The position numbers and the translations under genes were made by a program. A DNA stretch of 64,000 nucleotides from an uncultured Planctomycetia bacterium (lineage in GTDB: Bacteria > Planctomycetota > UBA8108), in assembly GCA_964615885.1 (NCBI GenBank), contig CAZTRG010000281.1, positions 66,535 through 130,534 of the forward strand, in the 5' to 3' direction. The first letter of the stretch is position 1. Every line of letters starts with the position of its first letter. Below the pieces are notes generated by a model. It was not told the DNA's origin. It worked only from the letters and a program-made list of their open reading frames with translations, and made no database searches. Below are positions 1 to 64,000 of the stretch, piece by piece.

Positions 1-230
1 AGAACCCGCGCTGGGCGATGATCTGCTGCTACAACGCCGCCTCCAACGATCCCTATAAGGATTCTCACCACCCCGGCTATACGCCACTGTCGAAGGTTGA
101 TGATTCGCAGATCAAGGCGGTCGGGGTCAAGCGCTTCAGCGATGACGAATCCGACGTCGCCTGGCTCGAGGACGCCGAAGACCAGAGCGCCAGGAGTCTC
201 GATGGGGAAGAGCCCGCCGGGGATTCCTGA
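1..230 (+). CDS. 3' end of an upstream gene running off the window start; acidic C-terminal tail; product unknown
   Basis: The reading frame is open from nt 3 upstream of the ATG at 18 (…[15 protein letters not shown]…). It stops at 230. No recognisable domain. Confidence 0.3.
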
Positions 231-264
231 GACCCATTCGACAAGTGCTGAGTTTTGAGCCCCG

Positions 265-296
265 GCAGGGGAGCACCTGCCCTGCTTTACTTATCT
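265..296 (+). terminator. Possible intrinsic terminator downstream of the truncated upstream gene
   Basis: Hairpin gcaggg(265-270), 9-nt loop, ccctgc(280-285), followed by the T-rich stretch tttacttatct. Confidence 0.35.
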
Positions 297-348
297 GCCA
301 GCAGGGTTAGACTACCGTGCATCAATCCAGTCCGGGAAGATCATCGCG

Positions 349-4071
<3,723 letters not shown>

Positions 4072-4098
4072 AGCGCCAGGCGGACCGCCAGGGCCTTC

Positions 4099-5307
4099 TC
4101 AGCCCTCCTGCGCGGACTCAGCGAGGTGGACGACCCTGTAGAGGTCCCGGAGCTCGCCGACACCGGCAATCATGTCCTTGACCGTGCCCCCGGTCTGGAA
4201 GTTGATCAGCGCCTTGGACAGGTAGGGTGCGACATCGATGACCGTCAGGCGCTTGCGGAGAATCTCGCTCTCGGCCAGGCGCTGATCAAGCCCTCCCCGG
4301 CTGTTGGTACAGATCAGCTCATCAAGGGGAGATTCAGCCAGCCGCTCATCGAAGCGGCCGTGGCTTTCAGAATCGAAACCATAGAAATGCGTAACCAGGC
4401 CAATCACCTTCTTGGCGCCTTTTTCCTTGGCTGCCTTGGCAGCCTGGAACATGGTGGAGCCCGAGCGCATCATGTCATCCAGTATGACGCCAACATGCCC
4501 CTCGACCTCACCGACAAAGTCGAGAACCTGTTTCTCATCAACCGAGCCCCTCACCCGCAGCTGGTGAACCGCGGCCTGCCCGGCAACCCATTCCGGGCTC
4601 ATGTTCTTGAAAAGCTCTTCCCGCATCCGGACGCCGCCATCATCGGGCGAGATGAGGATAAACTTTTCCCCCTGCTCGATAAACCGATGGTTGAGATAGT
4701 CGCTGAAGAGCGGCTCCATTTTCAGATGGTCGAAGCTGTCGAAGGCAATCTCGATCTGCTCGGCATGCAGCGATGTGACGATGATGTGGTTCATGCCGCG
4801 GCGGATCAGGTCGTCGGCGACATCCCTCACCGTGATCGGCTCCCGGCGCGCATGGGTCTTGTCCTGCGCCTGGTACCAGAGGCAGGGAACCACGAAGTTG
4901 ATCTGGCGCACCTTGCAGGTACGCTTCAGCGTCGAGAGAATTTTGAGCGCATTGGCGAGTGACACATCAGGGTCTTCGCCGTAGCCGACGGTGGCGATGA
5001 CATAGACATGCTTGCCACGCAGGTTCTCCTTCACGACAGCCTTCTTCTCGCCATCCCCGAAGGTCAGGATCTCAACGGGGACAAGGGGTTTGCCCAGGAT
5101 CCTCGCCATGGAATTGGCCAGCTCATCATCCGGCCTGACAGAGACGATTGAGAAAGCATCCCTCGCCCTGCGGTCCATGTCCCTCTTCAGCTCATCGCGG
5201 ACCCGGTCCTCGATGAATTGCTCGAGCCAGGAACGGAACTGGGGATCACCCTGCAGTTTTTCGAATTCCATCTGATTCAACTCGCTGAGGCGAGCCACTC
5301 CCTTCAC
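4099..5307 (-). CDS. Ribose-phosphate pyrophosphokinase (PRPP synthetase) family protein with a ~50-aa N-terminal extension and a divergent active-site motif
   Basis: N-terminal Prs domain (VYVIATVGYG…SLHAEQIEIAFD) plus PRTase domain (ILDDMMRSGSTM). Convergent with metH. Confidence 0.7.
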   Translation of the reverse strand: MKGVARLSELNQMEFEKLQGDPQFRSWLEQFIEDRVRDELKRDMDRRARDAFSIVSVRPDDELANSMARILGKPLVPVEILTFGDGEKKAVVKENLRGKHVYVIATVGYGEDPDVSLANALKILSTLKRTCKVRQINFVVPCLWYQAQDKTHARREPITVRDVADDLIRRGMNHIIVTSLHAEQIEIAFDSFDHLKMEPLFSDYLNHRFIEQGEKFILISPDDGGVRMREELFKNMSPEWVAGQAAVHQLRVRGSVDEKQVLDFVGEVEGHVGVILDDMMRSGSTMFQAAKAAKEKGAKKVIGLVTHFYGFDSESHGRFDERLAESPLDELICTNSRGGLDQRLAESEILRKRLTVIDVAPYLSKALINFQTGGTVKDMIAGVGELRDLYRVVHLAESAQEG

Positions 5308-5565
5308 GCGAACACTTCAGGAAAACACTTCAAACGCAAGAATCAAGATGAACTTATACCAGTTCTGCACCCACTGGCAAGAACTGTAGATGACAGATCT
5401 TGTTGGAAGTTTTTCTTGCTGTGGGGCCAGTTGTCTTTTCTCATAGTGGGCCGTAGCAGATAAACGAGGAGTCGTTGGCAAGATAGATCTCGGAAGGTTA
5501 TTCGTTGACCCTGGTGGCAACGGATTTTCACCCCCCGCGATTACAGTTTGAAAGGTGTGGAGTCG

Positions 5566-6395
5566 TTATGGAATTAGAGGTGGTATTTCTTGAGGATCCA
5601 GCCTGCAGTTGGTGCTGGGCATTTCAACCGGTAGAGACAACCTTTCTCTTTGAATGGGGAGAGCAGCTGCGCTGGCGCATGGTGATGGCCGGGCTCAGGG
5701 ATCATCCGGTCCCGGACGCAAGCCTCATTGTTCGCCACTGGGAGACCGGCAGCGAGGTTTCCGGGATGCCCTTTGAACCCGCGATCTGGAAGTCACACAT
5801 CCTGCAAAGCACCTTTGTAGCCTGCCGGGCCGTCAAGGCTGTCGCCGTCAGGAACGAGGAGGCCGCCCGCCGGCTCCTGCGCAGAATCCGTGAGGCCTTC
5901 TACGTCGAGCAAAAGAAAATTGATGAGCTGGATGTGATCTTTGAGCTCGCCGAGGAGCTCGGACTGAGCTCTGAAGACATCATTGAGCAGCTCTCAAACG
6001 GCCGCGCTGATGCGCTCTTCGACACCGACCGTGAGGACGGTTCGCGCTACGGCTTCGGCTTCCCGACCATCGTTATTCGCAGACCCACCATGGAAGAGCC
6101 CAAGGTCCTGCAGGGCTCAGTGCCCTACCGGGATCTGCTCGATGGCCTCTACGCAATGGGGGTCAATCACAAATCCCGCAAGCGCTTCCGGGGGACCGAC
6201 AGCGACTGGCGGCGACTGCTCGAGCTGCAGCCGCGGATCACCATGGCCGAGCTTCAGATGGTTACCAACATGAAACCCGGCGCCATCGAGAACCGGCTCA
6301 AGGCACTTGGTACCGTCAGGGAAGGCCCCTTCTACTGCCTGCCCCTGGAGGTACGCCAGGAGCAGGTCCTGATTCCCGAGGAGTTGACCTTCTAA
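5566..6395 (+). CDS. DsbA/FrnE-like thiol-disulfide oxidoreductase
   Basis: Thioredoxin-fold DsbA-like start MELEVVFLEDPACSWCW (CxxC). I chose the internal ATG at 5566; the ORF-track start is 5505. Confidence 0.7.
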
Positions 6396-6431
6396 CCGGG
6401 CCGGCTCATCTCGGAAGGCCATCTCAGATGG

Positions 6432-7475
6432 CTAGCCGGACTGGTTGCCGCTGTCGGGCTTCCCGCCTGTCTTCCAGGGGTCCTGCCTGAGAACATCCCG
6501 GATAGCCTGCTCGTTTTCTTCAACGGTGCGGTCCCCGGCATCTGCAGCGGCAGTTCCAAAGGTTCCACCGGGATAGAATTCTTCCTGCCGGGCGGTATAG
6601 GCCCCGCTTCGAAGATGGGCCAGTGGGTTGTGCCCAAGACGCTCTGAGCGGGCCTGGCGCAAGGAGCCGATATCAACTTCGGTGACGACGATCTTTTCAC
6701 CCGGCCCCGGGTCGGCCTGGGCGAGAATGCGGCCATCGTAATCAACCACCATGCTTCCCCCGGGCCAGGAAAAAGGCGGGTAGTTTTCCAGGCTGGCGCC
6801 CTGGTTGGAGGCCACCACGTAGGCCATATTCTCCAGGGCCCGGCTGCGATTGACGACCGTCCACCAGTCCATCGGCGGTGTCGCCCCCCAGGGGTCCATG
6901 TAGGCCGAAACCCGGATCAGGATCTCTGCCCCACCCAGGGCCAGCTCACGAATGGCCTCGGGATAGAGCCAGTCGTAACAGATCGCACAGCCGATATTGC
7001 CGATCTCTGTCCGGGCTACCGGAAAGAGCTCATCGCTGTAACCGGGAAGATCATGGGGGCTGGCATGCACCTCCCAGGGCAACCAGGGGTTGACCTTGCG
7101 GTACTTGTAGAGGATTCCCTCAGGGCCGACCAGGCAGGTCGTATTGAAAACGACTCCAGGCCAGGCGGGGTCCTTCTCGATGAAGCTGCCGGTCTGGATG
7201 TAAATTCCGTGCTCCCGGGCTTTCTTTTCATACCTCTCGGTGTGTTCACAGGGAAGCTCGACGGCGAGCTTTTCCCTCAATTCACCGGCGGTCGGATAGA
7301 CCGGCGCTGCATGAGCAAACTCGGGAAAAACCACCAGCCTGACCGGGTAGAAGGGCTTATATCCCACAACTGCGGAATCAACCATGCTGAGCATCCGGTC
7401 GACCCTGGAGGAGATCTCACTGCGGTCCCTGGGACAGGGAAAATCAGTCTGGCAGGCCGCGACTGCGTATTTCAT
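6432..7475 (-). CDS. Carbon-nitrogen hydrolase family protein (aliphatic amidase/formamidase-like)
   Basis: Nitrilase-superfamily layout with a conserved Cys region (GCAICYDWLYPE). VVFPEF motif. Confidence 0.8.
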   Translation of the reverse strand: MKYAVAACQTDFPCPRDRSEISSRVDRMLSMVDSAVVGYKPFYPVRLVVFPEFAHAAPVYPTAGELREKLAVELPCEHTERYEKKAREHGIYIQTGSFIEKDPAWPGVVFNTTCLVGPEGILYKYRKVNPWLPWEVHASPHDLPGYSDELFPVARTEIGNIGCAICYDWLYPEAIRELALGGAEILIRVSAYMDPWGATPPMDWWTVVNRSRALENMAYVVASNQGASLENYPPFSWPGGSMVVDYDGRILAQADPGPGEKIVVTEVDIGSLRQARSERLGHNPLAHLRSGAYTARQEEFYPGGTFGTAAADAGDRTVEENEQAIRDVLRQDPWKTGGKPDSGNQSG

Positions 7476-7798
7476 TGGAGAGCTCTGAAAGCTGCCGTAA
7501 ACAGGTAAAAAAAAACCAACAGGGTAGATATTGCCGCTGGAAGACTCTGCGTCAAGTCACCATTACTCAATTCAGGAGGGGCTGAACGGTCCCCCAGCCT
7601 CCCCTCAAGCTATTTTGGCAAGAAAGGCAGGAACCCGGCTCGTCATCGAGCCGCTTACTCTGTAAAATTGACGGTCCGGCGGACAGTATCACAAGCCCCG
7701 CCGGAGGGTCTCTATGCCGCCCTGGCGGTATCCGGAACGCTTCGACCCGGATCTTTAACCGCAGCCCGGAATATATCTTTAAAACATAAAGTACTGCC

Positions 7799-10700
7799 AT
7801 GCCTGATTTGAGCCATCTGCTTAAACACCTCCTGCTCGCCTCCTGTTGCCTGGCGATGCCCACGCTCAGTGCCCAGGTCGTTATCAACGAGATCCACTAC
7901 GAGCCGGAAAACAAAACCCAGGCAGAAGAGTTCATCGAGCTGCACAATGCCGCCGAGGAACCCGTCGACCTCTCAGGCTGGTATTTTTCCAATGGGATCT
8001 TCTTCAGGTTCCCCGATGGAACGGTGCTGGCCGGGGGCGGCTACCTGGTGGTCGCCGAGGATCCCGTGGTCCTGGCCCGGAACCTCTCGGTGCAGGACGC
8101 GCTGGGCCCCTGGGAGGGCCGCCTCGACAATAACGGGGAGACCCTGACCCTGCGCGATGCAAGCGGCTCACGGGTTGACGAGGTTGACTACCAGGCCGGC
8201 TTCCCCTGGCCCCTGGCCTCCCAGGGCAAGGGCAGCTCCATGGAGCTTCTCCAGCCCGGCAGCGACAACAACCTCGCCGGGAGCTGGAGGGCCTCGGGCC
8301 TCATCGAGCGCCCCTTCACCGAGCGGGTCTATTTCATCCGGGGAGAAAGCTCAGCCTGGCGTTACCGCCTGGGAACCTCGGAGGCTTCCAATCCACCCAA
8401 CCGGTGGCGAGAGGCCGGCTTTGCCCTCGATGGAAGCTGGCTCACCGGCCAGGCCTCCATCGGCTTCGGCGACAATGACGACAACACGGAGCTGGCGAAC
8501 ATGCGCAACTCCTACACCTCCATCTACATGCGGCACACCTTCACCATCGAGGATGCCTCGGGTATCCCCGATGCCCTGGTCCTGAACCAGTACTTCGACG
8601 ATGGTGCCATCGTCTGGATCAACGGCACCGAGGTGCTGCGCTACAACATGGAGGATGGCGAGCAGACCTTTGATGACGAGGCCCTCGGAGGCCGGGAGGC
8701 GCGGTGGATCCCGGTGGCCATACAGAACCCGCAGGCCTATTTCCGGACTGGGGAAAACCTCGTTGCCATCCACGCCTTCAACACCTCTCTGAACAGCTCC
8801 GACACCTCGGCCGACCTTGAGCTCTACTCTCCCGGAACCGAGGACGAAGAGCCCGGAGCCCTCCTGCCTCCCAGCCCCGGCCGGCGCAATACGGTCTTCT
8901 CCGGTAACCCCGGCCCCCAGGTGCGCCAGGTAGACCACAGCCCCGGGCAGCCGGCAGGCGATGAGCCCCTGCTGGTAACGGCGAAAATCACCGCTCCCCA
9001 GGGCGTCCTCCGGGCCAGCCTGAAATACCAGGTGGTCCGGCCCGGCAATTACATCCCGGCCTTCCTCGCCCACCCGCACAACATCCTGCTCTCCCAGCCA
9101 ACCAGGGCCCACGAACCCAACCCGGAGTTCGAGGACCCCGGCAACTGGACCTCCCTGCCAATGACAGACGATGGGCTTGGAGGAGATGAGACTGCCGCTG
9201 ATGGAGTCTTCTCTGCGCTGGTCCCCGGCCAGGCCCACAGAACCCTGCTGCGCTACCGAATCACCGCTACTGACAATCCCGGCGGCGAGGTAACCGTACC
9301 CTACAAGGATGACCCCTCGCTCAATTTTGCCGCCTTCTTCTACAACGGCGTCCCGGCCTATACCGCCTCAAGAGCATCGGTTCACCCCGGAGGCGCCGGG
9401 CACACCTACAGCGCTGAAGAAATGACCGCCCTGCCTGTCTACACCCTGGTTACCACGGCTGCTGACATGACCCACTGTGTCAACCTCACCGGCGGCTTCA
9501 ATATTCCCAAGTCGAATGAACCCGCCCGTGACCACTTCAACTGGGAGGGCGCCTTTGTTTACGACGGCGAGGTCTACGACCATGTCCGCTACCGGCTGCG
9601 CCAGGCCAACGACCGCTACGGAGGCAGCGGCAAGCGTTCGATGCGAATCCGCTTCCCCAAGGGCAACTACCTCAAGGCGCGGGACAACTACGGCAAGCGC
9701 TACCCGACACGCTGGCGAACTCTCAACACCGGCAAGATGTTTGACAATAAGCGGGTAGGCAACTTCGGCGTCACCGAGTCGATGAACTCACTCTTGTGGA
9801 ACATGACCGGGGTGCCGGCCCCCCATTTCAACACCTTCCACTTCCGGGTTCTCGATGGTGCCGACGAGGTTCCTGCGGGCAACAACGGCCAGTATCTCGG
9901 GGACTTCTGGGGCATGTATGTCGGCATCGAAGACTACGATCCGCGCTTCCTCGATGCCCACGGACTTGAAGACGGCAACCTCTACAAGCTCAAGGATGGC
10001 CAGTTCAACGGCAACGACCTGCGGCGCAACCAGGGCCGCGACGCCATCACCACCGATGCGGACTTCCAGAATATCCGGCGCAGCCTGCGCCCCCAGAGAA
10101 ACTCAGACTGGCTTGATGCCCACGTCAACTACGATAAGTGGTACCCCTACCATGCTGTCGTCGAGGGGATCCGCCATTACGACTTCCGCCCGGCGGACTC
10201 TCACTCCAAGAACCGGGCCTGGTATTTTGAGCCGGATGACCGGGGACCCTACGGCAGGCTCTGGACGATGCCCTGGGATTCTGACGCGAGCTGGGGGCCG
10301 AACTGGAACAGCGGGGTGGACTATACCAAGGATGCCATCTTCGGCGGCGGTGGTAAGCCGGAATACAAACAGAAATACCGCAACTTCCTGCGCGAGTTCC
10401 GCGACCTCATATGGACGCAGGAGGTGCTCAACCAGATGATTGATGATCTCGCCCAGAGGATCATGACCTTCTCCATGGCAGACCGTGATCGCTGGCGTAA
10501 CGCCCCCTCACAGGCCGGCCGGCAGGACTTCGGCTCCCTGGGAACGAAAATCAACGACATGAAACGCTTCGCCTTTACCGGCTGGAGCGGCTCAACCGGT
10601 CCGACGGTGCCGGCAGGCGGCCGGGCACGCCACCTTGATAACCTCGCCAACGCGGAGGGTGACCGTACCCGGATCCCGGCAACCCCGACCATCGTTTCCG

Positions 10701-11818
10701 GAGGGCCGGAGAACTTCCCCGCCAATGCCCTGCTCTTCAACACCCAGGGTTTTGAGGACCCCCAGGATGACGGCTTTGCTGCCATGAAATGGCGCCTCGG
10801 AGAGGTGACGCCAGCAAATGCCCCCTTCGATCCTGACAGGCGGCGCGTCTACGAATGGCCGGCCGTCTGGGAGCTCGAGACCGAGCAGTTCAGCTCCCTC
10901 CTGATGCTGCCCCGCAGCGCAGTTGAGGTCGGCAAGAGCTACCGGGTCCGGCTCAAGGTCAAGGATGACACCCAGCGCTGGAGCCACTGGTCGGCACCTG
11001 TTGAATTCACCGTCACGGCTCCGACCTCGCCCGACCTGGTGCAGTCCTCGCTCCGGATCACCGAGCTCATGTTCAATCCCAGCGGCGATGAAGGTTTTGA
11101 GTTCATCGAGATCCAGAATGTCGGCAACCAGGCCATTGACCTCAGCGAGGTTCACCTCAGCGAGGGGGTCGAGTTCTCCTTTGCCGGCTCCGAGGTCGAG
11201 GAGCTTGCGGCAGGCGAATATGTCCTCGTCCTCAGGAATGCGCCCGCCTTTGCATCCCGTTACGACACCACCGGCCTGCTCATCGCGGGAGAATACTCCG
11301 GCAGGTTGTCCAACGGCGGCGAACAGGTCACCCTCTCCTTCGGCAGCGCAGAAACCATTCTCGATTTTGAATACGATGACCAATGGTATCCGGCCGCAGA
11401 CGGCAAGGGGCTGTCCATCGTGATCCGTGACCCCCTGGCCCCGGTTGAGAGCTGGGGAGATCCCGCCTCCTGGCGGCTGAGCAATTCCCGTGACGGATCA
11501 CCCGGGAGGGAAGATGCTGAGAGCGGCGGGGGCAGCCAGCTGCCCGGCGACGTGGCCCAGGATAGCAGCCTGAACATTACCGACGCAGTGGTTCACCTGC
11601 GCCATCTCTTCGGCGGCGCAACCCGGCCGCTGCCCTGCGCCGACGGGGTCTTTGAACATCCCTCCAACCTGGCTCTCCTCGATGTCGATGGGGACGGGGA
11701 GGCCAACCTGACCGATGCTGTCTTTCTCCTGCTCTACCTCTTCAACAACGGAGCCCCCCCGGCGCTCGGTGTCGAGTGTGTAAGCCTGCCCGACTGCCCG
11801 GATGCCTGCGCGCCCTGA
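7799..11818 (+). CDS. Secreted multidomain protein: signal peptide, lamin-tail domain, CotH-like kinase-fold region, second lamin-tail domain, C-terminal dockerin-like repeats
   Basis: LTD consensus VINEIHYEP…EFIELHN…VDLSGW at the N-terminus and again at ~aa 1085 (ITELMFNPSGDEGFEFIEIQNVGNQAIDLSEV). The central region resembles CotH (NFGVTESMNSLLWNM…LYKLKDG). The C-terminus is LNITDAVVHLRHLFGG…DVDGDGEANLTDAVFLLLYLF. Confidence 0.7.
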   Translation: MPDLSHLLKHLLLASCCLAMPTLSAQVVINEIHYEPENKTQAEEFIELHNAAEEPVDLSGWYFSNGIFFRFPDGTVLAGGGYLVVAEDPVVLARNLSVQDALGPWEGRLDNNGETLTLRDASGSRVDEVDYQAGFPWPLASQGKGSSMELLQPGSDNNLAGSWRASGLIERPFTERVYFIRGESSAWRYRLGTSEASNPPNRWREAGFALDGSWLTGQASIGFGDNDDNTELANMRNSYTSIYMRHTFTIEDASGIPDALVLNQYFDDGAIVWINGTEVLRYNMEDGEQTFDDEALGGREARWIPVAIQNPQAYFRTGENLVAIHAFNTSLNSSDTSADLELYSPGTEDEEPGALLPPSPGRRNTVFSGNPGPQVRQVDHSPGQPAGDEPLLVTAKITAPQGVLRASLKYQVVRPGNYIPAFLAHPHNILLSQPTRAHEPNPEFEDPGNWTSLPMTDDGLGGDETAADGVFSALVPGQAHRTLLRYRITATDNPGGEVTVPYKDDPSLNFAAFFYNGVPAYTASRASVHPGGAGHTYSAEEMTALPVYTLVTTAADMTHCVNLTGGFNIPKSNEPARDHFNWEGAFVYDGEVYDHVRYRLRQANDRYGGSGKRSMRIRFPKGNYLKARDNYGKRYPTRWRTLNTGKMFDNKRVGNFGVTESMNSLLWNMTGVPAPHFNTFHFRVLDGADEVPAGNNGQYLGDFWGMYVGIEDYDPRFLDAHGLEDGNLYKLKDGQFNGNDLRRNQGRDAITTDADFQNIRRSLRPQRNSDWLDAHVNYDKWYPYHAVVEGIRHYDFRPADSHSKNRAWYFEPDDRGPYGRLWTMPWDSDASWGPNWNSGVDYTKDAIFGGGGKPEYKQKYRNFLREFRDLIWTQEVLNQMIDDLAQRIMTFSMADRDRWRNAPSQAGRQDFGSLGTKINDMKRFAFTGWSGSTGPTVPAGGRARHLDNLANAEGDRTRIPATPTIVSGGPENFPANALLFNTQGFEDPQDDGFAAMKWRLGEVTPANAPFDPDRRRVYEWPAVWELETEQFSSLLMLPRSAVEVGKSYRVRLKVKDDTQRWSHWSAPVEFTVTAPTSPDLVQSSLRITELMFNPSGDEGFEFIEIQNVGNQAIDLSEVHLSEGVEFSFAGSEVEELAAGEYVLVLRNAPAFASRYDTTGLLIAGEYSGRLSNGGEQVTLSFGSAETILDFEYDDQWYPAADGKGLSIVIRDPLAPVESWGDPASWRLSNSRDGSPGREDAESGGGSQLPGDVAQDSSLNITDAVVHLRHLFGGATRPLPCADGVFEHPSNLALLDVDGDGEANLTDAVFLLLYLFNNGAPPALGVECVSLPDCPDACAP

Positions 11819-11900
11819 GACCCGGCAGTTAACCGCCCCCGCTGCCGCCAGGCTCTTGCCCTCGTGGCCGGCCGGGATGTTAGAGTGAGAAGCAACCGCC

Positions 11901-12896
11901 ATGGACTCCTTCTTTAAACGCCACTGGTTTCTCCTTGGAATGGCTGCCGCCCTGGCCGCCGGCTATCTCCTTCCCCAGGGAGGGCAGAGCCTGCGCGAGA
12001 GCAGCTTTGCCATACCTCTGCTGGTAGCAGTGGTGCTCGGAATCTCTGGCTTCACACTGGACACCTCGCGGCTGCTGGCCCAGGCGAAGAACCTTTGGGC
12101 CGTCCTGCTCACCCTCGCAACGACCTATGCCGTTGCGCCGCTGGCAGCCTATGCCCTGGCGAAGGCCTGGGGTCCGGAGATCAGCGGCCCAGGATCGGAC
12201 GGAGCCTTCTTTCTCGAGGCGATGATGATTCTTGCAGCACAGGCCGGCACCCTGGCCTCTGCCCTGGCCATGACCTCGATTGCACGAGGCAACCAGGAGC
12301 TCGCTCTTCTTCTCACCGTCCTGTCGAGCATCCTCACTGCCGTCCTGACCCCCCTGGTCCTGGAGCTCTCCCTCGGAGAGATCGTCGAGGTACCTTTTGC
12401 CAGGATCATGATGAGAATTACCTGGGTCGTGGTCCTGCCGGTATTTGCCGGGCAAATCGCCCGGAGGTTGCTCTGGCAGCAGGCCCAGGGAGCTCTTCCT
12501 GCTCTCAGGATCCTTCCCCGGCTCATCATTCTCTCCTTTCTCTACACCGGCTTCTGCGCTGCAACCGCCCGGCTCGGCGAGGCTCCGGACCTGGCGCTCA
12601 GGTTCCTCGGTGCCTGCCTGTGCCTGCACCTCGCCCTCCTGGCGTGGACCTGGCTCTCATCCCGGGCCATGGGAATGCCCCCGGAAAACCGCACAGCGGT
12701 GATCCTCTGTGGCAGCCAGAAGACCCTTCCTAACGGGATCTATATCTGGACGAAGTTCTTTGCCGCGAACCCCTACGGGGCCCTGCCCCTGGCCCTCTAC
12801 CACGTGGTCCAGCTGCTGGTAGACACCCTGCTCCTGCGGCGACTGGAAGCAGCGAACAGGCCCACGGCAGAGAGCTCTGCGGAAGCCTCCGATTAA
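11901..12896 (+). CDS. Polytopic membrane transporter, SBF-like/BASS-superfamily (tentative)
   Basis: 331 aa with about 9-10 hydrophobic segments. The size and topology resemble bile-acid:Na+ symporter / SBF-like CPA transporters. No diagnostic motif was confirmed. Confidence 0.45.
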   Translation: MDSFFKRHWFLLGMAAALAAGYLLPQGGQSLRESSFAIPLLVAVVLGISGFTLDTSRLLAQAKNLWAVLLTLATTYAVAPLAAYALAKAWGPEISGPGSDGAFFLEAMMILAAQAGTLASALAMTSIARGNQELALLLTVLSSILTAVLTPLVLELSLGEIVEVPFARIMMRITWVVVLPVFAGQIARRLLWQQAQGALPALRILPRLIILSFLYTGFCAATARLGEAPDLALRFLGACLCLHLALLAWTWLSSRAMGMPPENRTAVILCGSQKTLPNGIYIWTKFFAANPYGALPLALYHVVQLLVDTLLLRRLEAANRPTAESSAEASD

Positions 12897-12911
12897 GCGA
12901 CGCTGAGCTGC

Positions 12912-13664
12912 CTACTTCTTGCCCTCAGCGTACTGCTCGCTGATTCTCCGGTAGTAGCTCCGGATGATCTCGAGGTACTCCGAGGGGGCGGTCTTGGGAT
13001 TGACCGAGCCGATGGCATCGCGAATCTTGGGAGGCAGGAGCCCCCATTTCTTTCCTTTGCGAACCCGGTCGGCCAGCTCGCCGGAGGAGTTGTCCGGCTT
13101 CTGCCCATCGCCGGCCTTGGTGTTTTCAACCTTGCCGGGCTGTTCCTGGCCGTCCTTGCCATTGGCCTTAGCCTGCTGCTCTTTCTGCTGCTGAGCTTCC
13201 TGCTGCTGACGGGAGGACTTGACCTGGTCCTGGTTCTTTCTCGGAGAGCCCTGCCCGGGCTTCTTGTCCTTGCCCTGCTTCTGCTGGCTGGAATTCTGGC
13301 TGGCCTGCTGGGATTGCCCGCCGCTGCCACTGCTGCAGCGACTGCACTCCTCGGCAATCTTCTCGATGAGCTGGTTCATTTTCTGAACCACTTCCTTCTG
13401 CTGCTTCTGGGTAGCCCCACCGGTCTTCTTGCCGGCCAGGTCCTTCTGGATCTCATCCAGCATACGGCGGATCTCATCGAGGTTCTGCTTGCCCTCTTTG
13501 ATGACCTTGGCCTGCTGGGGATCGCCGCGCGGGACATCAGCCCCATCTACCTGGGGACGGGCCTTCTTGCCGGTCTCCGCCTCGCGCTCAGCAAGCACCG
13601 CAGGCAAAGAAAAGAACGCCGCCAGGAAAAGGACTGAGAAAGCAGCCCGGGTAAAAACGCTCAT
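12912..13664 (-). CDS. Secreted low-complexity Gln/Lys-rich protein, unknown function
   Basis: Signal peptide MSVFTRAAFSVLFLAAFFSLPAVLA, then a long Q/K/G-rich region and a conserved-looking C-terminus (GLLPPKIRDAIG…YYRRISEQY). I chose the internal ATG; the ORF track extends to 13712. Confidence 0.5.
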   Translation of the reverse strand: MSVFTRAAFSVLFLAAFFSLPAVLAEREAETGKKARPQVDGADVPRGDPQQAKVIKEGKQNLDEIRRMLDEIQKDLAGKKTGGATQKQQKEVVQKMNQLIEKIAEECSRCSSGSGGQSQQASQNSSQQKQGKDKKPGQGSPRKNQDQVKSSRQQQEAQQQKEQQAKANGKDGQEQPGKVENTKAGDGQKPDNSSGELADRVRKGKKWGLLPPKIRDAIGSVNPKTAPSEYLEIIRSYYRRISEQYAEGKK

Positions 13665-13872
13665 CGTTAACTCCCGAAATATAAAAGTCGCTCCAGGCAG
13701 GCTAAAGAACAACCCGCCCGACCTTCAAACATCCTACTACCGCCGGCCCTTGCGAGCCAGAGTTTTCGGGCTCACCAGGGCGCCAGGCAGTCCCGTTACC
13801 GGAATCAGTACCCGCAGCAAAGGTGTAAATTCTCCCCCGGTAAGCCTGGAAACCACTGAAAACAGGGCTTTC

Positions 13873-14274
13873 CTACTCATCGAGCTTGATCATGGATTCA
13901 AGATCGAGGTCGTCTTCCTCGCCGCGAACCAGCAGCAGAATGGCCGCATGGGGGACGATCAGATAGGGCGCTCCTTCAAACTCGATCTCAACAGCAGCGT
14001 TACGTAGAAAGAGGGCCATGTCGCCAACCTCGGCCTCCATGGGTACGTAGGTGGTCTTGGCTTCATGCAGCTTCCAGGGCTCTTCACCGAACTCTGAAGG
14101 GGCCTGCACCGGCGTACCCGGGCCCACCTCGACAATCCGGCCGCTCTGCACCTCCATCTTGTCCACAGCAGACTGGGGCAACAGCAAGCCTACGCGCGTA
14201 CGGTCCTCCCCTTCCTGGGGCGTAACAAGGACCCTGTCGCCTACAACAACCAGTTTTTTACCCTTGGCTTCCAT
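13873..14274 (-). CDS. GroES (Cpn10) family co-chaperonin-like protein with a ~35-aa internal insertion; no groEL adjacent
   Basis: KKLVVVGDRVLV…GLLLP…GRIVEVGPG matches the GroES beta-barrel and mobile-loop layout. The start may be the upstream ATG at 14328. Confidence 0.55.
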   Translation of the reverse strand: MEAKGKKLVVVGDRVLVTPQEGEDRTRVGLLLPQSAVDKMEVQSGRIVEVGPGTPVQAPSEFGEEPWKLHEAKTTYVPMEAEVGDMALFLRNAAVEIEFEGAPYLIVPHAAILLLVRGEEDDLDLESMIKLDE

Positions 14275-14449
14275 TACCGCCTCTGTCTTCAAGCCGTCTT
14301 CAACCGGGCCCATGAATATACCTTCCATGAAGCTCCATTGCCAGCCATGCGCGGGGCCACAGGGACCAGAGTTTTACTTCAAACCTCCCCTCCGGCATGT
14401 TATCTCCAGAAGCCTTGCTAGTTTACAGACTGAGAGAGGATCTTGAATC

Positions 14450-15568
14450 ATGAGCCCAAGTGCAGGCACTCCACTCAACCTCGCCATCTTCGGAGCCGGC
14501 CTGGTAAGCGACTACCATCACGTTCCCGGCATCCTGCTCGATCCCCGGGCCCGGGTGGCGGCTGTCTGCGATACCGATGAGGCCCTGCTGGAAAAACGCC
14601 GGAGCGACTGGGATGTCGAAAAGATAACCACCGATCCGGGGGAAATCTTTTCCGACCCGGAAATCGATGGCGTCATCATTGCTACTCCGAACTTTACACA
14701 CCCCGAGCTGGCAATCTCTGCCGCGCGCAACGGCAAGCACATCATGTGTGAAAAGCCGCTGGGGCTGAACGCCGGCCAGGTCGCGGGCATGTACGAGGCC
14801 GCAAAGACCTCGGGGGTGGTGCACATGACGGCCTTCACCTACCGCTTCGCCCCCTCGATGCGCTACCTGAAACACCTGGTTCAGAACGGCGACCTCGGGG
14901 AACCAAGACATTTCCGCAGCCAGCGCTTCCTGGACCTGCCCGAGACCAGCTGGGGCTGGAGGCAATACCGCGACAAGGGCGGCGCCGGTGATCTCTTCGA
15001 TATGACCATCCACCGCATCGACTTCGCCCAGGACCTGCTGGGGCCGGTCTCCAGGATCTGCGGCTCGGTTGCCAACTTCGCCCCCAGGACCAAAACCGCA
15101 GATGGCTCCCCTTGTGCGCCATCAGAGGTCGACGACTGGTCGGCGATTATCGGGGACTTTGAATCCGGGGCCACAGGGGTCTGGGAGGGAACCACCCTTG
15201 CCAAGGGGTACAAGCGGGATGGCTTCGGTCATGAATGGGCCGAGATCAACGGCTCGGAAGCCTCCGCCGTCTACCGGCTTCATGAACCCAACATCCTGCT
15301 GCTGGGCCGCCATGGAGGAGACCTCGAACCCCTGGAGGTCCCGCCGGAGTTTCTCAAACCGGAGGACAGCCCACGCCAGCCGGCCGACGGAGAGCCCGCC
15401 ACGGTATTTCGCTACGACCTCGCCTGGGAGTTCGTCTCAGCGATCCTCGAAGACCGGGATGCCATCCCGAGCTTCTGGGATGGCTGGAGCGCCCAGGTCA
15501 TTGCCGATGCGACCCTCGAATCGAGGGAAGAGGGCCGGTGGGTCGATATCGAGCAGCCGGACCGCTGA
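14450..15568 (+). CDS. Gfo/Idh/MocA family NAD(P)-dependent oxidoreductase
   Basis: N-terminal Rossmann motif IFGAGLVSDYHH, the conserved EKP motif (HIMCEKPLG), and a C-terminal alpha/beta domain. Confidence 0.85.
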   Translation: MSPSAGTPLNLAIFGAGLVSDYHHVPGILLDPRARVAAVCDTDEALLEKRRSDWDVEKITTDPGEIFSDPEIDGVIIATPNFTHPELAISAARNGKHIMCEKPLGLNAGQVAGMYEAAKTSGVVHMTAFTYRFAPSMRYLKHLVQNGDLGEPRHFRSQRFLDLPETSWGWRQYRDKGGAGDLFDMTIHRIDFAQDLLGPVSRICGSVANFAPRTKTADGSPCAPSEVDDWSAIIGDFESGATGVWEGTTLAKGYKRDGFGHEWAEINGSEASAVYRLHEPNILLLGRHGGDLEPLEVPPEFLKPEDSPRQPADGEPATVFRYDLAWEFVSAILEDRDAIPSFWDGWSAQVIADATLESREEGRWVDIEQPDR

Positions 15569-15573
15569 TTTCC

Positions 15574-16017
15574 TCAGCCGGCGCTGGCCGGCTGGGTGAA
15601 CTCCATCGGTATGCCGTCGGGATCAAGAAAATACACCATGCTGTTGCCGGCGTTGGGGCCACCCTCAACCGTCATCACCCTGGAGAGGAAGCGAACCCCC
15701 CGCTCCTGCAAGCGGGAGACCTCGGCCTCGATGTCATCCACCACGTAGCACAGATGCGCGCTGCCGGTATCACAGGTACGGGGCGCCGGCGACTCGCCCG
15801 ATGCGCTGAGATACTGGATGAGCTCAAGCCCCTGGGAGTAAGCACTGAGATGGATGATCCGCATCCGAACCCCCTCCAGGCCGGTGACCGTTTCAGCAAA
15901 ATTACCTTCCACGGTGCGATCGTCAAGAACCTCGAAGCCCAGGGCATCCCGGTAGAACTCGAGGGATTGCTCCATATCGCTGACGGTAAACGAAACATGG
16001 TGAACAGCTGTGATCAT
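15574..16017 (-). CDS. VOC/glyoxalase-bleomycin resistance family protein
   Basis: MITAVHHVSFTVSDMEQSLEFYRDALGFEV, two βαβββ modules. I chose the internal ATG; the ORF track extends to 16068. Confidence 0.8.
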   Translation of the reverse strand: MITAVHHVSFTVSDMEQSLEFYRDALGFEVLDDRTVEGNFAETVTGLEGVRMRIIHLSAYSQGLELIQYLSASGESPAPRTCDTGSAHLCYVVDDIEAEVSRLQERGVRFLSRVMTVEGGPNAGNSMVYFLDPDGIPMEFTQPASAG

Positions 16018-16417
16018 TCGGCCCGAAACCTCCCAAAGCGGTACCTGTTGCCTCGAAAACCGGAGCATACCTCCGGCAGACGGCTCCTGTCCACGCCGGG
16101 AATGAGCAGATTCCAGTTCAGAAACCTCTGCAGAGATCCAGGCGGGTGGAAAACAGGAAAATACCGATGAGCGTAAATCACTTCAAAATGCAGATTCAAC
16201 AGGAGTTAGCTCCACCTGAACCTTATTATCTTAAGTACAGAGCCTAACGAAATTTGATAACTGCCCGGAAAAAGTGTATAAAAAACCGTCACATTTGTTT
16301 TTGCCCTTTCAGGCGGCGAATATGGCTTCCGAGAGTACCTCTTGGCTATGCTGTGTACCCGGAAACCTGCTTTTTCTGTCTTTGAGCAGCCTTTTCCAGG
16401 CCATGGGAAGGACCTGA

Positions 16418-18604
16418 ATGGAAACCGGCAACACTCACGAACTCATTATCCAGGAAGAAAAGGGAGAGAGAACCTTTTCAATCCCTGAGGGAGAAACCCA
16501 CCTGGGGCGCGCTCGCAGCAATGGCTTGCAGCTGCGTGAAAAAAGCGTCTCCAGGGTCCATTGCCGCATTGAGCGCGATGGCGACAGGGTGGTGGTTTTT
16601 GATGCCGGAACCAGCAATGCAACCCGTCTGCGCCGGCACGGAAAAGAACGCACCAAGGGAGCCAATGGCAGAATCCTGCGAGACCAGGATGTTCTTTTCC
16701 TGGGGCGCCTGGAGATCATCTACCGCGGCTGCTCAGGACCCGGCGCAACCACCTCATCGGCTTCCCAGCAAGACGTTATTCCCACTGTACGGGGCGCCGT
16801 ACCTATTGAGAAACCACAGCCTGACCCTAATGTCCCCCAGGAGCCCTGGCAGCAGCAACCGGCTGCGCAGATGCCACCACCACAGGGCCAGCCCTACCCG
16901 GCACCGCAGAATCCAAACCAGCCTTACCCGGCTCAGCAGGATCCAAACCAGCCTTATCCGGCTCAGCAGGACCCGAACCAGCCCTACCCGGCTCAGCAGG
17001 ATCCGAACCAGCCCTACCCGGCTCAGCCTTATCCCGCTCAGCAAGGATACCCTCAGCAACAGCCCGGGCCATATCCGCCACAGTACGTCCCTCCTGCCCA
17101 GCAGCCGCCGCCGCAGCAGCAGCCGCCGCAGAATTATAACCCTCCGGCTCCCGGCGCAATGCAACCGCCGGTTACATTCAATCCAGCTCCTGCCGAACCG
17201 GAAAAACCCAAAAAGAAGAAGATCAAGAAGCGCATCAAGCCCAAGAAGAGCACCGCCAGGGTCAGCAAGGCCCCCAAGAGCGTTGCCCCGAAAAAATCAA
17301 GCGGGAGCCCCGCCGTGCCAATGGCCATCGGCGCTGTAACCCTGGTTGTACTGCTCGTCGTGGTATCCGGCGTCTTCAAGAGCATGAGGGACGACAACGA
17401 CCTCAAGCGCGTTGCCATGGAGGCTCAACAGGCAAAGGTCTCCAGCCGCCAGATGTCTGAAAGGGAAAAAGCCCTCCAGAACCAGCTGAGTGACACCAAC
17501 AGCAAGATTGAAAAATTGCAGCAGATGCTTGCCTCGCTGGAAAAATCCAACCAGGCCCTGCCGGACCGGCAACCGGCAGCCGGCGGCCAGGACACGGACC
17601 CAGCTGAGCCTGCCGATGAGCTCGCGGCTGCCCCGAGTGAGGAGGAACCGGTGCTCCCCTCCGCCGGGGGTGATGGCCAGGAGATCGCCGCAACAAGGGC
17701 TATGATTGCCGACCTGATCAAGAAACGTAACCAACTCCAGAAAGATTACGGCGGTATCTCCGGTGGGCTGGACACCTCAAAGATCGAGGCCTCCATCTCC
17801 AGGCGAACAGCGGTGATGAGCAATAGCGGCAACCGGATTCTCAACGTCGAGGACGATGAGGACACCCGTAAGACCGCTGTCGCCAAGCTTCCGCAGAAGG
17901 TGGAGTTATCGAAAAAAGATTATTCCGAGCTGGTCAAGCGGCTGAAAGAGACTGTTGGCAACTACGGATTGCCTGTCGCTTCGCCGGCCGACCTTGATCC
18001 GGATCTCACCGAGCTCCTGCGGGCCACCGGCGATGACGGAGCGAGGGGGCTGGTGGCGGTCTATCTCTACTCCAGTGAGCTTTACGCAAAGATGGAGAAG
18101 ACCACCTCCTTCCTGAAGAGGCGCATCGATGCCCTCATGAAAAATGCCTACAAGATCAATAAGGACAAGGCCCAATACAAAGCCGGTGGCGGGTCCTACG
18201 GTATGAGGCACAATCACTATCTCGAACAGCTCCAGCGCCTGCTGGAGTTGTCGGAGAAAAAGATCGAGATTAAAAAGAGTCAGAGGCGGCGCCTGGCTGC
18301 CTTCCAGCAGGCCCTTGGAGCCGGATTCCAGCGACTCACCTCGGTAGAATCTACAAAACACCTCACCAGTGTTTACTCCAAGAGCAAAGACACCGACATG
18401 AAACGCAAAATGGTGGGGTCTTTTGCAAAGGGCAATGCCCTGCAGGCGGTCCCGGCTTTGATAAAAAGCCTTTCATCTCCAGACCAGGAACTGAAAGGGC
18501 TTGTAAAATCAGCACTTGCGTCGATTACCGGGGTAAATCTCGGGGATAATAAGAAGATCTGGGAGGCCTGGTGGAAAGAAAATGGCGACCAGGCCGCAAA
18601 TTGA
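16418..18604 (+). CDS. FHA-domain membrane protein with a Pro/Gln-rich tandem-repeat linker, one TM helix, a coiled-coil and a HEAT-like C-terminus
   Basis: N-terminal FHA (THLGRARSNGLQLREKSVSRVHCRIE…VVFDAGTSNATRL). Repeats of (Q)QDPNQPYPA. TM segment AVPMAIGAVTLVVLLVVVSGVF. Coiled coil. Confidence 0.8.
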   Translation: METGNTHELIIQEEKGERTFSIPEGETHLGRARSNGLQLREKSVSRVHCRIERDGDRVVVFDAGTSNATRLRRHGKERTKGANGRILRDQDVLFLGRLEIIYRGCSGPGATTSSASQQDVIPTVRGAVPIEKPQPDPNVPQEPWQQQPAAQMPPPQGQPYPAPQNPNQPYPAQQDPNQPYPAQQDPNQPYPAQQDPNQPYPAQPYPAQQGYPQQQPGPYPPQYVPPAQQPPPQQQPPQNYNPPAPGAMQPPVTFNPAPAEPEKPKKKKIKKRIKPKKSTARVSKAPKSVAPKKSSGSPAVPMAIGAVTLVVLLVVVSGVFKSMRDDNDLKRVAMEAQQAKVSSRQMSEREKALQNQLSDTNSKIEKLQQMLASLEKSNQALPDRQPAAGGQDTDPAEPADELAAAPSEEEPVLPSAGGDGQEIAATRAMIADLIKKRNQLQKDYGGISGGLDTSKIEASISRRTAVMSNSGNRILNVEDDEDTRKTAVAKLPQKVELSKKDYSELVKRLKETVGNYGLPVASPADLDPDLTELLRATGDDGARGLVAVYLYSSELYAKMEKTTSFLKRRIDALMKNAYKINKDKAQYKAGGGSYGMRHNHYLEQLQRLLELSEKKIEIKKSQRRRLAAFQQALGAGFQRLTSVESTKHLTSVYSKSKDTDMKRKMVGSFAKGNALQAVPALIKSLSSPDQELKGLVKSALASITGVNLGDNKKIWEAWWKENGDQAAN
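16905..17040 (+). repeat. Four or more tandem copies of a 30-nt unit (gatccaaaccagccttacccggctcagcag) inside the FHA gene
   Basis: Directly visible near-identical 30-mers encoding QDPNQPYPAQ. Confidence 0.9.
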
Positions 18605-18728
18605 TATTTTCTGCTGTTTTTCTCGACACTTTAGGAATTAGGGGGTAAAGTGTTGGGGTATCCATCACTTTTTAGACCCTAACCCTTACCTGAACTTTTC
18701 AGGAACACCTTTGGAAAGGAGCTGTGAA

Positions 18729-19610
18729 ATGCTGAGAAAACTCACTGTAGCGGCCTTTGCGGTGCTGTTGACCACAGGAGCTCTCCAGGCGCAAAATGTC
18801 TCGTACAAGACATGGACCGGCGAGCAGGTCAAATCCAACGTCGACAAGATGATGTCGAAGATCAATTGGGGCACTGACCTCGATGAGCTCAAAAAGAAAG
18901 CCAAGGCACAGAAGAAAATGATCTTCTGGGTCGATATCGTCGGTGACCTCGACGGCGGATTGTGAAGTGCTGGCCACTCCCTGAGAGCCGGGACGCTCTC
19001 TAACGACAAGGTCATTGCTCAGATTAACGCCGCGTTTGTCTCCGGTTGGCAAAGCATCAAGGGCAAGAAAAGCTATGCTGGGGTTTCCAATACCCACATG
19101 CCCACCAATGCTGCCAAAAACATCAACACCTGTTCCGGTGGCCGTAACATTCAGATGTACTTCATGACGCCTGATGCTCGTGTCGTACACTGCCTGCCCG
19201 GCTTCTGGAGCGCCCAGGACTTCTACACCCAGGCTGGATTTGCCGTCAAGCTCGGTAACCTGGCCTACAACAAAAGCATCTCGAATGCTGACCGTAACGA
19301 GAAGTTCCTCGACATGCATCTGCAGAAAGCTCACGGCCACAACTACGGCCTCGTAGAAGGTGCCAAGCTGCAGGGCTTTGACGTGAAGTACGTCAAGAAC
19401 AACACTAATGACTTCACTCGCGGCAGCAAGGGCTTCGTCCAGGGCGTCAAGCTCGTCGACCAGGTCGTCCATGAACGCATGGCCGCCCGCCCCTTTGTTC
19501 CCTTCGAGAAGTTTGATGCCCGCGAGTTCACCAAGCTCGGCATCAAGCGTTACAAGTATGACTTCGGGCTTGCCGGCAAGTACGGCAGCAGCAAGTCGAA
19601 GGAGAAATAA
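18729..19610 (+). CDS. Candidate selenoprotein: secreted thioredoxin-fold (Thioredoxin_7/DUF255-like) protein with in-frame UGA (Sec) at 18963-18965
   Basis: AAGGAG RBS 8 nt before the ATG at 18729 and a signal peptide. The frame is open across the TGA (…FWVDIVGDLDGGL-U-SAGHSLRAGTLSNDKVIAQINAAFV…). The TGA sits where the first Cys of a Trx CxxC would be. A strong terminator follows the gene end at 19610. Confidence 0.55.
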
Positions 19611-19636
19611 TTCTCCGACTTCTAACCGAACGTCAA

Positions 19637-19676
19637 AGAGAGGCGGAGCTTTCGAGCTTCGCCTCTCTTTTTTTAT
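19637..19676. terminator. Rho-independent (bidirectional) terminator between convergent genes
   Basis: 13-bp stem agagaggcggagc / gcttcgcctctct with a tttcga loop, followed by tttttt. A-rich on the other side for the convergent SDR gene. Confidence 0.8.
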
Positions 19677-19695
19677 GCGCACTGCAAAGCTGCAG

Positions 19696-20466
19696 TCAGT
19701 GGGCCGTCCACCCACCGTCAACAAAGAGGGTGGCACCCGTCACATAGCTTGACGCTGCGCTGGCCAGGAAAATGGCTGCCCCCTGGATCTCGCCCATATC
19801 CCCCCACCGAGCCATCGGCACCTCTCCGAGAATAAAACGCTCGGTGTCAGGCTGGCCCACGATTGGCTCGTTCATCGGCGTGAGGAACGGCCCGGGGCAG
19901 ATCGCGTTAGCGGTGATCCCCTCCGAAGCCCACTCAAGAGCCAGCACTCGGGTCATCTGCACCACCGCTCCCTTGCTCGAAGCATAGGGGGTGCGCCCTG
20001 GAACCCCCACCACCCCCAGCGTGCTGCCCATGTTGATGACGCGCCCATAACCACCGGCCCTCATATGGGGTATCACTGCGCGCGAACAGAGCCAGGGTCC
20101 GCGAACATTGACGCTCATGACCTGCTCGAACTCTTCCAGGGACAAATCCTCAATCGGATTGCGGATGTTGATACCGGCATTGTTGATAAGAATATCAAGC
20201 CGCCCCAGTTTCGACATTGCCGAATCGATCAGGGCATCGACCTCCTCCGGATCCGTTACGTCACAACGGACACCGAGGGTCTTTCTGCCGCTCGACTCCC
20301 CCAGCAGAGCGGCCTCGTGTTCAGCCTCCTCGCCGTTTCGACTGCAGATAACAATGTCGGCGCCGGCAGATGCAAGCCCCTCCGCCATGCTGCGGCCGAG
20401 TCCCTTGGTGCCCCCTGTAACAAGTGCTACCTTCCCATCGAGCCGAAAGAGATCGATTCCAGACAT
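19696..20466 (-). CDS. SDR family oxidoreductase (FabG/KduD-like)
   Basis: TGGTKGLG Rossmann motif, NNAG, catalytic YxxxK (YASSKGAV). Confidence 0.9.
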   Translation of the reverse strand: MSGIDLFRLDGKVALVTGGTKGLGRSMAEGLASAGADIVICSRNGEEAEHEAALLGESSGRKTLGVRCDVTDPEEVDALIDSAMSKLGRLDILINNAGINIRNPIEDLSLEEFEQVMSVNVRGPWLCSRAVIPHMRAGGYGRVINMGSTLGVVGVPGRTPYASSKGAVVQMTRVLALEWASEGITANAICPGPFLTPMNEPIVGQPDTERFILGEVPMARWGDMGEIQGAAIFLASAASSYVTGATLFVDGGWTAH

Positions 20467-20573
20467 TTTTTCCTTCCTTGAAGCGAGTTAAACTGTCGTC
20501 GACAGCATAGCACGCCGGCAGAAAGGCGGGCGCAGGAGAATGTCCGGCCGCGGGCTGCAAAGGAGGCCTTGTA

Positions 20574-21464
20574 ATGAGTGACAATCTGAAACCAGCCGGA
20601 AAACTCCGGCAGCTCCTGGAGGAGCCCGGCATCATCCGGTCGATGGGAGCCCACGACGTCCTGACCGCGCTGCTCATCGAGCGTGCCGGTTTTGAGACGG
20701 TCTTCCTCGGCGGATTCGGAGCCAGCGCGAGCCTTCGCGGCCTGCCGGACCTCAACTTCCTGGACCTTGAAGAAATGGCGGCTGCCGTCAAGCGCATGGC
20801 TCAGAGAATCTCCATACCCCTCATCGCCGATGGAGATACCGGCTATGGTGGCCCGGCTGAGGTCAGCAATTGTATCCGGGCCTTTGAAGACGCCGGGGCC
20901 GCAGGCATCCTCCTTGAGGACCAGGTCTTTCCAAAGCGCTGCGGCCACTTCGATGGCAATGCGGTGATACCTGCCGGGGAGATGGTCGCCAAGATAGAGG
21001 CCGCCCTCGCGGCGCGCAGCGATGACGATTTCGTGATCTTCGCAAGAACCGATGCCCGCCAGGGCGAGGGCATTGACTCCGCAATCGAGCGGATCAACCG
21101 CTACTGCGCAGCAGGAGCCGATGTGGCCTTTGTCGAGGCCCCGCAATCAAAAGAAGAGCTCGCCCAGATCGCCTCCCGGGTTCCTTATCCTAAATTTGCC
21201 AACATGCTCTCCTTCGGAAAAACCCCCCTGCTGGAGGCCGCCGAGCTCGAAAAGATGGGCTTCAAGTTCGTGGTCGCCCCGATCGAAACCCTGCTGGTCT
21301 CTGCCAGGGCCATCGAACAGCTGGCCCGCACCTTCCTGAAAACCGGCAGCTCAGAGCCGCACAAGGACTCGATGATGAGCTTCGATGAACTCAAGGAGGT
21401 CCTGGAGCTGGAGAAATACCTCCGGCTGCGGGAAGAAGACGAGGGTGAGCCCTCCGGCGAGTGA
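20574..21464 (+). CDS. PEP mutase/isocitrate lyase superfamily enzyme (methylisocitrate lyase / carboxyvinyl-carboxyphosphonate phosphorylmutase-like)
   Basis: IPLIADGDTGYGG, EDQVFPKRCGH, FARTDA signature blocks. Confidence 0.85.
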   Translation: MSDNLKPAGKLRQLLEEPGIIRSMGAHDVLTALLIERAGFETVFLGGFGASASLRGLPDLNFLDLEEMAAAVKRMAQRISIPLIADGDTGYGGPAEVSNCIRAFEDAGAAGILLEDQVFPKRCGHFDGNAVIPAGEMVAKIEAALAARSDDDFVIFARTDARQGEGIDSAIERINRYCAAGADVAFVEAPQSKEELAQIASRVPYPKFANMLSFGKTPLLEAAELEKMGFKFVVAPIETLLVSARAIEQLARTFLKTGSSEPHKDSMMSFDELKEVLELEKYLRLREEDEGEPSGE

Positions 21465-21473
21465 GCAGGAAGC

Positions 21474-23408
21474 TCAGTCTTTCCAGCCGAGGATCCCATC
21501 GATCGTGCCAATCGCCACCGGGTGGTAACCCGGGCGCGCTCTCGAATAGATCTCTCGCGCGCGCTTCAGGCCGCCCGGGGTCTTTGCCAGCTCCCGGTAA
21601 AGTGGGCTGAGGAACTTCCGCCTTCCGACACGCTCCAGGAAACTCTCCAGCGGCGCCATCACGGGCCGGTACCCACCCGGAAGAGCCACCAGGAACCACT
21701 GGCAGAGAATTTCCGAGTTCTTCGAGGTGGTCAGGGAAAAGACCTCGTCAAGGTCGGCCAGCCTCTCAACCGGCAGCGGGGAGGGCAGGTGGCGCAGGAA
21801 ATGCAGCCATTCGTGGGTGGTCCAGCCATCGGTTTTCAAGGCGCCGGCCTCGACCCCGGCGGCAAAATAGCCCGCCGCGGCAGCAGCTTTTTCCAGCGCA
21901 GCGGAGCGAACCGCAGGCAGGTTAGCCGGAAGGCCGGGGCCATAGACCCACTCCCTGATCTGCAAGCCGGCAGCCAGGGAGCGGTCGCGGGCAAGAAGCT
22001 CACGATCGAGAAAAGAAAGGAAGCCCTCGGTGGTCATCGGCTTAAAAGCAAACCTGTCGAAATAGGATCGCAGGAAAGCATCCCAGCGCTTACGGCCAAA
22101 GGCGTTCTCAAGCATGCGCAGAAAGAGATAGCCCTTCTCATAGGCGACATCTGTCATTCCATCATCGGGATCACGGCCGGCCAGGTCGAGCTTCAGGTGC
22201 GTATCGGCAGGATGATCCTTGAGTAACTCATCGACGGTATTGCTGAGCTCATCGAGCCCCAGCCGGGCCAGCATCTCATCGTATTCCCTGCCGTAGAGGT
22301 GCTCCATGATCCTGTGCTCCAGGTAGACCGTGAAGCCCTCGTTGAGCCAGAAGTCATCCCAGGTCGCGTTGGTGACCAGGTTTCCCGACCAGGAATGCGC
22401 CAGCTCATGGGCCACCAGCGCGACCAGCGAACGGTCGCCGGCCAGGATGGTGGGAGTGGCGAAGGTGAGACGCGGATTTTCCATGCCGCCGAAAGGAAAG
22501 CTCGGCGGCAGAACAAGGATGTCGTAGCGCCCCCAGCGGTAAGGCCCGAAGAGCTCTTCACAGGCCACCATCATCTTCTCGGTGTCGGCGAACTCCCAGG
22601 CTGCACTCTCAAGGACAGAGGGCTCTGCGTAGACGCCGGAGCGCTCGCCGAGCGCCTTGAAGCCCAGCTCCCCGACCGCAAGCGCCATCAGGTAGGAAGG
22701 AACCGCCTGCGGCATCTGGAAGAAAAAACGTTTCCTCCCGCCGGGAAGATCCTCGGCAGCCTTTCCCGCCGCGGCACTCATCACCGCGGTAACCGGGCCG
22801 GGAACCTCGACCGCTGCCGAGTAGGTAAACCTCACAGCAGGGGTGTCCTGGCAGGGGATCCAGGTTCGCGCCAGGATCGCCTGGGACTGGGTAAAGAGAA
22901 AGGGCTGCTTGCGGCCGGCGGTCTGCCGGGGCTCCAGCCACTGCAGCGCATCGGCCTCCCCGGTGGTCTCGTAGCTAATGAGGACCTCTTCGGTCCCAGG
23001 CCCGATGCGCACGACCAGGGGCTGGCCGAGCAGGGGTCTCTCCTCGCCCAGCTCAAAGCTCGCCTCCCTGATGCCGCCGCTCTCAAGAAGCTGGACCCGC
23101 CGGATCGTCAGCCCCCTGGTGTCGAGGCGGAGCTCCCGGGCACCGGAGAGATTGCGGATCTTCCAGGAGGCCTCTGCCCCTATGGTCCTGCTGTCAAAGT
23201 CGACATCCAGCAGCAGGGTGAGATGAGTAACGACCACCTCTGCCGGATTCGAAAAGGAATGGGGGTCCTTGATAGCCAGGAAGCCCCCACCCGCCTGGCG
23301 GCCGGCGCACCCGGAGACTGCGGCAAGAAGCAGGAGAACGGGCAGCAACCCTGCCGCAGGACATCGAGCCTGCCTTTTCGGACAAAGGCCGGTTTGCATA
23401 TTTTCCAT
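21474..23408 (-). CDS. M1 family zinc aminopeptidase (aminopeptidase N / LTA4 hydrolase-like), secreted
   Basis: GGMENP (GxMEN) and HELAHSWSGN…E zinc-binding motifs. N-terminal signal peptide. Confidence 0.9.
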   Translation of the reverse strand: MENMQTGLCPKRQARCPAAGLLPVLLLLAAVSGCAGRQAGGGFLAIKDPHSFSNPAEVVVTHLTLLLDVDFDSRTIGAEASWKIRNLSGARELRLDTRGLTIRRVQLLESGGIREASFELGEERPLLGQPLVVRIGPGTEEVLISYETTGEADALQWLEPRQTAGRKQPFLFTQSQAILARTWIPCQDTPAVRFTYSAAVEVPGPVTAVMSAAAGKAAEDLPGGRKRFFFQMPQAVPSYLMALAVGELGFKALGERSGVYAEPSVLESAAWEFADTEKMMVACEELFGPYRWGRYDILVLPPSFPFGGMENPRLTFATPTILAGDRSLVALVAHELAHSWSGNLVTNATWDDFWLNEGFTVYLEHRIMEHLYGREYDEMLARLGLDELSNTVDELLKDHPADTHLKLDLAGRDPDDGMTDVAYEKGYLFLRMLENAFGRKRWDAFLRSYFDRFAFKPMTTEGFLSFLDRELLARDRSLAAGLQIREWVYGPGLPANLPAVRSAALEKAAAAAGYFAAGVEAGALKTDGWTTHEWLHFLRHLPSPLPVERLADLDEVFSLTTSKNSEILCQWFLVALPGGYRPVMAPLESFLERVGRRKFLSPLYRELAKTPGGLKRAREIYSRARPGYHPVAIGTIDGILGWKD

Positions 23409-23499
23409 TTCTCCACCTCAAGCTTCATTTAGTTCGCCAGGCGAACCACACTATACTTTAAGCACAGCAGAAGACCAACGCGTACACGGGAAGCACCAG

Positions 23500-24486
23500 A
23501 TGTCTCCAATCTACCTCGGCGTCGATATCGGCGGAACGACCTCCAGCGTCTGTGCTGCCGATGAGCAGGGCCGGCTGCTTGGAGAGTTCACCCTGCCTAG
23601 CGGCAAGGGAGAAAAGGGCTGGGAAGGGACCGTCCAGCGATTGATCGGTCACGCCGGAGAGCTCGTCGAGCCGGGTGCTGCGCCACGGGCCGTCGGGATC
23701 TCCTGCGGCTCACCCATGGACCGGGAGGCCGGGGTCATCCAGGAACCTGCAAACCTTCCCGGCTGGCAGGATGTTCCCATCGTGAACATCTGGCAGGAGG
23801 CCTTCCCCGGGGCCGCGGTTCATCTCGAAAACGATGCCAATGCCGGGGCGCTGGCGGAATATTACCTTGGCGCCGGGCGGCGGCAGCGGCCCGCCAACAT
23901 GGCCTTCCTTACCTTCGGAACCGGGCTCGGTGCCGGCCTGGTCCTCAACGGACAGCTCTACAGGGGAACCTCGAATTATGCCGGGGAGATTGGACACATC
24001 CGGCTGGAGAAGGATGGCCCCGTCGGCTGCGGAAAGGCCGGCAGCTGGGAGGGCTTCTGCTCCGGCGGCGGCATCGAACAGCTGGCAGCGGCCAGGCGCG
24101 AGAGCTGGCCGGGGGAGACCTGCCTCGGCAAAGAGAGAATCACTGCAGCCGATGTCGGCCATGGCGCGCTCGAAGGCGATGAGCTCTGCCTCGAGATCCT
24201 CTCTGGCTCCGGCAGCTACCTGGGCCGGGGCCTGGCAATCCTGGTCGACATCCTCAACCTGGAGCTGATCGTGATCGGCTCCATTTTCGCCCGCTGTGAA
24301 AAATTTCTACGGCCCGCGATGGAGGCCGCCCTGCAGCAGGAAGCCCGCAGCGAAACGCTCAACTGCTGCAGGATCGTACCGGCCGCCCTGGGCGAAGAGA
24401 TCGGGCTCTACGCATCCCTGTGCGTCGCTTACCACGGAGAGTCCACCCTTGAGGCAGGCGCCGGCGCCGCAGACACGGAAGATTGA
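23500..24486 (+). CDS. ROK family sugar kinase/regulator-like protein (glucokinase-like)
   Basis: MSPIYLGVDIGGTT ATP-binding start with ROK-type Cys/His cluster (HIRLEKDGPVGCGKAGSWEGFCSGG). The ORF track begins at an upstream TTG at 23269; the internal ATG is near 23500. Confidence 0.8.
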   Translation: MSPIYLGVDIGGTTSSVCAADEQGRLLGEFTLPSGKGEKGWEGTVQRLIGHAGELVEPGAAPRAVGISCGSPMDREAGVIQEPANLPGWQDVPIVNIWQEAFPGAAVHLENDANAGALAEYYLGAGRRQRPANMAFLTFGTGLGAGLVLNGQLYRGTSNYAGEIGHIRLEKDGPVGCGKAGSWEGFCSGGGIEQLAAARRESWPGETCLGKERITAADVGHGALEGDELCLEILSGSGSYLGRGLAILVDILNLELIVIGSIFARCEKFLRPAMEAALQQEARSETLNCCRIVPAALGEEIGLYASLCVAYHGESTLEAGAGAADTED

Positions 24487-24494
24487 AAGCCGGC

Positions 24495-25541
24495 CTAATC
24501 CCCTGTTTGCAGCTTTTCAGCCGCCCGGCGCAGTGTTCCCGGGCTGGAAGGCGCGCCCTTGCGTTCATCCCCTGCAGCATCCGGCACGACAGGTGCTGAG
24601 GAGCTGCCGATTTCCTTCAGCAGCCCGTGATCGATGGAGATGTCTCGTCCCTTCCGCAACCCATTGTAAAATTCCTGCCGCGCCTTGTCCTTCGCCCGCC
24701 GCAGAAGAAACTCCTTTACCGCAGTCCGAACGGCCGGGAGCGGCCGAAGCTGCGAAGGCCGGAGCTCCATCAACCTGCCCAGGTACAGGACTCCGGGAGT
24801 CTCGACAACAGGAGTCAGCCCCCCAGGCTCATCGAGCTCCAGGACCGCCTCCTGCAGAGCGGGAGGAAGCCCTGCGGCACCCTCCCTCCGGATGATCCAG
24901 CCGACATCTCCACCGGCCTGCCGGGTCCTCTTGTCATCGGAATACCTGGCTGCCAGGTCTCCAAAACCAGCCACACCCTCAGGCAGCTCCCGCGCCTCCT
25001 CGAGAGCGGCCCCGGCCTTCTCCAGCAGGGCAAGCCGGCCCTCTTCGCCGGTTCCCGGGGGAACCCCGATGGAGATCACCGCCACCCTTGCCATCTCATG
25101 GGTCCGGTACAGGTCGAGGTTTCCCTCGTAGTGGCTCGAGATCTGCTCCTCGCTGATCTCCACCCCCTCCAGCAGTGGCTTCAGGTTGCGGGCAAGATAA
25201 CTGCTGACCAGCGCCTGTCGCAGGAGGCGCTCCACCTCCGGGCTCTTGTCATAACCGTCCTCGAGCGCCTGCAGGAAAACCAGCTCCTCATCCACCAGGT
25301 GGCGAAGAATGTCATCGGACCTGTCGGTGCCCGGGTAGATCCGGGGGAGTTTTTCGGCCCCCCTGGCCAGGGCCTCCTTGAACTCCTCCTCGGTCACCGC
25401 AGCCTCATCGATGCGGGCAAGAACCCGGCCCTTCTCGCGCCTTGCTTCGCCGCCACCGTCGCAGCAAACACCTCCCAGGAGAAGGAGAAGAGCGGCACTG
25501 AAGGCCCAGGGGTAGCTCGTTCGAGGTGTCATTTTTATCAT
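24495..25541 (-). CDS. Parvulin-type peptidyl-prolyl isomerase / SurA-like periplasmic chaperone
   Basis: Signal sequence, SurA-like N-terminal domain and PpiC-type region (GDVGWIIRREGAAGLPPALQEAV). Start chosen among internal Met codons and uncertain. Confidence 0.6.
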   Translation of the reverse strand: MIKMTPRTSYPWAFSAALLLLLGGVCCDGGGEARREKGRVLARIDEAAVTEEEFKEALARGAEKLPRIYPGTDRSDDILRHLVDEELVFLQALEDGYDKSPEVERLLRQALVSSYLARNLKPLLEGVEISEEQISSHYEGNLDLYRTHEMARVAVISIGVPPGTGEEGRLALLEKAGAALEEARELPEGVAGFGDLAARYSDDKRTRQAGGDVGWIIRREGAAGLPPALQEAVLELDEPGGLTPVVETPGVLYLGRLMELRPSQLRPLPAVRTAVKEFLLRRAKDKARQEFYNGLRKGRDISIDHGLLKEIGSSSAPVVPDAAGDERKGAPSSPGTLRRAAEKLQTGD

Positions 25542-25833
25542 CTTAATCACAGGCCCATTCAGAATGCCACTGTCGCCGCCGCCGCTGCCGGGAAGGCCGG
25601 CTTGCGAAAGCTCCAATGACCGCTTTACAGGTACTCAGCTATTCTTTTTTCGCCCAGTACCGCCGAGTTCTTGACCACGTTTTTTTTTTCGGCCCTTAGC
25701 CCCGGGTCGGCAACAGCCCTGGACCCCGCAGGAGCCTGATTCCCACTGGAAATCCCCCTGCCGGAGTTCTATCCTCAGCGCTCCTGAGAGCAGCTTCACT
25801 GCTCTTTGAAATAAAACGGGACAAAGAGCCGCC

Positions 25834-27090
25834 ATGGATCCCAGTAAAACAGCCCCCACCACCAGAGAATTCTCCATAAATGGCCGGACCTACCGGCCGC
25901 CTGCACGCCCCCTGGTGGTGATCTGCATTGATGGTTGCGCTGACGAATACCTTGACGCCTCACTTGCACAGGGGCGCATGCCGGTCCTGGCACGTCTTCT
26001 TGCCGCGGGCGCCTACCGTGCGATGGCCCGTGGAGCCCTGCCTTCCTTCACCAACGTCAACAACTCATCAATTGCAACCGGCACCCCCCCCTCTGTTCAC
26101 GGGATCAGCGGTAATTTCTTCCTCGATCCGGAATCCGGTGAGGAGGTCATGATGAATTCCCCATCTTATCTGCGCTGCGGAACCATCCTGGCTGCCGCCG
26201 CCAGGGCCGGCCGAAAGGTCGCCATGGTCACGGCCAAGGAGAAGCTCAGAGACATTCTCTCCCATGAGCTCGAGGGAATCGCCTTCTCAGCGGAAAAGGC
26301 CGACCAGGCAGAAGAGGAGACCCACGGCATCTCAGGGGTAGAGGAGCTGGTGGGAGAGCCGGCCCCTGAGATCTACAGCGCGGCGGCCAGCCTCTTCGTT
26401 CTCAAGGCAGGGGCGGCGCTTATCGAGCACGGCAAGGCCGACTTCCTCTACCTCTCGCTGACCGATTACATGCAGCATAAATTCACGCCCGAAGATCCCG
26501 AGTCGCTTGATTTTCATGCAGACATCGACCTGCAGCTCGGAAGACTCCTCGAGCTCGGTGCCATCGTCGGCGCGACGGCAGACCATGGAATGAACGCCAA
26601 GCAGACCCCGGCAGGCGACCCCAAGGTCATCTACCTCCAGAGCCTCCTGCAGGAGGAGCTCGGAGACGGGGTCAAGGTCATCCTGCCGATCACCGATCCC
26701 TATGTGCTCCACCACGGAGCCCTGGGCTCACTGGCCTGCATACACCTGCCGGAATCTGCCGACAGCCGCGCAGTCATCTCCCGCCTGCTGAAGCTCGATG
26801 GCGTCACCGAAGCCTATGGGCGGCAGCTGGCCGCGGAAAAACTCGAGCTGCCTGCAGACCGCATCGGCGACATTGTTGTCCTCTCAGGCCGAGATGTCGT
26901 CCTTGGCAAAACTCCGGAGGATCATGACCTCGATGCTGTGAAGGATGGCCTGCGCTCCCACGGTGGGCGCTACGAGGAGATGGTGCCCTTCCTGCTTTCA
27001 GAAAAAATTACCGACGAGTATTCCCGCAGGGCCGGAGACCTGCGAAACTTCGACATATTCGAGTTCACCAGCAACGGGAGCCAGACATGA
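25834..27090 (+). CDS. phnA: Phosphonoacetate hydrolase PhnA (alkaline-phosphatase superfamily)
   Basis: VVICIDGCADEYL…LPSFTNVNNSSIATGTPPSVHGISGNFFLDPESGEEVMMN blocks match my recollection of the P. fluorescens PhnA N-terminus. ~410-aa size. Followed by phnY and phnW. Confidence 0.8.
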   Translation: MDPSKTAPTTREFSINGRTYRPPARPLVVICIDGCADEYLDASLAQGRMPVLARLLAAGAYRAMARGALPSFTNVNNSSIATGTPPSVHGISGNFFLDPESGEEVMMNSPSYLRCGTILAAAARAGRKVAMVTAKEKLRDILSHELEGIAFSAEKADQAEEETHGISGVEELVGEPAPEIYSAAASLFVLKAGAALIEHGKADFLYLSLTDYMQHKFTPEDPESLDFHADIDLQLGRLLELGAIVGATADHGMNAKQTPAGDPKVIYLQSLLQEELGDGVKVILPITDPYVLHHGALGSLACIHLPESADSRAVISRLLKLDGVTEAYGRQLAAEKLELPADRIGDIVVLSGRDVVLGKTPEDHDLDAVKDGLRSHGGRYEEMVPFLLSEKITDEYSRRAGDLRNFDIFEFTSNGSQT

Positions 27091-28502
27091 ACGATTACCC
27101 CTGCTACATTGCCGGGAGGGCGGTTTCAAGCGATGAGAAACTGTCCGTCTATAACCCCTATACAGGAGAGGTCGCCGGCACCGTCGCCAGCCTGGGGAAA
27201 GCTGAAACCATCGAGGCGATCGAAGCAGCCCTCAAAGGCGGCGAGCCCCTGACCCGCTACCAGCGCTATGAAATCCTCGACAAGGCCCGGCGCATGCTTA
27301 CCGAAAGAGCAGAGGAGTTCTCTACGCTCATCACGCAGGAGGCCGGGCTCTGTCTCAAGGAGACGACCTACGAGGTCGGCCGGGGCCATGACGTGCTGCA
27401 GTTTTCCGCTATGGAGGCACTGAAGGATGACGGGGAGATCTTCTCCTGTGATGTCTCTCCACATGGGAAATCCCGCAAGATCTTCACCCTGCGCGAACCT
27501 CATAAGCTGGTTGCCGCCATTACCCCCTTCAACCATCCTCTCAACCAGGTGCTCCACAAGATCGCTCCGGCCATTGCCAGCGGCGCACCCACGATCCTGA
27601 AGCCTGCCAGCAAGACCCCGCTGGTTGCCGTAAAGATCACCGAGCTGCTCTACGAGGCAGGCCTGCCGGGCTGGATGTTAAGCGTACTTGTCGGGCCGAC
27701 CTCCGAGGTGGCCGACACGCTGGTCACCGATCCCCGCGTCGAGGTGGTGAGCTTCACCGGCGGCGAGAAGGTTGGGAAGCTGATCGCTGAGCGGGCCGGA
27801 TATAAGAAGCTGGTTCTCGAGCTGGGCGGCAACTCGCCCCTGATCATCCTGGAGGACGCCGACCTTGATCTCGCCGTCAACCTGGCGGCCGAGGGTTGCT
27901 TCCGGAATTCGGGCCAGCGCTGCACAGCGGTAAAGCGGCTCCTGGTACATGAAGAGATCCTCGAAGAGTTCACCACGCGTTTCACAGCGGAAGCCGCCAA
28001 GTACAATTATGGTGATCCCAGCGACCCCGAAACCCGGGTTGGGACGGTTATTGACGAAGAGGCCGCCATCTATCTCGAGAACGTCGTCAAGGACGCCGTC
28101 GCCGCGGGCGCCAGGGTCCTCCTCGGCGGAGAACGCGATGGCGCATTGCTGGCTCCGACAGTGATTGCCGATGTGCCGCGCGATGCCGACATCGTGGTCA
28201 AGGAGTCCTTCGGACCTCTCGCGCCCATCATGGCCATCAGCGACATCGAAGATGCCATCGATCTCGCCAACTCGACGGCCTACGGCCTCTCCTCGGGAAT
28301 CGTAACCAGCGACATGAAACGGGCGATCCAGGCGGTCAAGGGAATCCAGACCGGAACCGTCAATATCAACCAGGTGCCGGGCTACCGGATCGAGTGCTCG
28401 CCATTCGGCGGCGTCAAGGATTCGGGACTCGGAGTCAAGGAAGGTGTCATCGAGGCCATGAAGGGCACGACCTACGTGAAGACCTTCTCGATGCCCTGGT
28501 AG
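27087..28502 (+). CDS. phnY: Aldehyde dehydrogenase, probable phosphonoacetaldehyde dehydrogenase PhnY
   Basis: ALDH superfamily (catalytic Cys in GQRCTA, ELGGNSP). ATGA start/stop overlap with phnA. Sits between phnA and phnW. Confidence 0.7.
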   Translation: MNDYPCYIAGRAVSSDEKLSVYNPYTGEVAGTVASLGKAETIEAIEAALKGGEPLTRYQRYEILDKARRMLTERAEEFSTLITQEAGLCLKETTYEVGRGHDVLQFSAMEALKDDGEIFSCDVSPHGKSRKIFTLREPHKLVAAITPFNHPLNQVLHKIAPAIASGAPTILKPASKTPLVAVKITELLYEAGLPGWMLSVLVGPTSEVADTLVTDPRVEVVSFTGGEKVGKLIAERAGYKKLVLELGGNSPLIILEDADLDLAVNLAAEGCFRNSGQRCTAVKRLLVHEEILEEFTTRFTAEAAKYNYGDPSDPETRVGTVIDEEAAIYLENVVKDAVAAGARVLLGGERDGALLAPTVIADVPRDADIVVKESFGPLAPIMAISDIEDAIDLANSTAYGLSSGIVTSDMKRAIQAVKGIQTGTVNINQVPGYRIECSPFGGVKDSGLGVKEGVIEAMKGTTYVKTFSMPW

Positions 28503-28523
28503 GAACAAGGAGGCAAAGCCGAC

Positions 28524-29663
28524 ATGACCACCCCCGAGCAGAACAGTGGGAGAAAAGAAAAGCTCCTCTTTACCCCCGGCCCGCTGACGACCAGCGAGCC
28601 GGTCAAGCAGGCTATGTTGAGAGACCTCGGCTCACGCGACACGGCATTTATCGCCACCATCGGTAAGATCCGTAACGGGCTCCTCGGGCTTGCCGGGCTC
28701 TCACAGGAACAAGGTTATGAGTGCGTGCTCATGCAGGGGAGCGGCACCTTCGGGGTTGAAGCGGTTATCGGCTCTGCCATCAGCCCCGGCGGCAAGCTGC
28801 TGGTGGTCATCAATGGTGCCTACGGTGAACGCATCCTGAAGATTGCGGAGGTGCTGGGGATTGAGTGCGCGGCCCTGCGCTGCGAGGAAAACAGGAAAAC
28901 CGATCCAGCTGAGGTGGCCGCCTGCCTGCAGGAGGATGAGAAGATCTCTGCCGTAGCCATCGTCCATTGTGAAACAACCACCGGGATCATCAACCCTGTG
29001 GAGGAAACCGGCTCGATCGTCCGCGCGGCCGGAAAGACCTACATCGTCGATGCGATGAGCAGCTTTGGAGCGGTTGAGCTCGATGTCCTGCCCGCAGAGA
29101 TCGACTTCCTGGTCTCCTCCGCCAATAAATGCATCGAGGGAGTGCCAGGATTCTCGTTCGCCATCTGCCGGGGAGAGGCGCTCAATGCCTGCGAAGGACA
29201 GGCCCGAAGCCTCAGCCTGGACCTCTTCGCTCAATGGAAAGGGCTTGAGTCCAACGGCCAGTTCCGCTTCACGCCACCTACCCACACGATCCTTGCCTTT
29301 GAGAAGGCGCTGGCGGAGCTGCACGAAGAGGGAGGCGTTGGCGGGCGCGCTGCCCGTTACCGCGGAAACTACGAAACCCTGGTACAGGGAATGAGCGAGC
29401 TGGGTTTCAAGGAATACCTGGCCCGGGAAGACCAGGGCTACATCATCACGTCCTTCCGCTACCCCTCCGACCCGGCCTTCGATTTCACCGAGTTCTACAC
29501 CCGGCTGAGTGAGAAGGACCTGGTGATCTACCCCGGCAAGGTCAGCAATGCCGACTGTTTCCGCATTGGCAACATCGGCCACATCCGGAAAGCTGATGTT
29601 GAAGACCTGCTGGCCGCTATCGCCAGTGTGCTTGAACAAATGGGCATCGAGAGCGGCGGCTGA
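28524..29663 (+). CDS. phnW: 2-aminoethylphosphonate--pyruvate transaminase PhnW (class V aminotransferase)
   Basis: LLFTPGPLTTSEPVKQAMLRDLGSRD N-terminal signature of PhnW/AGXT-type class V enzymes. PLP-Lys region SSANKCIEG. Confidence 0.8.
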   Translation: MTTPEQNSGRKEKLLFTPGPLTTSEPVKQAMLRDLGSRDTAFIATIGKIRNGLLGLAGLSQEQGYECVLMQGSGTFGVEAVIGSAISPGGKLLVVINGAYGERILKIAEVLGIECAALRCEENRKTDPAEVAACLQEDEKISAVAIVHCETTTGIINPVEETGSIVRAAGKTYIVDAMSSFGAVELDVLPAEIDFLVSSANKCIEGVPGFSFAICRGEALNACEGQARSLSLDLFAQWKGLESNGQFRFTPPTHTILAFEKALAELHEEGGVGGRAARYRGNYETLVQGMSELGFKEYLAREDQGYIITSFRYPSDPAFDFTEFYTRLSEKDLVIYPGKVSNADCFRIGNIGHIRKADVEDLLAAIASVLEQMGIESGG

Positions 29664-29693
29664 GCCTGCGTCCCTGCAGGCACAGGCAGGACA

Positions 29694-29760
29694 TAAAAAA
29701 GCCCTGATGGTCGGTCCCGTGCAGGACCACCCGCAGGTGATTATGCGGACCATCAGGGCT
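29694..29760 (-). terminator. Intrinsic-terminator-like structure oriented for a leftward (minus-strand) transcript
   Basis: 13-bp perfect inverted repeat agccctgatggtc…gaccatcagggct enclosing an inner hairpin ggtcc-cgtgca-ggacc. On the minus strand it is followed by UUUUUU (A6 at 29694-29699 on plus). Confidence 0.45.
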
Positions 29761-30408
29761 CCGGTGGTGCCTGGATCCTCCCTGACTCTCCTGAGTCCGG
29801 GGGGTACCGGCAAGCACCCTCGGGATCATCATTCAATTCAGGAGGTCACCACCTCGCTTATCACCGTAGGTTGATACATCTATTGACCACCTCCTTTCTC
29901 GACCTGTTCCTGCGAGCCCAGGACTCGCCTCTCGGCTGCAGCGGTCGATGGCTGCCTCCGGGTCCGGCAAGACGCCCGCGGCCCTTGGGCCGCAAAGGAA
30001 CGCCCTTCGGTCTGCGTTGGACCTGTACCGGTTCATACCCTCATCCTAGTGTCATCACGGTCGGTGTCAAGCAAAGCCGGCCTCACCAGGCAGGAGACTG
30101 TCGAAACTGCTCCAACAATATAAACAATCACCTAAAACATGACAGGAAAGTGGATTTTACCTGCCCGGCTGACAACAAAAGATATTCGGAACAACCAGCA
30201 GGATTTCCGGGGCTTGCCGGTTCCTGCAACCGCTTCTTCACCTCGATCGGCAAACCTTTTGGCTGTAAGCATTAACATGTACTGAACACCCGTGAATAAG
30301 GGTATTTTTTACCTCACCAGTACAATCCTTGTGATAACATGAAACAGCTAAGTCGTTGATGCTGCAGGGTCTGCGCATCATGGCTGCAATTCAAACTGAG
30401 GAGTCATC

Positions 30409-31746
30409 ATGTCTAAAGAACGCGAAGATTCATTTGCTGACGATCCGCTCGAAGAAATCAATCTGGACAATGACGATCTAGACGATCTTCTTGGAGATGG
30501 CGGCGAAGAAGATTCAAAAACTGAGTCGTCCGATGAGGCGGACGATGACCTGCTGAGCAGCGACGACCTGCTGAGCGAGGACGACCTTGAGCCTGAGGCT
30601 GCCGATGCGGAAGCCGACCAGGACAACAGTGCCGAGATCTCTGAAGAAGAGCTCGACTCCCTGCTGGCCGAGGCCGATGCTCCTGCCGAAGACAGCGAAG
30701 AAGCTGCTCCCCCCGAGGAACCGACCATCGATCTTGAAGAGTTCGAAGATGTACTCTCCGAAGACGATGGCGACGACTCCGATGCCACAGACATCCTCGG
30801 AGATGATGACTCTGCAGAGGAAGAGTACCCGGAAGTCCCGGACACCCTCCCGCAGGAGCTCATGTCAGAGCTTGAAGAAGATGCTCCGGACGCCGAGGAC
30901 TCCGAAGAAGATACCGGCGACGATGCCGGGGACCTTCTCGAAGACTCCGACGAACTCGAAGACTCCGGCGAAGAAAAAAAGAAACCCAAGGGCTTCAAGC
31001 CCAAGGGAAAATCCAAAAAAGGCAAGAAGGGCTTCGCTGCCAAAGCTAAGGCCGGCAAGGGCAAAAAAGAGCCCGCGAAGGCCGCAGCCGACCGGAAAAA
31101 ACCGGTAGCTGCCAAGAGCGGCGGCAAGACGATCGACATCATCTGCAGCGAGTGCTATTCCGTGCTGTCCCTCTCTGCCACCTGGGCCGAAGAGCTCGTC
31201 ACCTGCCCCGAATGTTTCCACGTCGGGAAGAAGCCGGATGACAGCTTTCTTCGCACCGTCAGCACTGCCAAGGCCCGCGAGGGCAAGAAAGCCAAGATGC
31301 TCGCCCTCCTGTCGATCCTGGTGATTGCCAGCTTTGCCGGGTTTGTATTCCTGAAGTCGGCCTACGGTAATGCGAACGCGATGACCGCTGCCAACAGGGC
31401 TGCAGCACAGGACGAGGTCGATTCAAAAACCTTCGCTCTTACCAACGCCAAGGTCCGCAACAGCCTGAGTAAAAGCGCGGATGAAAAGGAAGACCTTGAA
31501 CCCCTCCTGGCAAAGGTAGAGGAAGCCAACGAAGCTCTGACCAAGTATTCAGATGCGAACGCTGGAGATCGTCCAAATGACGCGTTCCAAAGGGATGACT
31601 TCTACCTCAACACGGCTACAAATGCCCACGAGGAGACGGTTAACCTCTGGGTCCAGATCTGCCTCTACGGTGGAGGGCTCTTCCTGCTCCTGCTCATCTG
31701 GCAGGCCTGTGTCTACGAAGGTAATCGCTGGGAAGCCTACTTCTGA
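30409..31746 (+). CDS. Hypothetical membrane protein: extremely acidic N-terminal region, Lys-rich basic segment, C4 zinc-ribbon, two C-terminal TM helices
   Basis: D/E-rich first ~190 aa, then KKKPKGFKPKGKSKKGKKG…. CSECYSVLSL…CPECFHVG zinc ribbon. TM helices LALLSILVIASFAGFVFL and LWVQICLYGGGLFLLLLIW. Confidence 0.6.
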   Translation: MSKEREDSFADDPLEEINLDNDDLDDLLGDGGEEDSKTESSDEADDDLLSSDDLLSEDDLEPEAADAEADQDNSAEISEEELDSLLAEADAPAEDSEEAAPPEEPTIDLEEFEDVLSEDDGDDSDATDILGDDDSAEEEYPEVPDTLPQELMSELEEDAPDAEDSEEDTGDDAGDLLEDSDELEDSGEEKKKPKGFKPKGKSKKGKKGFAAKAKAGKGKKEPAKAAADRKKPVAAKSGGKTIDIICSECYSVLSLSATWAEELVTCPECFHVGKKPDDSFLRTVSTAKAREGKKAKMLALLSILVIASFAGFVFLKSAYGNANAMTAANRAAAQDEVDSKTFALTNAKVRNSLSKSADEKEDLEPLLAKVEEANEALTKYSDANAGDRPNDAFQRDDFYLNTATNAHEETVNLWVQICLYGGGLFLLLLIWQACVYEGNRWEAYF

Positions 31747-31869
31747 GCCGGTTGCCGGTAGTTCTCCTGGTCGGCCGCGGCGGTCCCCTCTTGACCCGCC
31801 GCCCTTGAGCCCTATGGTCTTAGCTGAGGTTCTTTTCCCTGGCAGAGACCCCCTGAGTTACCGATCACG

Positions 31870-32970
31870 ATGAAGATCCGGGCAGCTGTTGTCAAAAAGA
31901 CTGGGCAACCCTTCGAGATTGAAACTCTCGACCTCGCACCTCCACGCGAAAAAGAGGTGCTGGTCAGGATTCGCGCCGCGGGAATCTGCCATAGTGACTG
32001 GAACATACGTACAGGGGAAACCGAGCATCCCCTGCCTGCGGCTGCAGGTCACGAGGGCGCAGGAATCGTCGAATCCATCGGAGAGGGAGTCACCTCGCTC
32101 AGGGCGGGCGATCACGTCGCGCTGAGCTGGGCACCGGGGTGTGGCTCCTGTTTTTACTGCTCCAGCAGACGGCCGGCCCTCTGCGAGACCTGGAAAGAGG
32201 CGCTCTGGGCAGGAACCCTCCTTGATGGAACGACCCGCCTGTCACTGAATGGCAAAGCGGTCTACCACTATTGCGCCCTGGCCTGTTTCGCCGAGTACGC
32301 GGTCGTTCCGGAGGTCTGCTGCGTCCCTGTCGACAAGAAGGTCCCGCTGAAGGTCGCGGCCTTGATCGGTTGTGCGGTCACAACCGGTCTCGGCGCATCG
32401 ATGAATACCGTCCAGGTCGAGGAGGGGGCAGCCGTGGTGATCTACGGGATGGGAGGGGTCGGACTGAGTATACTGGCCGGGGCACAGCTGGCCGGAGCAG
32501 ACCCCCTCATCTGCGTCGACCTGTGGGAAGAGAAGCTCGAGCTGGCGCGCTCCCTTGGCGCTACTGCCGCTTTCAAGGCAGATGCCGGGGTACAAGAGAA
32601 CATCCTGGCGGCAACCGCCCAGCGTGGAGCCGACTATGTTTTCGAGGCGACCGGCTCCACGGAAGTCCAGGAGTCGGCCTTCGATGCTGTTCGGCCCGGG
32701 GGAAAGCTCATCCTGGTAGGCCTCTCGGCCACAGGAACAAAAACGAATTTCCCCGGATCGGTCATTACCCGGCAGGAAAAAACCATTCTAGGCTCCTACT
32801 ACGGCTCCTGCGACCCCCACCGGGACTTTCCTCTCTACTCCACAATGTACCTTCGCGGAGAGCTCGACCTCGACAGGCTGGTATCAAAAATCTACCGCCT
32901 CGAAGAGATCAATACCGCCTACAGCGACATGCTTGAAGGAAAGACCGCACGCGGCATCATCGCCTTCTGA
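31870..32970 (+). CDS. Zinc-dependent alcohol dehydrogenase (MDR family, class III ADH-like)
   Basis: GICHSDWN, GHEGAGIVESIG, structural zinc Cys cluster CGSCFYCSSRRPALC, Rossmann motif GMGGVG. Confidence 0.9.
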   Translation: MKIRAAVVKKTGQPFEIETLDLAPPREKEVLVRIRAAGICHSDWNIRTGETEHPLPAAAGHEGAGIVESIGEGVTSLRAGDHVALSWAPGCGSCFYCSSRRPALCETWKEALWAGTLLDGTTRLSLNGKAVYHYCALACFAEYAVVPEVCCVPVDKKVPLKVAALIGCAVTTGLGASMNTVQVEEGAAVVIYGMGGVGLSILAGAQLAGADPLICVDLWEEKLELARSLGATAAFKADAGVQENILAATAQRGADYVFEATGSTEVQESAFDAVRPGGKLILVGLSATGTKTNFPGSVITRQEKTILGSYYGSCDPHRDFPLYSTMYLRGELDLDRLVSKIYRLEEINTAYSDMLEGKTARGIIAF

Positions 32971-33178
32971 GAGGCTCTGGAGCCCTCTCTCTGCCACAAA
33001 AAGCCATCCTGCCGCCATCGGTGCTCCCTGGCCCCTTTTCTTCGCCAAAAACCATTCAATACAACCCGGTAAATTTATTGACGTGTTTCATACAAGTGAC
33101 TTAGCATCTTGTAGTTACGCGAAGATCTATCATTCGGTTGGTTCTTTTTTATTCACGACAGACACCTGGAGATTCCAG

Positions 33179-34480
33179 ATGAAGATCCATCAAGCAAGCC
33201 GGCGTGATTTCCTCACAGTGGGCGCCATCGGCGGCCTCGGCCTGACCCTGGACCAGTATTTCCGCATCAAGTCGGCCAACGCCGAGCAGAAGTTTTACGA
33301 GAGCAAAGAAGGCCCCGCCAAGTCGGTCATTAACATTTTCATGCCCGGCGGTATGGCTCACCAGGACACCTTCGACCCCAAGCCCTATGCCCCCCTGGCC
33401 TACCGCGGCGAGCTGGGCAATATCGGCACCAAGCTACCCGGCGTGCGCTACGGCGAGGTCATGAAGAAAACGGCCCAGGTGGCCGACAAGATCACCGTTG
33501 TCCGCTCTATGAGCCACGGCGAGGCGGCCCACGAACGCGGCACGCACAATATGTTCACCGGCTACCGCCCGCGCCCGGCGCTCGTATTCCCCAGCATGGG
33601 AAGCATCGTTTCGCACGAGTTCGGCCCGCGCAAGAGCCTGCCGCCCTATGTCTGTATACCGGGCCAGCCCAACACCTTTGCAGGATCCGGCTACCTGAGC
33701 TCCTCCTATGCTCCCTTCAGCCTCGGCAGCGACCCGGCCAGCGGCAACTTCAAGGTCCGCGATCTGAATCTTGCCGGCGGCATCAAGTCCGAACGCTTCA
33801 ACCGGCGCCGCTCGATCCTCGAGACGGTCAATGCGCACTTCAAGGAAACCGAAAAATCCGATGGCCTCGAGGCCATGGACACTTTCTACCAGCGGGCCTA
33901 TGGCCTCATCAGCTCCAAGGAGGCCAAGGAGGCCTTCAACATCAACGCTGAGCCGGCCAAGCTCCGTGACGAATACGGCCGCAACGCTGCCGGGCAGAGG
34001 CTCCTGCTGGCCAGGAGACTGGTCGAGGCCGGAGTGCGCTTCGTCACCCTGACCTACGGCGGCTGGGACATGCACAACAACATTCGAAACTCCATGAGAG
34101 GCCAGATGCCTCCCTTCGACCAGGCCTTCGCCAGGTTGATCATGGACCTTGAGACCCGCGGGCTGCTCGACTCGACCCTCGTCGTGGTCACAACGGAATT
34201 CGGCCGTACTCCAAAGATTAATGGAAACGCAGGAAGGGATCACTGGCCCAAGGTGTTCAGCATCGTCCTGGCCGGTGGTGGAATCAAGAAAGGGTTCGTC
34301 TACGGCAAGTCCGATGCGACTGCCACTGAGCCCGAGGAAGACGCCCTGACGGTGGAGGACTGGGCAACCACGGTCTACCACCAGCTGGGCATCGTCGCTG
34401 ACAAAGAGCTCATGGCCCCCGGTGACCGGCCGATCGAGATCGTTGACGGCGGCAAGGTTCGCAAAGAGCTCCTCGCCTGA
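33179..34480 (+). CDS. DUF1501 domain protein (sulfatase-like, TAT signal)
   Basis: Twin-arginine-type start MKIHQASRRDFLTVGAIGG. Conserved TEFGRTP and GRDHW blocks typical of DUF1501. The ORF track starts upstream at 32933. Confidence 0.85.
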   Translation: MKIHQASRRDFLTVGAIGGLGLTLDQYFRIKSANAEQKFYESKEGPAKSVINIFMPGGMAHQDTFDPKPYAPLAYRGELGNIGTKLPGVRYGEVMKKTAQVADKITVVRSMSHGEAAHERGTHNMFTGYRPRPALVFPSMGSIVSHEFGPRKSLPPYVCIPGQPNTFAGSGYLSSSYAPFSLGSDPASGNFKVRDLNLAGGIKSERFNRRRSILETVNAHFKETEKSDGLEAMDTFYQRAYGLISSKEAKEAFNINAEPAKLRDEYGRNAAGQRLLLARRLVEAGVRFVTLTYGGWDMHNNIRNSMRGQMPPFDQAFARLIMDLETRGLLDSTLVVVTTEFGRTPKINGNAGRDHWPKVFSIVLAGGGIKKGFVYGKSDATATEPEEDALTVEDWATTVYHQLGIVADKELMAPGDRPIEIVDGGKVRKELLA

Positions 34481-34570
34481 GGACAGGCCGGAGGTAAATC
34501 CCTCCCCTGCTCCACGAAGGAGATCTTATGTACAGGGAGCCGCCTTATCGGCCCCCTGGCCAGGGAAAGA

Positions 34571-37069
34571 ATGAATCCAAGGTCAACAGGAAGTAATCCT
34601 ATGCCCCTACCCGGTAAAACAAGAACTGAACCAACCCGCCTGCTTTTGCTTTGCGCCGCCTGCCTGCTGCTGAGCGCTGGCATCCTCGAGGCCGCATCTC
34701 CATCGCTGGGCTCCATCATTCCCCGCGGAGGACAGCGTGGAACCGAGCTGGAGGTCAACTTCAACGGCGACCGGCTGGCTGATGTGAAGGAGATCCTCTT
34801 TTACTCCCCGGGCTTCAGCCTTGTTGAATTCAAGGTCACCAATCCCAAGCACGTCCTCGCCAGGATCAAGATCGCCGCTGACTGCCGCCTGGGCGTCCAT
34901 GCCATGCGCTTGCGTACCGCCACCGGGATCTCCGACATGAAGACCTTTTTTGTCGGCTCCCTGGCTGAGCTTGCCGAGAAGGAGCCCAACAGCGACTTTG
35001 CCGCACCACAGAAGATAGCTCTCAACTCGACCGTGAGCGGGAGCGTTCAGAACGAAGATGTCGACTACTACATTTTCGAGGTCAAGAAAGGGCAGCGTAT
35101 CTCCGCCGAGATCGAGGCGATGCGACTGGGCAACACGATCTTCGATCCCTATATCGCCATCATGAACTCCGGCCGCTTTGAGATCGCCTCCTCAGATGAC
35201 TCCGCCCTGCTGCGGCAGGATTCCACCTGCCAGGTGATCGCCCCTGAAGATGGAAACTACTACGTCCAGGTCCGCGAGAGCTCTTACGGGGGAAACGGCA
35301 ACTGCCGCTACCGGCTGCATGTCGGAACCTTTCCCCGCCCCAGGGGACTGCTTCCCGCAGGCGCGAAGGCCGGCTCCGAAGTAGAGGTCCAATACCTTGG
35401 CGATGCAGGTGGAGACCGCAAACAGAAGGTGACCCTGCCCCCCGCTGCCCGCGAGGACTTCGGGCTGCATCTCGAGGATGAAGGCGGAGTGTCGCCATCG
35501 GTGAATGTTTTCCGACTCAGCGAGTACGACAACACGATGGAGGTCGAGCCCAACAACAACCACGCCAAGGCCACCGTCGCCAGCGCCCCGGGCGCCTTCA
35601 ACGGGATCATCTCAGAACCTGGAGACGTCGACTGTTTCAGATTCAAGGCCAACAAGGGCCAGGTTTTCGAGGTGGAGCTCTACGGCCGCAGGATCCGCTC
35701 TCCGCTGGACTCCGTGATCAACATAGCTCACTTTTCCGGCAAGGGGATCACCGGGAACGACGATTCGCGCGGCCCGGACAGCTACTTTCGCTTCACCGCC
35801 CCGGAGACCAAGGAATACGTCCTGACCGTACGAGACCACCTGGGAAAAGGCGGGCCGGATTACGTCTACCGCTTCGAGCTGACCCCGGTCAAGCCGGCCC
35901 TCAGCCTCACGATCCCACGGGTAGCAAGATATTCCCAGGAGCGGCAATCGATCTCGGTGCCCCGGGGGAACCGCTACACTGCCCTGGTTTCCGTCAGCCG
36001 GCAGAACTTCGGCGGAGACCTTGCCTTCAGCTGCGCCGATCTTCCCGCGGGAATCTCCCTCCAGGGAGAAAACATGCCTGCAAACCTGACCACCATCCCT
36101 GTACTCTTCGAGGCGGCCGCCGATGCGCCCCTGTCGGGAAAGATCTGTGATGTTCGTGCACAGCATGCCGATGAGAAGAAAAACATCAGCGGCGGCTTCC
36201 GCATCGGTATCGACCTCCTGGTCGGCAACCCCGGGCAGTCGGTCTACCTGAGACACACCCTCAAGGGACTGGCCGTCGCCGTTACCGAAGAGGCTCCCTT
36301 CAAGCTGCAGATTGTCGAGCCGAAGGTGCCCATTGTTCGCAACGGGTCCATGGCTCTCAAGATTGTCGCCGAACGCAAGGAAGGCTTTACCGCACCTATC
36401 GGTCTCCAGATGGTCTTCAATCCCCCGGGGATCACCTCACAGCGCGGCGTCAATATCCCCAAGGACAAGAACGAGGCCTTCATCAGCCTGAATGCAAACG
36501 GCGGCGCCCAGGTGCGCGCCTGGAAGATTGCCGTCAACGGCTCCAGCGGCGGGATCTGGGCCAGCACTCAGCTCGCCACCCTCCGCGTAGCAGAGCCTTA
36601 CATCGATCTGGCCGCAGAGAAAACCTCCGTCGAACAGGGCAAGGAAACCGAGATCTACTGCAAGATCAACCAGCGAACGAAATTTGAAGGCAAGGCGAAG
36701 GTGAGCCTCTTCGGGCTGCCGCATAACGTCAAGGCCGCGGGAATGGAAATTGACGCCGACACCAAGGAGGTCACCTTCAAGGTCACAGTCGCCAAGGACA
36801 GTCCCGCGGGAAAGCACAAGACCATTGCCTGCCGTGTTGAAATTGTTGAGAGCGGCGAGTCCATCGTTCATTCCACCGGCGGCACCGAGCTGCGCATCGA
36901 CAAGCCCCTGCCGCCGCCGAAACCCAAGAAAAAACCACCGCCGAAGGTGGTCAAGAAGGTCGAGAAGCCAAAACCTCCACCGCCGCCAAAGGCGCCGCCC
37001 AAGAAGCGCCTGACCCGGCTGGAGAAACTACGCCTGCAATTCAAGAAGAACAAAGAAGAGGGGTCCTGA
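34571..37069 (+). CDS. Secreted protein with two pre-peptidase C-terminal (PPC)-like domains and a Lys/Pro-rich C-terminal tail
   Basis: Signal peptide. Two DVD(Y/C)xxF…G(Q)xxxxE…xxxDxVxx PPC-like beta-sandwich segments. C-terminal PPPKPKKKPPPKVVKKVEKPKPPPPPK. Confidence 0.7.
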   Translation: MNPRSTGSNPMPLPGKTRTEPTRLLLLCAACLLLSAGILEAASPSLGSIIPRGGQRGTELEVNFNGDRLADVKEILFYSPGFSLVEFKVTNPKHVLARIKIAADCRLGVHAMRLRTATGISDMKTFFVGSLAELAEKEPNSDFAAPQKIALNSTVSGSVQNEDVDYYIFEVKKGQRISAEIEAMRLGNTIFDPYIAIMNSGRFEIASSDDSALLRQDSTCQVIAPEDGNYYVQVRESSYGGNGNCRYRLHVGTFPRPRGLLPAGAKAGSEVEVQYLGDAGGDRKQKVTLPPAAREDFGLHLEDEGGVSPSVNVFRLSEYDNTMEVEPNNNHAKATVASAPGAFNGIISEPGDVDCFRFKANKGQVFEVELYGRRIRSPLDSVINIAHFSGKGITGNDDSRGPDSYFRFTAPETKEYVLTVRDHLGKGGPDYVYRFELTPVKPALSLTIPRVARYSQERQSISVPRGNRYTALVSVSRQNFGGDLAFSCADLPAGISLQGENMPANLTTIPVLFEAAADAPLSGKICDVRAQHADEKKNISGGFRIGIDLLVGNPGQSVYLRHTLKGLAVAVTEEAPFKLQIVEPKVPIVRNGSMALKIVAERKEGFTAPIGLQMVFNPPGITSQRGVNIPKDKNEAFISLNANGGAQVRAWKIAVNGSSGGIWASTQLATLRVAEPYIDLAAEKTSVEQGKETEIYCKINQRTKFEGKAKVSLFGLPHNVKAAGMEIDADTKEVTFKVTVAKDSPAGKHKTIACRVEIVESGESIVHSTGGTELRIDKPLPPPKPKKKPPPKVVKKVEKPKPPPPPKAPPKKRLTRLEKLRLQFKKNKEEGS

Positions 37070-37084
37070 GGGCCTGCTGACATC

Positions 37085-39526
37085 GTGAAAATAAAAAGAC
37101 ACCTCCCATTCCTGCCTGTCCTGGCCTTAATAACAGGAATTCTCTGCCCCGGTGATTCCGCCGGCGGGGCCGACCTGGTGAAGATCACTGCCTACCCCGG
37201 GGATGTCCAGCTCAGCACCCAGCGGGACCGGCAGTCGGTGATTGTCCAGGCTCTCTATTCCAATGGCCTGACCAGGGACATTACCTCCGAGGCGAAATAC
37301 ACCCTTGCCGACCCGGCCCTGGCAAAACTCGAAGGCGGTGCCGTGCTTCCGCTTAAAGATGGCACCACCGAGCTCCGGATCGAGCTGGGAGGTAAATCCA
37401 TCGCCCTGCCCCTTACGGTCAAGGATGCTGCCATCGACCGGCCCATCAGCTTCAAGCTCGATGTCATGCCCGTCTTCATGAAGGCAGGCTGCAACACGGG
37501 GAGCTGCCATGGAGCCGCCCGCGGCAAAGACGGCTTCAGGCTGTCACTTTTCGGTTTCGACCCCGATGGCGACTACCATCGCCTGACACGGGAGCTCAAC
37601 GGCCGGCGGCTCAACCTGGCGCTCATACATGACAGCCTCCTCCTTGAGAAAGGCGCCGGAAGTGTCAGCCATACCGGTGGAAAACGGTTTGAAAAGGACT
37701 CCGAGCTCTACGGGACGCTGGTGCGGTGGCTGGAGGCCAGGGCCCCCCGCGACGCCGCCAACATTCCCCATCCCACCGGCATCGAGTTCTATCCTCCTAA
37801 TGCGGTTCTCAACGGCAGCGGGGCAACCCAGAAGCTCACGGTGCGAGCCACCTATTCCGACGGGAGCACCCGGGATGTAACCAGCCTCGCCTACTTCCTC
37901 TCGAACAATGACACCTCGGCAAAGGTCTCCCAGGAAGGCGTCGTCAGCGCAGGGAGCCGCGGTGAAGCATTTATCATGGCGCGCTTCGACACCTTTACCG
38001 TCGGCAGCCACTTCATCGTGCTGCCGAAAAATCTCGAATTCCAGTTTCCCGCGGTTGAGGAAAACAACTACGTCGACACCCTGATCAACGAGAAGCTGAA
38101 AAAACTCCGGGTGGCCCCATCAGAGCTCTGCTCTGACGAGGTGTTCCTGAGGCGGGCCTATCTCGACATCATCGGCCTCCTGCCCACCACCGAGGAATAC
38201 ACGCGCTTCACCTCGAGTGAGGAAAAAGACAAGCGCTCAAAGCTGGTCGATGAGCTGCTCGGGCGTAAAGAATTCGTGGAGCTCTGGGTGATGAAGTGGG
38301 CCGAGCTTCTCCAGATCAGGTCCTCCCAGCAGGTGAGCTACAAGGCCATGCTGCTCTACTACAACTGGCTGCAGGACAAGATCGCCAACAATGTGCCGAT
38401 GGATAAGATGGTGAGCGAGCTCCTCGGCGCCAGCGGCGGAACCTTCAAAAATCCTGCCACCAACTACTACCAGAATGAGACCAACACCCTGAAGGTCACC
38501 GAGAACGTGGCCCAGGTGTTCATGGGCATGCGGATCCAGTGCGCCCAGTGTCATAACCACCCCTTCGATAAATGGACACAAAATGACTACTATGGCTTCG
38601 CCTCGTTCTTCTCCCAGATTGGCAGGAAACGCGCCGAAGACCCCAGGGAAACCATCGTCTTCAACTCCCGCAGCGGCGAGGTGCGCAACCCTGTCGGCAA
38701 CCGGGTCATGAAGCCCAAGTTCCTCGGTGGCGAGGCCCCCGACCTGAAGGGTAAAGACCGGCGGGTGGCGATGGCCGAGTGGCTGGTCTCGAGCGAGAAC
38801 CCCTTCTTTGCCACCAACCTTGCCAACATGGTCTGGGCACATTTCTTCGGCAAGGGAATCATTGACGAGGTCGATGATGTGCGGGTCAGCAACCCTCCGG
38901 CCAACGCCGAGCTCCTCAGCGCCCTCGGACAGCGCTTCACGGAATACAAGTATGACTTCAAGCGCCTGGTTCGAGACATCTGTACCTCGAGGACCTACCA
39001 GCTTGCCACCCAGACCAACGAGTCAAACGAATCGGACACTCGCAACTTCTCACATGCATCGCTTCGCAGGATCCGGTCTGAGATCCTCCTGGATTGCATC
39101 ACACAGGTCACCGCTACGAGCAACAAGTTCCGCGGCCTCCCCAAGGGGTCCCGTGCCGTGCAGATTGCCGATGGCTCCACCAGCAACTATTTCCTGACGG
39201 CCTTCGGCCGCGCCAAGCGCGAGAGCGTCTGCTCCTGCGAGGTCCAGATGGAACCCAACCTCTCCCAGGCCCTTCACCTGCTCAATGGCAACACTGTTGA
39301 GGAGAAGATCAGGAGCGGCGGCCTCATCAAGGCCTTGCTCGATGCGAAAAAGACCCCCGAAGAGATTATCGAAGAGCTCTACATCCGCTCCTTCTCTCGC
39401 CGGCCGGTCGAAAAAGAGGTGACCGGCCTGAAGGCCATTCTTGCCTCCACTCCGAGCCCCAAAGAATTTCTCGACGACCTCTTCTGGTCACTGCTCAACT
39501 CCCGCGAATTCCTCTTCAACCACTGA
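37085..39526 (+). CDS. PSCyt2 (DUF1549) + PSD1 (DUF1553) planctomycete-type protein with N-terminal Ig-like (BIG2) repeats
   Basis: GTG start. GCNTGSCHGAARGKDGFRLSLFG (PSCyt2), a C-terminal DUF1553-like region, and two BIG2-like N-terminal repeats. Confidence 0.85.
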   Translation: MKIKRHLPFLPVLALITGILCPGDSAGGADLVKITAYPGDVQLSTQRDRQSVIVQALYSNGLTRDITSEAKYTLADPALAKLEGGAVLPLKDGTTELRIELGGKSIALPLTVKDAAIDRPISFKLDVMPVFMKAGCNTGSCHGAARGKDGFRLSLFGFDPDGDYHRLTRELNGRRLNLALIHDSLLLEKGAGSVSHTGGKRFEKDSELYGTLVRWLEARAPRDAANIPHPTGIEFYPPNAVLNGSGATQKLTVRATYSDGSTRDVTSLAYFLSNNDTSAKVSQEGVVSAGSRGEAFIMARFDTFTVGSHFIVLPKNLEFQFPAVEENNYVDTLINEKLKKLRVAPSELCSDEVFLRRAYLDIIGLLPTTEEYTRFTSSEEKDKRSKLVDELLGRKEFVELWVMKWAELLQIRSSQQVSYKAMLLYYNWLQDKIANNVPMDKMVSELLGASGGTFKNPATNYYQNETNTLKVTENVAQVFMGMRIQCAQCHNHPFDKWTQNDYYGFASFFSQIGRKRAEDPRETIVFNSRSGEVRNPVGNRVMKPKFLGGEAPDLKGKDRRVAMAEWLVSSENPFFATNLANMVWAHFFGKGIIDEVDDVRVSNPPANAELLSALGQRFTEYKYDFKRLVRDICTSRTYQLATQTNESNESDTRNFSHASLRRIRSEILLDCITQVTATSNKFRGLPKGSRAVQIADGSTSNYFLTAFGRAKRESVCSCEVQMEPNLSQALHLLNGNTVEEKIRSGGLIKALLDAKKTPEEIIEELYIRSFSRRPVEKEVTGLKAILASTPSPKEFLDDLFWSLLNSREFLFNH

Positions 39527-39536
39527 ACAGAGCACC

Positions 39537-42152
39537 ATGAACAACACCAGGCTGTCTCCTATCGGAAAAACTTTCGCTGTGCTCCTGCTGGCCGGTCTCC
39601 TGGCTCCCTCAGCCACTGCTCTTGGCGCTGGTGAAGATGCTGCAGCAGCCAAGGCTGCGCGCATCACCTACGATGACCACGTCTCTGAGATCTTCCGCTC
39701 CCAGTGCTTCAAGTGTCACAACCAGGATCGCAAGAAGGGCGGCCTGGCCCTCAACACCTACGGCCTGACGATGGAGGGTGGCAGCTCCGGAAAGGTCGTC
39801 AAGCCCGGGGAGCCGGACTCGAGCCGTCTCTTCGCTCTCATCGCCCATCTCGAAGAGCCCCACATGCCCCCGAAGGGAGGCAAGCTCGCCGATGGAATCC
39901 TCGAGACGGTCAGGAAATGGATTGCCGGGGGAGCACCGGAAAACAAGAGCAGCAAGATCAAGCTGCCCACCAAGCCCAAGCTCGAGCTGTCGGTCAGTGA
40001 ACCTACAGCAAAACCTGAGGGTCCACCCCCGATGCCGAGAGGACTGAGCCTGGAGCCGGTCCTGAGGACACAACAGACCAGCGCCGTAACGGCAATGGCC
40101 ACCAGCCCCTGGGCGCCGCTGCTGGCGGTGGCCGGCCAGAAGCAGGTGCTTCTCTACAACACCGACACCAGCCAGCTGGCCGGGGTGCTGCCCTTTCCCG
40201 AGGGTAGCGCTCACATCCTGAAGTTCAGCCGCAATGCCGGGCTTCTGCTGGCCGGAGGAGGACGCGGAGCTCATTCAGGCAAGGTCGTCGTGTGGAGCGT
40301 CCGTACGGGAGAAAGAATCGTTGAGATCGGCGATGAGTACGACTCGGTCCTGGCCGCCGACATCTCCAGCGACCACAGCATGGTGGCTCTCGGCGGCTCC
40401 AGCAAGATGCTGAGGATCTATTCCACCAGCGATGGAGAGCTGCTGCACGACATCAAGAAACACACGAACTGGATCTTCTCTCTCGAGTTCAGCCCCGATG
40501 GGGTGCTGCTCGCCTCCGGCGATCGCAACGGAGGGCTCCATGTATGGGAGTCTTTTACCGGGCGCGAATACCTGGCCCTCGGGGGCCATGGCGGCCCGGT
40601 CACCTCAGTCAGCTGGAGGGGTGACTCCAATATCCTCGCCAGCTCCAGCGAGGACTCGACGATTCGCCTCTGGGAGATGGAGAATGGCCGCCAGATCCGC
40701 AGCTGGAATGCCCACGGCGGTGGAACACTCGCCATGCAATTTCATCGCAATGGCCAGCTGGTGAGCTGCGGCAGGGACCGGGTGGCAAAGCTCTGGGACC
40801 AGAACGGAAAACAGCTGCGGGCCTTTGAAGCCTTCAGTGACCTCGCGCTGCGGGTGGCGGTCGATCACAACGGCAAGCGGGTTATCGCCGGTGACTGGAA
40901 CGGCGAGGTCCGAATGTGGAATGCTGCTGACGGCAAACGCCTTGCTGCGCTGCCCCTGAACCCCGTCTCACTCATCGAGCGTTCAAAAGAAGCGGAGACG
41001 GCCCTGGCCGCCATCAAGGCCGGACACGCCAAGCTGGCTGCCGAGCAGGACCGCCTGCTCACCGCCGCCCGCACGATGCAGGCTGAGGTCGAGAAAACTG
41101 CGGCGTCTGCGAAAACGGCTGAAGCTGCCGCTGCCGCTGCCGCGGGTGAACTGAAAAAGAATCGAGAGCTGGCTGACAGCTCGTCCGCCGGGCTCAAGGA
41201 TGCCCTGGCGATCCTGGCCCGGCTTGAGGAAGCGCACGGCAAGCTCACTGCAGCAGAGAAAAAGGACGAGGCCCAGCTCAAGGCCAGCGCCCAGGCGCTG
41301 GCGGCTGCACAGGGAAAAGCTGCCGGGCTGGCCGCAGAGGTATCAAGGGCGCTTGAACAGAGAGCGGTCTCCAGGGCTGCACTGGATGATTCCAGTGGCA
41401 AGCTGAGCACCGCCCGGGGGCGCCTCAACCAGTTGACGCCCCAGGCAAAATCAGCCGGCGAGGCTGCCTCGAGCCAGAAGGCCGCACTGGACCAGGCTGC
41501 TGCCGGCCTCAAGGCGGCAAATGCCCGCTCGGTAAAGTGGAAGGCCGCCATAGAGATCGACAAGGCTCTGAAGGTCCTTGCCCAGCGCCGCAAAGAACAC
41601 AACGCCGCCCTGATCGCTGTCGAAGAAAGCAAGCTTACCGCCCGCGATGCAGCGCTGCGGATCAAGAACCTGCAGGGGCAGATCAAGGCCAGCGCAGAAG
41701 AAACGCGAAAGGCCGCAGAAAGTGCAGCAGCCGCGGCGAAAAGCCTCCTGGAGAAAGCTGCCGGTTCATCCAGCAAAGCCGCCGAGATCATTGCCGGCAC
41801 GGAAACTCTCGAGCTCAGCAATCCCGAACAGGCCGGCAAGCTGATCACCGACCTGAAAACCTCTTCCGGCAGTCTTGCCGATGCCCTTGCAAGCTCCCTC
41901 AAGGCCTGGGAGGAAAGCAACAAGCAGGTACAGGCCGTTGCTGCCAGGGGGGCCGAGCTTACCTCTATCCTCAGCAAGGAGCTGGCCACGCTGAAGACCA
42001 TGGGAGAGAAGCTCAAACAGGCCACCGCGGAAGCAGCCCGGGCAGAGACGGCGGTCAATACCGCAAAAGCAGCCTGGGAAAAGTGGACCGGCTCGTTTGA
42101 GACCGCCAGCCAGGGCTCAAAGCCTCCAGCCAGGGTGGTGGCCAACAAATAA
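39537..42152 (+). CDS. PSCyt1 (planctomycete cytochrome-c-like) domain + WD40 beta-propeller + long Ala-rich coiled-coil protein
   Basis: Signal peptide. CFKCHNQDRKKGGLALNTYG (PSCyt1). Multiple WD repeats (…LASGDRNGGLHVWE…). ~330-aa Ala/Lys-rich coiled coil. The ORF track starts upstream at 39441. Confidence 0.85.
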   Translation: MNNTRLSPIGKTFAVLLLAGLLAPSATALGAGEDAAAAKAARITYDDHVSEIFRSQCFKCHNQDRKKGGLALNTYGLTMEGGSSGKVVKPGEPDSSRLFALIAHLEEPHMPPKGGKLADGILETVRKWIAGGAPENKSSKIKLPTKPKLELSVSEPTAKPEGPPPMPRGLSLEPVLRTQQTSAVTAMATSPWAPLLAVAGQKQVLLYNTDTSQLAGVLPFPEGSAHILKFSRNAGLLLAGGGRGAHSGKVVVWSVRTGERIVEIGDEYDSVLAADISSDHSMVALGGSSKMLRIYSTSDGELLHDIKKHTNWIFSLEFSPDGVLLASGDRNGGLHVWESFTGREYLALGGHGGPVTSVSWRGDSNILASSSEDSTIRLWEMENGRQIRSWNAHGGGTLAMQFHRNGQLVSCGRDRVAKLWDQNGKQLRAFEAFSDLALRVAVDHNGKRVIAGDWNGEVRMWNAADGKRLAALPLNPVSLIERSKEAETALAAIKAGHAKLAAEQDRLLTAARTMQAEVEKTAASAKTAEAAAAAAAGELKKNRELADSSSAGLKDALAILARLEEAHGKLTAAEKKDEAQLKASAQALAAAQGKAAGLAAEVSRALEQRAVSRAALDDSSGKLSTARGRLNQLTPQAKSAGEAASSQKAALDQAAAGLKAANARSVKWKAAIEIDKALKVLAQRRKEHNAALIAVEESKLTARDAALRIKNLQGQIKASAEETRKAAESAAAAAKSLLEKAAGSSSKAAEIIAGTETLELSNPEQAGKLITDLKTSSGSLADALASSLKAWEESNKQVQAVAARGAELTSILSKELATLKTMGEKLKQATAEAARAETAVNTAKAAWEKWTGSFETASQGSKPPARVVANK

Positions 42153-42191
42153 ACCGGGCTCCGCCAAGGCGGCCCTCCCAGTCGACCCCTG

Positions 42192-42908
42192 TCAGTCGGA
42201 GACGAAGATCTCCAGGGCGCCGCCCAGGTCTGCCCAGGCCTTGCCGGGAGAAATCTTCGCCGGCAGCTCCAGGGTGATCGTGGGGACCTTCAGGTCGCCG
42301 CCTGCGTAGCTGCCCAGCGAACCGGGAGTCGGATAACCGATTGAGGGCTTGAGAGGATAGCCGCTGGCCTGGGCCATCGATCGAGCGAGCTTATCAGCGG
42401 GGCCATCGTAATTGACACAGTACAAGGGCGCGTGCACCGCAAGGATCCTGACCGGCCTGAACTGGCGGATCATCTTCATCAGGGCCCTGGTCTCGGGCTC
42501 GCTGGAAGGGTAGGGCCCGTTGCGCTTGCTCTTCTTGAAATTCTTCGCGGGGAAATTCCTGTTCAGGTCAACTCCGCGGACGTTGTAGCGGCTCTTTTTG
42601 AGGAGGCCATCGGGATTCAGTACCGGGATCACCACCAGTCGATGACCGGCATAGAGTTCCGGGTGGGCCTTGAGGTGGCTGAGAAAGGTTCTAAGCAGCG
42701 GCTCCCCGGCCGGCTCGTTGCCATGGATGACGCCGAAGATGAGATATGCCGGGCCGCGGCCACCTGTAATCTCGGCAATGATCTCACGGCCCTCAACCGA
42801 GCGGCCGATGACCTCAGAATGAAAGTTCCCGGAAGAAACTCGAACCACCGGGGCCTGGGAACAGCCTGCAAGGACAAGCCACAACAAGCTCGGGAGCCAC
42901 CTGGTCAC
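42192..42908 (-). CDS. M14 zinc carboxypeptidase family protein (MpaA-like murein peptide amidase)
   Basis: Signal/lipoprotein-like N-terminus. HGNEPAG zinc-ligand motif, NPDG, and an HAP…. layout typical of the short MpaA-type M14 enzymes. Confidence 0.7.
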   Translation of the reverse strand: MTRWLPSLLWLVLAGCSQAPVVRVSSGNFHSEVIGRSVEGREIIAEITGGRGPAYLIFGVIHGNEPAGEPLLRTFLSHLKAHPELYAGHRLVVIPVLNPDGLLKKSRYNVRGVDLNRNFPAKNFKKSKRNGPYPSSEPETRALMKMIRQFRPVRILAVHAPLYCVNYDGPADKLARSMAQASGYPLKPSIGYPTPGSLGSYAGGDLKVPTITLELPAKISPGKAWADLGGALEIFVSD

Positions 42909-42947
42909 GTCTTTTCCTCTCCGCTCTTGGCCTGGAGCTGCACGCTC

Positions 42948-45248
42948 TCAACAACTTCCCGAATCATAGACGCATTCAGGGCCGGCATCCGGCGTCGGGT
43001 CGCGGCCACACTCCTGCGCCCCCGGCGCCGGCAGCGGTTCACCGCCAAGGAAGAGCCAGCCCAGCAGGCGGATGGCATCGGAGATATCAACCTTCCCGTT
43101 ATCGTCACTATCAGCAGTCTCGAGGCAGCCCGGAGCGCCGGAACCCTGGAAGAGATAGTCCAGGACAAGGATCGCATCGGTCAATTCCACCGAGCCGTTT
43201 CCATCTGTATCTCCCCGGCGGAAGAGCTCTCCCTCCGGAGGCGGCAGAACTCCCTCCCCCGGAACCCGGGTGACTCCCGAAAAGGAGGCCGGGCCTTCAA
43301 TATCGGTCCTGTAGACACCAAGTGCCGCCCCTCCGTCTCCAGGAGCTACGTTCGCATCAAACCAGAAATTGTACAGGCTGCCCCAGCCAAGAGGGTTGGA
43401 GTCCGGATGCGCCGCAAAAGAGCTTGTCGACCAGGTCACTCCTGATGCGTTCCGCTCAGCAGCCCATGGCTCGTTGTTGAAGCCATCCTCGGATGACTCA
43501 ACCGCCCTGAAGCCGATTCCGCTGACGGTAACATCCGACCCGACCGGGATCGAAAGGGACGAGACCGACCGGTGCATATCAAGATTGTAGAGCGCGTACT
43601 CATAGTGGTAGGTCCCGTCAGGGTTCTGGCTGACATGGACATCCAGGTAGCAGCGGCCGTCATCGACCAGCTCGCCTTCGGGGATAACCGTACGGCTGCC
43701 ACCCTCCCAGGCATCGAGGGCAGGTCCCGGGTTGCCGATCACCTGCCGGAAGTCGAAATCCCACTCGCCGCCGGGATTGCCGGAAATATCAAGCTCCTGC
43801 CAGCCAAGGCTGTTGGTGTGCTCGGAGTCATCGTGGGAGAGAGTGAAAAGCTCGACGACGTAGCGCGTATCCGGATTGGCGGCGGGATCGATGTCGGAAT
43901 CTTTCGCCGTGAGGCGGTGCTGGATCGGATTGTGATTCGAGCTGGTCGTATCAATATGCGAACCTGCGTAGGTAAACTCTCCTGTCCAGGGGTTGATCTC
44001 GTGGCGGGGGCCGAAGGTCCGCTGTGACGCATTCGTGGTCACACCATAGATGTCGGCACAGCCAGATCCCAGGTTCCCATCGGGATCCCTGCGACAGGTC
44101 AGTCCACAAACTCCGCTGGTCTGCGAGGCCGAGAAACCATGCTTCACCCACGACTGCCCGATCTGCTCGAGGCGGCCTCCCTGGATGCGGTAGAGGTTGA
44201 AGACCAGGAAAGGATGCCGCGGGTCCGGGTTGCCGTACCAGTCCACCGACTCGCTGCCCATATTGCAGATAGTCGACTGCATTGAGATGGCGACCACATC
44301 GCCGAGGCGCCCCATCTGCCTGATGTTGCTCATGCTCGAGATGGTGATGTCTGCACCCTCGCCTACAGGGGGCGGCTCTGCACAGCTGAGCCCGAGGGTA
44401 AAGCTTCCACTGGCCCCATTGTAGCCCGAGACCCGGATCCAGTAGCTTTCACCGGCCTCGACCTCGTAGGCCGCAGTTGACTGGAGGCCACAGGAGTCAT
44501 CATTGCAGACCAGCTCGTTCTCCTCGCTGGGAGGACAGTCGGAATGAATCGAAAGCACGGTGTCGTACCCGCTGCCGCAGGTGGTGGCTGTCAGCAGGCA
44601 GGCCTGGGTAGCGACATGACGAAAAATCACATCGGGGCTGCGCGAAGAACTGCCGCAGGAAGCGCTGCCGGTGCTCTTCAATCCCGAGGTGCTCCCCTCC
44701 ACCGTATCAGTGATATCGATCTCCTGCGCATCTTCACAGGTCACCGGCTCCGGTTCCGGCTCCGGCTCGGGGCCGGCTCCTTTTGAGCCAAGCTCGAGAG
44801 TATAATCACCCGTCGCACCACGGTACCCGGCGAGACGAACCAGGTACTCAGTTCCAGCACTCGCATCAAACTCCACCTCGGACTGCCTGGAGCCCGCCTC
44901 ACAGGCATCGTCGTTACAGCTAAGCTCGTTGTCTTCATCGCCAGGGCAGCCGGAATAGACCGACAGGACCGTATCGAAGTCACTTCCACAGGTGGTAACC
45001 AGCACCCGGCTGTCCGTCTCGGCGGTAAATCTGAACCAGTTAGACGCGCTGTTGTCAGAACGTCCACAGTCAGAATCCCCACTCCTTGGAGCGCCCCTGG
45101 TGGAGCCGCTGATGGTCTCCAGCCCAATCGCCGCCGCCTCTGCACAGGAATCCTGGGCAGTAACATTGCTGCTGAGGGCCAGCCCGAAAAATACGACGAA
45201 ACAGGCAATCGCTTGAACTGGGAGGACAAATCCCGGCTTCTTCTGCAT
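42948..45248 (-). CDS. Secreted protein with repeated PPC-like beta-sandwich domains and a C-terminal dockerin-like module
   Basis: Signal peptide. Repeated Cys-containing ~100-aa modules (…WFRFTAETDSRVLVTTCGSDFDTVLSVYSGCPGDEDNELSCNDD…, and again …IFRHVATQACLLTATTCGSGYDTVLSIHSDC…). C-terminal GDTDGNGSVELTDAILVLDYLF…DSDDNGKVDISDAIRLLGWLF. Confidence 0.75.
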   Translation of the reverse strand: MQKKPGFVLPVQAIACFVVFFGLALSSNVTAQDSCAEAAAIGLETISGSTRGAPRSGDSDCGRSDNSASNWFRFTAETDSRVLVTTCGSDFDTVLSVYSGCPGDEDNELSCNDDACEAGSRQSEVEFDASAGTEYLVRLAGYRGATGDYTLELGSKGAGPEPEPEPEPVTCEDAQEIDITDTVEGSTSGLKSTGSASCGSSSRSPDVIFRHVATQACLLTATTCGSGYDTVLSIHSDCPPSEENELVCNDDSCGLQSTAAYEVEAGESYWIRVSGYNGASGSFTLGLSCAEPPPVGEGADITISSMSNIRQMGRLGDVVAISMQSTICNMGSESVDWYGNPDPRHPFLVFNLYRIQGGRLEQIGQSWVKHGFSASQTSGVCGLTCRRDPDGNLGSGCADIYGVTTNASQRTFGPRHEINPWTGEFTYAGSHIDTTSSNHNPIQHRLTAKDSDIDPAANPDTRYVVELFTLSHDDSEHTNSLGWQELDISGNPGGEWDFDFRQVIGNPGPALDAWEGGSRTVIPEGELVDDGRCYLDVHVSQNPDGTYHYEYALYNLDMHRSVSSLSIPVGSDVTVSGIGFRAVESSEDGFNNEPWAAERNASGVTWSTSSFAAHPDSNPLGWGSLYNFWFDANVAPGDGGAALGVYRTDIEGPASFSGVTRVPGEGVLPPPEGELFRRGDTDGNGSVELTDAILVLDYLFQGSGAPGCLETADSDDNGKVDISDAIRLLGWLFLGGEPLPAPGAQECGRDPTPDAGPECVYDSGSC

Positions 45249-45511
45249 TAGATCAACTCCAGTGAATATTTTTTACCTTGGCGGGGAGAGTCACAAAGCT
45301 GCCCACCCCTTTTTCCCGCAGGAACCAGCCAAGTGACCCGGACCCCTGCCCTGTGAGTACAATTATACAGGTAATCTGATGGGAGGGCATCTCCCCGGTA
45401 TAACATATGTCCAGATAGCGCCACCGGCGGAATCACCAGCCGGCAAGCGCCCGGCTCTCAACGCGATGGCCTTATGATGTCGCATGCAAAACAAGCGCCG
45501 CTGAAACGGAG

Positions 45512-45847
45512 GTGTCCATGGGTCTGCGGACCTGGCTGAAACGAAGGCGGCTGGAAAAAAAAGCCCGGCGGATGCTGCAGGATCTTTTCCGCGACGGCAG
45601 CCTGCTCAGGGGCACCTCCCTGCGCCCCAGGCACTCATCACGAAGTGTCTTCCTGGGTTTTGAGGCCTGCGATGGAGAGCTCGCAGTGATCCGGTTCGGG
45701 ATACTGCGCCATCCCCGCCCTTATGCCTTCAGCCGCCAATCCCACGAGGTCATCGAATACTACACCTGGGATCTCTCCATACCCCTGGTGAAGGTAGAGG
45801 AAGGCCTCAACCTGACCCGGCTCCAGGGCCAGGATGCCTGTGATTGA
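45512..45847 (+). CDS. Small hypothetical protein (111 aa), basic N-terminus
   Basis: ORF only. No recognisable domain. Retained because it fills an otherwise empty 600-bp interval. Confidence 0.25.
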   Translation: MSMGLRTWLKRRRLEKKARRMLQDLFRDGSLLRGTSLRPRHSSRSVFLGFEACDGELAVIRFGILRHPRPYAFSRQSHEVIEYYTWDLSIPLVKVEEGLNLTRLQGQDACD

Positions 45848-45862
45848 CTGCCTGGCCTGGAA

Positions 45863-46621
45863 TCAACCGTACTTCCGGTTGAGCTCTCTGAAATTGGAAC
45901 GCGGCGCCCGGATCAGGCCACCCTTGATCTTTTCGCCCTCGGGATCGACGTAGACCCGGCTGGTCGGCAGCTTCGGTCCCGGCCTCTTCAGGCCCAGGAT
46001 GTGGATATTGAAGATGAAGCTGTTGTCGGTGAGGGCCTCGAACCAGTGGATGTTGTCCTTGTAGTCCGAAACCGAAGAATGCTCCCCCGCCTTGAACTTG
46101 CGATCGATGGTCGGCTTGATGATGAGGTGCTTCGGCTGGTCTTCGAGGCGGTCAAAGTGGCGACCGTGCAGGTTGCCCTTGAGGATCAGGAAGGCCGTCG
46201 CCATGTTGTTATGACCGTGGGGAAGAACCGAGTTGCCCTTGTTGAGCGCAAAGATCTGTTTGCCGAAGACCAGTCTCGAGGGCGCGCCCTCGGTCTTCTT
46301 GAAATTGAACCGCAGGCTGGTCTCTGACTTCGCCTTGATCTTGAGGTTCTTCCGCAGACGATCAAAATCCACCAGCTCGAGCAGCTCCTCCAGCCGCACC
46401 TTGGAAAACAGCTCCTCCACCTTCTCCTGCCAGATCACCTGCCGGACCTTCTCGTCCTTGAGATCCCGGCAGACCTGGTTGACCTCGGTGAGCCATTTGC
46501 CGGTGACCGGCTTTACCTCCTGGCCGAAGGCGTCGTTCTCAAAAAGAGTTTCCAGCAGGGAATAGGTCAGAACGGAGCCCAGGGCGCCGCGGGTGAACTC
46601 TCTGCGTGTCAACTTACCCAT
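45863..46621 (-). CDS. TAT-signal hypothetical protein, possibly cupin-fold
   Basis: Twin-arginine motif RREFTRGALG. His-rich block HGHNNMATAFLILKGNLHGRHFD. Confidence 0.5.
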   Translation of the reverse strand: MGKLTRREFTRGALGSVLTYSLLETLFENDAFGQEVKPVTGKWLTEVNQVCRDLKDEKVRQVIWQEKVEELFSKVRLEELLELVDFDRLRKNLKIKAKSETSLRFNFKKTEGAPSRLVFGKQIFALNKGNSVLPHGHNNMATAFLILKGNLHGRHFDRLEDQPKHLIIKPTIDRKFKAGEHSSVSDYKDNIHWFEALTDNSFIFNIHILGLKRPGPKLPTSRVYVDPEGEKIKGGLIRAPRSNFRELNRKYG

Positions 46622-46634
46622 GCCTGGTCCTCCT

Positions 46635-47558
46635 TTAGAGCCCTAGGGCCCGGTCCATTCGTTCTGCAATCTCCTTGAGCCGCTCTTTTCCGCCGCCGCC
46701 TACCTCCGCTGTTGACCAGCCACTGAAGCCGATCTCCGTGAGCGCCTTTCGGACGTCAGCCCAGTCTACGTCTCCATCTCCGATCTTGCAAAAGCCGTTC
46801 TTCTTTCCCCAGTCCTTCACATCGAGCTTCACAATCCGGCGGCCGAGGGTACGGATCCAGCCGGCAGGCTTGCCGTATTTCTGATGGTTACCGATATCGA
46901 AATACGCTCCAACCCAGGGACTGTTCATCGCATCGAGGTATTCTGCCAGCTTGTCGGCTGTCTGGTTGTCCGGACCACCGTGCTCATAGCAGAAGCCATT
47001 CCAGACATTCTCAATCAGGATGTGAATTCCCAGGCGCGAGCTCAAGGGCAGCACCTTGCGGATCTGTTCAATCGACCGCTCCCAGACCTGCTCCTGGTTC
47101 TCTTTCTCCTTGTTGCCCACCCGGCCGGGAACCAGCAGGACCGAGGACCCACCCACCAGGTGCGTATCACGAACAGCGGTTTCGAGGCCGGCCCGGCCCT
47201 TCTCCCTGGTCGCGGGGTGCGGATCGGAAAGCCTCGTTCCCCAGTGAATGGAATCGACCGCTCCATGAATCGGCAAGCCGACTGCCTTGCTGGCGGCCAG
47301 CGCGGCCTTCTTATTGCAGCCGCCCGGGCTGTTCAGCTCGACCCCGTCATAGCCGAGCTCCTTGAGAAGCTCGAACTTTTCCTGGATAGAGAGCTTGCCC
47401 CGGACCATCCCGAACTTGACGGATTTAAAGATCTTCCCACGATGCTCACCGGTTGATGCCTGCAGCGGGCCGGCAGACAGCCTGGCCATGCCCAGAGCGG
47501 AAACGGCGCCTGCTGCCGAGGCGCGGATAAATTGTCTTCTTCCCAGGGGTCCAATCAT
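46635..47558 (-). CDS. Sugar phosphate isomerase/epimerase (xylose-isomerase-like TIM barrel), TAT-exported
   Basis: RRQFIRASAAGAVSALG TAT signal. AP-endonuclease-2 / xylose-isomerase-like TIM barrel blocks (ILIENVWNGF…, DIGNHQ). Confidence 0.85.
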   Translation of the reverse strand: MIGPLGRRQFIRASAAGAVSALGMARLSAGPLQASTGEHRGKIFKSVKFGMVRGKLSIQEKFELLKELGYDGVELNSPGGCNKKAALAASKAVGLPIHGAVDSIHWGTRLSDPHPATREKGRAGLETAVRDTHLVGGSSVLLVPGRVGNKEKENQEQVWERSIEQIRKVLPLSSRLGIHILIENVWNGFCYEHGGPDNQTADKLAEYLDAMNSPWVGAYFDIGNHQKYGKPAGWIRTLGRRIVKLDVKDWGKKNGFCKIGDGDVDWADVRKALTEIGFSGWSTAEVGGGGKERLKEIAERMDRALGL

Positions 47559-47782
47559 TAGTCAGCTCCGTTAAATTCTAGTTCCTCTTTATTCCAGCAG
47601 ACTCACAATGTAACCCAAAGTCTGCCCGGGCGGGATACAAGATTTTTCAGTCCTTCAATGCAGGCCGGGGCTCCCAATAGGCTCGAAAAAAAGAACGCTA
47701 TCACTTAGGCTGTCCCGGTCTGCGGCAGCCCGAACCCGGCGGGTCGTACCGGCAAAACAACCACAGGAAAATCGAGGACGCG

Positions 47783-49153
47783 ATGAGCAAGCTACAGGCC
47801 TATATCGATGAGCGTAAAGAACTGAACCTCCAGGAGCTCGTCGAGCTGCTGAAGATCCCCAGTGTCAGCACCGATCCCGCGCTTGCCGGCGAGGTCGGCA
47901 CCTGTGCGCGGCGCATGGGCGAGCTGATGACGGAGGCCGGCCTTGAAACGGAGGTCTTTGAGACCGATGGCCATCCTATTGTATACGGTGAACGCCTCGA
48001 GGCGCCGGGGGCGCCGACCGTCCTCGTATACGGACACTACGACGTCCAGCCATCGGATCCCGATGACGAGTGGGACAGCCCTCCTTTTGAGCCAACCGAA
48101 AAAGATGGATACCTCTACGCCCGTGGCGCCACCGATGACAAGGGACAGTTCTACGCTCTCATCAAGGGCATCCAGGCCTCGAGGGAGGTCAACGGCAAGC
48201 TCCCCTGCAACGTCAAGGTTCTCTGCGAGGGTGAGGAAGAGGTCGGCAGCCCCAACCTCGACCCCTTCATTCGCAAGGAGCTCGACAGGTTGGCCTGCGA
48301 TATCGTCTTCATCTCCGATTGCAGCCAGTTTGGAATCGACATGCCGGCCATCACCTACGGACTCAAGGGACTCTGCTACCTCGAGGTCTTCGTCAGGGGG
48401 CCGGCGACCGACCTGCATTCGGGAACCTTCGGAGGCTCGGTAGCCAACCCTGCCAATGTCCTCACCTGCATGATGGCCGCCTGCCAGGGACCCGATGGAA
48501 AGATCGCGATCCCGGGATTTTATGACGATGTAAGGCCACTGGAGGACTGGGAGCGAGAGATGATGGCGGAGCTTCCTTTTGACGAGGAGGAGTTCAGAAA
48601 ATCAGTTGGAGCGGTCAAAGTATTCGGGGAGGCCGGCTATACAACCCTTGAGCGAAAAGGAGCCCGGCCCACCCTCGACATCAACGGAATGATCAGTGGC
48701 TTTACCGGCGAAGGGGCCAAGACCGTTCTGCCGGCAACCGCCAGCTGCAAGTTTTCCATGCGCCTGGTGCCCGACCAGGACCCCGACAAGATTGCAAACC
48801 TTGTCTGCGACTTCCTGAACGAGATGGCTCCCGATACCGTCGAGGTCGAGGTCCGCCCCCACCACGGCGCCAGCCCGGTCATCGTTTCCCGCGATGGCGC
48901 TGCCGTCAAGGCGGCTGAAAAGGCCCTTGAGACGGGGTTTGGCAACCGGCCGGTGTTCGTCCGGGAGGGGGGCTCGATCCCTGTCGTCAACACCTTCCAG
49001 GAAGCGCTGGGAGCAGAGAGCCTCCTGGTCGGCCTGGGGCTCCCCGACGACAACCTGCACGCACCCAACGAACACTTTCGCATCGTTGATTTCCACCGCG
49101 GCGCCGTAACCATGGCCGCCTTCCTCCAGGAGTACGGCAACGGCGAAGACTGA
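47783..49153 (+). CDS. M20 family metallopeptidase (dipeptidase / DapE-ArgE-like)
   Basis: HYDVQP, GATDDKG, CEGEEEVGS metal-ligand blocks and a dimerisation domain. Confidence 0.9.
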   Translation: MSKLQAYIDERKELNLQELVELLKIPSVSTDPALAGEVGTCARRMGELMTEAGLETEVFETDGHPIVYGERLEAPGAPTVLVYGHYDVQPSDPDDEWDSPPFEPTEKDGYLYARGATDDKGQFYALIKGIQASREVNGKLPCNVKVLCEGEEEVGSPNLDPFIRKELDRLACDIVFISDCSQFGIDMPAITYGLKGLCYLEVFVRGPATDLHSGTFGGSVANPANVLTCMMAACQGPDGKIAIPGFYDDVRPLEDWEREMMAELPFDEEEFRKSVGAVKVFGEAGYTTLERKGARPTLDINGMISGFTGEGAKTVLPATASCKFSMRLVPDQDPDKIANLVCDFLNEMAPDTVEVEVRPHHGASPVIVSRDGAAVKAAEKALETGFGNRPVFVREGGSIPVVNTFQEALGAESLLVGLGLPDDNLHAPNEHFRIVDFHRGAVTMAAFLQEYGNGED

Positions 49154-49173
49154 GCAGGATCTTGAGCCTGGCC

Positions 49174-50379
49174 CTAGGACCCCGGTGCGGGCTGCGGACC
49201 GGTCTCTTTGCTGCCGGCCGGGGACGGTTTCCCCGGCTTGTTTTCCCCGGAAGTGAGCGTGTTCTCGAGAAAGATCTCGATATGGGCCGCCTCCCTCAGG
49301 CGCTTGAGATCCTGCGCCCGCGCAATCCTGTGGCGCTCGTTGAGAAGGGTGCTCTCTATTTCGGACTGTGCCTCGGCATAGCTTTTTGGCTTCCCCTTGA
49401 CGACATCCTCCATGCGGAAGAAATAGACCCTCGACGCCGCCCGGTGCGGCCCGGAAATCTTGCCCTTGGCGAGCGCTTTCAATGCCTGGGGAATAGGGAA
49501 CTGGAAGTGCTTGAGCTCACTCCACTTTTCATTGTGCAGGCTCTTTCGCAACCTGGGGGTCGCCTGGTGCTCCTCGGAATGTTTTACCGCAAGCTCGCCA
49601 AAGGACTTACCTGCAGCCAGGCCCTCATTCACCTGCCGGATCTTCACCGGCAGGTTGATATCCGCCGAAAGCACAATCTGCTGAAAGACAACCTCCTGCG
49701 GGGTGGAAAACTTATCCCGGTGGCTGCGATAGTAGGCGCGGGACTGGGCCGGAGAAACAAACCGGTCTATTTTCGGGAAGACCTCCCTGTAGAGGTAATC
49801 ATTCCGCAGGAGCTTCTCACGAACCTTGCGAATGACCTCCTCTCTGGTGTTGCCGAACTCGCTCTTGTGCTTGGCAAAGTAATCCTCTCGCGTGGTGAAA
49901 TCCTTGTAGCCGGTCTTCTTGAGGTCAGCAATTTCATTGTCGATAAAGCTCATCACCAGCTCAATCGGCACGCCCGTATCAAGATCCCGCCCGGGCAGCA
50001 AGGCCTCCCCTGCCTGCAGAACCAGCTCACCCTCGATCATCTGCTTCAGGACCACCTTTTCTTCGTGGCGGCGGTTGATCTCTCCCGCGGGCACCTTGGC
50101 CCGCACCACAATCTCGTTGATCCTGCGGTCGAGCTGTTTTTTCAGGTCCGCCCGCGTGATGACCCTGTTGCCGACGATGGCTGCAATTCCGCCAAGGGTT
50201 CTCTCCTCGGTCCGGGGAGCAACCTCCTGGCCGGCAGCTTCCGCAACCGATGGCTTGACCGGAGAAGCCTGGCCCGGGGGGGCCTGTGCCAGCACCGGGG
50301 CCAACACCGGTGCCAGTATTGGCACCAGTAGTATTAGTGCCAGTTTCTGTGTCGCGATCAACACAGCCTTGCTCAACAT
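49174..50379 (-). CDS. SurA-like periplasmic chaperone with parvulin-type PPIase domain
   Basis: Signal peptide, SurA N-terminal domain, PpiC-like segment (FSTPQEVVFQQIVL…GKSFGELAVKHSEE…GPHRAASRVYFFRM). Confidence 0.7.
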   Translation of the reverse strand: MLSKAVLIATQKLALILLVPILAPVLAPVLAQAPPGQASPVKPSVAEAAGQEVAPRTEERTLGGIAAIVGNRVITRADLKKQLDRRINEIVVRAKVPAGEINRRHEEKVVLKQMIEGELVLQAGEALLPGRDLDTGVPIELVMSFIDNEIADLKKTGYKDFTTREDYFAKHKSEFGNTREEVIRKVREKLLRNDYLYREVFPKIDRFVSPAQSRAYYRSHRDKFSTPQEVVFQQIVLSADINLPVKIRQVNEGLAAGKSFGELAVKHSEEHQATPRLRKSLHNEKWSELKHFQFPIPQALKALAKGKISGPHRAASRVYFFRMEDVVKGKPKSYAEAQSEIESTLLNERHRIARAQDLKRLREAAHIEIFLENTLTSGENKPGKPSPAGSKETGPQPAPGS

Positions 50380-50427
50380 ATAAAACTCCTGTTCGGGCAG
50401 CCTAGCGTACCCCGTTACTGTAAAGCT

Positions 50428-53400
50428 TCACTTCGAGATGTCCACGAAACGTCTTCCAAGGCGGCGGGTTTGGGGGAATTTGCCGCTCTCAAGCCATTGG
50501 GACACGAGTAAAAACACCTCTTTTCCGGGCTTTTTCACTTTTTCTATCAGACCTTCTTTCTGGAGGCAAACGGCCACCGTCGAGCCATCCAGCACCACAA
50601 CGCGGCAAGGACAAGCATCGAGAAGGTCCTTCATCCTCGCCCCGCCCCTGAGCAGAAGGTTGCCGTCTTCACAGCCGATATACTCGATCTCCCAGGCGTT
50701 GCAGTCAATGCGCAGCTGCTGCAGGTCAAAAAGCTGCACCACCGGGGGAGGAAGCTTCCCGTAGCAATCCCGTAATTCATCTCGCAGGTCAGCAAGCGAG
50801 TCGCGGCTCCGCGCGGTTGAGATCTTCCTGTAGATCTCGAGCTTGGGCTCATGCGACCTGGTGAACTCATCGGGAATAAACGCCCTCAAGGCGAGGTCTA
50901 CCTCGACACTGACCGGCTCGCTGTAGTGCTCATCTTTCATCGTATGAACACACTTCTCCAGCAGGCGGCAATACATCTCATAGCCGACCGTGGCGATATG
51001 CCCACTCTGCTGTTTGCCGAGAATATTGCCGGCCCCACGGATCTCCAGGTCACGCATGGCAATCTGGAAACCGGAACCCAGCCCGGAAAATTCAACCAGG
51101 GCCTTGAGCCGCTTGAGTGCATCGGGGTTCACGTGCCGCTGCTCGGGCAGGAAAAGATAGCAATAGGCCTGGTTCTTATAGCGGCCGACACGCCCGCGAA
51201 GCTGGTGGAGGTCGGCCAGTCCATAGCGGTCAGCCTCGTTGATAATGATGGTGTTGACCCGGGGAATGTCGATTCCACTTTCAATAATGGTCGTGGCGAT
51301 CAGGACATCGGCCTCGTGCCGCATGAAGGCCCCCATCCTGGCCTCCAGCTCCCTTTCTTTCATCTGGCCATGTACCACCAGGGTCCGCGCCTCCGGAACC
51401 GCACGGCGCACCTCAGCCTGGAGCACCTCGATATCCATAACCCGGTTGTGTACCAGGTAGACCTGCCCATCCCTGTTCAGCTCCCGGATAATGATCTCCC
51501 GCATGTGGTCTGAATCAAAATGACTGATCTCCGTCTGGATCGCCATGCGCCCCTGCGGCGCCGTAGCCAGGCTCGAGATGTCTCGTATACCCAGGAGAGC
51601 CATATGCAGGGTTCTTGGAATCGGCGTTGCCGAGAGGGTCAGCACATCTACCTGCTTGCGGAGCTGCTTCAGCTTTTCCTTATGGACCACGCCGAATCTC
51701 TGCTCTTCATCAATGACCACCAGGCCCAGGTTCCTGAACCCGACATCGCGAGAGAGAAGGCGATGGGTACCGATCAGGATGTCGAGCTGCCCCTTGCTGG
51801 CCCTCTCAACAATCTCCTGCTGCTGGGCACGCGTACGGAACCTGCTGAGAACATCAATCGTTACAGGGAAGCCGGCCATCCTCTCGGCAAAGGACTTGTA
51901 ATGCTGCTGGGCCAGGAGAGTTGTCGGCACGAGAATCGCGGCCTGGCGCCCTCCCTCGACCGCCTTGAAGGCCGCCCGCATGGCCAGCTCGGTCTTGCCG
52001 TAGCCCACATCCCCGCAGACCAGGCGGTCCATTGGCCGGGCGGCCTGCATGTCATCCTTGATCGCCAGGGTCACCTCGACCTGGTCGACGGTGTCCTCAA
52101 AGGGAAAAGACGCCTCGAACTGGCGCTGCCACTCGCTGTCTTCGCCACATGCGATACCCGGGCGCTCCATCCGTCCTGCCTGGACATCCAGCAGCTCGGC
52201 AGCGAGATCCATCAGGGCGGCCTCGACCTCGTCCTTCTTGCGTGACCAGTTGACCCCCCCCACCTTGTCGAGAGTCGGGGCGCGGTCTCCGCTGCCGATG
52301 TATTTCTGAACGAGATCAATCTTCGAGACCGGGACATAAACCTTCACATCTCCCTTAAAAACCAGGGCCAGGAATTCCTGCTCGATGCCGTCCTTTTCAA
52401 AAGCCTCTATTCCAAGGTAGCGCCCGACTCCATGTACAAGGTGAACAACATGGTCGCCGCTTTTCAGCTCGAGGAAACTCCGGATTGCCCGGCCGGCAGA
52501 GGTCTTTGCCCTCCGCGGACGCCGGACGATCTGGCGGTTGAAGAACTCCCGCGCTGTCAGCACCGCCCGGGAGAGAGCCGTCACCTCGAAACCACGCCGG
52601 AGGGAGCCGACCTCGAGGGAAATACTCTCCTCGGCGTCGAGGTGGTTGTCCCGGAGCAGCTCCCGGAAACGCTTGTGCTCCCCCTCGCTTTCACAATACA
52701 GAACCAGCTCCGTTCCTTCCGCGATCCGCGACCGCAGGGATTCAAAGGCCCGCGAAATATCTACGGAGACGGCCTGCTCTACCGACCCGAAGCCGAGATT
52801 GATGGCCGGCATGGAATCCTGGGTGGGAGGCATGCACGATGCATACAGGCTGCTGCAGCCACGGAGCTTTCCCAGGAAGCTGTCCCGGCTGGACTCCCCT
52901 TCGGAGCCCAGGAGGTTATGAAAGACCTTCGCCGCTCTTTCCAGGACGGCCTCATCTTCCCACAGCACGACCCGGTCCCCAGCTCGGAGATAATCAAAAA
53001 GAAGCGCCTCCCCACCCCGGTAGCAATCCTGGAAGATCCCATCGCGATCAGCCAGGACCAGGTCCATGCGGCCCTCTCCGCAATCCGGAAGAGAACGCTG
53101 GGTGGCCGGGTCATAGCGGCGAATCGATTCGATCGAATCACCGAAGTACTCGAGCCGGACAGGGGTGTCCGCCGCATGGGCAAAAACATCAAAGATGTCG
53201 CCGCGGCTGGAAAACTCTCCCACCTCCTCGGCGAGCCGCACATTGCGGTAGCCCTTCTCCGTCAGCATCTTCGCCAGCTCACCAGGGGCTAATTCAAGAC
53301 CCGGCCGAAGCTCGAGCCGGTCCCTGCCCAGCACAGTGGCCTGCGGTACCGGCTGGATAAGTGCATGGACCGGGGTGACGATGAAGCTCCTGCCTTCATC

Positions 53401-53742
53401 ACGCCCCAGCAGGCGCTCAAGAACATGCAGGCGCTCACCGTAGACCAGGGGATCGGGCCTGGAATCGGGCTGGAAAAGCGAATCCCAGGCCGGGAATGGA
53501 ACCGCCGCCTCTGCGGTAAAAGTTTCCAGCTCCTCCAGCAAATGCTCAGCGTCTTCCTGGCAGGAAGTAACAATAAGGCAGTGGCCGCTCTTCTCCTGGT
53601 CCCGGCCCATCCAGGCCTCGAGGAAAAACGACAAGGCGCCCCCCCAGAAACCGCCAATCCTGGCAGGACCGGCATCGAGCAGGTCTGCCGCCTGGCGGAA
53701 TTCATCAGTTTGCCTGTAATCCTGGATCAGCTGGGCGCTCAA
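50428..53742 (-). CDS. mfd: Transcription-repair coupling factor Mfd
   Basis: 1104 aa. UvrB-homology N-terminus, RNAP-interacting domain, SF2 helicase motifs (GDVGYGKTE, DEEQRFGV, LTLSATPIPRTL), TRG motif. Confidence 0.95.
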   Translation of the reverse strand: MSAQLIQDYRQTDEFRQAADLLDAGPARIGGFWGGALSFFLEAWMGRDQEKSGHCLIVTSCQEDAEHLLEELETFTAEAAVPFPAWDSLFQPDSRPDPLVYGERLHVLERLLGRDEGRSFIVTPVHALIQPVPQATVLGRDRLELRPGLELAPGELAKMLTEKGYRNVRLAEEVGEFSSRGDIFDVFAHAADTPVRLEYFGDSIESIRRYDPATQRSLPDCGEGRMDLVLADRDGIFQDCYRGGEALLFDYLRAGDRVVLWEDEAVLERAAKVFHNLLGSEGESSRDSFLGKLRGCSSLYASCMPPTQDSMPAINLGFGSVEQAVSVDISRAFESLRSRIAEGTELVLYCESEGEHKRFRELLRDNHLDAEESISLEVGSLRRGFEVTALSRAVLTAREFFNRQIVRRPRRAKTSAGRAIRSFLELKSGDHVVHLVHGVGRYLGIEAFEKDGIEQEFLALVFKGDVKVYVPVSKIDLVQKYIGSGDRAPTLDKVGGVNWSRKKDEVEAALMDLAAELLDVQAGRMERPGIACGEDSEWQRQFEASFPFEDTVDQVEVTLAIKDDMQAARPMDRLVCGDVGYGKTELAMRAAFKAVEGGRQAAILVPTTLLAQQHYKSFAERMAGFPVTIDVLSRFRTRAQQQEIVERASKGQLDILIGTHRLLSRDVGFRNLGLVVIDEEQRFGVVHKEKLKQLRKQVDVLTLSATPIPRTLHMALLGIRDISSLATAPQGRMAIQTEISHFDSDHMREIIIRELNRDGQVYLVHNRVMDIEVLQAEVRRAVPEARTLVVHGQMKERELEARMGAFMRHEADVLIATTIIESGIDIPRVNTIIINEADRYGLADLHQLRGRVGRYKNQAYCYLFLPEQRHVNPDALKRLKALVEFSGLGSGFQIAMRDLEIRGAGNILGKQQSGHIATVGYEMYCRLLEKCVHTMKDEHYSEPVSVEVDLALRAFIPDEFTRSHEPKLEIYRKISTARSRDSLADLRDELRDCYGKLPPPVVQLFDLQQLRIDCNAWEIEYIGCEDGNLLLRGGARMKDLLDACPCRVVVLDGSTVAVCLQKEGLIEKVKKPGKEVFLLVSQWLESGKFPQTRRLGRRFVDISK

Positions 53743-54491
53743 TCTTTGTTCTCTTCTTCGTCTTTCTCTTGATCAATCATCGTCAGAGTTATCCTGGCCG
53801 CTTCCTGCTCGGCCTCTTTCTTGGCCGCCCCCTTACCGATGGCATAACGCTTGTCGCCGATCACCGCAACAACCTCGAAGGATTTCATATGGTCGGGACC
53901 CTCCTCCGAAACCACCCGGTAGGTTGGCGTCAGGCTGAGGACTCTCTGGGCCCACTGCTGCAACAGGGACTTGTAGTTGCGATGATGCTCGTCGCTGGCC
54001 ACCTTCAGCACCTGGTGATAAATGTTCCTCAACACAAAACGACGGGCCGTCTCGAGCCCCCCATCCTTGTAGATCGCCGCAACGACCGCCTCGAATACAT
54101 TGGCCAGGAGAGAGTTCGGCAGTTTCTTGCGCCGGGTAACACCCTTGCCGACATTGTAATGCCCTCCCAGTCCCAGGCGCTGGCTCTCCTCTGCCAGTAT
54201 GTTTGTCGAGACGACAACCGACTTGATCTGCGTCAGCTCCCCCTCATCCCGGTTCTGAAAGAAATTATAGAGGAATTCCGTCATCACCAGCCCCAGGACG
54301 GAGTCACCGAGAAACTCCAGGCGCTCGTTGGATGGGTTGTCAATCGTCTTGATCGATGAATGGGTCAGGGCCTGGTGAAGAAACCGCAGGTCCCTGAACT
54401 GGTAGGATATCTTCTGCTCACACTCGCGAAGATTATTGAGGGCGAAATCATCAAGCTCTTCGGCCGCCCAATATTCCATCGTTTCCGTCAT
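53739..54491 (-). CDS. rnc: Ribonuclease III
   Basis: NERLEFLGDSVLGLV signature and a C-terminal dsRBD. The stop overlaps the mfd start. The ORF track extends to 54632. Confidence 0.9.
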   Translation of the reverse strand: MTETMEYWAAEELDDFALNNLRECEQKISYQFRDLRFLHQALTHSSIKTIDNPSNERLEFLGDSVLGLVMTEFLYNFFQNRDEGELTQIKSVVVSTNILAEESQRLGLGGHYNVGKGVTRRKKLPNSLLANVFEAVVAAIYKDGGLETARRFVLRNIYHQVLKVASDEHHRNYKSLLQQWAQRVLSLTPTYRVVSEEGPDHMKSFEVVAVIGDKRYAIGKGAAKKEAEQEAARITLTMIDQEKDEEENKD

Positions 54492-54722
54492 TCGCTGTTC
54501 GCTCCTGTTCCTGGAGCCCCGCGGAAGTAAGCTCCCGGGGGCCCGCCAATACCAGCGGCCTGCTGCACGGCAAGAGAAACGCCGGGCAAGGCTGCGACAA
54601 GAACAACGAGAACGGGAAGAACCGATCGCCATCTTTCCGAAACGATCCGTTTTTCTCGGTCTCTATTCTCTACTACCTTATTATCGTCTCTTAAGGTCGA
54701 TCATGTTAACACTTGTTTGGCA

Positions 54723-55148
54723 TCACTTATCGACAGTAAACAGGCCTTGTTCCCAGCGAATCTGCAGCACCCGCGGCCAGAAGCGCTGCTCCCCGAAGTG
54801 GACGGTAATACCATCGAAGCGGTAGCTGGAGGGCTCCCGTGAGAGGCGCTGAAGGTAGGCCCTGCAGGCGCGGCGGAGACAACGACGCTTGGCAGCATCG
54901 ATCTTTTCGAAACCAGTACTCCAGGAGCCCGCCCGGGTCGACTTGACCTCTATGAAGACCAGCCGGTCCCCCTGGCAGGCCACAAGATCGAGCTCTGCGC
55001 CGGCCAGCCGTACATTGCGGGCAAGGATTTCCAGGCCTTGACGGGCCAGGTATGCAGCCGCTTTTTTCTCTCCCAGGCGCCCCAGCGCAGCACTGCCTAG
55101 CTGGGCGGGGCCACCCAGCAGCCCGACTATCCAGGAGAGAACCTTCAC
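54723..55148 (-). CDS. yraN: YraN/UPF0102 family endonuclease-like protein
   Basis: ARQGLEILARNVRLAGAELDLVACQGDRLVFIEVKSTR matches the YraN PD-(D/E)xK core. Confidence 0.8.
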   Translation of the reverse strand: MKVLSWIVGLLGGPAQLGSAALGRLGEKKAAAYLARQGLEILARNVRLAGAELDLVACQGDRLVFIEVKSTRAGSWSTGFEKIDAAKRRCLRRACRAYLQRLSREPSSYRFDGITVHFGEQRFWPRVLQIRWEQGLFTVDK

Positions 55149-55203
55149 CGGCTATTCCCGCCCAGGCGCAAAATCCTGGCGAGAGCGGAACGCCGGAACC
55201 ATC

Positions 55204-55698
55204 TCAGTTCACGCCGGCAGCCGCTTCGGAGGATTCCTCACCCTGGGGCTCTTCAGCCTCATTGGCAGCGACTTCCTCCTGGGGCTCTTCAGCCGGCTTA
55301 CTGGCAGCAGCCTCTTTTGCCGCGGCAGCAGCGAGGCGGGGATCATCTCCACGTCGCTCTTTGACGCGGGTGGCCTTACCAATCCGGTCGCGAAGATAAA
55401 AGAGCTTGGAGCGGCGAACCTTACCTTTGCGCCGGACCTCAACCTTCAGAATAACCGGTGAGTGGAAGGGGAAGGTTCTCTCGACACCCTCACCAGCGAC
55501 AATCCGGCGCACCGTAAAGGTGGCGGTGATCGAATTCCCACCCTGGATCTTCATGACCGTACCGGTAAAGATCTGGACCCGCTCTTTTTCGCCCTCGCGG
55601 ATCTGTACATGCACATCGACTGTGTCTCCAACCTGGAAAACTCCCAGTGGGGTCTCGCGTTTGTGCCGGGCTTCTATCTCGTTGATTAAATCTGACAT
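55204..55698 (-). CDS. rplS: 50S ribosomal protein L19 with Ala/Glu-rich C-terminal extension
   Basis: Conserved L19 core [28 protein letters not shown]…, followed by ~45 extra acidic residues. Confidence 0.9.
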
Positions 55699-55799
55699 TT
55701 TCCTGTGCTCCAGTCCGTCCCTCTCGGGAGCCGGACGTTCTTGATAATTAACCTGTCACGGGTGGACAGGCAAGGCCCTGGCTGACTTCAACCTGAACT

Positions 55800-56537
55800 T
55801 CAGGTCTTATCCAGCTCCTGGCCGGTTTCCTGTAATTCCTTGTTCTCCAGCAGGTCACCACGGCGGTCCCTCGTTCTTTCAAGGGACTGCTGGCGACGCC
55901 ACTGCTCAATTTCCGCATGGTTCCCCGACAACAGAACATCGGGGACTCTCATGCCTCGATATTCCGGCGGCCGGGTGTATTGCGGAAAATCCAATACTCC
56001 GTTCTCAAAAGACTCCCGGGAAGAAGATTCAGGGTGCCCAAGGGCACCGGGCAGCAGGCGGACGATTCCATCCACCAGCACCATCGCGGGAATCTCTCCT
56101 CCGGAAAGTACATAATCACCAATAGAAACTTCCTCGAAGCCGAGGCCATCGATGATCCGTTCATCAAATCCTTCGTAGTGCCCGCAGAGCAGCACAATCC
56201 GTGTCTCCTGGGACAATTCGCGCATCAGGGGCTGGTCAAGCCGGCGGCCCTGGGGTGTCAGGATGATCTTGCGGACCGGGCCATCGGCCGAAGGCTCTAC
56301 ATGGCCAAGAACGCTCTCAACTGCATCGAAAACGGGCTCAGGCTTGAAAACCATTCCTGGGCCGCCGCCATAGGGGCGGTCATCAACGGAGTGATGGCGG
56401 TCCCGGGTGAAGTCCCGCAGGTTAACGCAGTTGATCTCGGCGAGCCCGGACTTCACGGCGCGTCCGACAATGCTTTCGCCCATTGCGGAAGAAAACATCC
56501 CCGGGAAAATTGTGATGATATCGAATCTCACGGCCAT
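55800..56537 (-). CDS. trmD: tRNA (guanine37-N1)-methyltransferase TrmD
   Basis: MAVRFDIITIFPGMF SPOUT-MTase start, GGGPGMV, and a C-terminal tRNA-binding domain. Confidence 0.9.
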   Translation of the reverse strand: MAVRFDIITIFPGMFSSAMGESIVGRAVKSGLAEINCVNLRDFTRDRHHSVDDRPYGGGPGMVFKPEPVFDAVESVLGHVEPSADGPVRKIILTPQGRRLDQPLMRELSQETRIVLLCGHYEGFDERIIDGLGFEEVSIGDYVLSGGEIPAMVLVDGIVRLLPGALGHPESSSRESFENGVLDFPQYTRPPEYRGMRVPDVLLSGNHAEIEQWRRQQSLERTRDRRGDLLENKELQETGQELDKT

Positions 56538-56679
56538 GGTTCTGCAACTCGTCGAAAAGAAAAATGTTTCTGCCTGATCCGCTCATTCCGCCTTCGGCGG
56601 AAGCCCCACCGGCCTCTGGCCGGACTGGATCACAACAAGTGAACTCGCTGTATCGGAGTGAGCTTTCTTTCAATGACAC

Positions 56680-57303
56680 CTATTCTTTGGACTCTTCGGC
56701 ATCCTCGGCAGGGGCTTCTTCAGCTTCCTCAGCGGGAGCCTCTTCAGCTGCGGCCTCCTCGGCGGGAGCTTCTTCTACCTGGGCCTCAGCAGCCTCGTTC
56801 GGGGCTTCAGCTGCCTCAGTGTCAGCTTCGGCACCTTCTTCAGCCTCGGCAGCAGGAGCTTCTTCCTTGGGCTCCGGCGGCGGCTGCTTGTTCTTGGCCT
56901 TCTGTTTTCTTTTTCTTTTCCGCTCAAGTCGCTCATCGCGGGCGGCGCGCTTTTCCGCGCTCAGTGGGCGCGGGCCAGGGCCTTCTTCAGACTCATTTTT
57001 CTTTTCCGGGGAGCCCAGCCTGCGTCGGGTTTTGACCTTCTTGACTGAACCAAGACCCTCTACCTTCTCTTCGCGCAGAAAAGTCAGAACGGTCAGCGAG
57101 GGCGTTGCGCCGACACTGATCCAGTACTCTGCCCGTTCCTTATCGAGGTGGAACTTCTTCGCGTTATCCTCGATGAATGGATCGTAATAGCCGATGCTCT
57201 CGATGTATTTGGCATCGCGGGCACGACCCTTTTCTATTGCACAGATTCTGTAGAAGGGGCGGTGAGTTTTACCCATCCGCCTCAGGCGCAGCCTGACCGA
57301 CAT
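56680..57303 (-). CDS. rpsP: 30S ribosomal protein S16 with ~120-aa Lys/Glu/Ala-rich C-terminal extension
   Basis: MSVRLRLRRMGKTHRPFYRI…IGYYDPF S16 core, then a low-complexity acidic tail. Confidence 0.9.
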   Translation of the reverse strand: MSVRLRLRRMGKTHRPFYRICAIEKGRARDAKYIESIGYYDPFIEDNAKKFHLDKERAEYWISVGATPSLTVLTFLREEKVEGLGSVKKVKTRRRLGSPEKKNESEEGPGPRPLSAEKRAARDERLERKRKRKQKAKNKQPPPEPKEEAPAAEAEEGAEADTEAAEAPNEAAEAQVEEAPAEEAAAEEAPAEEAEEAPAEDAEESKE

Positions 57304-57552
57304 TCAACTACCTCCGGTTTCACTCATCAGCCAGGCCAATAACCCGGCATGAAAAACTTAACTTATTCTAAACCAATACCTTAAAGCCCTTCCGCCAGCC
57401 TTCCGGAAGGTGCAAAAGATGGGCAATTATCCCCAATTAACCCGTAAGGTCAAGTGATTTAGGAAGTTCCGAATCGAATGCCATAATGGGTTTTCCGGGC
57501 CGATAAAACCCCTTAAAAAGGGTCCCCCAACCCGGACGGCACGACCCTGGTA

Positions 57553-59076
57553 CTACCGCCGCCGGCTCTTCCTGCGGTTTTTACGCTCTCGCTTTCGACG
57601 AGCCTTCAGCTCTGCCTTGGATTTTTTCCGTGTCTTTGCCGAGCCACCCGATTTCTTTTTCTGTTCGGGATTTTGAGCAGCCCCCATCTGTTGCGACATC
57701 TCGGCCATCATCTGGTGCGGATTGCTCATCATTTTCTTTGCCTGCGCCATGGCCTTGAGCTTGCCCAGCGGACCTTTTCCGGAGCCCCCGGTCATCTGGT
57801 CCATCATTTTTTTCATGCCGTTGAACTGCTTGAGCAGATCATCGACATCCATGCGCGACCGCCCGCTACCGCGGGCGATGCGGTCACGCCGGGCTGAATT
57901 GAGAATCTCCGGGCGGCGGCGCTCCTTGGGAGTCATGGAACGAACGACCCCCTCGATGTGGCCAAGGTCTTCGTCGCTGATATCCATGTCCCCGAGCTGG
58001 GCGCCCATACCCGGCACCATCTCAAGCAGCTTGCGCAGGTTGCCACCCGCCATCTTTTTTACCGACTGCAGCTGTTCGAGAAAATGCTCCAGGGTGAAGG
58101 TCCCTTCGAGCAGCTCTTTCTGCATCCGGGCAGCATCTTCGGCATCGACAACATCCTGGGCCTTGGCGACGATCCCCCTCACATCTCCAAAGCCAAAGAT
58201 GCGCTCCGCCATACCCTCGGGACGGAACTCCTCAAGGGTTCCCTCCAGCTTCTCCCCTGTTCCGACAAACTTGATCGGCTTGCCGGTGACTGTTTTTACC
58301 GACAAGGCCGCTCCACCACGGGCGTCTCCATCGAGCTTGGTGAGAATCACCCCGGTCAGCTCGAGCCTGTCATTGAACTCTCTCGCACTCTTGACCGCAT
58401 CCTGGCCGACCATGGCGTCACAAACCAGGAACACCTCGTGGGGGCTGGTCACCTGCGCCACCTCGCAGACCTCACCCATCATTTCCTCATCGATGTGAAG
58501 GCGGCCCGCTGTATCAAGAATGACGGTGTCACAGCCCAGGCGGCCGGCCTCCTTGAGGCTCTCGGCACAAACGGCCGGCGGCTTTGCCCCGGGCTGCGAA
58601 TAGACCGGAACCTTGATCTGCTCTCCCAGTGTCCGCAGCTGGTCGATCGCCGCAGGGCGTTGCATGTCAGCTGCCACCAGGAGAGGGCGGCGCTTGTGTT
58701 CCTTACGAAGCAGCACTGCCAGCTTGCCGCAGGTCGTGGTCTTACCGCTGCCCTGGAGACCAGCCATCAGGATCACCGTAAGACCCTTGGGCTGGAAGTC
58801 GATCGACGGGTCAACCGGTCCCATCAGATCCACAAGATGCTGGAAAACAATCTGGATGAACTGCTGGCCGGGCTCGACACCCTTGAGAACCTTTTCCCCG
58901 AGGGCATCCTCCTCAATCTTCTGCAGGAATTCCTTGATGACCTCCAGGGCGACATCCGCCTCCAGGAGCGCTACCCGGATCTCACGGAGCGTCTCGCGAA
59001 TGTTCTTCTCGGTGATCTTCTTGCCGGCAATGTTGCCGAGGATCCCGGTAAATCTCTTGGTGATACTTTCGAACAT
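57553..59076 (-). CDS. ffh: Signal recognition particle protein Ffh (SRP54)
   Basis: N-domain, NG GTPase motifs (GLQGSGKTTT, DTAGR, TKLDG), M-domain with Met-rich segment and a basic tail. Confidence 0.95.
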   Translation of the reverse strand: MFESITKRFTGILGNIAGKKITEKNIRETLREIRVALLEADVALEVIKEFLQKIEEDALGEKVLKGVEPGQQFIQIVFQHLVDLMGPVDPSIDFQPKGLTVILMAGLQGSGKTTTCGKLAVLLRKEHKRRPLLVAADMQRPAAIDQLRTLGEQIKVPVYSQPGAKPPAVCAESLKEAGRLGCDTVILDTAGRLHIDEEMMGEVCEVAQVTSPHEVFLVCDAMVGQDAVKSAREFNDRLELTGVILTKLDGDARGGAALSVKTVTGKPIKFVGTGEKLEGTLEEFRPEGMAERIFGFGDVRGIVAKAQDVVDAEDAARMQKELLEGTFTLEHFLEQLQSVKKMAGGNLRKLLEMVPGMGAQLGDMDISDEDLGHIEGVVRSMTPKERRRPEILNSARRDRIARGSGRSRMDVDDLLKQFNGMKKMMDQMTGGSGKGPLGKLKAMAQAKKMMSNPHQMMAEMSQQMGAAQNPEQKKKSGGSAKTRKKSKAELKARRKRERKNRRKSRRR

Positions 59077-59288
59077 TTTTTGATCCTCCTGGAGCCTGGC
59101 CGGCTTCCAGGGATGAACAGTCAGCAGGAATTACGGCGTACCAATTCAGGGCGGTATGGTAACACCGCCACCGCAAGGCTTCCAGATGCCAAAAGACCGG
59201 CCTTGAGCAGGCTTCCCCCCCGGCTATTGCCCTGCAGCTTCAGCGGTGGTAAACCAACAGGGCTGGCCACCGCTGAAGAAAGCGCCGG

Positions 59289-60629
59289 ATGACCGCGCCA
59301 GGACAACGGCCAGAACCTCTACCGTGGAAAATCCTTGTGACCCGCCCCTGCGCCATCATCTGCCTGACAGGCTCCGAGCTCACCCGGGGAGAAACCCGTG
59401 ACGCAAACGGCTCCTTCCTCGCCACGGAATTAACCATGCTCGGTGTTCAAGTCAAAGAGCTCCGTGTGCTGCCGGACGACCGGCAGGAACTCGAAGAGGC
59501 CTTCGGGGAGCTGGCAGAAAAGGCCGACCTTCTCATTATCAGCGGCGGCCTCGGGCCCACCGCCGACGACCTCACAATCGCCGCCCTCGCAGGCGCCCTG
59601 GGCCGGAAGGTTACAATCGACCCAACCGCAAAGGAGAGCATGCGCTGCAAGGCCCTCAAGCGCGTCGCATCGGAGGCGGAAATACCCGGCAACTTCTACA
59701 AGCAGGGCGAAGTGGTCGAGGGGGCAGTCGTTCTTCAGAACCCCGCCGGGCTGGCGCCTGCCAGTCTCGTTGAAACCGGGGGAGGCCTGGTTGCCGCGCT
59801 ACCGGGCGTGCCCTATGAGCTGCGTGCGATTTTCCACGAGCATCTCGCCGGCGAGATCGTCCGCCGTCTCAAGCTGTCCGCTCCTCGAATATTGCGGGCC
59901 AAGTTGATGGGGCGGCCTGAGAGCTGGGCAGAGGCTCGGATCCAGGAGCTCGACATCGACACCTCCCGGATCGAGTACGGTATCAGCGCGCGCCCGGGAG
60001 AGCTCCTGCTCAAGTTTATCTCTCACGATGAGAACGGGCACACCCTGCTGGATGGAGTTCGCCAGGTGCTTTCCGCGGAGTTCGGCGAAGATCTCTTCTT
60101 TCTTCCTGAAGGCCTTAAAGATCCTGCCGGGGAGCCGCTGGACATCTCCCTCATGCGCAGGGTTCACGAGCTGCTGCTGTCGGGCAAGGCCAGTGTTGCC
60201 ACGGCTGAATCCTGCACCGGGGGCCTGATCGCCAAGCGCCTGACCGACCAGGCCGGATCATCAGAGTATTTCCTGGGTTCAACCGTTGCCTACCAGAACG
60301 AAATCAAGGTCTCCATGCTGGATGTGGAGGCAGCCGTGCTCGAAAGCAAGGGAGCCGTCTCAAGAGAGGTCTGTGAATCAATGGCGCGCTCGGCCAGGAA
60401 CCGCTTCTCTGCAACTTACGGGATCTCCGTAACCGGGATTGCCGGCCCGGGGGGAGGAAGCGAGCAGAAACCCGTCGGGCTTGTGTATATCGGCCTTGCC
60501 GGCCCGGCAGCTGAATCCTGCTACGTGGAGAAGAAGGTTTTTTCGGGCGGGCGTGACCTCGTGCGGGCCCAGGCGGCCACCCGGGCACTGGACCTTTTAC
60601 GAAGGAGCCTTGAAGGCTCACCCCTCTGA
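59289..60629 (+). CDS. cinA: Competence/damage-inducible protein CinA (MoCF-biosynthesis-like N-domain + CinA C-terminal domain)
   Basis: ICLTGSELTRGETRDANG (MocF-like) plus a C-terminal CinA domain (TAESCTGGLIAKRLTD). Confidence 0.85.
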   Translation: MTAPGQRPEPLPWKILVTRPCAIICLTGSELTRGETRDANGSFLATELTMLGVQVKELRVLPDDRQELEEAFGELAEKADLLIISGGLGPTADDLTIAALAGALGRKVTIDPTAKESMRCKALKRVASEAEIPGNFYKQGEVVEGAVVLQNPAGLAPASLVETGGGLVAALPGVPYELRAIFHEHLAGEIVRRLKLSAPRILRAKLMGRPESWAEARIQELDIDTSRIEYGISARPGELLLKFISHDENGHTLLDGVRQVLSAEFGEDLFFLPEGLKDPAGEPLDISLMRRVHELLLSGKASVATAESCTGGLIAKRLTDQAGSSEYFLGSTVAYQNEIKVSMLDVEAAVLESKGAVSREVCESMARSARNRFSATYGISVTGIAGPGGGSEQKPVGLVYIGLAGPAAESCYVEKKVFSGGRDLVRAQAATRALDLLRRSLEGSPL

Positions 60630-60697
60630 ACCCGGGAGCGCTCCCCCCCGGCCGGAGCTGCCAAACCCTATAGCCCTCACCCCGGCCCAGCCTTATC

Positions 60698-61321
60698 ATG
60701 GCTGGCGTGGACAGCCCGATCGCGACAGAATTTGACATTCCATTCACGGTGGAAAATGTTCTCGCCGGTTACCGGCAGGGAATCTTCCCGATGGGAGATG
60801 ATGAAGATGACCTGGTCTACTGGTTCCGGCCGGACCCACGGGCCATCATCCCGCTGGATGGCCTCCATGTTCCCCGTTCGCTCCAGCGCACCATCAGCCA
60901 GGGAGAATTCGAGATAACCGCCAATAAGGCCTTTGCCGAGGTCATGATCGGCTGTGGAGAAGGACGCCCTGTCTGGATCACCGACCGGATCCATGATCTC
61001 TACAACCAGCTGCACGAGCTGAAGAGAGCCCATTCCATCGAGGTCTGGAGCGGCAAAGAGCTGGTCGGTGGGATCTACGGTGTCCAGGTCGGGGGTGCCT
61101 TCATGGCGGAATCAAAATTTCACCGGGTCACCGATGCATCGAAGGTTGCCCTGGTGAAGCTGGTCGAGCAGCTCTCAGCAGCACGCTTCTGCCTGCTGGA
61201 GGTTCAGTACCTGACCGAACATCTCCGGCAGTTTGGTGCCTGTGAGATCTCCAATGCCGACTACCTCCTTCAGCTGGAAAGCGCGGCAGCGCTGGAGCGC
61301 TCTTTTCAGACGCAGTGCTGA
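60698..61321 (+). CDS. aat: Leucyl/phenylalanyl-tRNA--protein transferase
   Basis: LLAGYRQGIFPM…WF.PDPRAIIP…, GFAVN-like acetyltransferase fold. ~205 aa. Confidence 0.85.
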   Translation: MAGVDSPIATEFDIPFTVENVLAGYRQGIFPMGDDEDDLVYWFRPDPRAIIPLDGLHVPRSLQRTISQGEFEITANKAFAEVMIGCGEGRPVWITDRIHDLYNQLHELKRAHSIEVWSGKELVGGIYGVQVGGAFMAESKFHRVTDASKVALVKLVEQLSAARFCLLEVQYLTEHLRQFGACEISNADYLLQLESAAALERSFQTQC

Positions 61322-61339
61322 GAGTCCGGGGGCACGGAC

Positions 61340-62626
61340 CTACCTGGCCGCCTTCCGGATCGCCCACAAGCGGTCCTTGCCGCGGATATAGATCGTGCCA
61401 TCGGCGAGTGCCGGGGTGGCGATGACCTGGCCCGCAACCTTGCCCTTGCCGGCAATCTTGAATTCATCTCCAGCCGTCAACACGATGGTCTCTCCCGACA
61501 TGGCCGTGAAATAGATCTTTCCATCAGCAGCGACAGGAGAGGCCTTGACGTTGCCCCGGAAAATTCTTTCGCGCCACTTCAGCTCCCCGGTGGCAGCATC
61601 GAGACAGGAGCCTACCCCGTTGTCGCGAACCATGTAGAGACGGCCGCGGTAGCATACCGGTGTCGGACAATCCGGAGAATGCTGCTTGTAGGTCCAGCTG
61701 CGGCGGGTCTTGGTGATGTCGCCCGCCGCTTCCTTGCCGGGCTTCAAGCCAATGACCCTTCCCAGCCCGCCGTAGCCGGAAGAGGTCGCGAAGACCATGC
61801 CCCCGGCTGCAGTTGGTGAGGCGATCGAGCGGCCGGCCGCATGCGCAATCTTGAGACCTGAGGAGATCCAGAGCTGGCGGCCGGAGGCAGGTTCATAGGC
61901 ATTCACATGGTCGGCTCCCGAAACCACCACCGCCTTCTCTCCTTTCCAGTCAAACAGGACCGGGGAAGAATAGGAATCGGCCGCCTCCCCGACACAGGGC
62001 AGCTTCCTGTCCTTCTTCCAGAGATCCTTTCCGGTCTGGAGGTCGACACAAAGAAGATAGGACGGCCCTCCATTCATACAGGCTATGTAAAGACGGCCCG
62101 AATGAAGCAGGGGAGAAGATCCCATACCCCAGAGGATGCGGTACTCGCCGTGATCCTTAACCAGGTCCCTGCGCCAGAGAACCTTTCCTCCCGAGCTCTC
62201 GAGGCAGACCAGGTCCCCGGTACCAAAGAGCGCGCAGACCCGGTCAGCGGTCGCAACACAAGTTGGGGATGCCATGTTATGAAGCCGGTGGTGCTTCGTC
62301 TTTCCGCGGCCTACCTGCTGCTCCCAGACCACCCGGCGCTCCGACCGGCTGATACAGAGAACGTAGAGGGCATCACCGTCCTTCTGCGCGGTAAGAAAAA
62401 TCCTGTCGCCAAGGATACACGGCGAAGAGTTGCCCCACTGGGGTAACTCAAGGCTCCAGGACAGGTTCTTTTTTTTCTCCTGGGACCATTTCTGAGGGAA
62501 CCCGGCCTGGTCAGAGACGCCGTTTCCATCCGCACCGCGCCAACCCGGCCAATCTGCAGCCCCCAGCCCCGCTGAAGACAAAAAAAGGCCGCTGAGAAAA
62601 ATCACCAGGGCGGTTCGAAACAACAT
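61340..62626 (-). CDS. PQQ-repeat beta-propeller protein, secreted
   Basis: Signal peptide MLFRTALVIFLSGLFLSSAGLGA, then repeated AxDxxTGxxxW PQQ-like beta-propeller blades. The ORF track extends to 62725. Confidence 0.75.
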   Translation of the reverse strand: MLFRTALVIFLSGLFLSSAGLGAADWPGWRGADGNGVSDQAGFPQKWSQEKKKNLSWSLELPQWGNSSPCILGDRIFLTAQKDGDALYVLCISRSERRVVWEQQVGRGKTKHHRLHNMASPTCVATADRVCALFGTGDLVCLESSGGKVLWRRDLVKDHGEYRILWGMGSSPLLHSGRLYIACMNGGPSYLLCVDLQTGKDLWKKDRKLPCVGEAADSYSSPVLFDWKGEKAVVVSGADHVNAYEPASGRQLWISSGLKIAHAAGRSIASPTAAGGMVFATSSGYGGLGRVIGLKPGKEAAGDITKTRRSWTYKQHSPDCPTPVCYRGRLYMVRDNGVGSCLDAATGELKWRERIFRGNVKASPVAADGKIYFTAMSGETIVLTAGDEFKIAGKGKVAGQVIATPALADGTIYIRGKDRLWAIRKAAR

Positions 62627-62959
62627 CCTATTCCTCCTTAACAAGCAGGCTGGTCCGTTATCTTTAAGAACGCAGGAACTGAGAGGAGTACTTAACAGGA
62701 AGCTAAACTCCTTCAGAAAACGCATTATAGCCCGGTTGAGGCTATAGCAAACGTTCTAGCCGAAATACGCGGGGCGCAGCATCCCGATTTAGGGGAAAAA
62801 GGCATTGCAAAGCCCTTCTGAAGAAGGGAAACTCGAAATTCGCTTCTTTGTTCCTTTACGGGTCGGAGAAACAAGGGGATTCAGCGTCTATTCCGGTTTT
62901 CAGACGCTCATTGGCAGATTCTTTTTTAAACCGCTTTTTATAAATACAGGCGAAATCAC

Positions 62960-64000
62960 ATGTCGGAACATGATTGCCGTCGGGGATCTACCCGATCTGG
63001 GGCCCTGGGCCTTTTCCTGTCAGCCTTTATCGTTGCAGGCTTGTGCATCTGTGCTACTTCAACCGTCAACGCCTGGCAGGGCGAGCCGCCTCCCCCAGAG
63101 ATCTGCGACAACGGTATCGATGATGATGCCGACGGATTCACCGATTGCGACGACGATGACTGCGTCGATTCCGCCACCTGTCTCGGTATCCCCATGGAAA
63201 TCTGCGGCAACGGTATCGATGACGACTTCGACGATGCCGTCGATTGCGCCGACGATGACTGCGCCGATTCCGCAGCCTGTGCCCTCTGTGGCGACGCCTG
63301 TATTTTCGGCGAGCTCGTCTGCGGAGTAGACCTCGATGCCGATTTCCCCAAGAGCGAATGCTCACTCACCCGGGGAAGCCCGGTAGATTTTTACACCCTG
63401 GTGGTGCCCGAAGGAAGTGAGCAGGTCACGATCAACCTGACCGCCCCCTATGACACCTACCTTGCACTCTACGATGAAAACTGTGTGCTGGTTGAGCTCG
63501 ACGATGACGGCGGAATAGGACTCAACTCCAGCATCACCCGGGAAGTGCCCGCCGGCACCTACTTTGTTGGCGCCAGCAGCTTCAGCGCAGCAGCAACCGG
63601 CGACTTCGTCCTGAACGCCAGCTGCAGGGAGCCTTTCAACCAGGCCGCCCTTTGTACCGACTGTGTTGTTGCCGAGGCCGATTGCGGTGGAGAGATTGCG
63701 GGTAGCTACCCCGAAACCGGCTGCATCAGGGAAACTGCCCAGGATGTCGACCTCTACATGATCGAGGTTCCGCCCGAAGGTGGCTGGCTCCTGCTGACCC
63801 TGGAATCAACCGAATTCGCTCCCTATCTCGAGCTCTATGATGAGGGCTGCTTTACCCTCGGATCTGCCACCTCCATTGACAATGCCGCGCGCCTGAACAT
63901 CCAGGTTACCGGTGGCACCCACTACGTTGGAGTCAGCAGCACCATGGCGCAGAGCGCCGGACAATTCACCCTCACCGTCGGCTGCCGGGACATCACCCCA
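62960..64000 (+). CDS. 5' part of a secreted protein: signal anchor, two Cys/Asp-rich putative metal-binding motifs, then PPC-like domains (continues beyond window)
   Basis: ATG at 62960, open to the window end (347 codons, not in the ORF track because it has no stop). EICDNGIDDDADGFTDCDDDDC and EICGNGIDDDFDDAVDCADDDC motifs. PPC-like domains (DFYTLVVPEG…, DVDLYMIEVPPEG…). Confidence 0.6.
   Translation, partial: MSEHDCRRGSTRSGALGLFLSAFIVAGLCICATSTVNAWQGEPPPPEICDNGIDDDADGFTDCDDDDCVDSATCLGIPMEICGNGIDDDFDDAVDCADDDCADSAACALCGDACIFGELVCGVDLDADFPKSECSLTRGSPVDFYTLVVPEGSEQVTINLTAPYDTYLALYDENCVLVELDDDGGIGLNSSITREVPAGTYFVGASSFSAAATGDFVLNASCREPFNQAALCTDCVVAEADCGGEIAGSYPETGCIRETAQDVDLYMIEVPPEGGWLLLTLESTEFAPYLELYDEGCFTLGSATSIDNAARLNIQVTGGTHYVGVSSTMAQSAGQFTLTVGCRDITP

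Follow-up and report, generated by a model that had tools for sequence, protein, structure and literature searches.

A predicted selenocysteine codon in an exported thioredoxin-like protein family of Planctomycetota and Obscuribacterales

One frame with a single internal UGA

Does the TGA triplet at positions 18963-18965 (+ strand) of the 64,000-nucleotide stretch of planctomycete DNA analysed here (the window) terminate a gene, or is it decoded as an amino acid? An earlier note on this DNA had described two ORFs that share a frame and are parted by this single TGA. Re-reading the sequence confirmed the observation, with the translation as quoted there: one frame of 294 codons extends from ATG 18729 to TAA 19608-19610, and TGA 18963-18965 is its sole internal stop. 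Taken as a complete coding sequence (18729-19610, + strand), the frame would specify 293 residues including selenocysteine (Sec) at position 79, followed by TAA, an assignment based on the single TGA in one frame, on the orthologues and on pN/pS. The start is preceded by a Shine-Dalgarno-like element, GGAAAGGAG (18714-18722, +), which was read from the sequence and ends 7 nt before the ATG. A predicted Sec-type signal peptide, MLRKLTVAAFAVLLTTGALQA (18729-18791, +), was recognised by eye from its basic n-region, hydrophobic core and small-residue C-region, its cleavage site being approximate, and a comparable N-terminus is present in nearly all full-length orthologues. At the opposite end, an intrinsic terminator consisting of a 16-bp stem and a T-run (19635-19680, +) is located 25 nt past the TAA. 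This strong terminator at the end of the locus follows the TAA and not the TGA, and no terminator-like site was found after the latter, which ends at 18965.

In a window of 60% GC, however, such an arrangement carries little weight by itself: more than 100 times, a single TGA is flanked on both sides by 60 or more open codons of its frame, so that the pattern alone is not beyond chance and gains significance only by comparison with related loci, which makes it decisive. The same screen was considered as a source of further TGA-split genes in the window, and its output was too large to be interpreted; three consecutive same-frame ORFs at 32933-39526 were rejected as a TGA-split gene, as they belong to unrelated families. 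According to a rough map of longest ORFs, UGA terminates most ORFs in the window. Hence, it acts as an ordinary stop elsewhere, and any recoding at 18963 would be site-specific.

The comparison comprised related loci from Planctomycetota, Obscuribacterales and others, which share 30-91% identity with the window. A TGA occupies the aligned column in all 79 loci that cover the position, and their full-length orthologues contain exactly one internal stop, this TGA, with the protein conserved on both sides of it. The UGA is thereby established as conserved, and homologues do not uniformly end at the site. Carriers of the gene include Ca. Uabimicrobium amorphum (NZ_AP019860.1, orthologue L015), a 7.87-Mb contig (CBDCXR010000004.1), an Obscuribacterales chromosome (OZ245871.1) and JADJWK010000001.1.

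More distant full-length homologues disclose which residue takes the place of the UGA product. Cysteine is found at the Sec column in P0022, P0025-P0030, P0066, P0068, P0169, P0179, P0182, P0194 and P0210, and serine in five further sequences (P0031-33, P0035 and P0079), which answers the proposed question of whether homologues carry Cys or Sec at this position. Two public translations, P0070 and P0075, show tryptophan there, most likely as the product of translation with code 4. Sec and Cys paralogues occur together in one assembly and are arranged in tandem in L090-L092. The Sec forms feature the motif U-S-A-[G/A/N] and the Cys forms C-S-[TA]-L, the second Cys being absent in both. As thioredoxin folds carry their nucleophilic Cys at this column (see below), the presence of Cys in homologues constitutes the signature of Sec/Cys exchange. 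Judged from these comparisons, TGA 18963 almost certainly stands for selenocysteine, which the secreted, thioredoxin-like product would carry in the motif G-D-L-D-G-G-L-U-S-A-G-H. The more comprehensive reading, according to which 18729-19610 encodes one exported 293-residue protein with Sec79 inserted via a SECIS element, a thioredoxin fold and, by inference, mono-selenol chemistry, is held at a probability of roughly nine in ten.

The hairpin downstream of the UGA and the identity of the inserted residue

Folding of the region downstream of the UGA had likewise been suggested in the earlier note, and a SECIS-like hairpin was indeed encountered there. The hairpin, GAGAGC-CGGGAC-GCUCUC (18983-19000, +), was assigned on the basis of pairing, codon entropy and minimum free energy (MFE); it comprises a 6-bp stem and a 6-nt loop, and spans 19-36 nt past the UGA. 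The bacterial SECIS consensus demands a loop of 3-9 nt, a stem of 4-16 bp, a spacing of 16-37 nt, an MFE of -7.5 kcal/mol or lower, and a G in the first two loop positions, where G followed by G or U is allowed (PMC13188914). With the loop CGGGAC, a stem of 6 bp, a spacing of 23 nt from the UGA to the beginning of the loop and an MFE of -9.3 kcal/mol, the hairpin agrees with all of these rules, the G at loop position 2 and the U or G behind it satisfying the loop requirement.

Across 77 distinct sequences, 98.7% of the stem cells are paired. A compensatory change from A-U to C-G in L008 and L016 is the only compensated pair within the main family, where covariation is thin owing to the nearly invariant stem. 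Codon usage is more informative: relative codon entropy amounts to 0.00-0.46 at the hairpin codons L85, R86, A87, V88 and L90 and to 0.7-1.0 at nearly all other conserved residues, the lowest values outside the hairpin being 0.45-0.57 (G76, S80, F66 and one C-terminal Asp column). The loss of synonymous variation is confined to the codons of the hairpin, and the RNA structure is under selection. Moreover, a distant Sec subfamily possesses the stem GCGGGG/CCCUGC, in which three or four pairs (depending on the register) have changed their identity, while the loop CGUGA is retained at the same distance from the UGA. The hairpin is missing in the Cys/Ser paralogues of this subfamily and is thus kept in the UGA forms only. 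General detection methods did not register the element: Rfam returned neither a SECIS nor any other match, whether the whole window was searched at the gathering threshold or positions 18900-19100 at E<=10, and folding of 86 nt around the TGA yielded an insignificant z-score of -0.15, since the signal resides in a short local hairpin that is visible only by comparison.

A stem-loop inside the coding sequence that recruits SelB is the standard mechanism of bacterial selenocysteine insertion. By its anatomy, the locus would operate in the same manner, the stem-loop at 18983-19000 recruiting SelB together with Sec-tRNA(Sec) while the ribosome is positioned at UGA 18963-18965, which would then be decoded as Sec.

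Hairpins downstream of a stop codon can also stimulate read-through in other systems, and the structure described here might accordingly serve the insertion of Trp, Cys, Arg or Gly, or a switch between termination and read-through that gives rise to two products. Such recoding to a residue other than Sec is also in line with the tryptophan in P0070 and P0075, and with the outcome of the search for the Sec machinery: selA, selB and selD were not found by tblastn with the E. coli proteins in the window or in 80 related loci, nor was a tRNA-Sec found by ARAGORN in the window or in 60 loci, all of which represent a small fraction of each genome. On the other hand, the site coincides with the nucleophilic Cys of the fold and is occupied by Cys in homologues, the hairpin, which accompanies UGA forms only, has the loop content and the spacing of the SelB-type consensus, and a general reassignment of UGA is contradicted by its use as terminator of most ORFs in the window. 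In addition, selenocysteine use has been documented for the phylum, in which some Planctomycetes carry selA, selB, selC and selD (PMC4807772). Non-Sec recoding is hence considered improbable.

It is about as hard to credit that a genuine selenoprotein family is represented in the window lineage by a decaying copy, whose SelB binding is weakened by a U-to-G change at 18991 with poor expression or loss as the consequence. The suspicion arises from the loop itself, which reads CGUGWC in relatives and CGGGAC in the window: among 80 sequences the window alone displays G at this otherwise invariant position (18991, +; T in all 79 related loci), and by the same change the conserved Val88 (GTG) is turned into glycine (GGG). 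Yet 6/6 independent contigs from marine metagenomes, which match the window gene at 99.7-100% identity and keep its frame intact, share G18991, so that the variant has become fixed in no fewer than six separate marine assemblies. Furthermore, pN/pS against relatives still amounts to about 0.15, the stability of the hairpin is unchanged at -9.3 kcal/mol, and the altered loop remains within the consensus, which permits either G or U at this position (PMC13188914). The G at 18991 is regarded as a lineage-specific variant of the SECIS loop.

One gene or two

Conventional annotation treats the locus differently. Public gene callers annotate two products, either of 78 aa and 170 aa or with a C-terminal part of about 205 aa starting with 'MTLS', and TGA-separated open frames are, as outlined above, common in this GC-rich window. 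Accordingly, TGA 18963 could be a true stop that delimits a 78-residue peptide from an independently initiated C-terminal protein, starting at ATG 19098 or at the GTG used in relatives, or the gene could be dead. This interpretation is very improbable in view of several lines of evidence. First, the invariance of the internal TGA (79/79 loci) is at odds with the terminal stops of the same genes, which are mixed (TGA 29, TAA 25, TAG 23): in 45 clusters formed at <70% identity TGA is the terminal stop in only 24%, and the probability of drawing 45 internal TGAs at terminal-stop usage is approximately 3e-28. Second, pN/pS of the window gene against L001, L003, L006 and L007 is about 0.15 (0.10-0.26) in residues 1-78, 80-123 and 124-293 alike. 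The segment between TGA 18963 and ATG 19098, the first ATG 3' of it and 44 codons away, is thus constrained by purifying selection as strongly as the remainder of the gene. The arguments that both ORFs form one gene, that the 44 stop-free codons would otherwise be left as non-coding and that the second ORF lacks a ribosome-binding site are sustained by these data, the last one by the absence of a Shine-Dalgarno-like sequence before ATG 19098. Third, a stop at 18963 would cut the thioredoxin fold between beta1 and alpha1, while the distant homologues are uninterrupted and place Cys at the site. Finally, the GTG often chosen by gene callers as start of the C-terminal fragment is situated inside the SECIS loop and is absent from the window lineage, where it reads GGG. 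The remaining proposal starts from a 345-codon antisense ORF, 18699-19736 (- strand), which exceeds every other uninterrupted ORF of the locus in length, and takes it for the actual gene, with the plus-strand frames as its shadow. This is ruled out in practice: only 17/73 loci keep the antisense frame open across 80% or more of the gene (median 43%), the homologues in the databases all follow the plus-strand frame, and the substitutions are patterned as plus-strand codons would have it. The antisense ORF, which also overlaps a convergent SDR gene (19696-20466), is itself the shadow.

Predicted product, gene neighbourhood and comparison with known systems

The product of the gene read through at UGA 18963 would consist of the signal peptide, a thioredoxin-fold domain (18822-19268, +; approximately residues 32-180) and a family-specific helical C-terminal domain (19284-19568, +; approximately residues 186-280). 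The structure model used for the assignment is that of a Cys homologue with 28% identity, and not of the window protein. In this model, a beta-alpha-beta plus beta-beta-alpha core bears the nucleophile after beta1 at the N-terminus of alpha1, and together with a fold search this identifies the modelled fold as thioredoxin-like, of the DsbD-gamma/Thioredoxin_7/DsbH/AGR type. The model places Cys130 at the Sec column, where it caps helix 131-140 at its N-terminus, as anticipated by the earlier placement of the UGA on the nucleophilic Cys of a Thioredoxin_7/DUF255-type fold. The elements of the domain follow in the order beta1 (IFWVDI), loop, Sec79, alpha1, a further alpha helix, beta2, a long conserved loop, beta3, beta4 and alpha3. 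Glycine replaces the second Cys of the CxxC motif in the window protein (U-S-A-G), as had been pointed out before, and relatives carry Ala or Asn at this resolving position. Two other cysteines are conserved in Sec forms only: Cys155 (H-C-L-P-G) in 69/73 sequences and Cys105 (F-V-C-G-W) in 58/73, the latter being Ser105 in the window protein. The C-terminal domain, for which neither sequence nor fold searches returned a match, is marked by the invariants Q215, F217, D218 and H248-E249-R250 and by RPF and FD motifs.

From this architecture we infer a mono-selenol oxidoreductase that acts outside the cytoplasm. Its selenolate would attack a disulfide, sulfenate or peroxide-type substrate to form a selenenylsulfide or selenenic intermediate, which may be resolved by an external thiol, by Cys155 or, in most relatives, by Cys105.

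Directly upstream and on the same strand lies the gene of an FHA-domain membrane protein of 728 aa (16418-18604, +; ending in TGA), which is likely an operon partner. It comprises an N-terminal FHA domain (Pfam PF00498, E 3.4e-9), a Pro/Gln-rich repeat, a predicted transmembrane segment and a coiled-coil/HEAT-like C-terminus. This neighbour, already noticed in the first reading of the window, has orthologues in the same position and orientation in 28 loci, window included, all of them of Planctomycetota type; its stop overlaps the selenoprotein start in L021-L033, and gene calls on L083-L086 agree with an upstream FHA gene. The Obscuribacterales loci lack this neighbour. In Planctomycetota, the selenoprotein gene is probably co-transcribed with the FHA transmembrane protein, and this points to a connection with envelope signalling. 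As a speculative and rather doubtful extension, the exported, Sec-dominated mono-selenol enzyme might be the redox-sensing or relay partner of the FHA protein in Planctomycetota, where a redox signal in the envelope, for instance peroxide or disulfide stress, would be captured as selenenylsulfide and relayed through the membrane to FHA/phospho-threonine signalling; recruitment in Obscuribacterales would then be FHA-independent. If true, this would imply an unrecognised Sec-decoding trait across non-photosynthetic cyanobacterial relatives.

The family comprises 1688 clusters at 50% identity (E<=1e-3), fragments included, and the best 150 of these are mostly fragments that end at, or start just past, the Sec column. 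It is predominantly Sec-containing and widespread in Planctomycetota and in Obscuribacterales, the non-photosynthetic relatives of cyanobacteria. In the public records examined, its members are split into fragments and are unnamed or labelled 'hypothetical protein'. No curated model covers the window protein, which had not been recognised as a described family in the earlier reading either: neither Pfam nor NCBIfam release 20 gave a match at E<=10, the best NCBIfam value among 21 members being 0.013. Nor does the 2026 catalogue of 119 prokaryotic selenoprotein families contain an entry that combines a thioredoxin-like fold with UxxG (PMC13188914, Table 1). GOS_A, GOS_B and GOS_C as well as the deep-Sep families DG, DW and DF were discarded because their motif, their ratio of Cys to Sec or their model does not fit. 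No relevant paper was retrieved from full texts, whether by the motif strings or by selenocysteine combined with Melainabacteria, Obscuribacter or Uabimicrobium. For the planctomycete P1, a 'hypothetical' selenoprotein candidate has been reported (IMG 2643311185/2643311186; PMC4807772, Table S9). Measured against the curated models, the 2026 catalogue and the GOS and deep-Sep families, the family is concluded to be a genuine, new selenoprotein family, absent from the selenoprotein catalogues checked.

A large and mostly Sec-containing family would join the prokaryotic selenoproteome, and its recognition would mend many gene models in marine Planctomycetota and Obscuribacterales, besides flagging the lineages of both groups that carry the gene as selenocysteine users. 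The minimal 18-nt SECIS hairpin, with codons frozen by RNA constraint, provides a clean natural example. For enzymology, the single nucleophile in U-x-x-G, on a scaffold of the DsbD-gamma/AGR type with its own C-terminal domain, offers a tractable target; Ca. Uabimicrobium amorphum is in culture.

Among the closest known systems are the exported proteins of the DsbD gamma-domain/Thioredoxin_7/Thioredox_DsbH (DUF255) type (PDB 3f9u, 1vrs_D, 6dnu, 2ju5, 7tkv, 3ira). The new family differs from these by U-x-x-G in place of C-x-x-C and hence by the lack of an in-motif resolving Cys, by a longer loop between beta1 and the nucleophile (G-D-L-D-G-G-L), by a conserved insertion of about 30 residues between beta2 and beta3, and by the additional helical domain of about 100-130 residues, which has no known relative. 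Sub-threshold Pfam matches (whole-protein E-values) were obtained to Thioredoxin_7 (PF13899) in 4/21 members (best 0.0029) and to Thioredox_DsbH (PF03190) in 3/21 (best 0.0061); being below the gathering threshold and devoid of a CxxC dithiol, the family does not belong to either.

The catalogued thioredoxin-fold selenoproteins, namely Trx7/PDZ (NF041199), thiol:disulfide interchange UxxC, DsbA-like, DsbG-like, SaoT, VPGUxxT and HUIPC (PMC13188914, Table 1), resemble the new family in being bacterial, in placing Sec within a redox motif and in containing a SECIS hairpin inside the coding sequence, and several of them are exported. Their motifs are CxxU, UxxC and UxxT instead of UxxG, and the new family is distinguished from them by the predominance of Sec with few Cys forms and by its own C-terminal domain. 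NF041199 is touched by one of 21 members at E 0.081, and no match passes the threshold.

AGR2/AGR3 and ERp18/ERp19 (PDB 3ph9, 9i3u, 1sen, 2k8v) are also listed among the closest systems, although these eukaryotic ER proteins employ Cys and not Sec and share neither detectable sequence homology nor the C-terminal domain with the new family, for which client trapping of the AGR2/AGR3 type is not indicated. A profile search of PDB sequences gave nothing meaningful. Finally, GPx-like and 1-Cys Prx-like selenoproteins (UxxT, TxxU, UxxS) likewise combine a thioredoxin scaffold with a lone Sec nucleophile in polar surroundings. In the new family, invariant Asn140, Gln142 and Trp160 would lie near the predicted active-site loops; in contrast to the GPx tetrad, these Asn, Gln and Trp residues belong to other structural elements, and neither sequence nor best-fold matches connect the new family to GPx/Prx.

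The reading frame and its internal TGA

The gene of the candidate selenoprotein opens with an ATG at 18729, 7 nt after the end of GGAAAGGAG, and its frame of 294 codons extends to a TAA at 19608-19610, with the TGA at 18963-18965 (Sec79) as the sole internal stop. The next ATG past the TGA, at 19098, lies 44 codons downstream and is not preceded by a ribosome-binding site; in both respects the sequence matches the description in the earlier note. A strong intrinsic terminator (16-bp stem and T-run) is located at 19635-19680, 3' of the TAA, and no terminator-like site follows the TGA. In a rough longest-ORF map of the window, most ORFs, the FHA gene (16418-18604, + strand) among them, terminate in UGA, so that the codon is not reassigned there. 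A screen of the window (60% GC) returned more than 100 frames with a single TGA and at least 60 open codons on each side; hence, the raw pattern is not unusual and the case rests on comparative evidence.

The longest ORF at the locus is an antisense frame of 345 codons (18699-19736, - strand), which spans the entire selenoprotein gene, overlaps a convergent SDR gene and could mislead gene callers; as no more than 17 of 73 loci keep it open across 80% or more of the gene, it was dismissed as a shadow. Recoding was likewise rejected for three large consecutive same-frame ORFs, 32933-34480, 34571-37069 and 37085-39526, each parted from the next by one TGA as the only stop, since their Pfam families (DUF1501; PPC; PSCyt2/PSD1) are unrelated and the arrangement is thus a coincidence. 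DUF1501, PSCyt1 and PSCyt2/PSD1 genes elsewhere in the window fit a planctomycete origin. ARAGORN placed a tRNA-Leu(GAG) at 1364-1449 (- strand), and an Rfam scan of the whole window at gathering thresholds gave zero matches, tRNA included.

The initial homology search yielded 24 proteins, nearly all of ~205-235 aa with an N-terminus (MTLS...) just past the TGA position, and one full-length protein, P0022, with Cys aligned to the TGA. A locus scan with one genome per species gave 80 loci, which belong to Planctomycetota (Ca. Uabimicrobium amorphum among them), to many Obscuribacterales/Melainabacteria and to a few otherwise-labelled MAGs. At protein identities of ~30% to 91%, the aligned codon is TGA in all 79 loci covering the position, in the context G-x-[LI]-x-G-x-[LT]-U-S-A-[GAN]-[HNQ]-S-[LM]-R-A-V-[TS]-L-S; every one of the genes is interrupted by exactly one stop, and a signal-peptide-like N-terminus is present in nearly all. 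At their 3' ends these genes use TGA (29), TAA (25) or TAG (23), and with terminal TGA in only 24% of 45 clusters (<70% identity), 45 internal TGAs have P ~3e-28. Moreover, in comparison with four relatives of 85-91% identity, pN/pS is 0.10-0.26 and alike in residues 1-78, 80-123 and 124-293, the supposedly non-coding spacer (80-123) thus equalling both flanking segments. The proposal that the two ORFs constitute one gene is sustained by both results, and the comparisons argue firmly for recoding of the UGA in the window gene. Obscuribacterales-type copies also occur in MAGs labelled Proteobacteria, Actinobacteria, Bryobacterales, Oculatellaceae, Drouetiella or Planktothrix (L043, L045, L051, L054, L058, L060, L074, L076, L079), possibly through binning or taxonomy errors or horizontal transfer.

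Among full-length homologues from a profile search, the TGA column holds Cys in P0022 and P0025-P0030 and Ser in P0031-33 and P0035; homologues with Cys at this position are what a selenoprotein reading anticipates. Among 1.84 billion cluster representatives searched exhaustively with a profile, 1688 match at E<=1e-3, and ~14 of the best 150 of these span the column, with Cys in P0030, P0066, P0068, P0169, P0179, P0182, P0194 and P0210, Ser in P0079, 'W' in P0070 and P0075, and loss of the motif in three. The most likely source of the 'W' is translation of TGA with code 4 or 25, in which case P0070 and P0075 are rare full-length reads of Sec forms. Within the same best 150, ~70 begin just past the column, at position 131 or 134 of the profile, and ~30 stop just ahead of it, at 122-124. 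Since most of these matches end before or start after the column, the family is mostly Sec-containing and systematically split by gene callers. All public names found for its members read 'hypothetical protein'. Sec and Cys paralogues coexist on different contigs of one assembly (GCA_038321385.1; L089, L096) and are tandem neighbours on one strand in L090-L092 (TGA at 3146, Cys gene at 4001-5128).

The SECIS-type hairpin

Directly 3' of the TGA, L-R-A-V-[T/S]-L is encoded by codons that are nearly frozen at the nucleotide level: Ala is GCC in 71/71 sequences, Val is GTG in 72/72, Leu is CTC in 67/72 and Arg is AGA/AGG, with CGA limited to two compensated sequences. Relative codon entropy at the hairpin codons is 0.46, 0.39, 0.00, 0.00 and 0.14, compared with 0.7-1.0 at nearly all other conserved residues, the lowest values outside the hairpin (0.45-0.57) being those of G76, S80, F66 and one C-terminal Asp column. 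The predicted hairpin at 18983-19000 (+ strand; family form GAGAGC-CGUGWC-GCUCUC) has 98.7% of cells paired over 77 distinct sequences. Its loop of 6 nt, stem of 6 bp and UGA-to-loop distance of 23 nt lie within the published bSECIS constraints (3-9 nt, 4-16 bp and 16-37 nt, respectively; PMC13188914), and loop position 2 is G, followed by U or G, as in the consensus G[G|U] (PMC13188914). The MFE is -9.3 kcal/mol in the window and <=-7.5 in 73 of 80 sequences; Rfam holds no model matching the hairpin. The structure expected downstream of the TGA was thus located, and its conservation strongly supports a SECIS-type element in the window gene.

With a stem that hardly varies, the main family shows limited covariation; in L008 and L016, an A-U to C-G double change occurs at the cost of a Ser-to-Ala replacement. 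What amounts, by sequence comparison, to an independent test is provided by a distant subfamily, whose Sec forms (L089, L093, L094 and the second gene in L090) have GCGGGG-CGUGA-CCCUGC at equal distance from the UGA, with a different stem sequence and an unchanged loop. The Cys/Ser paralogues of this subfamily (L090 at 4388, L095, L096) use other codons and lack the hairpin.

At 18991 (loop position 3), the window alone among 80 sequences has G, giving GGG (Gly) where the T/U of the other 79 gives GTG (Val88). A sequencing error is ruled out by six independent marine metagenome contigs (99.7-100% identical) with the same G, which is therefore a fixed lineage variant and remains within the consensus G[G|U] (PMC13188914). 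In the related loci (L001-L080; alignment A2 columns 28-30), the invariant GTG nine codons past the TGA sits in the SECIS loop and is the false start of the 'MTLS...' proteins P0001-P0019. Public callers start the C-terminal fragment there, and the RNA element thus makes a systematic false start codon.

Fold, active site and gene neighbourhood

The window protein has no match in Pfam or NCBIfam. Among 21 members, below-threshold matches comprise Thioredoxin_7 in four (best E 0.003), Thioredox_DsbH in three and DsbD in one, and one touches the Trx7/PDZ selenoprotein model, also below threshold. The structure was predicted for the Cys homologue P0028 in place of the window protein (37-sequence alignment), with mean pLDDT 89.4, pTM 0.80 and pLDDT >93 throughout the folded part. 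The model contains two helices, beta(116-121), a loop and helix 131-140 with Cys130 at its N-cap, followed by a helix, beta(155-160), a long ordered loop, beta(191-196), beta(201-207), helix(212-230) and a helical domain at 236-342. Fold matches are 3f9u (exported, cytochrome c biogenesis-related, DsbD-like; 12.9), 2lst (thioredoxin; 11.2), 7tkv (Thioredox_DsbH; 10.5), 3ph9 (AGR3; 10.0), 3ira (conserved protein domain of Methanosarcina mazei, which we take to be DUF255; 10.0), 1vrs_D (DsbD-gamma; 9.2) and 2ju5 (DsbH; 8.8), and Foldseek gives the same set. These cover the thioredoxin part only; fold searches and a PDB sequence-profile search found no relative of the C-terminal domain. As fold and sub-threshold domain matches agree, the by-eye alignment to Thioredoxin_7/DUF255-type domains was right in kind, and the model firmly supports a thioredoxin fold with Sec79 at the nucleophilic CxxC position and Gly at the second, as originally assigned.

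Cys155 is conserved in 69/73 Sec forms and Cys105 in 58/73 (Ser in the window protein), and both are absent from Cys/Ser forms. Asn140, Gln142, Trp160 and His248-Glu249-Arg250, all invariant, may belong to the active site.

The FHA gene of the window encodes a membrane protein of 728 aa with an FHA domain (PF00498). All 28 loci of the upstream-neighbour cluster (window counted; all Planctomycetota-type) have an orthologue directly 5' of the selenoprotein gene and in the same orientation, which extends the arrangement first noticed in the window; its stop and the selenoprotein start overlap in L021-L033. No such neighbour is present in Obscuribacterales loci. The FHA gene contains a tandem repeat (16888-17042; 4.7 copies of a 30-nt unit) encoding the Pro/Gln-rich decapeptide QDPNQPYPAQ between FHA domain and membrane segment. 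In L095, an AhpC/TSA-Redoxin (TlpA-like) gene (2169-2876) directly upstream of the gene of the Ser-form member P0035 (3001-4149, same strand) hints at a thiol-redox context. The distant Cys homologues P0179, P0182 and P0194 (motif C-[LM]-G-[GS]-[HN]-L-M-R) have a HEAT-like repeat N-terminal to, and fused with, the thioredoxin-like domain. This HEAT-like segment resembles, by eye, the C-terminal region of the window FHA-domain protein, and the fusion may be a link between the two operon partners.

Proposed mechanism and relation to known selenoproteins

Following established bacterial Sec biology, SelB with Sec-tRNA(Sec) would bind the hairpin and bring Sec to the UGA. No selA, selB, selD or tRNA-Sec was seen within the 64-kb window or the flanks of related loci; some Planctomycetes have the Sec trait (PMC4807772). 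Judging from fold and motif, the product would be an exported mono-selenol oxidoreductase. Since the motif contains no resolving Cys, selenenylsulfide or selenenic intermediates would be expected, which a partner thiol, Cys155 or Cys105 might resolve. The nearest mechanistic analogue is presumably the AGR2-type proteins, which are single-Cys and among the fold matches.

Of the 119 prokaryotic selenoprotein families in a 2026 review (PMC13188914), almost all have NCBIfam/Pfam models; these models give no match, and the combination of a thioredoxin-like fold with UxxG is absent among the 119. Neither the GOS families (GOS_A, GOS_B, GOS_C) nor the deep-Sep families (DG, DW, DF) fit, and literature searches with motif strings found nothing. 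Because no catalogued family, model or motif search matches, the impression that this is not a described family holds, and a new family of thioredoxin-fold selenoproteins decoded by bSECIS is well supported computationally, an unnamed 'hypothetical' selenoprotein candidate in planctomycete P1 (PMC4807772) lying outside the comparison. Thioredoxin-fold bSECIS selenoproteins are already known as a kind; the new family is hence not conceptually surprising to specialists, yet worth reporting.
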